In this document: positions 1 to 32,000 of the stretch, piece after piece | How the letters are laid out: every line of letters starts with the position of its first letter | How positions within the stretch are numbered: position 1 is the stretch's first letter | Source of the DNA: Caldimicrobium thiodismutans | GTDB lineage: Bacteria; Desulfobacterota; Thermodesulfobacteria; Thermodesulfobacteriales; Thermodesulfobacteriaceae | Direction of reading: 5' to 3' | Assembly (NCBI RefSeq): GCF_001548275.1 | Contig: NZ_AP014945.1 | Location: 1,230,001-1,262,000, forward strand | DNA length: 32,000 bases | Program-made: the position numbers and the translations under genes | The notes under the pieces: model-generated | Database searches by the model: none | What the model saw: only the letters and a program-made list of their open reading frames with translations | What the model was told of the DNA's origin: nothing

Positions 1-70
1 GAAAATGCACCAGGTCCTCACGATTCCATCTATCTCTTTGATTGCTTTATCCGTCTGATTGAAGGCCAGG

Positions 71-994
71 ATGGAAATTTATTCTCCTAAGGATTTCCCT
101 CTTCCCTTTGATACAGCCATAACCATTGGGGCCTTTGATGGCATTCATCTTGGCCATCGGGCTCTTTTTCAAGAAACCTTTAAAATTTCAGAATTAAAAG
201 GATTAGTTCCTTTAGTGGTCACCTTTAATCCCCATCCCAGAAAGGTTATTCAACCCCATCTTGAGCTAAAACTTCTTACTACCTTAGAGGAAAAACTTGA
301 ACTCCTTGAAAGGGAGGGTTTTTCAAGAGTTGTAGTCCTTCCCTTTACTAAGGCTTTGGCAGAAATTACTGCTGATCTTTTTGTAGAAAAATATCTTGTG
401 GACTATCTCAGGGCAAAAGCTGTGGTGATCGGGTTTAATTTTAGGTTTGGAAGGTCCCGGACAGGTGATACAGAGCTTCTCAAAAATTTAGGACAAAAAT
501 ATGGATTTCAGGTCACCGAGGTTCCCCCTGTAAAACTTGAAGATAAAACTATCTCAAGCACCCTTATCCGGGAAACCCTGAAAAAGGGCGAAGTAGAAAA
601 AGCCTCCAAAATGCTTGGCCGAAACTATACCCTAATCGGTAAGGTTATCTCCGGTAAGGGACGGGGGAAAAAGCTTGGCTTTCCCACCGCTAATCTACTT
701 ATTCCCTCAGAAAAACTCATTCCTGCCCAGGGAGTTTATGCAGTCTGGGTATATTTAGATTTTCAAAGATTCCCAGGAGCTCTAAATATCGGTTATAATC
801 CAACTTTTGATGAAAAAGAACTCTCCATAGAAGTCCATATCTTAGACCTCAATGGAGATATGGACCTCTACAACCAGGCTTTAAAAGTTGAATTTGTCAA
901 ATTTATAAGGGGTGAAAAAAAATTCTCCTCTATTGAGGAGCTTATTCAACAAATATCTCAAGATTGCCAGCTTATCCGTAAAGTGTTAATCTAA
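71..994 (+). CDS. ribF: bifunctional riboflavin kinase / FMN adenylyltransferase
   Basis: The N-terminal motif 'TIGAFDGIHLGHRAL' (nucleotidyltransferase) and the C-terminal riboflavin kinase region 'GKGRGKKLGFPTANL' are both present. The track ORF starts at TTG 59, but ATG 71 has a GAAGG 6 nt upstream, so I prefer it. Confidence 0.9.
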   Translation: MEIYSPKDFPLPFDTAITIGAFDGIHLGHRALFQETFKISELKGLVPLVVTFNPHPRKVIQPHLELKLLTTLEEKLELLEREGFSRVVVLPFTKALAEITADLFVEKYLVDYLRAKAVVIGFNFRFGRSRTGDTELLKNLGQKYGFQVTEVPPVKLEDKTISSTLIRETLKKGEVEKASKMLGRNYTLIGKVISGKGRGKKLGFPTANLLIPSEKLIPAQGVYAVWVYLDFQRFPGALNIGYNPTFDEKELSIEVHILDLNGDMDLYNQALKVEFVKFIRGEKKFSSIEELIQQISQDCQLIRKVLI

Positions 995-1224
995 GCCTTT
1001 TTAGCTTTTTTTAACTCATTTACGAAGGCATCATAAATATTAACTTTTTTTCCGATTTTCTTAGGAATATCAATTCCTCTCTTTCTCAATTCATTAACGA
1101 TTTTGTTCACCTGAAATTTACTAATACCCAGCTTTTCAGCTATTTGAGTTGCACTCATCAAAGCATAATTCTCATAAACAAATCTAACATCTTCCAAAGT
1201 AACAGGCCTACTTCTCTTTCTCAT
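991..1224 (-). CDS. small helix-turn-helix DNA-binding protein (hypothetical, 77 aa)
   Basis: 'MSATQIAEKLGISKFQVNKIVNELRK' reads as a classic HTH and the C-terminus is basic. I moved the start to the internal ATG (MRKRSRP), which has GGAGGT 7 nt upstream; the track ORF runs to 1257. The 3' end overlaps ribF convergently by 4 nt. Confidence 0.6.
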   Translation of the reverse strand: MRKRSRPVTLEDVRFVYENYALMSATQIAEKLGISKFQVNKIVNELRKRGIDIPKKIGKKVNIYDAFVNELKKAKKA

Positions 1225-1274
1225 TGTCGCACCTCCTAACTTTTGGTTTTTTATCAAATTATATATCAGATTTA

Positions 1275-2033
1275 TTAAATGTCAATAGATATCTTCTGAG
1301 AATTTAAAGAGGTTAAACCAGAATATGAAGTCAGATCATATTGGATGGGTGTAATAGTGATAAATCCCTGTTTTAGAGCTACCACATCTGTTTCTTCATC
1401 TGTTTCTGTATGCTCCTCCGCTCCTTGCCAATAATATATTTTACCGTGAAGATCCAATCTTTTTTCAAAAAATTCCCTTAACTTAGCAGTAGACTGTCTT
1501 ACAAATTTTACCCCTTTTATTTGATGTGGATTTAAATGAGGGATATTTACATTTAGACAAAATGGTCTTAGTAAAGAAAGATTATTTAACTTTTTGACCA
1601 ATTTTCCAAGGAAATAGGCAGTAAAGCAATAATCAATATTTTCATAAGCATCAATGGATACCGCTATACCATTATAACCAAGAATTTTAGCCTCAGTTGC
1701 CGCTGAAACTGTCCCTGAATAAAGCACATTTATACCCACATTAGCACCCCGATTGATTCCTGAGATGACAAGGTCAACAGGCCCAATTAATTCATAGATG
1801 GCAAGTTTGACACAGTCTGCAGGAGTTCCTGAGACCGCATATCCCCAAAAGTATTTTCCTCTTCTTACTTCTCTTACCCTTAAGGGATAATGAATGGTTA
1901 TAGCATGCCCTACAGCACTTCTCTCTACTTCTGGAGCTACAATATAAACCTCATGCTCTTCACTTAAGGTAAAATAAAGGCCACAAAGGCCATCTGCATA
2001 AATTCCATCATCATTTGTAAGAAGTATCTTCAT
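1275..2033 (-). CDS. surE: 5'/3'-nucleotidase SurE
   Basis: 'MKILLTNDDGIYADGL' is the SurE signature N-terminus, followed by 'GINRGANVG'. The length of 252 aa is typical. Confidence 0.92.
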   Translation of the reverse strand: MKILLTNDDGIYADGLCGLYFTLSEEHEVYIVAPEVERSAVGHAITIHYPLRVREVRRGKYFWGYAVSGTPADCVKLAIYELIGPVDLVISGINRGANVGINVLYSGTVSAATEAKILGYNGIAVSIDAYENIDYCFTAYFLGKLVKKLNNLSLLRPFCLNVNIPHLNPHQIKGVKFVRQSTAKLREFFEKRLDLHGKIYYWQGAEEHTETDEETDVVALKQGFITITPIQYDLTSYSGLTSLNSQKISIDI

Positions 2034-2035
2034 AT

Positions 2036-2188
2036 TTAAAAATCTTTAAACCGGGACTTAAAATGTAGTAGACACTGTTTCCTAAATTGACAATACTCCT
2101 TTGGATGCTTACAACCAATCTCAACAAGCACCCATTCTTTGTATTTTTCGCAATACAGTTTTTCCTCTTGTTTTTCTTTCTTTTCCAT
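2036..2188 (-). CDS. unannotated 50-aa four-cysteine small protein (hypothetical)
   Basis: Hand translation gives MEKKEKQEEKLYCEKYKEWVLVEIGCKHPKEYCQFRKQCLLHFKSRFKDF*. The ATG lies 2 nt after the argJ stop with CAGGAG 6 nt upstream, and the TAA lies 2 nt before the surE ATG. The ORF therefore fills the 157-nt gap exactly. It is below the ORF-track size cutoff. Confidence 0.5.
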   Translation of the reverse strand: MEKKEKQEEKLYCEKYKEWVLVEIGCKHPKEYCQFRKQCLLHFKSRFKDF

Positions 2189-2190
2189 CT

Positions 2191-3339
2191 TTAACTCCTG
2201 TAACTGGCATTTATTTTTATATATTCCTCAGTAAGATCACAGGTCAAGAGCCAGTAACTCTGTTTCCCCTGCTTAAGTTTGATAGATAGCTCAACCTCCC
2301 CTTTAAAAAGTTCTTTTTTAAGAACCTCCTCATCATTCTGCAGGGTCAACTCTTTGATCCAGGGAAGACCATTTAAAAAAAGTTCTACCTCTTCGGGTTG
2401 AAAGGGAAGCCCTGTTTTTCCAAGGGCAGAAAAGATCCTCCCCCAATTAAGGTCCTCTCCATAAAAAGCGGTCTTAACAAGAGGTGACTCTGCCACAGCT
2501 CTTGCTAAAAGCTCAGCCTCCTCCTTGGTTCTTGTGCCCTTTACCACTACCTTTATCACCTTTGATGCCCCCTCTCCATCCTTAACTATCATGTAAGCGA
2601 GATCCTGTAAAACCTCTGTAAAGGCATGCGAAAATTCTTTCCAGTCTTCTATATGCTTTTTTCTGCTTGCAAGTGCATAAACTGTATCATTGGTGCTCAT
2701 ATCCCCATCAACAGTTATTCTGTTAAAACTCTCTTCCACACCCTTTTGAAGAAGTCTTTTCAAGTCCTCCTTTGAAAGGATGCCATCTGTTAAAATAAAA
2801 GCCAGCATAGTAGCCATATTTGGTGCAATCATACCTGCTCCTTTGGCTATACCCAGAATTGAAATTCCCTCCTTCGTCTTGCGGGAAGACAGTTTTGGGA
2901 AGGTGTCTGTGGTCATAATAGCATGAGCAAAGGCAAGATAATGGGATGGAGAAAGGTTATTTATAAGTTCAGGAAGTCTCGGCAAGATTCTTTCAAGAGG
3001 GAGTTGCTCCCCTATAACACCTGTTGAAGCAGGTAGAATCTCTTCCTTTCGTAAGGAAAGGATCTGGGAGAGCGCTCCTAAAAGTTCCTCTGCCCTTTTT
3101 ATGCCTTCTATTCCCGTTGCTGCATTAGCAACACCACTATTAACTAAAATAGCCCTTGTGACTGGATTTTTGATATGACCCTTTCCCAGGATAACCGGAG
3201 CTGCCTTTACAGTGTTCTTTGTAAATACTCCCCAGGATATACCTTTATCTTGGCAAAAGATTAACCCAAGATCAAGACGATCCTTTTTTCTAATTCCAGA
3301 AGCTACTGCAGAAAACATAAATCCCTCGGGAATATACAT
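2191..3339 (-). CDS. argJ: bifunctional ornithine acetyltransferase / N-acetylglutamate synthase ArgJ
   Basis: The self-cleavage motif 'PNMATMLAFILTDG' is present, the C-terminus 'INASYRS' is typical, and an AGGAGG RBS precedes the start. Confidence 0.92.
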   Translation of the reverse strand: MYIPEGFMFSAVASGIRKKDRLDLGLIFCQDKGISWGVFTKNTVKAAPVILGKGHIKNPVTRAILVNSGVANAATGIEGIKRAEELLGALSQILSLRKEEILPASTGVIGEQLPLERILPRLPELINNLSPSHYLAFAHAIMTTDTFPKLSSRKTKEGISILGIAKGAGMIAPNMATMLAFILTDGILSKEDLKRLLQKGVEESFNRITVDGDMSTNDTVYALASRKKHIEDWKEFSHAFTEVLQDLAYMIVKDGEGASKVIKVVVKGTRTKEEAELLARAVAESPLVKTAFYGEDLNWGRIFSALGKTGLPFQPEEVELFLNGLPWIKELTLQNDEEVLKKELFKGEVELSIKLKQGKQSYWLLTCDLTEEYIKINASYRS

Positions 3340-3351
3340 CTTTTACTCCTC

Positions 3352-4110
3352 CTACGAATGGGGTTTAATAAGTAAAAGAAGGGCTGATATTAATAAAAAT
3401 ACATTTACAAGGTAATAATATACCCGATTACTCAACTTTCCATAAAGTTTTTGCCCAAAAAGCATACCTAAAAGTATTACAGGTAGATTTAGTATGTAAA
3501 TTTTCAAGAGTTCAACGGTCAAATTTCCGGTCAAATAATGATTTATAGCAGCATTAAAGGCAGAAAAGGCAAAAATAAGCTGTAAAGTAGCCTTAAATAG
3601 GTTTTTATCAAAGCGCAAAAGGGTAAGATACATAACAATGGGAGGCCCTGGAGTATTTAATATACCAGCTAAGAATCCAACTAAAAGGGCAATCAAAAGG
3701 GCCTTAGGTCTTTTGAAAACCTCAGGGTCAATATTGTCAGTAAATTTGAGATGTTGATGATATTTAAGCTGATAAATCTCCCAAAGAAAAAATATAAAAA
3801 TGGCTAAAAATAAAAGAATTCTTAGGCTATATTCGGAGGAAAGAGTAAAGCCTCTAACCCCAAGAAAAACCCCAAGTATTATTACTCCAAAAAATCTCAA
3901 GGGAATTTTAAGAATCCTTTTTTCCTGCAGGACAAATAACATAATTACATTTATGGTAAAAGAAAAAAGAGATAGAAGGGGAACCCCAAATTTTACTCCT
4001 TTTAAAAGGGCTATCAAAGGAAGGGCCATCAAAGCAAAGGCAAAGCCCACAAGTCCATGAACCAGGGCAGAAAGGAAAAAGATAAGGCTTAACAAAAGCG
4101 TCTCAGACAT
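3352..4110 (-). CDS. TSUP family (TauE/SafE-like) anion exporter permease
   Basis: A polytopic membrane protein of 252 aa. The 'VHGLVGFAFALMALPLI' start and the second-half repeat 'GFLAGILNTPGPPIVMY' match the duplicated 4-TM TauE architecture. Confidence 0.75.
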   Translation of the reverse strand: MSETLLLSLIFFLSALVHGLVGFAFALMALPLIALLKGVKFGVPLLSLFSFTINVIMLFVLQEKRILKIPLRFFGVIILGVFLGVRGFTLSSEYSLRILLFLAIFIFFLWEIYQLKYHQHLKFTDNIDPEVFKRPKALLIALLVGFLAGILNTPGPPIVMYLTLLRFDKNLFKATLQLIFAFSAFNAAINHYLTGNLTVELLKIYILNLPVILLGMLFGQKLYGKLSNRVYYYLVNVFLLISALLLLIKPHS

Positions 4111-4114
4111 TACT

Positions 4115-5089
4115 TCAGGAAGACTGAAGCTCCTTGTGGGTAGAAATTATTTCTGAGAGGGTGAAAAAGGATTTAAGCTCATAGCCTCTTTCTTTTAAGG
4201 CCTCTTTGCCCCCTTCCTCTCTATCAACCAGGGCAATAACGCTGATAATGTTCAAATCTTCTTTCTCACAGGCCTCTATAGCCTTTAATAGGGAACCCCC
4301 TGTAGTTACCACATCTTCAACTAAAGCAATTTTCATACCTTTGCAGAAATTGCCCTCGAGCTGTTTCCCTGTTCCATATTTTTTGGGTTCTTTGCGAATT
4401 AAAATGCCTTCAAGAGCTCTCTCTTCAGAAAGAGCCGCTGACAAAATTCCACAAACAATGGGATCAGCCCCCATACTCATTCCTGCAACGCCTTCAATAT
4501 CCGTATATCTCAACTCCTCCCAGAAAAGCTCTCCTATGAGCTGGTATGAGGGACCATAAAGGGTTATTTTCCGACAGTCAAGGTAATAGGGACTCTCTTT
4601 ACCACTGGAAAGTTTAAAGGGTTTTTCAGGACTATAAAGTAAAGCCCTTTCAAGTAAATAGGGCATAATCTCATTTTTTAAGAAAAAAACATTGAAGGCT
4701 TTGACAATTTGATGCGCTGTATCAAATTCTCCCAGGAATTTCTTTATCTCAAGTTCAGCTATTTCAGGGGAAGGGGCATTATAAATTATGTAATTTCTAA
4801 GATGCTGGAAAGATTCCTGAGGAATACTCATGAATTTAATGGCAAAACCTTTATCTTTATCAATTCGGACCACCCTTCCTTTCATAAAAACCTTAATGGG
4901 CGGATCGGCATCTTTAAGTAAAAAAATAAGATCCACTTCATCTTTTAATTCAGGGAAATTATCAGGATTTGCTATATAAAGCCCACCAAAACTCAGATCC
5001 TTTACAACTCCAGAAAAGATGCCCTTAGGACAGACAAATTCTACCTTTTCTTCAAAGGGCAAACGAAAAAATTTTCTTTTTTCGCGCAT
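4115..5089 (-). CDS. pyrE: PilZ domain - orotate phosphoribosyltransferase fusion protein
   Basis: The N-terminal ~100 aa carry PilZ signatures: 'RKFFR' (RxxxR) and 'DLSFGG' (D/NxSxxG). The C-terminal ~190 aa are PyrE-like, with 'KLSSGKESPYYLDCRKI' and the PRPP loop 'ALVEDVVTTGGSL'. No SD is visible before the ATG. Confidence 0.8.
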   Translation of the reverse strand: MREKRKFFRLPFEEKVEFVCPKGIFSGVVKDLSFGGLYIANPDNFPELKDEVDLIFLLKDADPPIKVFMKGRVVRIDKDKGFAIKFMSIPQESFQHLRNYIIYNAPSPEIAELEIKKFLGEFDTAHQIVKAFNVFFLKNEIMPYLLERALLYSPEKPFKLSSGKESPYYLDCRKITLYGPSYQLIGELFWEELRYTDIEGVAGMSMGADPIVCGILSAALSEERALEGILIRKEPKKYGTGKQLEGNFCKGMKIALVEDVVTTGGSLLKAIEACEKEDLNIISVIALVDREEGGKEALKERGYELKSFFTLSEIISTHKELQSS

Positions 5090-5245
5090 AGAGATAGTTT
5101 AATAGATTTTTTAAAAAAACCAACTTACTTGTATAGATCCTGCTCTTTTGAAACTTTGCCAAAATTTACACTTTATACTTGCTATTTCAAAGTTCTGCTT
5201 TAAATTAATCTTTAAGTAAAAATTTTTCAATAGCAGGAGGTGCCC

Positions 5246-5764
5246 ATGCTTAAAGAAGAAATGGAAAAAGCCCTTAATGAACAACTCAAATGGGAACTTT
5301 ATTCTGCTTATTTATACTTAGCCATGTCTGCCTATTTTGAGGATCAAGGATTGGAGGGATTTGCTCACTGGATGAAATCTCAGACCGCAGAGGAAATGAT
5401 GCATGCCATGAAGTTTTACAAGTTTATTGCAGAAAGAGATGGAAGGGTTGTCCTTGAAGAGATTCCCGCTCCACCTAAGGAATGGGAAAACTCTGAAGAT
5501 GTCTTTGATTTTGCTTATAAACATGAACAAGAGGTTACTGCAAGGATTAATAAACTTATGAGTTTAGCAAAAAGGCTTGAAGACTATGCTACAGAAAATT
5601 TCCTCCAATGGTTTGTAGAGGAACAAGTAGAGGAAGAGGCATCTTTTAAGTCCATACTTTCTAAGCTCAGGCTTATTAAAAATGACCCACAGGCCCTATT
5701 TTATTTGGATAAAGAGCTTGGCCAGAGGCCCATTGATCTTAATCTCCTTATGACTCAGGTCTAA
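5246..5764 (+). CDS. ftn: non-haem ferritin
   Basis: The ferroxidase-centre context 'ELYSAYLYLAMSAYF...EEMMHAMKFYKFI' is present. I prefer the ATG at 5246, which has GGAGG 5 nt upstream, to the GTG at 5240 used by the ORF track. Confidence 0.88.
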   Translation: MLKEEMEKALNEQLKWELYSAYLYLAMSAYFEDQGLEGFAHWMKSQTAEEMMHAMKFYKFIAERDGRVVLEEIPAPPKEWENSEDVFDFAYKHEQEVTARINKLMSLAKRLEDYATENFLQWFVEEQVEEEASFKSILSKLRLIKNDPQALFYLDKELGQRPIDLNLLMTQV

Positions 5765-5785
5765 ACTAAATATTATGAGGTATAT

Positions 5786-6541
5786 ATGGATATCCCTTTA
5801 AAAATTGGCAGATTTCAAAGGGAAAATCGCACCTTTTTTGGGATTCTCATCGGTGATAAAGTTCTGGATGTTTCTCAAGAGGAAAAGAGAGAGTATCCAT
5901 TAAAGGAAGTAAGACCTCTTGCCCCAACGGTTCCCAGTAAAATTATAGGAGTGGGTCTTAATTATAGAGATCACGCAGAAGAGCTAAAGATGCCGATACC
6001 CAAGGAACCTTTGATCTTTCTTAAACCTGTTTCAGCCCTTATTGGGCCTGAGGATTATATCCTTCTTCCCCCTGAGAGTGCTGAGGTCCATTATGAAGGA
6101 GAACTGGCTGTAGTTATAGGAAAGGAAATCTATCGGCCTACGAGTTATAAAGAGGCGGAATCCGCTATCCTTGGCTATACCTGTTTTAACGATATAACAG
6201 CTCGGGATTTGCAACGCAAAGATGGGCAGTGGACAAGGGCAAAGAGCTTTAACACCTTTGCCCCCCTCGGCCCCTTTATTACCAAAAATCTTGATCCTGA
6301 TGATCTTAATATTCAAACTCGTTTAAACGGAAAAATCGTCCAAAATTCTTCAACCCGAGAGCTTATTTTTAAACCCGCTGAGTTGGTCTACTTTATCTCA
6401 AATATTATGACCCTTCTTCCCGGAGATGTTATTGCAACGGGAACCCCTCCTGGGGTAGGAGCCCTTGGCTCTGGAGATACTGTTGAGGTTGAAATAAGTG
6501 GCATAGGTGTTTTAAGAAACTATGTGCAGGCTTTGATGTAA
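5786..6541 (+). CDS. fumarylacetoacetate hydrolase (FAH) family protein
   Basis: 'GVGLNYRDHAEE...YEGELAVVIGK...GYTCFNDITARDLQ...ATGTPPGVG' are canonical FAH-fold motifs. Confidence 0.85.
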   Translation: MDIPLKIGRFQRENRTFFGILIGDKVLDVSQEEKREYPLKEVRPLAPTVPSKIIGVGLNYRDHAEELKMPIPKEPLIFLKPVSALIGPEDYILLPPESAEVHYEGELAVVIGKEIYRPTSYKEAESAILGYTCFNDITARDLQRKDGQWTRAKSFNTFAPLGPFITKNLDPDDLNIQTRLNGKIVQNSSTRELIFKPAELVYFISNIMTLLPGDVIATGTPPGVGALGSGDTVEVEISGIGVLRNYVQALM

Positions 6542-6554
6542 AGGAGAGGTGCTC

Positions 6555-7016
6555 ATGCTTGAAGGTAAGGTAGTTGCCCTTTCAGTAAGTAAAGAAAAAG
6601 GAGTTCCTAAGGAAAATGTTGAAGAGGTCCGCATTATAGAGAACTTTGGGATTGAAGGAGATGCCCACGCTGGTCCATGGCATAGACAGGTGAGTTTCTT
6701 AGATATATCCACTCTTGAGTGGATGAAAACTTTGGTGGGAAGACCCCTTGCCTTCGGAGAGCTTGCTGAAAATGTGACTACCGATGTGGATCTAACCAGA
6801 GTTGAGGTAGGAGATCGGATTGAGGCTGGGACATGCCTCTTTGAGGTTACTCAGATCGGTAAAAAGTGTCACCATGGATGTGCTATTTTTCAAAGGGTGG
6901 GTAAATGCGAAATGCGTAATCGCGGGATCTTCACTAAGGTATTAAAGGGTGGAATCTTAAGAGTAGGGGATCCCTTAAAAATTATAAAAAGAGGGCCTCA
7001 AAATGGAAAAGAATAA
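6555..7016 (+). CDS. MOSC domain-containing protein
   Basis: 'VSKEKGVPKENVEEV...GIEGDAHAG' together with a late Cys ('KKCHHGCAIF') is typical of small MOSC proteins. I chose the ATG at 6555 after the AAGGAGAGG RBS. The 3' end overlaps the next gene by 14 nt. Confidence 0.8.
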   Translation: MLEGKVVALSVSKEKGVPKENVEEVRIIENFGIEGDAHAGPWHRQVSFLDISTLEWMKTLVGRPLAFGELAENVTTDVDLTRVEVGDRIEAGTCLFEVTQIGKKCHHGCAIFQRVGKCEMRNRGIFTKVLKGGILRVGDPLKIIKRGPQNGKE

Positions 7017-8082
7017 GTTTATACCCAAACTTATTGCCTGGGAACTTACCAGAACCTGCAATCTTGATTGCATCCATTGCCGAGCATCAGCCTCTCAAGG
7101 CACCTATGAGGGAGAATTGAGCACAGAGGAGGTCTTCCGTATCCTTGAGGAGATAACAGAAGTTGGAAATCCCGTTATGATTCTCACAGGAGGGGAACCT
7201 CTCTTAAGAAAGGACTTACTCGAGATTACTGAGAAGGCTACCTCTCTTGGCTTAAAACCGGTGCTTGCCACCAATGGAACCCTTTTAACCAGGGAGATAG
7301 CTCTTGAACTTAAAAGGGCTGGAATCTCAAGGGTAAGCATAAGTCTGGATGGGGCAGATTCATCTGCCCATGATAATTTTAGAAAAATGCCCGGGGCTTT
7401 TGAGGGAGCCTTAAGGGGGATTCAAATTTTAAAAGAAGCAGGCCTCCCCTTTCAGATAAATACGACAATTACCGCTGTAAATGCTGAAGAGCTCCCTAAG
7501 GTGCACGAGCTTGCTAAGAAGCTGGGAGCAGTAGCCCATCATATCTTTTTACTCGTGCCTGTTGGAAGGGGAAAGGAACTTACAGAGGAAGCTCTCACTC
7601 CGGAAAGATATGAAGCTTTGCTTAACTGGTTTTATGAACAAAGGGAAAAATCTCCTTTGCATCTTAAGGCAACCTGTGCCCCTCATTATTACCGTATCAT
7701 GAGGGAAAGAGCACGGGCAGAAGGCAAAGAAGTCACCTATGAGACCTTTGGTCTTGATGCAGTAACTCGCGGCTGTTTAGCTGGAGTAGGTTTTTGCTTT
7801 ATCTCTCATAGAGGGATTGTGCAGACCTGTGGATATTTAGAGGTCCCCTGTGGTGACTTAAGAAAAAACACCTTTAAAGAGGTCTGGGAAGGTTCTGAAG
7901 TCTTTAATAAACTCAGAGACTTTAGCCTCTACAAAGGCAAGTGCGGAAAATGTGAATACATCAGGGTCTGTGGAGGATGCCGGGCCAGAGCCTATGAATT
8001 AACAGGAGATTACTTAGAAGAAGAACCCCTCTGCACCTATCAGCCTAAGAAAGCCTCCCTATTAAATCAAAAACAAGTGTAG
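7003..8082 (+). CDS. radical SAM / SPASM-domain protein, NirJ/AhbC/AhbD-like (alternative haem pathway type)
   Basis: The CX3CX2C motif 'CNLDCIHC', then 'LTGGEPLL' and 'FQINTT', plus a C-terminal Cys-rich SPASM region 'CGKCEYIRVCGGCRARA'. The radical SAM call is firm; assignment to the AhbC/AhbD/NirJ subgroup is tentative. Confidence 0.7.
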   Translation: MEKNKFIPKLIAWELTRTCNLDCIHCRASASQGTYEGELSTEEVFRILEEITEVGNPVMILTGGEPLLRKDLLEITEKATSLGLKPVLATNGTLLTREIALELKRAGISRVSISLDGADSSAHDNFRKMPGAFEGALRGIQILKEAGLPFQINTTITAVNAEELPKVHELAKKLGAVAHHIFLLVPVGRGKELTEEALTPERYEALLNWFYEQREKSPLHLKATCAPHYYRIMRERARAEGKEVTYETFGLDAVTRGCLAGVGFCFISHRGIVQTCGYLEVPCGDLRKNTFKEVWEGSEVFNKLRDFSLYKGKCGKCEYIRVCGGCRARAYELTGDYLEEEPLCTYQPKKASLLNQKQV

Positions 8083-9244
8083 CTAATTTTTCCTTGGAAA
8101 GGTTTTTGAATTCCTCCTGAAATACCGGGCCAAGAATAAGATAATCTGAGGTGTCTGCCCCTGCAGTCTCAAGGGGATTGGCTATGAGAAGATTAAAGTC
8201 CTTTTCAGCTTTTTTACTCAGGGCATAAGTTAATAATTTTTCCCTTTCTTCTAAGGCAAAGCCAATGGTAATTTGTTTATCTTTAATTTTTGAAAGACCT
8301 TTGGCAATATCTGGTGTTAGCTCAAGCTCAAGGGTAAGGGGCTCTCTTTTTTTGAGTTTACCGGTATGCGAGCTTTTGGGTTTAAAATCACAGGGAGCTC
8401 CAGCAAAAATACCTATATCCACCTCTGGGAAAATAGCTCTTGCCTGATCAAACATCTCCTGAGTAGTAAGAGTAGTTATGATTTTAGGATAGGGAATATC
8501 TGAAAAATAATTCAATTTAGGAAGCTCATAGGGAAACTCTTTATGCCCCCAGAGGAGAAAGACCTCCGCTCCTCGGAAATAGGCCTCTTTAACTAAAAGA
8601 TAAGCGGTTTTACCTGAGGAGGCATTAGTGATAAAACGAACCTCATCAATATATTCTCGGGTTGGACCACCTGTAATAAGGACTTTTTTCCCAAAAAAAT
8701 CCTTAGGTTTAAAGTGGGCCTTGATAACTTCAAGGATTTCTAAAGGTTCAGGGAGCCTTCCTTTTCCTATCTCACCACAGGCAAGCTCCCCTTCAGCAGG
8801 CTCATAGATAAGATACCCGTAAGACCTTAAAACCTTTAAATTTTCTTGAGTAGCTGGATGCTCAAGCATGACTGTGTTCATAGAGGGGAAGAGATACACA
8901 GGGGCCCTTGTTGCTAAAAGTAGGGCAAGGAGAAGTTCACTGGCCTGACCACATCTTAATTTAGAAAGAAAAGAGGCAGTAGCAGGTAAAATTAATATGG
9001 CCTCAGCCCAATTAGCTAATTCAATATGTGGCATTGAGCCTGCAGAGAAAAAATCACTATTAGTATAGGTCTTCTCACCGGTCAAAGCAGAAAATAAGAG
9101 GGGACGGGCAAATTCTTCTGCCCCGGTGGAGAGAACTGCCTTAACCTGAGCACCTTCCTTTTTTAAGAGACGAATAACCTCACAGGCCTTATAAAGAGCG
9201 ATTCCACCAGTTATTCCTATAAGGATTTTATGCTTACTTAACAC
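8045..9244 (-). CDS. coaBC: bifunctional phosphopantothenoylcysteine decarboxylase / phosphopantothenate-cysteine ligase
   Basis: The flavoprotein N-terminus 'ILIGITGGIALYKA' and the CoaB half 'ITGGPTREYIDEVRFITNASSGK' are both present. Confidence 0.92.
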   Translation of the reverse strand: MLSKHKILIGITGGIALYKACEVIRLLKKEGAQVKAVLSTGAEEFARPLLFSALTGEKTYTNSDFFSAGSMPHIELANWAEAILILPATASFLSKLRCGQASELLLALLLATRAPVYLFPSMNTVMLEHPATQENLKVLRSYGYLIYEPAEGELACGEIGKGRLPEPLEILEVIKAHFKPKDFFGKKVLITGGPTREYIDEVRFITNASSGKTAYLLVKEAYFRGAEVFLLWGHKEFPYELPKLNYFSDIPYPKIITTLTTQEMFDQARAIFPEVDIGIFAGAPCDFKPKSSHTGKLKKREPLTLELELTPDIAKGLSKIKDKQITIGFALEEREKLLTYALSKKAEKDFNLLIANPLETAGADTSDYLILGPVFQEEFKNLSKEKLATLVFDLIGRLS

Positions 9245-9656
9245 TGGTTATAAAAACAATAATACGCAGCTCTGTTTGGTACCAGCTTTCAGAAATGCTT
9301 ATAAAGGCCTGTCCATCAGGTCTTTTAAAGGCTAAAAAGGTGGTTTTAGAGGTAAAACTTCCAATCTCCTGCCAACCATTAGCCTTCATCTGAACTCTGT
9401 AAAATTCAACTAAAGCAGAGGCCTTGTAATTACCTTTAAACACAAGCATTCCTGTAAGTATTCCCCCAGTTTTAAGAATAGCGCTTTCGGAAGGTTGATA
9501 GTTTAGTCCTTTTAAGACAGGCACATTGGGAACAGGATAGGAAATTTCTTCTTTGACCTCAATCTTTTCAGGGGTAGTTACCTCCACTTTTTCCTGGGCT
9601 AAGAGAGGTGAAATAAGTAGAAAGGTCAAAAATAAACTTATGAAAACCCTTCTCAT
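9234..9656 (-). CDS. secreted hypothetical protein (140 aa)
   Basis: Signal peptide 'MRRVFISLFLTFLLISPLLAQE' and an AGGAGGA RBS. I recognise no family. The 3' end overlaps the coaBC start by 11 nt, suggesting an operon. Confidence 0.6.
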   Translation of the reverse strand: MRRVFISLFLTFLLISPLLAQEKVEVTTPEKIEVKEEISYPVPNVPVLKGLNYQPSESAILKTGGILTGMLVFKGNYKASALVEFYRVQMKANGWQEIGSFTSKTTFLAFKRPDGQAFISISESWYQTELRIIVFITSVK

Positions 9657-9721
9657 AATCTCCTCCTGATGTTTTTTTTATATTATAGTCACAATTAACC
9701 CTTTGTCAAACTTTCGAATTG

Positions 9722-10309
9722 CCCCCAAAGTTGCCGATAGAAGTTCCAAAATTTAGATACTATCCTGCTTTTGGTCTTCTTTTGCTCTTTCAGTCAACCA
9801 TTGAGAAAATTTTTATGCTCTTTTACCGGTCTTTTACAATGTTTTATCTCATCTAATCAGCCTCTACCCCTTTAAGCTTCTCAATTTTGCCTGTTTTAAA
9901 AAACACTACCCCCTCCTATTCCTTCCATCTCAATCTCAGCTCTTTGTTATTTATCCCTTTTATCCTGATAATTCTGCATGCCTGAGCCTTATCTTTTTGT
10001 AATATATCTTCATACACAGCTTCCGGGCATGTTTTACTACCTTGCCAGCTACCTCTATTATCTCCCTCAACTCTTCTATGTGCCTGCCACCTCCTATAAG
10101 CATCAGTAATATAGGCTCTATATAATGCCATGCCTTGTATCCCCTGTTTGAACCAGGCTCTGGCATATGCCTCTCTATGACATCCTTTATCCCAAAGGAC
10201 CTTAAAAACTCTGACCAGATGGCTACTGGGTGATATTATATCATCCAGAAATCTAAATACAAAAGGAGGCTTTTGGATTTTTGATTGTTTCTATCGGCAA
10301 ATTAGGGAG
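9722..10309 (-). mobile_element. internally deleted IS1380-like transposase remnant bounded by imperfect inverted repeats (MITE-like, ~590 bp)
   Basis: The inverted repeats are CCCCCAAAGTTGCCGATAGAA (9722-9742) and the reverse complement of 10289-10309 (CTCCCTAATTTGCCGATAGAA), with a 12-nt exact core and about 18/21 identity. Between them, the 68-aa ORF at 9960-10166 joins an N-proximal-type segment 'ILLMLIGGGRHIEELREI' directly to a C-terminal-type segment 'VAGKVVKHARKLCMKI'. This resembles the ISEcp1 C-terminus '...AAKIIKTARYVIMKL'. A second overlapping frame shows the coding sequence is broken. Confidence 0.5.
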
Positions 10310-10329
10310 ATATGGAATTATACAAAAAT

Positions 10330-10357
10330 TTGCAAGATAGGGATTTGTGGTTATAAT
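10330..10357 (+). promoter_or_regulatory. sigma70-type promoter for the 10386 gene
   Basis: TTGCAA (10330-10335), a 16-nt spacer, then TATAAT (10352-10357), about 28 nt upstream of the ATG. Confidence 0.45.
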
Positions 10358-10385
10358 TTAAAGAGAGGCTATTTTAGGGGGGTTT

Positions 10386-11123
10386 ATGCAAACTCAAGCC
10401 ATAGAAGATCCAAGAGAGATTGAGAAGGAGATGGATCAAACTTCTGTGATTTCGCTGGGTGATATATATAGAGCCCTTAAGGCACATCCTCAGTGGGCAT
10501 TAGAGTTGAGGAGGGTGCTTTTATCTGCGGATTTACTTGAACTTCCAGCAAGATTTGAAGAATTTGCAAAAGAGGTAAAGGAACAATTTAAAAAGATTGA
10601 TGAAAGATTTGAACAAGTTGATAAGAGATTTGAACAAGTTGAGGAGCGTTTAGATAGACTTGAGAAGGATGTTGAGGAATTAAAGAGGGATGTAGCCCAG
10701 CTTAAAATTGATGTTGCAGATCTTAAGGGAGATAACTTTGAGCGTAAAGTCAGAGAAAGGGCTCATGCCTATTTTGGGAGATTTTTTCTTAAGGTAAAGG
10801 TTATTCCAGGGGAGACCTGGCTTGAGGTTCTTGATGAAGCAGTTTCTCAGGGGATTATTACCTGGGAAGAGAGGAATTATGCTCTTGATCTGGATGTGCT
10901 TATCAGGTGCAGGAAAAAGGAAGAGCCAAGGGAGCTTCTTTTAGCAGTTGAAGCTTCAGTTTCAGCCTATGAGAAGGATGCAGAAAGGGCCTTAAAGAGG
11001 GCAGAAATTTTTTTTAAGGTCTTTCAGATGGAAACTATCCCTGTGGTTATAGCTCAAGAGATTCCTTCTGAGTTTGAAAAAAAATTTTCAATGGTAGTTT
11101 TTATTAATGTATCAAAGAGATAA
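10386..11123 (+). CDS. coiled-coil protein with C-terminal PD-(D/E)XK-like domain (hypothetical, DUF3782-type architecture)
   Basis: The central heptad-rich segment is 'IDERFEQVDKRFEQVEERLDRLEKDVEELKRDVAQLKIDVADLKGD'. It is followed by 'ERKVRERAHAYFGRFF...DLDVLIRCRK...ELLLAVEASVS...DAERALKRAEIF'. This D...E-x-S arrangement recurs in a multi-copy family of thermophile and cyanobacterial orphans. The family assignment is from memory. Confidence 0.55.
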   Translation: MQTQAIEDPREIEKEMDQTSVISLGDIYRALKAHPQWALELRRVLLSADLLELPARFEEFAKEVKEQFKKIDERFEQVDKRFEQVEERLDRLEKDVEELKRDVAQLKIDVADLKGDNFERKVRERAHAYFGRFFLKVKVIPGETWLEVLDEAVSQGIITWEERNYALDLDVLIRCRKKEEPRELLLAVEASVSAYEKDAERALKRAEIFFKVFQMETIPVVIAQEIPSEFEKKFSMVVFINVSKR

Positions 11124-11726
11124 GCCCTGTTCTTTTTTAATCCTTTGATCCACCACATATAATTGAATTGAACTTAAAAAGGGGCCTTCAAAAATTGCCC
11201 TGAAGCTGAGATCCTTCCGTTTGCTTTTTTTTGCCTTTTTTGTTGGGTATTATCAAATTTACCTTGGGCATCATTTTCTTCGAATTGCCTCATTAAAAAC
11301 CTATTTGAAAATTTATCGTTGCCTCATATAAAAAATCTCAGCTCCTCTATTTAACCTTCACGAAAAAACTATCTATTTCACCCTTCTTGAATTTACGAGC
11401 TTAGTTCTTTCGCAAAGCTTTTTTCAAAGAAAAGAGTAGGTGGAAAGGTAAAGGAGCTTTGCAGAAAGATAAGGAGATATCAGAAAATGCTTGAGAAAGC
11501 ATATTTAGAGAAAAAATGGAATTATTTTCGGGAAAAAATTGATAATAAAAAGGAGGGAGAGGTAAAATAATTTCCTTTAGAAAATTAAATGATGCATTAC
11601 GCTAAGAAGATTGCACTAATTGGAGCTTAGCTAAAGGGTCATAAGTTCATATTCTTACAAGAAAAAAGGAAGAGGATAAAAAAGGGGAAAGATGAGAGGA
11701 GAAGTAGTAGAAAAAATCCTCATGAG

Positions 11727-11783
11727 TCACAAAAGATATGGACTTATACACTTGCTTGACATTGAAAAAAAATAGTTTATTTT
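11727..11783 (+). promoter_or_regulatory. tRNA-Val/Arg promoter with conserved upstream box
   Basis: TCACAAAAGATATGGACTTATACACTTGCTTGACA contains the -35 TTGACA (11756-11761), followed by a 16-nt spacer and TATTTT (11778-11783). The box recurs almost exactly upstream of tRNA-Asn (28542-28577, minus strand). Confidence 0.5.
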
Positions 11784-11805
11784 AGTTTAAAATCTGAATC
11801 AAGAG

Positions 11806-11877
11806 GGGCGGATAGCTCAGGGGGAGAGCATCGGCCTTACAAGCCGGGGGTCAGAGGTTCAAATCCTCTTCCGCCCA
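11806..11877 (+). tRNA. tRNA-Val (anticodon TAC)
   Basis: Hand-folded cloverleaf: acceptor GGGCGGA/TCCGCCC, D stem GCTC/GAGC, anticodon arm TCGGC-CTTACAA-GCCGG, T arm AGAGG-TTCAAAT-CCTCT, discriminator A. CCA is not encoded. Confidence 0.9.
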
Positions 11878-11892
11878 TTTACTAAAGTTTCA

Positions 11893-11966
11893 GCCCCTGT
11901 AGCTCAGCAGGATAGAGCGTGAGATTCCTAATCTCAAGGTCGCAGGTTCGAATCCTGCCAGGGGCG
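11893..11966 (+). tRNA. tRNA-Arg (anticodon CCT)
   Basis: Acceptor GCCCCTG/CAGGGGC, anticodon arm TGAGA-TTCCTAA-TCTCA, T arm GCAGG-TTCGAAT-CCTGC, discriminator G. It lies 15 nt after tRNA-Val. Confidence 0.9.
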
Positions 11967-12201
11967 TAAGTTTTTCAGTTAAATTCTTTTCAATAACTAA
12001 AAATCTTAAGCCTAACAAATTTGTCTGATATAAAAAAACGAAATTGTCATAATCCTTCAATACATAATCTCTATAACTTTGGTAAATCTTGAATTTGGAC
12101 TTTAAAGAAATTGGCATATTTTTTGATAATGTATATTTGGGTCTTGACTTTTTTAAAGAATTGACTAAAAATAAAAAAAACCTAAATGAGGAGGTGGAAT
12201 T

Positions 12202-12453
12202 ATGAAGAAGTTAGTAGCTCTTTTAATTGGTGGTGCCTTTGTAGTTTCAGCTTCATCTGTTTTTGCGGTTGAGTCCTGTGTAAAGTGCCACAAGACCATG
12301 GACAAAGTGGCTGAAAACATCAAGAAGAGCGGGGCTAAGTCTGCGGATGAGCTTGTTGACTTTTTGAGAAACAAGTCTGCCAAAAAGGCCCTTCACAAAT
12401 CTGTAAAGGATGAAGACATCAAGAAGGCCTTTGCTGAAGCTGGAAAAAAGTAA
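12202..12453 (+). CDS. small secreted monohaem c-type cytochrome-like protein (83 aa)
   Basis: Signal peptide 'MKKLVALLIGGAFVVSASSVFA', a single CXXCH ('CVKCH') right after the predicted cleavage site, and a GGAGGTGG RBS. Confidence 0.7.
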   Translation: MKKLVALLIGGAFVVSASSVFAVESCVKCHKTMDKVAENIKKSGAKSADELVDFLRNKSAKKALHKSVKDEDIKKAFAEAGKK

Positions 12454-12478
12454 AAAATCCTAAAAGGAGGTGAAAATT

Positions 12479-12640
12479 ATGAAAAAATTAGTTGCCCTTT
12501 TAACTGGAGTTACCTTTCTTTTTGGTGCAGCTGGTTTAACCTTGGCTTCTGAAAAGAAAGACGCAAAGAAGGATAATGCCACTCAGAACGCAACCAAAAA
12601 AGAAGCACCCAAAGGCAAGAAAAAAGTAGAGGGTTGCTAA
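12479..12640 (+). CDS. unannotated 53-aa secreted Lys-rich peptide ending in Cys
   Basis: Hand translation gives MKKLVALLTGVTFLFGAAGLTLASEKKDAKKDNATQNATKKEAPKGKKKVEGC*. The RBS AAGGAGGTG lies 7 nt upstream. The signal peptide is paralogous to that of the preceding gene, and a strong terminator follows. The ORF is below the track cutoff. Confidence 0.55.
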   Translation: MKKLVALLTGVTFLFGAAGLTLASEKKDAKKDNATQNATKKEAPKGKKKVEGC

Positions 12641-12647
12641 ATCCTTA

Positions 12648-12672
12648 GGGGGCTTCAAAGCCCCCTTTTTGC
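12648..12672 (+). terminator. Rho-independent terminator of the two-gene secreted-protein operon
   Basis: GGGGGC-TTCAAA-GCCCCC followed by TTTTTGCTTTTT. Confidence 0.75.
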
Positions 12673-12836
12673 TTTTTAAACCACTTATTTATACTCTCAT
12701 CTTTTAAGTGGTCAATTTGAAATCTCTTTTTGTGTCTGCTCACAAATAAAAAAAATTTTTGATCGAAACCCTTTATCCTTTTTCAGGGCGTTATAAAATT
12801 CAAAAAAAATGTTTTCAATCTGTGCATCGGTGTTAA

Positions 12837-13868
<1,032 letters not shown>

Positions 13869-13870
13869 GT

Positions 13871-15157
13871 TTATCCTACCTCCCTCAAGGTCTCTCTCAG
13901 GGCCTTGAGGGTTATCTCTATTTCCTTTTCACTATGAGCAAGACTAACAAACCAGGCTTCAAACTGAGAAGGTGGTAGATAGATACCCCTTTTAAGCATC
14001 CCCTGCCAAAAGCTTGCAAACCTTTCAGTATCACAAGAAAGGGCAGATTGAAAATCCGTAACCTCTTTATCTGTGAAGAAAAGGGTAAGCATAGATGAGC
14101 ATCTCACCACTTGATAGGGAAGAGAAAGTTCTTTAAGAATTTCCCTTATTCCTTCTTCAAGGGCTTGGGTAAGATTTTCAAGTCTTGCATAGGCACCAGG
14201 TTTTTTCAGCTCTTTAAGGGTAGCCAATCCAGCTGAAACGGCAATGGGATTTCCTGAAAGAGTGCCAGCCTGATAGACTGGACCCTCTGGAGCTATTAGA
14301 GACATAATATCAGCCTTACCCCCATAAGCCCCCACTGGAAGCCCTCCCCCTATAATCTTTCCAAGACAGGTTAAATCAGGTTTTATTCCAAAATGTCCTT
14401 GTGCTCCTCCAAGACCAAGTCTAAAGCCAGTTATGACTTCGTCGAAAATAAGAAGGGCTCCATATTTTTGGGTAATATCCCTTAAAAATTGAAGAAACCC
14501 CTCCTTAGGAGGGACAACTCCCATATTAGCAGGCACTGGTTCAAGAATAACACAGGCAATCTCAGAGCCATACTTCTCAAAGGCTTCTGTCACTTTCTCT
14601 TGATCATTAAAGGGAAGACTTATGGTATGTGTAGTAAGCTCATCTGGAACTCCGGGGCTTGAGGGAATGCCAAAGGTTGCAAGCCCTGAACCAGCTTTAA
14701 CAAGCAGGGAATCTGAGTGGCCATGATAACAGCCGTCAAATTTGACTATCTTTTTTCTGCCTGTAAAGGCCCGAGCAAGCCTCAGGGCACTCATTGTAGC
14801 CTCGGTTCCTGAATTCACAAGTCGCACCTTTTCCATTGAGGGGATACACTCTCGAATAAGCTCTGCCATCTCCACTTCAAGCCAGGTAGGTGCTCCAAAG
14901 CTTGTTCCCCTTTTACTTGCAAAATAGACCTCCGCAATCACATTGGGATGAGCATGCCCCAGAATAAGAGGCCCCCAAGAGGCCACATAATCAATATAGC
15001 GATTACCATCCGCATCAATTAAATATGCTCCTTCTCCTCTTTCAAAAAAGACAGGATTACTTTTTACAGCCTTACAGGCACGCACCGGGCTGTTTACTCC
15101 CCCTGGGATAATCTTTTGAGCCTTTTCAAAGAAAAGTTCTGACCTTAGTCTTCCCAT
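13871..15157 (-). CDS. hemL: glutamate-1-semialdehyde 2,1-aminomutase
   Basis: '[11 protein letters not shown]...' begins the protein and '[15 protein letters not shown]' carries the PLP lysine context. I chose the ATG (MGRLRS) 8 nt after AGGAGG. The track ORF's TTG start at 15175 falls inside that RBS. Confidence 0.92.
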
Positions 15158-15450
15158 TTTATCTTCCTCCTGCAATTTTTTGTTTATAATAAAAGCATGT
15201 CTCCTTTGCTAATAAAAAAAACGAGGGACAAGAACTCCATATCACTTAGGCTTAAAAGATCCAAAATGAGTCTGTCCCTCAACTCCCCATTTAGAAGGTT
15301 TAAGCTAAAAGCCATCGCCACACAGGAGGATGGAGTAGGGGACAACCTTAATTCTATTCCCATCAAATATTTAATAGAAGGATTAATAATTCCGAGGTGC
15401 TTTGCCATGTCTAACATTTTACCTTTCCCTATTTTCTAATAGTTGACTCC
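15158..15450 (-). repeat. bipartite intergenic repeat, copy A (between aldolase and hemL)
   Basis: Read in minus-strand sense, the upstream module is 15383-15450 and the downstream module is ~15165-15210 (GCAAAGGAGACATGCTTTTATTATAAACAAAAAATTGCAGGAGGA). They match copy B at roughly 57/68 and 40/45 nt by eye, while the interior diverges. The downstream module contains TAGCAA-17-TATAAA (15183-15211) and the hemL RBS. Confidence 0.7.
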
Positions 15451-15998
15451 CTTCGGATAAGGTATTCAAGATGACAAAGTTTTTCAAGAATCAGAGTATA
15501 ATTTACAGCCTCCTCCAAGGACTCACCCCAAGTAAGAAGGCCATGCCTACAGAGTATAACAATACGATTGTTCATGCAGAGGTTTGAGGCAAATTCCCAG
15601 AGTTTGGGGCTTCCTGCTGGAAAAGGTGGAAGCATTGAGAGATGTTTTAGAATTAATTTTGCCTCAAAGTGATAGAATTCTTTAAAATTAAACCCAAGGG
15701 CCTCTAAGGTTAAGACATAAAGGGGATGGGTATGCACAACTGCTTTAGCCCGTAAATTTTTTGAATAAATTTTATAATGAAGCCCCCATTCAGAAGAAGG
15801 GCATCCCCAAAGACACTCTCCCTTATGATTAATATAACTCAAATCCTTAGGAGAAAGGGTCTCTTTTATTTTCCCTGAGGGGGTAATAAAAAAACCCTCA
15901 TCAGCCCTTACTGAAAGATTCCCCTCTGAGCCTGAGATTAAACCCTTTTCAGAAAGATATTTTGTCCAGAAAAGGAGTTCTCCTTGAAGATTTTTCAT
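15429..15998 (-). CDS. class II aldolase / adducin-domain protein
   Basis: 'GSEGNLSVR', 'FFITPSG' and 'VVHTHPLY' (metal-binding His context) are present. The start overlaps the epimerase stop by 4 nt, and the last ~7 codons lie inside repeat copy A. Confidence 0.85.
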   Translation of the reverse strand: MKNLQGELLFWTKYLSEKGLISGSEGNLSVRADEGFFITPSGKIKETLSPKDLSYINHKGECLWGCPSSEWGLHYKIYSKNLRAKAVVHTHPLYVLTLEALGFNFKEFYHFEAKLILKHLSMLPPFPAGSPKLWEFASNLCMNNRIVILCRHGLLTWGESLEEAVNYTLILEKLCHLEYLIRRESTIRK

Positions 15999-16966
15999 AC
16001 TCTAATCTTTTGCACGAGGTCAATGTGTTTTAAAGCCCAATCAACCGTCCTTTTTAGTCCCTCCTCTAAGGATACCTCAGGCTGCCAGGAAAGCAAGTTT
16101 TTAGCCTTTTCAATCTCAGCCCAGGTAATTTTTACATCTGCCTTATGGAAATCAAGATATACCCTTTGAGCTTTTTTTTGCAAATACCTTTCCAGTATCT
16201 CTATTACCTCGTTTATGGAGACAGGATTCCTTCCTCCTCCGAGATTAATAATTTCATATCCTAAAGGTTTTAGAGCCAGAATAGTTCCTCTGGCAATATC
16301 ATCAATATAGGTAAAGTCTCTGGCCTGAGTTCCATCCCCGTAAATCTCTATGGGTTTCCCCTCATAGATCCATTTAATAAATCTAAAAATACTCATATCG
16401 GGCCTTCCTGCAGGGCCATAAACAGTAAAATATCTCACCACTGATATATCCAAACCGTAAAGATGATGAAAGGTATAGCTTAAAAGTTCAGAGGCCTTTT
16501 TAGTTGCCGCATAGGGTGAAAGAGGGGTATCCACCTTGAGGTCTTCATGATAGGGAGGCCTTTGTCCAGCATAAATTGAAGAGGTTGAGGCAAGCACCAT
16601 CTTGGAGACACCAAAATCCCTCATCAAGGTTAAAAGATTTAATGTTGCTGTAATGTTACTATCCACATAAATCCAGGGATTTTCAAGGCTTTGACGAACA
16701 CCAGCTCTTGCAGCAAGATGAATCACTGCCTCAATGGGATAAAGCTCAAAAAGAAGCCTGAGGGCGGTAAAATTACAAAGATCTAAACGATGAAATTTAA
16801 AATTTGGAAACCTTTTTAACCCGTGCAGTCTCCATTCCTTTAAGGCTGGATCATAGGCAGAATTAATCTCATCTACCCCTAAAACATTATGTCCCTCCTT
16901 AAGTAAAAATTCACTGACCCGCCAACCAATGAAACCCGCAGCTCCTGTTACAAGATAATATTTCAT
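15995..16966 (-). CDS. NAD-dependent epimerase/dehydratase (UDP-sugar 4-epimerase-like SDR)
   Basis: The Rossmann motif 'VTGAAGFIGWRV' and the catalytic 'SPYAATKKA' (YxxxK) are present. I chose the ATG (MKYYLV) after AGGAGGA. The track start at 16984 is the TTG inside the repeated RBS module. Confidence 0.88.
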   Translation of the reverse strand: MKYYLVTGAAGFIGWRVSEFLLKEGHNVLGVDEINSAYDPALKEWRLHGLKRFPNFKFHRLDLCNFTALRLLFELYPIEAVIHLAARAGVRQSLENPWIYVDSNITATLNLLTLMRDFGVSKMVLASTSSIYAGQRPPYHEDLKVDTPLSPYAATKKASELLSYTFHHLYGLDISVVRYFTVYGPAGRPDMSIFRFIKWIYEGKPIEIYGDGTQARDFTYIDDIARGTILALKPLGYEIINLGGGRNPVSINEVIEILERYLQKKAQRVYLDFHKADVKITWAEIEKAKNLLSWQPEVSLEEGLKRTVDWALKHIDLVQKIRV

Positions 16967-17363
16967 CTTCGTCTCCTCCTGCAATTTTTGTTTATAATAT
17001 AAGCATGTCCTCTTTGCAAAAAATCTCTTCTATCCATACCCAAAAAATCTTTTTCCTTGAAAGCTAAATTGAAGAACTCTCCGTTCTTCTTGACGAAGAA
17101 AATCAAAAATGGTCTCCTAATGAAACCGATATTCTCTCCTCTATAAAGGGAGTTTCCAAAGACCTTGCTAATAGATTTATTGCCGAGATAAGATATATTA
17201 AAAAGTTTTGAGAGCCTGCTAAAAAGATTATCAAATATGCAGGGCTTGATCCTGTTATTAAACAACCTGGTAAATGGAAGAGTAAAAGAATTAACAATTC
17301 CGGGGTGATCTGCCATGGATAAAATTTTTACCTTACCCTATTTTCTGATAGTTAGTTGTCTCC
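16967..17363 (-). repeat. bipartite intergenic repeat, copy B (between the Cys-rich gene and the epimerase gene)
   Basis: The upstream module (17291-17363) and downstream module (~16974-17019) are homologous to copy A. It contains TTGCAA-17-TATAAA (16991-17019) and the epimerase RBS. The interior is about 120 nt longer than in copy A and is not obviously alignable. Confidence 0.7.
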
Positions 17364-17861
17364 TTAGAGATTAAATTGCTTTTTAAGATATTCACAAAGT
17401 TCAAAGGTTAAGGTTACTTCTTCCTCAAGAGAATTCTGCAAAAATATAAGGTTTGCAGGGCCTAAAAATTCAGAGAGTTCTCTACAAAAAAAATTTCGAC
17501 AAAAAAGAGGGGTTAATTTAAGGACACAACCCCTTTCACCTAAAAAAAGACAATCCCTATCTGAGTTCTTAGGAAAGGAAAAGATCTTATTTTCAAGGTG
17601 AAATAGGTAAAGATTTAGAAAGAATTCCTCTTGGCTGAGTTTCCACTCCAGGCCCTCACCACAACATCTTATACCCTTCTTTGCACAAGCCGCACAAAAG
17701 GCAAAGGACCCCTTTTCCAGAAAGGCCTTTTTACTTTTCTCCAAGGCAAAGGCAAGTTCCTCAACCTTTTTTCTCAAATAGGTATCCCTCTGCCAAAGAG
17801 GGATAAGCACTGGTTCAAAAAACTCTCTAAGTCTTTGAAAGTAAAATAAAGCTTCCCTCAT
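17364..17861 (-). CDS. YkgJ-type (CxxCxxCC family) putative Fe-S/zinc-binding protein
   Basis: The Cys pattern 'CAACAKKGIRCC ... DCLFLGERGCVLKLTPLFCRNFFC' resembles the UPF0153/YkgJ zinc- or iron-chelating domain. The start overlaps the DUF1015 stop by 4 nt. Confidence 0.55.
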   Translation of the reverse strand: MREALFYFQRLREFFEPVLIPLWQRDTYLRKKVEELAFALEKSKKAFLEKGSFAFCAACAKKGIRCCGEGLEWKLSQEEFFLNLYLFHLENKIFSFPKNSDRDCLFLGERGCVLKLTPLFCRNFFCRELSEFLGPANLIFLQNSLEEEVTLTFELCEYLKKQFNL

Positions 17862-19108
17862 TTTACAGGACTGCCCTTGATCTGATTCATCACAAAACCT
17901 GTTAAAATCTTGGGATAAAAATAGGTTGACTTATGGGGCATAAGCTTTCTTTTTGAAGCTATTTTTTTAAGAATTTCAGCTGAAACTCTGGGAAAAAGGA
18001 CACCTATTTTTTCTTTTTGGGTTTTTTTAAAGACTTCCTCTTCCTGGGCATAAAAATCAACTTTTCCTTGTTCTTTTAATGTGGCCTCCTTAACTCCCAA
18101 GGTTACTTCAAGGAGTTGTAAGAAATTATAAAGAGGAAGAGCTGAAAGTTCCGGTTCTTTGGCTTTTATTTGGGAAAAAAGATTAGACTTCAACTTATAG
18201 ACCTTCAAGGTCTCTCCGTCAAATAGGGCGAAGCAGTCCCCCTTACCGTAAAGCTCAAATTTTAAGGTATTCCATTCAGAGGAAATAGTTTCCTCTACAA
18301 CTTCCCCCATCTCGCTTATTCCCTTCAAAAGGCTCTCCCTTTCCTTGAGAGACAATTTATAGATACGATGTGTAGGAAGCATTAGAAGATTTTCATCCTC
18401 AAAGGGGCTTAAATACATGGCCATGTATTGATAATCTCTCCCTTCCTCTTTTCCGTAAAGGGATTCCATGTAGGCCTTATATTTCAGGGCTGTTGTATAG
18501 CGATGATGACCATCAGCAATAAAAAGATTTTTGTCCTTTAAAAAGGCAGAAACTTTATTTATGATATTTACATCTTGAATTTTAGCCAGTCTTTGAGTTT
18601 CTCCTTCCTGAACTACCTCTCCAAAAAGCTCAGCATTGTGCGAAAGGTTCTTCAAGGTCTCCAAGGTGGGATCCTCATAAAGACTATAGATCTGACTAAA
18701 CTGGAATCCTGTAGCTTTTAAAAGCTTGAAGCGATCTTCTGTTACCTTAGCATAGACCTTTTCATGGGGGAGTATGATTCCCTCTTCAAAGGGATAGAGT
18801 TTCACAAGTAAGATTAAGCCCTTTCTTAAATAGGCCTTACCTTCATAATTAAAGGCTAATTCATGATAATAGAGAGTTGGCTTTCCATTTTGGACAAAAA
18901 TATTTTCTTCTATGAATCTTTTTAAAAGGGAACTGGCCTCTTCAAAATCTTCCGCAAGCTCAAGGTGAAAGATATTATAAGGACTCTTTTTTTTATATTC
19001 AGCAACTTCTTCAGAAGTGACTACATCGTAAGGTGGGGCAAGAACCTCCGAAAGTCTTACCTTTTCAAGATTGTATAACCAGCCGCAAAAAGGAAGACAC
19101 TCAGGCAT
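17858..19108 (-). CDS. DUF1015 family protein
   Basis: 'PFCGWLYN...VLAPPYDVVTSEE' and 'FIADGHHRY' are the conserved DUF1015 blocks. The length is 416 aa. Confidence 0.8.
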   Translation of the reverse strand: MPECLPFCGWLYNLEKVRLSEVLAPPYDVVTSEEVAEYKKKSPYNIFHLELAEDFEEASSLLKRFIEENIFVQNGKPTLYYHELAFNYEGKAYLRKGLILLVKLYPFEEGIILPHEKVYAKVTEDRFKLLKATGFQFSQIYSLYEDPTLETLKNLSHNAELFGEVVQEGETQRLAKIQDVNIINKVSAFLKDKNLFIADGHHRYTTALKYKAYMESLYGKEEGRDYQYMAMYLSPFEDENLLMLPTHRIYKLSLKERESLLKGISEMGEVVEETISSEWNTLKFELYGKGDCFALFDGETLKVYKLKSNLFSQIKAKEPELSALPLYNFLQLLEVTLGVKEATLKEQGKVDFYAQEEEVFKKTQKEKIGVLFPRVSAEILKKIASKRKLMPHKSTYFYPKILTGFVMNQIKGSPVK

Positions 19109-19384
19109 TTAATCTTCAATGAAGGTGTAATGTTTTCTAATAGGTTCCTTGATGTCCCAGACACAGGAGAGCCCTTTGGGAAAGGTAACTAAATCACCTT
19201 TTTTTATATCGATCTTTTGTCCATCTGGAAGCTCAACAATAACTCTTCCTTCAAGGAAGTAACACATCTCTGTTTCACCATAATACCAGTCAAAGCGAGA
19301 TATCTCTTTAGTCCAGATAGGCCAGGTCTCAACCTTTAAGGCTGAAAGCCTTTCTTTATCAGGACTTTCAATCTTAACCTCCAT
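19109..19384 (-). CDS. small cupin (cupin_3 / DUF861-like) protein
   Basis: 'VETWPIWTKEISRFDWYYGETEMCYFLEGRVIVELPDGQKIDIKKGDLVTFPKG' is a single cupin barrel. I placed the start at the internal ATG (MEVKIESP); the 42-codon upstream extension in the track ORF looks non-coding. The start choice is uncertain. Confidence 0.65.
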   Translation of the reverse strand: MEVKIESPDKERLSALKVETWPIWTKEISRFDWYYGETEMCYFLEGRVIVELPDGQKIDIKKGDLVTFPKGLSCVWDIKEPIRKHYTFIED

Positions 19385-19614
19385 AAGAAACCCCTGTCCT
19401 AAATTTTCCCTAAGTTTAGCAAAACTTTTCAAAAATACAAGAAAAATATATGGGGCCCTATCTTTTGAGATTTTTAGCTTACCTTTTTGGCAGATAAACC
19501 TGCGCTTCATTTTATCATTAACTATAAAGCCTCCCCTGTATAAATTTGTAAATCCTTTAGTTGGGCTAATATTTATTTGTCCAACCCTTTGATTGCAATC
19601 TGTAGTAAGTGGGC

Positions 19615-19722
19615 GAGTTTCAACATTAATGCAGGTGCAGCCAAAGGGAGCATTTCCTTTAGAAGTTGAGCAAATTTTGAAATTATTTGTAGGGGTTCAC
19701 GATTTTAAACCCCTACATTGGT
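19615..19722 (+). repeat. dispersed intergenic repeat, copy C (with 9-bp hairpin)
   Basis: AGTTTCAACATTAATGCAGGTGCAG ... GATTTTAAACCCCTACATTGG. It contains the perfect hairpin GTAGGGGTT-N10-AACCCCTAC (19689-19716) and is homologous to 30249-30328. Confidence 0.6.
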
Positions 19723-19931
19723 TATCCTTTATAAAAATAACACCTTTTCCTCAATTAAGGAAATTTCTTTGTTCCATACTTTTCAAGTTTTTTACCTTTC
19801 CTTTTTCTTGTAAGGATCTGAACTTATGCAGGAAAAAAGAAGAATCCTTTAAAACTCTTACTTTTAGTTGTAAAAATTTAAAATTAAGGTATGGTAAGGA
19901 TTTAAAATACCTTGGAAAGGAGAGGAAGAGT

Positions 19932-21212
19932 ATGCGTTTAGAGGTTGAAGAGAGAAGTTCTGTTGAGAAACTCTTAAACATTGAGGTTCCCCCAGAAGAG
20001 GTGAATAAAATTATAGAGGAGGTTACTGCTGAGGTCAGGAAAAGGGCCAAACTTAAAGGATTTAGAGAGGGTAAGGCTCCAGTTTATCTGGTAAAAAAGC
20101 TCTTCAAAGAGGAGATTGAAGAAAAGGGCATTGAGCGAATCATTCAAAAGACCTTGCCTTCTGCCCTTGAAGAAAAAAAGCTTGAGCCTTTACTTCGTCC
20201 TCGGGTGGAAAGTATAGATCGTCTCTCCGAAGGCGCACCCTTTAAATATAGCGTGCTTGTAGAAATTAGACCCTCCTTTGAGCTCAAAAAGGAAGACTAT
20301 CTTGGTCTTGAAATAGAAAGAGAAAAGGATGAGGTTAGTAACGAAGAAGTGGAAAAGATGCTTGAAGAGCTTAGATACTCCTTTTCCGAATTAAAAAAGG
20401 TAGATGAGCCTATAGAAGAGAGATTTGCAGCAGTAATCGCCTTTTCTGCTTTTGATGGGGACAACCTTATTCCAGGTCATCAAGCTGAAGCTCTTTTCAT
20501 TGATGTGGGAACGGGAGAGTTTAATGAAAAGGTTGAGAAAGAACTTATCGGTAAAAAACCAGGGGATAAATTAACTGTAGAGGTTGAATATCCTGAGTCT
20601 GCCCTTAATCCTTTACTTGCAGGAAAAAAGGTTCGTTATGAAATTGAGGTAAAGGAAGTTTACAAAAGAGACCTTCAGGAATTAACCGATTCCTTTGTTC
20701 AGACCTTGAATTTAGGTATAGATTCAGTAGAAAAACTCAAAGAGACCATAAAAGAAAGACTCCTTAAAGACAAGAGTAGAAAAAATGAAAATCAATATCG
20801 GGAAAAACTTATGGAAAAAATTCTGGAAAAGGTGGATTTTACTGTTCCCCAAAGATATGTTGAGATCAAATTTCATCAATTAGTTGAAAATTTAAGGGAA
20901 TCCTTAGAAAGAGAAGGACTAAGTTTTGACAAGATGACCCTTTCTCCGGAAAAGCTTAGAGAAAGACTTTATCCTGTAGCTGAAAAGCTCTCCAAGGAGG
21001 AGATAATCCTTGACAAAATTGCTGAATTAGAGGGGATTGAAATTAGTGATGAAGAGATTCAAAGGCAACTTCAGGTCATTCAACAGGGGCTACAGGTTCC
21101 CCTTGAAGAGGCAAGCAGGATTGTTTATTATAATATTTTACCAAAAATGTTAGCTGAAAGGGTTATGAAATTTCTTGTGGAAAATTCTAAACCTGTATAC
21201 AAGGAGAATTAA
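19932..21212 (+). CDS. tig: trigger factor
   Basis: '[24 protein letters not shown]...' has typical Tig N-terminal and PPIase architecture at 426 aa. The RBS GGAAAGGAGAGG precedes ATG 19932. The track ORF's 113-aa N-terminal extension from 19593 crosses a repeat and is rejected. Confidence 0.9.
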
Positions 21213-21216
21213 TTTT

Positions 21217-21810
21217 ATGAGTTATTATGTCCCTATAGTTATTGAGCAGACTGGGAGAACCGAGAGAGCCTATGATATCTATTCAAGACTTCTCAAAGAG
21301 CGCATTATCTTTCTTGGAACCCCTATAGATGAAAAAGTGGCTAATTTAGTTGTGGCTCAGCTTCTTTTTTTAGAAGCTGAAGACCCTGAAAAGGATATCA
21401 TGATTTATCTCAATTCTCCAGGAGGGCTTGTTACCGCTGGGCTTGCTATTTATGATACCATGCAATACATAAAACCTGATGTGTGCACTATTTGTGTTGG
21501 TCAGGCAGCCAGCATGGCTGCGGTGTTGCTTGCTGCTGGAACAAAAGGCAAAAGATATGCCCTAAAACACTCTCGAATCATGCTTCATCAACCCATGGGG
21601 GCCTTTCAAGGGCAAGCTACAGATGTAGAAATTCAGGCTAAGGAAATCCTTCGCCTCCGGGAAGTTTTAAATAATATCCTTTCTCACCACACAGGCCAGG
21701 ATAAAGAAAAGATTAGATTAGACACAGAGAGAGATTTTTATATGTCAGCTGATGAGGCCTTAGAATATGGCCTCATTGATAAAATCTTAGTTGAAAGAGA
21801 GGTAAAATAA
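21217..21810 (+). CDS. clpP: ATP-dependent Clp protease proteolytic subunit
   Basis: '[34 protein letters not shown]' begins the protein, and '[14 protein letters not shown]' has the catalytic Ser context. The AAGGAG RBS sits at the tig stop. Confidence 0.95.
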
Positions 21811-21811
21811 G

Positions 21812-23065
21812 ATGACTAAGGGAGAACCAAAATGTTCCTTTTGTGGAAAAGGGCAAGGAGAAGTCCTAAAACTCATTGCTGGCTCTTCTGCTTGTATCTG
21901 TAATGAGTGTGTTGAACTTTGTAATGAGATTCTTGAGGAAGAATACGAAAAGTCTGAAATTACTCCTGAAGATACCGGACTTCCCAAACCTTCAGAAATC
22001 AAGGCCTACCTTGACCAATATGTTATCGGCCAGGAAAGAGCCAAAAAAATTCTATCTGTAGCAGTTTATAATCACTATAAGAGGATTGAAAAGGAAAAAA
22101 TTGTCAAGAGAAAAAGGAATGATGTGGAGATCCAAAAAACTAATATTCTCCTTGTAGGCCCAACGGGGTCCGGAAAAACTCTCTTAGCTCAAACCTTAGC
22201 CCGTTTTTTAGAGGTTCCCTTTACTATTGCAGATGCCACTCCTCTGACTGAGGCAGGTTATGTAGGAGAAGATGTAGAAAATATACTTCTCTACCTTCTT
22301 CAGGCTGCTAATTTTGACATAGAACTTGCTCAAAAGGGTATTGTTTACATAGATGAGATTGATAAAATTGCCAGAAAAAGTGATAGCCCTTCTATTACCC
22401 GAGATGTCTCGGGAGAAGGTGTCCAGCAAGCTCTTTTAAAGATTCTTGAGGGAACTATAGCCAATATTCCTCCCAAAGGGGGAAGAAAGCATCCTCATCA
22501 GGAATACATTCGTATGGATACAACTAATATCCTTTTTATCTGTGGAGGAGCCTTTGTGGGGCTTGAAGAAATCATTAAAAAAAGGTTGGGAAAGGGCTCG
22601 ATTGGATTTGGAGCTGAAATAAAAAATACCAAAGATCTTACCCTTGGAGAAGTTCTTTCCTGCATTCAGCCTGAAGACCTTATTAAATTTGGATTTATCC
22701 CTGAATTTGTAGGAAGAATTCCTGTAGTGGCAACCCTTGAAGAACTCAAAGTGGATGATCTTGTTAGGATCCTTGTAGAGCCCAAAAACTCAGTCCTTAA
22801 ACAATACCAAAAGCTTATGGAAATGGAAGATGTGGAACTTAAGTTTACAGAGGAAGCCTTAAGGGCCATTGCAGAGGAAGCTTATAGAAGAAAGACTGGT
22901 GCAAGAGGCCTAAGATCCATTCTTGAAGAAGTTATGATTGATGTTATGTATGAGATTCCCTCCTTGAGAGATGTAAAAGAATGTGTGATTACTAAAGAGG
23001 TTGTCTTGAAAAAAGAAAGACCCATCTTAATTTTTAATAGTAAAAAGAAAATCAAGGAGGGATAA
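21812..23065 (+). CDS. clpX: ATP-dependent Clp protease ATP-binding subunit ClpX
   Basis: The zinc-binding N-terminus 'CSFCGK...[10 protein letters not shown]' and the Walker A motif 'GPTGSGKT' are present. The start lies 1 nt after the clpP stop. Confidence 0.95.
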
Positions 23066-23072
23066 CTCAGAT

Positions 23073-25511
23073 ATGAGGAAAAAAGTTGAACCTAAGGAAG
23101 GCTTAATGAGTCTTCCCCTTTTACCTTTAAGGGAGATTGTAATTTTTCCTAACACTGCTGTGCCCCTTTTCATTGGGAGGGCAAAAAGCATTCAGGCTAT
23201 TGAATCTGCTTACAGAAATAATAAACTCCTTTTTCTATCTGCACAGAAGGATCCCAAAAAGGATAATCCTGATGAAGAAGATATATTCAAAGTTGGAACT
23301 CTTTGCAAAATAGTTCAACTCTTGAAGCTTCCAGATGGTTCTTTAAAGATTTTGGTTGAAGGGCTTAACCGTGGAAGAATTGTAAGATTTATTCCCAATC
23401 CAGATTATTTTCAAGTGGAAATTGAGATTAAGACTGAGGTCCTGGAGTCTGATGTAGAGACTCTGGCCCTTTTTAAGCTCTGTAAAGAGGCCTTTGAAGA
23501 GTATGCCCAGTTTAATAAAAAGCTCAATCCTGAAACAGTTTCAGCCCTTCTTCAAGTAGAAGACTCCGCTGAACTTGCAGATAGAATGGCAGCCCTTCTT
23601 CCTCTCTCCCTTGAACAAAAACAGAAGCTCCTTGAAATAGTAAGTGTCAAAAAGAGGCTTGAGAATCTTCTTCAATTTCTTAGAGGTGAGCTTGAGGTTA
23701 TTAAAACAGAAGCCCGTATTCGTGAGCGTGTCAAGAAGCAGATGGAAAAGCACCAAAGAGATTACTACCTCCAGGAGCAAATGAAGGCCATTCAGAAGGA
23801 ACTCGGGGAAAGAGAAGATGGTAAAAGTGAGCTTAATGAGCTTGAAAATCGTATTAAAAAGAAAAAGCTCCCCAAGAATGTCTCAGCTGTAGTTTGGAAA
23901 GAGTTTAAAAAACTAAGTCTTATGTCACCTATGTCTGCTGAGGCAACGGTGGTTAGAAATTACATAGACTGGATCCTTAGTCTTCCCTGGTATGAGAAGA
24001 CCAAAGATGTAATTGACCTTGTAAAGACAGAAGAACTCTTAAATAAAGAACATTATGGTCTTGAAAAACCCAAACAGAGAATTATTGAACATTTAGCGGT
24101 TCAGAAACTTGTTGATAAAATTAAGGGGCCTATCCTTTGCTTTGTCGGTCCTCCTGGAGTTGGAAAGACCTCTCTTGCCAGATCTATAGCCAAGGCTCTG
24201 GGCAGAAATTTTGTAAGGATCTCCTTAGGTGGAGTGAGAGACGAGGCAGAGATCAGAGGACACAGACGGACCTATGTAGGTGCTCTTCCTGGAAAAATCA
24301 TTCAGGGAATGAAAAAGGCAGGCAGTATTAATCCTGTCTTTTGTTTGGATGAGGTGGATAAGATTGGGACGGATTTTCGTGGAGACCCAGCAGCAGCCCT
24401 TCTTGAGGTTCTTGATCCCGAACAAAACCACTCTTTTCAGGATCACTATCTTGAACTTGAATATGATCTCTCTCAGGTCTTATTTATTACCACAGCCAAT
24501 ACCCTTTATACCATTCCTGCCCCGCTTTTAGATAGAATGGAGATTATTGAACTTCCTGGATACACAGAGGAGGAAAAACTTGAAATTGCAAGGAACTATC
24601 TTATTCCAAGACAGCTTGAGACGCATGGTTTAAAACCTGAATGGCTACCTTTAAAGGATAGAGTTCTTCTTGAACTTATTCGGCGTTATACCCGTGAGGC
24701 AGGAGTAAGAAATCTGGAAAGAGAGATTGCCACAATTTGTAGAAAGGTAGCTAAGGAGGTGGCTAAAGATCCTCATACCTTCAAGCCTTTTAAAATTAAT
24801 ATGTCTGTTCTTGAAAAATTTCTCGGTGTGCCCAGATATAGATATGGACTTGCAGAGGAAAAATCTCAGGTGGGTATTGCAACCGGTCTTGCCTGGACCG
24901 AAACGGGTGGGGCCTTACTTCAGATTGAAGCAGTAATTATGCCAGGAACAGGAAATCTCAAGATTACAGGAAAGCTCGGTGAGGTAATGCAGGAATCAGT
25001 TCAGGCAGCGATGAGTTATGTGAGATCAAGAGCCCTTCAACTTGGTCTCCCCCTTGACTTTTACAAAAAGGTTGACATCCATGTGCATGTGCCTGAAGGG
25101 GCTATCCCGAAAGATGGGCCAAGTGCTGGAATAACCATTGCTACAGCCATAGTTTCTGCCCTGATGAAGATTCCTGTGAAAAATACTGTGGCTATGACCG
25201 GAGAGATTACTCTTAGAGGAAGAATTCTTCCCATTGGAGGTCTAAAAGAAAAACTTCTGGCTGCAGTAAGGGGTGGTATAAAGACAGTGATTATCCCTAA
25301 GGAAAATGAAAAGGATTTAAAGGAAATTAATCCCAAGGTTTTAAAGGGTCTTGAGATTGAGCTTGTGGAAAGTATGGATGAGGTTCTAAAGATAGCCCTT
25401 GAGGTTGAAAATCCTGATGCCCTCTTTAAAGAAACGCCCTATCTTGATGTTTGGGAACTTGTTAGTCTTGAAGAAAAGGTCGGAAAAGAAAATTTTCAGA
25501 TAGAGCACTAA
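23073..25511 (+). CDS. lon: Lon protease (endopeptidase La)
   Basis: '[23 protein letters not shown]' (LON N-domain), Walker A 'GPPGVGKTS' and '[12 protein letters not shown]' (catalytic Ser) are all present. An alternative start at MSLPLL (23106) is possible. Confidence 0.93.
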
Positions 25512-25520
25512 ATATCCAAA

Positions 25521-25546
25521 AGAGGAGGCAAAGGCCTCCTCTTTTC
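25521..25546 (+). terminator. Rho-independent terminator after lon
   Basis: AGAGGAGGC-AAAG-GCCTCCTCT (9-bp perfect stem) followed by TTTTC. Confidence 0.8.
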
Positions 25547-25600
25547 AAAAATTTTAATTATTTATTAAAATCCTTAATTAATCTTATTAAAAATTTTTAT

Positions 25601-25628
25601 TTGACTTTTCCTAAATATTCTGTATAAA
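25601..25628 (+). promoter_or_regulatory. sigma70-type promoter of the cytochrome gene
   Basis: TTGACT (25601-25606), a 16-nt spacer, then TATAAA (25623-25628). The GGAGGGG RBS and the ATG at 25662 follow. Confidence 0.5.
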
Positions 25629-25661
25629 AAGTTAAAAAATTTTTAATAAAAGGAGGGGCTT

Positions 25662-26945
25662 ATGTTTAAAGAGCGATGGTATGTATGGCTTTTAACATTT
25701 TTGTTTCTTTTTATGCCTTTGACTCTTCAAGCTTCAAAGGTTAGCAAGAAGGCTAAAACTGTTGATGAATTGATTGCCATGTATGATTCATCCGAGTGTT
25801 TAAATTGCCATGCTGATATTGCAGATCAATGGCAAAAAAGTTTACACGCAAGATCCATCTTTGGCACAGGAAGGACTATTGCAACAATTTTTACCACTTA
25901 CAATGTGGGGCTTAAAAATTTTCCACATGCCGGGGTAAAAGACATCAAGGATGTAAAAGTTGAACACCTTATGCTTTGTGCCAAATGCCATTTACCTCAA
26001 CTTAAGGATGCTGAAGATAGTGTAGCTCAAGAAATTTTGAAATTAGCTGTTGATTACATGCAAGGAGATGAAAAGACCTCTGAAAAAGCCAAAGAAAAAC
26101 TTGAAAAGCTAAATATTAACTGCCTTATCTGTCATCAGAGAAACGCCGTGATCCACAAATGGGTTGATGGTTATCCTCAGAAAGATACTGTTTATGGTTC
26201 AAAAAATGTTGAACACCCCTTTGGGAAAATGCCCAAAATCAAGGCCTTAGATACCATGAAGGAGTCCATCTTCTGTGGACAATGCCATGGTCTTGGACCT
26301 AATTTAGAGTTAGATGAGCCATCTCAGTGTGCAACCCTTTATGGCTATTATCTCTGGAGTTATGCAGCCAAAGGAGGGGCTAAGACCTGTCAGGATTGCC
26401 ACATGAGAGAAAGTGGACTGGGACACAATATTCAGGCCTATAGAGACAAAAAGATGCAAGAGATGGCTGTAGATTTCCATACCTATGCCAGACCTATTTA
26501 CTGGAGGGATGGTGCAGTAATAAAGCCTATGATTTATGCTCAGGTGGAAATTAAAAACAAAACTGGACATGCTATTCCTGATGGCTGACCAACTCCCAAC
26601 AGGCTGGTCCTGGAAGTGACCGCCAAAACTCCAGATGGAAAGGTGGTTTATCATGATAGTAAAATTTATATGCCAGTTCCCCAACAACTTGGAAGGCTTG
26701 ACCGCATGGGAAGAGGACCATATGATAAATCAGGCATCCTTGTGGACTGGGCCTTACATCCCCTTGAGGAAAAGAAAGAGGATTATAGAATCCTTGTGCC
26801 TGCTAAAGAGGGGAAACCAGAATCTTTGGAATATATAGTAGAATTTGAGCTCTGGTATCACCCCTTTGGAAAGAAAGATGATTATTCTCAGCTCTGGAGA
26901 AAGACTACCCAAAAGATCAAATTTACAAGTAAAGAACCTTATTAA
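25662..26945 (+). CDS. secreted pentahaem c-type cytochrome; single frame interrupted by one in-frame TGA at 26586-26588 (selenocysteine candidate, or nonsense pseudogene)
   Basis: The protein has a signal peptide and five CXXCH motifs (CLNCH, CAKCH, CLICH, CGQCH, CQDCH). Track ORFs 25662-26588 and 26616-26945 share one frame, with no other stop between them. The break falls in '...NKTGHAIPDG|TGA|PTPNRLVLEVTAKTPDG...'. The only terminator follows 26945. Confidence 0.6.
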
Positions 26946-26960
26946 GAGGTAATTTGTAAA

Positions 26961-26990
26961 GGGGGGGGAGATTTTCTCTCCCCTTTTTTA
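26961..26990. terminator. bidirectional terminator between the cytochrome gene and rho
   Basis: GGGGAGA-TTTTC-TCTCCCC (26965-26983) is flanked by an A-rich run on one side and TTTTTTA on the other. It sits between convergent genes. Confidence 0.7.
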
Positions 26991-28286
26991 TTGATTCATA
27001 ATACTCAAAAATTCCTCGTTAGATTTGGTATCCTTCATCTTTTCAATTAAAAACTCCATACACTCAACGGCACTCAATGGGGCAAGCACTTTTCTTAAGA
27101 GCCAGACTTTGTGAAGGATATCTGTAGGTAAGAGGAGTTCTTCTTTACGGGTTCCACTGAGATGGATATCAATAGCAGGCCAGATCCTTCTATCTGCAAG
27201 TCTTCTATCAAGAACAATCTCCATATTTCCTGTCCCTTTAAACTCTTCAAAAATTACCTCATCCATGCGAGAGCCTGTGTCAATGAGACAGGTTGCAATG
27301 ATGGTGAGACTTCCTCCTTCTTCTATGTTTCTTGCAGCACCAAAAAATCTCTTAGGTTTATGCAAAGAATTAGCATCAATTCCACCGGAGAGGAGTTTAC
27401 CACTGCTTGGCACCACAAGATTATAGGCCCTGGTTAAACGGGTAAGACTATCAAGAAGAATTACAACATCGTATTTACATTCCACTAATCTTTTGGCCTT
27501 TTCAATAACAACCTCAGCAACCTGAGTATGTTTCTGAGGGGGTTCATCAAAGGTAGAGCTGATAATCTCTGCCTTTGGAACAATCCTTTGCATTTCTGTT
27601 ACCTCTTCAGGTCTTTCATCAATAAGAAGAATTATGAGATAAATTTCAGGGTAATTATTTACGATTCCATTTGCTATATTTTGTAAAAGGACAGTCTTAC
27701 CAGTGCGAGGAGGAGCCACAATAAGCCCCCTTTGGCCTTTTCCAACTGGAACGAAGAGATCTATCACACGAGTTGAATAATTATCTGGTGAGGTTTCAAG
27801 GCGCAACCACTTATTGGGATGAATAGGAGTTAGATGGTCAAAGGGTGTGCGAGTCCTAACTATCTCAGGAGAAAGATAATTTACCTTTTCAATCTTAGCT
27901 AAGGCAAAATATTTTTCTCCTTCCTTGGGCTGACGAATAGTTCCAAAGATAAGGTCTCCGGTCTTTAAACCAAACCTTCTGATTTGAGGAGGAGAGACAT
28001 AAATATCTTCAGAACTTGGAAGATAATTATAATCTCTGAAGCGTAAAAAACCAAAACCTTCAGGTAAGACCTCAAGAAGGCCCTCTACAATGACTTCAAC
28101 ATCTCTAAGAAGTAGGGCCTGAACAATTTGGTAAATAACATCGGTTTTTTTATAAAAGGTATAGATATTTTCTATCCCGAGAGCCTCAGCAAGCTGATAT
28201 AACTCAGTAAGACTCCTTTGTCTAAGTTCAGAAAGAAAAAGAGGACCTTTTTCTAAAGAACTCAATTCTTGGTATTCCCTTTCCAT
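26988..28286 (-). CDS. rho: transcription termination factor Rho
   Basis: The N-terminal Rho_N '[15 protein letters not shown]', the RNA-binding 'GFGFLR', Walker A 'APPRTGKT' and '[26 protein letters not shown]' are all present. Confidence 0.95.
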
Positions 28287-28435
28287 CCTGTCACCTCAAT
28301 TAGAATTTATAGGCTTTAAAATCAAAAGGCTTAATTTCTCCTTTTAAAAGGGTTTTCCCATGTGATTATTAAAAGAATCTTTCAAGAACTAAATCCAAGA
28401 GAAAAAAATAATTAATCCGATAAAGCTCCCCGGGC

Positions 28436-28509
28436 AGGACTCGAACCTGCAACCTATGGGTTAACAGCCCACCGCTCTGCCGAATTGAGCTACCGGGGAA
28501 TTTTCTTTA
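28436..28509 (-). tRNA. tRNA-Asn (anticodon GTT)
   Basis: Minus-strand cloverleaf: acceptor TCCCCGG/CCGGGGA, anticodon arm GTGGG-CTGTTAA-CCCAT, T arm GCAGG-TTCGAGT-CCTGC, discriminator G. Confidence 0.9.
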
Positions 28510-28519
28510 ATATTAATCT

Positions 28520-28577
28520 GTCTTTTTACTTTGTCAAGGCCGTGTATAAGTCCCATATCTTTTGAGATTTGAATCCA
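28520..28577 (-). promoter_or_regulatory. tRNA-Asn promoter with conserved upstream box
   Basis: The minus-strand reading is TCTCAAAAGATATGGGACTTATACACGGCCTTGACA, a 16-nt spacer, then TAATAT, which ends about 10 nt before the tRNA 5' end. It is the same box as at 11727-11761. Confidence 0.55.
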
Positions 28578-28622
28578 AATCTTCTGGTAGATAAAATCAA
28601 GAATATAAACCTATGTAGAAAA

Positions 28623-30173
28623 TCAATTTATTTTTTCCCAGAAAAAACTCTTAAGATTCCTCTCCCCTGAGGAAAACTCAATCCCAATAAGATAAATCTC
28701 TTTGAATGAACCCTCATACTTCTTATGATACCCCTTCTCCTTAAGTTGAGCCAAAGCTTTACCCTCTCCCTCCTCTCCCTCAACCACCTTGAACTCAAAA
28801 AGATATGCCCTATCCCTGTATAGCACCGTTAAATCAATCTGCCCCTTATTGGTTATATCCTCGGGGATTACCTCAAGCCCTGACCCACATAAAAAGGCAT
28901 AAAAACAACTGGCATAATACCCCTCATAACGGGAAAGCTCATTTTTCCTGAACCAATCATGGGGGATCCCTGCGTAAAGACCCTCAAGAACCCTCTTCAT
29001 CTTCTCAAACTGATTTCCCTCAAGAGCCAAAAGAAAATCCCTTGTCTTTAAAGAAACTTCCCCTGTATCCCCTGTAAAATACTCAGCAAGCACCTCATTT
29101 AAGGCTAACTTTACCTCCTTATTGGGATAGGAAAGCTCATAAAGAATCTTATCTGCAAGGCTAAACATTCTTTTTATGGTAAGATAGCCCGCTTGAAAAA
29201 GGAGATTCTCAGGCCGCACTCTATCTATATCAAAGGACCCAATGAGAGTGTCTGTTGCCACAAGATTTTCAAGCTCTGGAATAAAAAAACGCTTCTCCAT
29301 TAAAAGCTTTACAAGAAAACTGGGAGTCCCTGTCTCAAACCAGTAAGGGTGAAAGGTTCTTTTCTCAAGATAGAGAAGCACATCAAAGGGATTGTAAACG
29401 GGTTCACCCAGCCAGGAATAACCATTATACCAGCATTTTATAAGCTCTAAATCCTTATCCTTCAGTTCCTCTCCAAAGACCTCTTCAAGCTCTTTCTGAG
29501 TGTATCCACAGATTTCTGCAAATCTCTTATCAATGGTAATATCATTTAACTGATTTAGCCCAGAAAAAAGGGAGACCTTTGAGAATTTGGAAACCCCGGT
29601 TAGGAAAACAAACTTGAGCTGAGCATCAAGGGGTTTAAGAACACTATAAAAATTCTTAAGCACATCTCTTACTGCCTTTGCGGTCTCTCTATCCTCAATG
29701 CAATCAAGAATGGGTTTGTCATATTCATCAACAAGAACTACAACTTTTTGCTTATACTTCTCGTAACTTTTAAGAATTAATTCTTCAAAACAGCTTCTGT
29801 AATCATCAAGATATTCACATTCTATTTGAAGAGTCCTCTGGCATCTCTTAAGCTGGATAAGAATCCATTTTTTTAATTCTTCGGCACTGCTTACATCTCC
29901 TCCTCCAAAGTCAATATGAATAACAGGATACTTAACACTCCAGTCCCAGTTCTTTTCAAGATAGAGCCCCTGGAAGAGCTCCTTTCTTCCAAGGAAGGCC
30001 TGCTTTAAGGTATCCACAAAAAGGGATTTTCCAAATCTCCTTGGGCGAGAGAGAAAATAATAAGTTCCTTCTTCAACAAGCTTTGCAACAAAGGGAGTTT
30101 TATCCACATAATAATAGAACTCACTTCTAATCTTTTCAAAGCTTGAAATTCCGATGGGAAGTTTTTTCTCCAT
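28623..30173 (-). CDS. AAA-ATPase-like protein with C-terminal PD-(D/E)XK nuclease domain (DUF1703 architecture)
   Basis: The N-terminus 'LPIGISSFEKIR...YYVDKT...FLSRPRRFGKSL' is the predicted AAA-ATPase family signature with a Walker A-like GKS. The C-terminus 'GQIDLTVLYRDRAYLFEFKV' gives the D...E-x-K nuclease motif. Confidence 0.8.
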   Translation of the reverse strand: MEKKLPIGISSFEKIRSEFYYYVDKTPFVAKLVEEGTYYFLSRPRRFGKSLFVDTLKQAFLGRKELFQGLYLEKNWDWSVKYPVIHIDFGGGDVSSAEELKKWILIQLKRCQRTLQIECEYLDDYRSCFEELILKSYEKYKQKVVVLVDEYDKPILDCIEDRETAKAVRDVLKNFYSVLKPLDAQLKFVFLTGVSKFSKVSLFSGLNQLNDITIDKRFAEICGYTQKELEEVFGEELKDKDLELIKCWYNGYSWLGEPVYNPFDVLLYLEKRTFHPYWFETGTPSFLVKLLMEKRFFIPELENLVATDTLIGSFDIDRVRPENLLFQAGYLTIKRMFSLADKILYELSYPNKEVKLALNEVLAEYFTGDTGEVSLKTRDFLLALEGNQFEKMKRVLEGLYAGIPHDWFRKNELSRYEGYYASCFYAFLCGSGLEVIPEDITNKGQIDLTVLYRDRAYLFEFKVVEGEEGEGKALAQLKEKGYHKKYEGSFKEIYLIGIEFSSGERNLKSFFWEKIN

Positions 30174-30248
30174 AGCTTTATTTTAAGGCCTCTTTTTTCA
30201 AAAATCAATGTTAGCTCTTTCCTTATGCAACCCCTCTTTAACCAAGGA

Positions 30249-30328
30249 AGTTTTCATCATTAATGCAGGGGCAGGTTTAAAAGGTCTTCCTCATGCAAGA
30301 GTTTAAAATTTTAAACCTCCTACATTTG
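30249..30328 (+). repeat. dispersed intergenic repeat, copy D
   Basis: AGTTTTCATCATTAATGCAGGGGCAG ... AATTTTAAACCTCCTACATTTG is homologous to copy C (19615-19722) but lacks about 17-29 nt, including the left arm of the hairpin. Confidence 0.55.
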
Positions 30329-30435
30329 ATGGCAATCAATTTTAAAAAAATTAATTCGCCTTTGGTATGTGCGACTGATGTTTAAAGGTCATAATTTTAT
30401 GGTATATTTTCTTAAATCTTGCAAGGGAGGTTCAA

Positions 30436-31992
30436 ATGAAAAGGGTTCTTATGCTTGGGACAGATGCTGTTGCAAGGGGGGCTATAGAGGCTGGAATTTC
30501 TTATGCCACATCTTATCCAGGAACCCCTGCCACCCAGATTCTTGAATACATTGCCAAAAATTCAGATATACTTTGTGAGTGGTCCATAAATGAAAAAGTA
30601 GCCTTTGAAGTGGCTTATGGAGTAAGTATCACCGGAAGAAGGGTTCTTTGTTCCATGAAGCATGTAGGCCTTAATGTTGCAGCAGATCCCTTTATGACTG
30701 CCTCATATCTTGGTGTAAGGGGAGGTTTTGTCCTTGCAGTAGGCGATGACCCCGGGGCCTATTCCTCTCAAAATGAACAGGATTCTCGCTTTTATGCCTC
30801 CTTTGCCAAAATTCCCTGTCTTGAACCCTATGATGGAGAAACAGCCAGGGCTTACACCAAAATAGCCTTTGATATTTCTGAAGAACTGGGTCTTCCTGTG
30901 ATGATTAGGTCTCAAACAAGGCTTCTTCACTGCTTTGCTCCTGTTACCCTTGAGGAAGTTAAACCCCAAAAGGAAGTAAATCTCTATAAAGATCCCCAGC
31001 ATCTTATTGCCATTCCAAGACATGTAATCCCCCTTCATAAAGAACTTAATGCCAAACAATCAAAAATCCTTGAAATATTAAAAAAATATAGATTTAACGA
31101 AATAATTTCGAGAGAAGGGAAAATAGGTATTATTGCTTGCGGGCTTGCTTATACCTATGCCCTTGAGCTTGAAGAAAATCTTCCCATTCTTAAAATTACA
31201 GCCTATCCTGTGGAAGATACTCTTATCAAAGAATTTGTGAAAGATCTTGATGAGGTTATTGTGGTTGAAGAGGGTTATCCTTTAATTGAAAAACAAGTAA
31301 GATGTTATCATCCCAAGGTTAGGGGAAAATTAACAGGAGATCTTCCCTTTGAAGGAGAGCTTGGGCCTGATCCCCTTTTGAGACTATTTGGTAAATCTCC
31401 CTCTACACATCCTGAAGAAGTTCCTCCCAGACCTCCAACCCTCTGTCCAGGATGTCCTCACAGAGAATTTTACAAGGCCCTTCTTTCTGCAGGGCCAACC
31501 TTTGTGACTGGTGATATTGGCTGTTACACCCTCGGGTGTCTCCCTCCTTTTTCAGCTCTTGATACCTGTCTTTGTATGGGAGCAAGTATAAGTAAAGCCA
31601 TAGGAATAGCCAGGCAAGGTGTGAAAAGGGTTGCTGCAGTAATTGGAGATTCCACTTTCTGGCACACAGGTATTCCCGCCCTTATTGATGCTGTATATAA
31701 TAAAGCAGATATTCTTGTTTGCATCTTAGATAATTCTGTTGTTGCTATGACCGGGCATCAACCAACCCCTCACCTTGGAATTACTGCTAAAGGAGAGGAA
31801 ACGAAAAAGTTGAGTCTTGTTGAGATCTGCAGGGCCTGTGGAGTTGATTCTGTGGTGGAAATTGACCCTTTAAAACAAGAAGAACTTGTCTCTGCTTTAA
31901 AAAGAGGCCTTGAAACCCCAGGTGTCCATGTGGTAATCTCAAAAAGGCCCTGTGTCCTTATCGCAGGAAAATTAAAGGAAAAAAAATCATAA
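30436..31992 (+). CDS. iorA: indolepyruvate:ferredoxin oxidoreductase alpha subunit-like TPP enzyme
   Basis: 'LGTDAVARGAIEAGISYATSYPGTPATQILE' begins the protein, followed by 'CPGCPHR' and the TPP-binding 'GDSTFWHTG'. At 518 aa it appears to lack the C-terminal 2x[4Fe-4S] ferredoxin module of long IorA forms. Confidence 0.7.
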   Translation: MKRVLMLGTDAVARGAIEAGISYATSYPGTPATQILEYIAKNSDILCEWSINEKVAFEVAYGVSITGRRVLCSMKHVGLNVAADPFMTASYLGVRGGFVLAVGDDPGAYSSQNEQDSRFYASFAKIPCLEPYDGETARAYTKIAFDISEELGLPVMIRSQTRLLHCFAPVTLEEVKPQKEVNLYKDPQHLIAIPRHVIPLHKELNAKQSKILEILKKYRFNEIISREGKIGIIACGLAYTYALELEENLPILKITAYPVEDTLIKEFVKDLDEVIVVEEGYPLIEKQVRCYHPKVRGKLTGDLPFEGELGPDPLLRLFGKSPSTHPEEVPPRPPTLCPGCPHREFYKALLSAGPTFVTGDIGCYTLGCLPPFSALDTCLCMGASISKAIGIARQGVKRVAAVIGDSTFWHTGIPALIDAVYNKADILVCILDNSVVAMTGHQPTPHLGITAKGEETKKLSLVEICRACGVDSVVEIDPLKQEELVSALKRGLETPGVHVVISKRPCVLIAGKLKEKKS

Positions 31993-32000
31993 AGAGTTAA

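Follow-up and report, generated by a model that had tools for sequence, protein, structure and literature searches.

An MccSep (ExtKL)-type pentahaem cytochrome gene with an in-frame UGA, very probably a selenoprotein gene, outside the ext cluster in Caldimicrobium thiodismutans

The Geobacter genes GSU2937-2936 (extKL) were predicted to be read as one selenoprotein (PMC5877670), and this was later proven for the protein of Geobacter sulfurreducens PCA, MccSep, from which the Sec peptide VEMTNHAGHSIPDGUPTPNR was obtained by mass spectrometry (Mihara et al., Sci Adv 2026, PMC13510729). Each MccSep subunit contains 0.96 Se and 4.9 Fe; an antibody to the C-terminal part detected a single band of ~49 kDa, and the crystal structure comprises one chain (PMC13510729). 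The protein is a periplasmic homotetramer that loses its signal by cleavage behind residue 25. It reduces polysulfide, being required for S0 respiration, and also selenite; the U325A and C239H variants were inactive, and U325C was inactive or nearly so (PMC13510729). The same authors found that Cys-type homologues arose inside Sec clades, named Thermosulfurimonas dismutans TDIS_RS01570 as a Thermodesulfobacteria representative, and noted, without going further, that MccSep-bearing taxa include disproportionators (PMC13510729). The family appears in a 2026 prokaryotic-selenoprotein review, and NCBIfam covers it with the curated equivalog model NF040886 ("multiheme c-type cytochrome (seleno)protein ExtKL"). 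A preliminary description of the Caldimicrobium locus studied here had named the Geobacter ExtK/ExtL case as a precedent, which is a real one.

A 427-codon reading frame interrupted by one UGA

In the window (the whole 32-kb stretch of DNA that was analysed), ORF callers give 25662-26588 and 26616-26945 as two separate ORFs. Our re-reading of the sequence agreed with the preliminary description that they are joined by a single in-frame TGA (26586-26588) and that the product has a signal-like N-terminus and five CXXCH motifs (Table 1). The TGA lies directly 3' of ...NKTGHAIPDG, and the frame after it is open via PTPNRLVLEVTAK... up to the TAA at 26943-26945. No other TGA anywhere in the window fuses two long ORFs into a coherent protein, and the arrangement is more than a chance one. 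We recovered the joined length of 427 aa given earlier (308 + Sec + 118), the part after the TGA counting 118 sense codons instead of the 119 first reported. A hairpin scan of 25300-27200 found no terminator between the TGA and the TAA, and the hairpin following the TAA was the only terminator-like one in that region, as had been claimed for the sole strong terminator. A 150-nt AT-rich gap separates lon from the downstream mccSep orthologue. The TTGACT/TATAAA pair that we read by eye as a candidate promoter was absent from the list of a consensus promoter scan because its -10 hexamer has A as last base; the scan gave only weak 9/12 sites at 25542-25571.

Table 1. Features of the mccSep/extKL orthologue and its flanks, in window coordinates.
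Feature	Position	Strand	Description and basis
mccSep/extKL orthologue, very probably a single 427-codon gene	25662..26945	+	308 codons + UGA-Sec + 118 codons + TAA; NF040886 and PDB MccSep matches
Candidate promoter, TTGACT - 16 nt - TATAAA	25601..25628	+	By-eye reading only
Shine-Dalgarno AGGAGG	25651..25656	+	5 nt 5' of ATG 25662; direct reading
Sec-type signal peptide, predicted, residues 1-24 (cleavage LTLQA/SK)	25662..25733	+	Hydrophobic N-terminus, read by eye
Haem 1 motif CLNCH	25797..25811	+	Sequence reading; C46, C49 and H50 invariant in alignment A1
Arg71, equivalent of MccSep R83 (anion/substrate-binding residue)	25872..25874	+	PDB-chain alignment; invariant in A1; role per PMC13510729
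Haem 2 motif CAKCH, predicted active-site haem; H110 equivalent of MccSep H122	25977..25991	+	Sequence, alignment A1, PDB-chain alignment; PMC13510729
Haem 3 motif CLICH	26121..26135	+	Sequence reading, alignment A1
Haem 4 motif CGQCH	26274..26288	+	Sequence reading, alignment A1
Cys223, equivalent of MccSep C239 (haem 2 distal axial ligand)	26328..26330	+	Invariant in A1; PDB-chain alignment; role per PMC13510729
Haem 5 motif CQDCH	26388..26402	+	Sequence reading, alignment A1
UGA, predicted Sec codon U309, equivalent of MccSep U325	26586..26588	+	TGA in 82/82 homologous genes; Cys in full-length homologues; Geobacter U325 proof
SECIS candidate H1, CAGG / loop CUGGU / CCUG	26600..26612	+	Hairpin of the preliminary description; 4 bp, 11-nt spacer after UGA
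SECIS candidate H2, GGC-U(bulge)-GGUCC / loop UGGAA / G-U(bulge)-GACC-GCC	26602..26624	+	8 bp; MFE structure, compensatory changes
Predicted C-terminal Ig-like beta-sandwich domain, 118 codons, Sec loop at start	26589..26942	+	MccSep-chain alignment to residue 424; pN/pS; domain description PMC13510729
Lys356, equivalent of MccSep K372	26727-26729	+	In C-terminal domain; PDB-chain alignment
Intrinsic terminator, G-rich stem then T-run	26958..26988	+	After TAA; sole terminator-like site in 25300-27200

The joined protein matched NF040886 over its full length (568.9 bits for a cutoff of 250, E=5e-171, model positions 4-422 of 423) and the Geobacter MccSep crystal chains (PDB 9wt8-9wtc; 9wt9_A/9wt8_A) over residues 28-424 with E about 3e-146. 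Its five CXXCH motifs align with those of the MccSep/ExtKL family, and the five key MccSep residues were all kept in the PDB-chain alignment (R83 as R71, H122 as H110, C239 as C223, U325 as U309 and K372 as K356). We conclude with high confidence that 25662-26945 is one gene, encoding a periplasmic pentahaem c-type cytochrome selenoprotein orthologous to MccSep (ExtKL, GSU2937-2936), in which UGA is recoded to Sec. The MccSep/ExtKL type is an already known kind of selenoprotein; the first reading was right, yet the finding is not new because the gene is an orthologue of the characterised Geobacter MccSep.

By homology to the solved MccSep, the five haems would be carried by an N-terminal helical domain, with haem 2 ligated by His110 and Cys223; at the level of sequence, this ligation and the helper residues R71 and K356 appear conserved. 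Polysulfide (or selenite) would be attacked by Sec309, and the resulting Se-S-S(Cys) intermediate would be reduced by electrons from the haem chain, with release of sulfide. A polysulfide-reductase function is suggested here by transfer from a homologue of about 57% identity.

Conservation of the UGA and alternative explanations

TGA was present at the identical codon in the best 80 genomic homologues (82/82 homologous genes from the 80 genomes examined), which come from Caldimicrobium, Nitrospirota, Desulfuromonadales and Desulfobulbaceae, and its flanks read GHxIPDG-U-PTPNR[LV]VL. The preliminary description had proposed aligning the joined protein with its homologues; in this protein alignment (A1), the UGA column contained Sec or Cys, the latter in full-length homologues of ~440-480 aa that are rarer than the TGA type and are single polypeptides. 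Most database homologues are ORFs of ~305-325 aa terminating exactly at ...PDG. The 118 post-UGA codons were under purifying selection when compared with 10 Thermodesulfobacteriaceae orthologues (pN/pS 0.11-0.29, pS 0.55-0.73), and the downstream frame and length (118-122 codons) were preserved in every close orthologue. Of 25 further genes of the window, 4 likewise stop at a TGA, with ends where family models expect them, and the genetic code is therefore standard. The 32-kb window contained no tRNA-Sec gene, no selA, selB or selD among its 28 ORFs and no second credible in-frame-TGA selenoprotein gene, and no SelB gene was found beside any of the 80 homologous loci.

One sequence alone cannot separate an in-frame stop from a nonsense mutation, and the preliminary description had offered Sec insertion and a very recent nonsense mutation side by side. 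In the second reading, the TGA would truncate a once Cys-containing cytochrome and leave a pseudogene with 118 decaying codons, which would agree with the lack of visible sel genes in the window. Such a history is hardly credible for a TGA shared at the identical codon by all 82 genes across phyla and followed, in a stretch devoid of terminators, by codons whose low pN/pS, frame and length are maintained in all close orthologues; the conserved TGA and the purifying selection downstream refute it. Together with the Cys alternatives and the NF040886 match, these two observations decide for Sec insertion. The older ExtK + ExtL annotation would instead split the locus into a 308-aa pentahaem cytochrome and a 109-aa protein starting at GTG 26616. 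The two separate ORF calls and the hundreds of ~310-aa public-database "proteins" that stop at PDG are in line with this view, and a 308-aa truncated by-product is likely under selenium limitation. We nevertheless consider two genes extremely unlikely: GTG 26616 has no usable SD, GGAAG abutting it directly as first noticed, the nine codons from TGA to GTG (PTPNRLVLE) count among the family's best-conserved ones, the Cys-type homologues are undivided, and the Geobacter protein gave only the ~49-kDa band and the one-chain structure (PMC13510729).

Translation of the UGA could also proceed without Sec, by near-cognate reading as Trp, Cys or Arg or by a lineage-wide reassignment. The Sec machinery was not directly observed for this genome, of which the 32-kb window was examined, and this would leave some room for such readthrough. 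It is very unlikely, however, given that TGA terminates other genes of the window where their family models end, that alternation of Sec and Cys in one column is a classic selenoprotein signature, and that in Geobacter mass spectrometry identified Sec at this site, the U325C variant having almost no activity (PMC13510729). The probability that the TGA is a sequencing or assembly error is practically negligible: no evidence specific to the window supports it, all orthologues have the TGA, and a contig assembled from SRR12829159, possibly of the same origin as the window's own source, shows 100% identity across 1,597 nt, the TGA among them.

Candidate recoding hairpins after the UGA

The minimal hairpin of the E. 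coli fdhF-type SECIS spans 17 nt, begins 11 nt downstream of the UGA and has a GGU in the loop as well as a bulged U. In Caldimicrobium, SelB and Sec-tRNA(Sec) would recode UGA 26586 to selenocysteine, and the signal would be an mRNA hairpin within the ~40 nt of coding sequence that follow. We considered two candidates (Table 1). The hairpin of the preliminary description, H1, is present with its 11-nt spacer, at the position of the Geobacter-clade hairpin, but it is not the best-supported structure, H2 being more stable and showing compensatory changes. Across 55 homologues, 78.6% of the H1 cells were paired, with no compensatory change, and a slide by +1 was nearly equal (73.6%). The covariation that had been proposed as a check was thus lacking in H1 but appeared in the overlapping H2, in which 81% of cells were paired: at pair 18-38, 42 sequences had GC and 7 had AU, pair 24-33 had one AU, and the covariation score was reached by 0/500 shuffles. 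Folding of the 48 nt that start at the UGA gave H2 as the MFE structure (-10.4 kcal/mol; synonymous recodings gave -4.9 +/- 2.7, so that z = -2.06). The stability of the post-UGA RNA ranks 3-5 among 137 gene windows, an excess that is also found elsewhere within the gene. Both Leu codons of the H2 region are CUG, which represents 5% of the Leu codons in the window; the rare CUG and GUC codons are retained in the post-UGA stretch, where nt 20-23 form an invariant UGGU.

Other approaches gave less. The fold of the whole region 26580-26660 showed no signal against dinucleotide shuffles (z = +0.5), and synonymous-recoding tests were used instead. RNAalifold found no consensus structure in the 55 aligned post-UGA segments, the register of the hairpin varying between clades, and a permissive Rfam scan of 26400-27000 gave no SECIS match, its only weak matches lying at the terminator hairpin. 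Cys-type and non-Cys homologues taken as RNA-structure controls (five sequences only) had z values from -2.55 to +1.30. H1 and H2 are mutually exclusive because they overlap, and as recoding hairpins the two are indistinguishable. H1 resembles the E. coli fdhF SECIS by its 11-nt spacer and the invariant UGGU but has only 4 bp, whereas H2 resembles it by its bulged U residues and G-containing apical loop but has this loop 4-5 nt farther downstream.

Locus, sulfur metabolism and comparison with known systems

The gene is preceded by tig, clpP, clpX and lon and followed by a convergent rho, and the lon-mccSep/rho locus is syntenically fixed in Caldimicrobium. None of the ExtHIJ and ExtM-S neighbours (rhodanese-like ExtH, porin-like ExtI, ExtJ, cytochromes, bc-type proteins) was found at this locus. 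Neighbours of the ExtH/ExtI/ExtM type occurred at only 19 homologous loci, 18 of them titled Desulfuromonadales, Geobacter-type or related Thermodesulfobacteriota. The gene is inside the MccSep/ExtKL protein family and outside the Geobacter ext cluster.

Cultured members of Caldimicrobium disproportionate elemental sulfur (table in PMC12998232). Nowhere does the same 2026 survey of how disproportionation works use a "selen-" word, "cytochrome c" or "polysulfide reductase" (PMC12998232), and we found no literature tying Caldimicrobium to selenocysteine. It is possible, if rather doubtful, that the stand-alone Caldimicrobium MccSep acts as the reductive half of S0/polysulfide disproportionation, in which sulfide is produced, and that it receives electrons from the oxidative branch and not from an Ext-type conduit. 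If true, a poorly understood pathway would gain a concrete selenium-dependent enzyme. The biological addition is otherwise small, the family already having an equivalog, a review listing, crystal structures, mutants and a polysulfide-reductase function in sulfur respiration. The locus is of use for annotation, gene callers still splitting or truncating the gene (public databases have hundreds of ~310-aa entries that stop at ...PDG, a number of them under the name ExtKL), for context, as an mccSep at a conserved stand-alone locus away from the ext cluster, and for physiology, as a candidate for a step that makes sulfur disproportionation in thermophiles depend on selenium. It also validates the method of the preliminary description, in which the sequence alone was enough to recognise the in-frame UGA of a multihaem cytochrome as Sec.

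The Caldimicrobium protein is collinear with Geobacter MccSep over its full length and shares with it five CXXCH motifs, the haem-2 His and Cys, the Arg83 and Lys372 equivalents and the GH(A/S)IPDG-U-PTPNR motif, besides a predicted signal peptide and a predicted C-terminal Ig-like domain, and both genes have a hairpin-forming stretch right after the UGA. They differ in protein sequence (about 57% identity) and in the sequence and register of the hairpin, which is CCGAC-UGGUUCU-GUCGG at nt 15-31 in Geobacter and either CAGG-CUGGU-CCUG or GGC-U-GGUCC...GACC-GCC here. The Geobacter gene is part of extHIJKLMNOPQS, with rhodanese, porin-like and bc-type partners, whereas the present gene stands alone and has an SD and a terminator of its own. 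Its host is an AT-rich thermophile from a genus known for sulfur disproportionation and not for acetate-driven S0 respiration.

The orthologues of Thermodesulfobacteriaceae and Caldimicrobium (loci L001-L011) are much more similar, with 72-90% amino-acid identity, the TGA, the CUGGUCCUGGAAGUGACC core after the UGA and the same clpP-clpX-lon-mccSep / rho synteny. The closest genome in the scanned collection was only about 82% identical in nucleotides, and the Caldimicrobium species of the window is therefore absent from that collection. Cys-type homologues (e.g., P0012, P0014 and P0047) have the same architecture and the DG-x-PTPNR/PTTTR motif in a single ORF, with TGT or TGC in place of TGA, and keep neither the CUG codons nor the H2 hairpin. 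The His/Cys-ligated multihaem sulfur enzymes TsdA and SoxAX resemble MccSep in their Cys-ligated catalytic haem and S-S chemistry (PMC13510729) but are unrelated to it in sequence, function oxidatively and are devoid of Sec.

Family membership and reading frame

With both parts joined and Cys standing in for Sec, the protein matched the NCBIfam equivalog NF040886, "multiheme c-type cytochrome (seleno)protein ExtKL", over model positions 4-422 of 423 (568.9 bits, cutoff 250). It also matched the "Multiheme cytochrome c selenoprotein (MccSep)" chains 9wt8-9wtc of the Protein Data Bank (E ~3e-146, residues 28-424); Pfam returned generic multihaem domains only. Counting along the alignment to the PDB chain, we recovered all five key MccSep residues, as R71, H110, C223, U309 and K356. 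By these sequence matches, the gene is shown to be a member of the MccSep/ExtKL family, with the family's TGA and all its catalytic residues.

The preliminary description had correctly pointed to a Geobacter precedent, ExtK/ExtL. GSU2937-2936 (extKL) of Geobacter sulfurreducens, in the extHIJKLMNOPQS cluster, was predicted to encode a single selenocysteine-containing five-haem cytochrome (PMC5877670), since purified and named MccSep (Mihara et al., Sci Adv 2026, PMC13510729). This periplasmic homotetramer contains 0.96 Se and 4.9 Fe per subunit, and its Sec peptide VEMTNHAGHSIPDGUPTPNR was detected by mass spectrometry; it reduces polysulfide and, less well, selenite, and S0 respiration needs it (PMC13510729). 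In its crystal structures H122 and C239 ligate haem 2, with U325 of the Ig-like C-terminal domain adjacent, and function was lost in the variants U325A, U325C, C239H, R83A and K372A (PMC13510729). The 637 homologues reported fall into five clades, mostly from Desulfobacterota and Nitrospirota, and include Thermosulfurimonas dismutans (Thermodesulfobacteria); the Cys-type arose within Sec clades (PMC13510729). A 2026 review (PMC13188914) includes ExtKL (NF040886) in its list of known prokaryotic selenoprotein families.

The signal peptide and five CXXCH motifs claimed for the upstream ORF were recovered as a hydrophobic N-terminal signal-like segment (...LTLQA-SK) and as CLNCH, CAKCH, CLICH, CGQCH and CQDCH. 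As described, the TGA directly follows ...NKTGHAIPDG and the frame then stays open, reading PTPNRLVLEVTAK... through 118 sense codons (119 had been counted) to a TAA; the joined length of 427 aa was right. The single terminator was also confirmed, the sole terminator-like hairpin in 25300-27200 lying 3' of the TAA, and the downstream GTG is indeed a start codon without usable ribosome-binding site, since GGAAG directly abuts it. A six-frame scan of the whole window found no second TGA at which two long ORFs combine to give a coherent protein. TGA is the stop of 4 of the 25 other genes in the window, and the genetic code is therefore standard there.

Features of the window and of homologous loci (L-numbers; nt n, position counted after the UGA)
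Feature	Coordinates	Description
ahbD (TIGR04545, 549 bits) and hemL	7003-8082 and 13871-15175	haem-synthesis genes
tig ORF	19593-21212	539 aa, TTG start
Shine-Dalgarno AGGAGG	five bases before ATG 25662	direct reading
308-codon ORF	ATG 25662 to TGA 26586-26588	direct reading
Stable 48-nt stretches	25716-25763 and 26247-26303	z = -2.9 and -2.6 vs synonymous recodings
H1	26600-26612	4-bp stem, loop CUGGU, starting 11 nt after UGA
H2	26602-26624	GGC-U-GGUCC / UGGAA / G-U-GACC-GCC; MFE structure, -10.4 kcal/mol
H3		UGA itself (GACC) paired with GGUC, nt 21-24
Downstream GTG	26616	
TAA	26943-26945	
Terminator-like hairpin	26958-26988	
ATPase-nuclease gene	28623-30173 (-)	516 aa; PF09820, PF08011
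Tandem Sec-type pair	L012	TGAs at 5024 and 6931
Non-Cys and Cys-type tandem copies	L084, L085	genes 2660-3996 and 4001-5368
P0012 homologue with selB	L082:1810-5356, L083:257-3803	

The UGA codon among homologues

Searching 5.8 billion proteins, we obtained over 1,000 homologues, most of them ~305-325-aa ORFs ending exactly at ...GHxIPDG and a minority full-length (~440-480 aa). We examined the 80 genomic loci of the best genomic homologues, from Caldimicrobium and other Thermodesulfobacteriaceae (72-90% identity), Nitrospirota/Thermodesulfovibrionales, Dissulfurispiraceae, Desulfuromonadales/Geobacter and Desulfobulbaceae. TGA occupied the same codon in 82 of 82 genes (the 80 loci, the window and a tandem paralogue), flanked as GHxIPDG-U-PTPNR[LV]VL. 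At this column the alignment has Cys in eight full-length homologues (DG-C-PT...) and G, I or V in four diverged ones. Compared with ten Thermodesulfobacteriaceae orthologues, among which the downstream part keeps a length of 118-122 codons, the 118 downstream codons had a pN/pS of 0.11-0.29 at pS 0.55-0.73. Selection on these codons shows, on comparative grounds, that translation continues past the TGA.

The preliminary description had weighed selenocysteine against a recent nonsense mutation and proposed the UGA column of homologues as the check. The conserved TGA, the Cys alternates and the purifying selection downstream argue for selenocysteine; together with the kept downstream length, they rule out a recent nonsense mutation. 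The same TGA, Cys column and downstream selection also rule out two independent genes. The homologue evidence likewise excludes a sequencing error, and the TGA is also present in a contig from the public run SRR12829159 (100% identity over 1,597 nt).

Several homologues showed other arrangements. NCBI-derived entries named 'multiheme c-type cytochrome ExtKL' (e.g. P0009, P0054 and P0069) are just 307 aa long and end at the Sec codon; the selenoprotein is therefore mis-annotated in public records even where recognised. One Nitrospirota genome carries a tandem Sec-type pair. In two loci a non-Cys copy, with Ile at the Sec site (motif PDSISSNHR), lies directly upstream of a Cys-type copy; such non-Cys forms, devoid of the catalytic residue, may have another role. 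The Cys-type homologue P0012, whose Sec-position codon is TGT, is encoded immediately downstream of a full-length selB, on the same strand with a ~120-nt gap, and a Cys form adjoining the gene of the Sec-specific elongation factor may be the trace of a recent Sec-to-Cys switch. In the homologue alignment (A1), P0012 and P0016, also Cys-type, have CFKCT or CFQCS at the columns of C106-H110 of the window protein, replacing the haem-2 CXXCH. The proximal His is therefore absent at the haem that is catalytic in MccSep, and in both proteins haem 2 may be bound in another way or be missing.

Candidate SECIS structures and proposed mechanism

Three mutually exclusive pairings (H1, H2 and H3) are possible in the window. 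H1, which had been suggested as a possible though weak SECIS apex, is present with its 11-nt spacer; the minimal SECIS of E. coli fdhF likewise begins 11 nt after its UGA, and the Geobacter-clade hairpin (CCGAC-UGGUUCU-GUCGG, nt 15-31) occupies the same place. Across 55 non-Geobacter homologues, 78.6% of H1 cells were paired, with no compensatory change, and a register slid by +1 was nearly equal (73.6%). For H2, 81% of cells were paired, dropping to 21-56% in slid registers; at its pair 18-38, 42 sequences have GC and 7 have AU, a single AU occurs at pair 24-33, and the covariation score of the hairpin was reached by 0 of 500 shuffles. By inspection, Thermodesulfovibrio-type sequences form a hairpin with the base and loop-closing pair of H2 in a bulge-free register. 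RNAalifold gave no consensus structure on the aligned post-UGA segments and Rfam no match at the hairpin region. The hairpin and spacer of H1 were borne out, and H2 is the better-supported candidate SECIS structure in this clade.

When the segment was recoded synonymously, keeping the peptide, the native folding energy was -10.4 vs -4.9 +/- 2.7 kcal/mol (z = -2.06), with 4% of recodings folding as well. Among 73 distinct sequences of the Sec type, z averaged -1.14 (85% below 0); the z-scores of five Cys-type or non-Cys controls were mixed. Post-UGA windows ranked 3 to 5 of 137 within the gene. Two other stretches of the gene (Table), one where the signal-peptide region ends, match the post-UGA region in excess stability. 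The hairpin uses CUG for both Leu residues (5% of Leu codons) and GUC for Val (16%), in a window of 39% G+C. No member of the 55-sequence alignment departs from U20-G21-G22 or U26-G27, and by inspection the Geobacter-type sequences excluded from it also retain them. On our reading, nucleotide-level constraint 3' of the UGA is real.

In the mechanism that we propose, the UGA would be recoded by SelB with Sec-tRNA(Sec), steered by an mRNA hairpin just 3'. In the mature periplasmic protein, Sec309, next to the Cys-ligated haem 2, would attack polysulfide as a nucleophile, the other four haems delivering electrons. Cultured Caldimicrobium species disproportionate S0 (PMC12998232), so that a stand-alone MccSep could conceivably, though rather doubtfully, supply the reductive branch of disproportionation, in which sulfide is formed; this link is not made in the disproportionation literature covered, including PMC12998232.

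Genomic context and comparison with the ext cluster

The same-strand upstream neighbours are tig, clpP, clpX and lon, and the downstream neighbour is a convergent rho; the clpP-clpX-lon-mccSep/rho order is kept in the Caldimicrobium loci, the nearest of which has ~82% nucleotide identity, so that the source species, Caldimicrobium-like, is absent from the genome collection scanned. The remaining window holds housekeeping genes (ribF, surE, argJ, ferritin, moaC, ahbD, coaBC, ilvC, hemL and others) and three tRNAs, tRNA-Sec not being among them. AhbD is the enzyme that makes haem b in the alternative, sirohaem-dependent pathway, and ahbD and hemL fit an organism making c-type cytochromes via the Ahb route. 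The tig model matched the trigger factor ORF only from residue ~114-126 onward, and the true start is probably ~110-125 codons further downstream; the long extension at the N-terminus runs into the intergenic region beside a cupin gene. Amid the housekeeping genes, between tRNA-Asn/rho and an indolepyruvate oxidoreductase gene, we found a protein combining an N-terminal predicted AAA-ATPase and a C-terminal PD-(D/E)XK nuclease, an architecture often mobile or defence-associated.

Neighbours of ExtH (rhodanese), ExtI (porin-like) or ExtM type occurred in just 19 of the 80 loci, 18 of them from Desulfuromonadales, Geobacter-type or related Thermodesulfobacteriota. The window gene therefore belongs to the MccSep/ExtKL protein family and not to an ext cluster. 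It is the orthologue of an already known, structurally and functionally characterised selenoenzyme, detectable by a curated equivalog model; whereas extKL of Geobacter lies inside extHIJKLMNOPQS, mccSep of the window stands between lon and the convergent rho.
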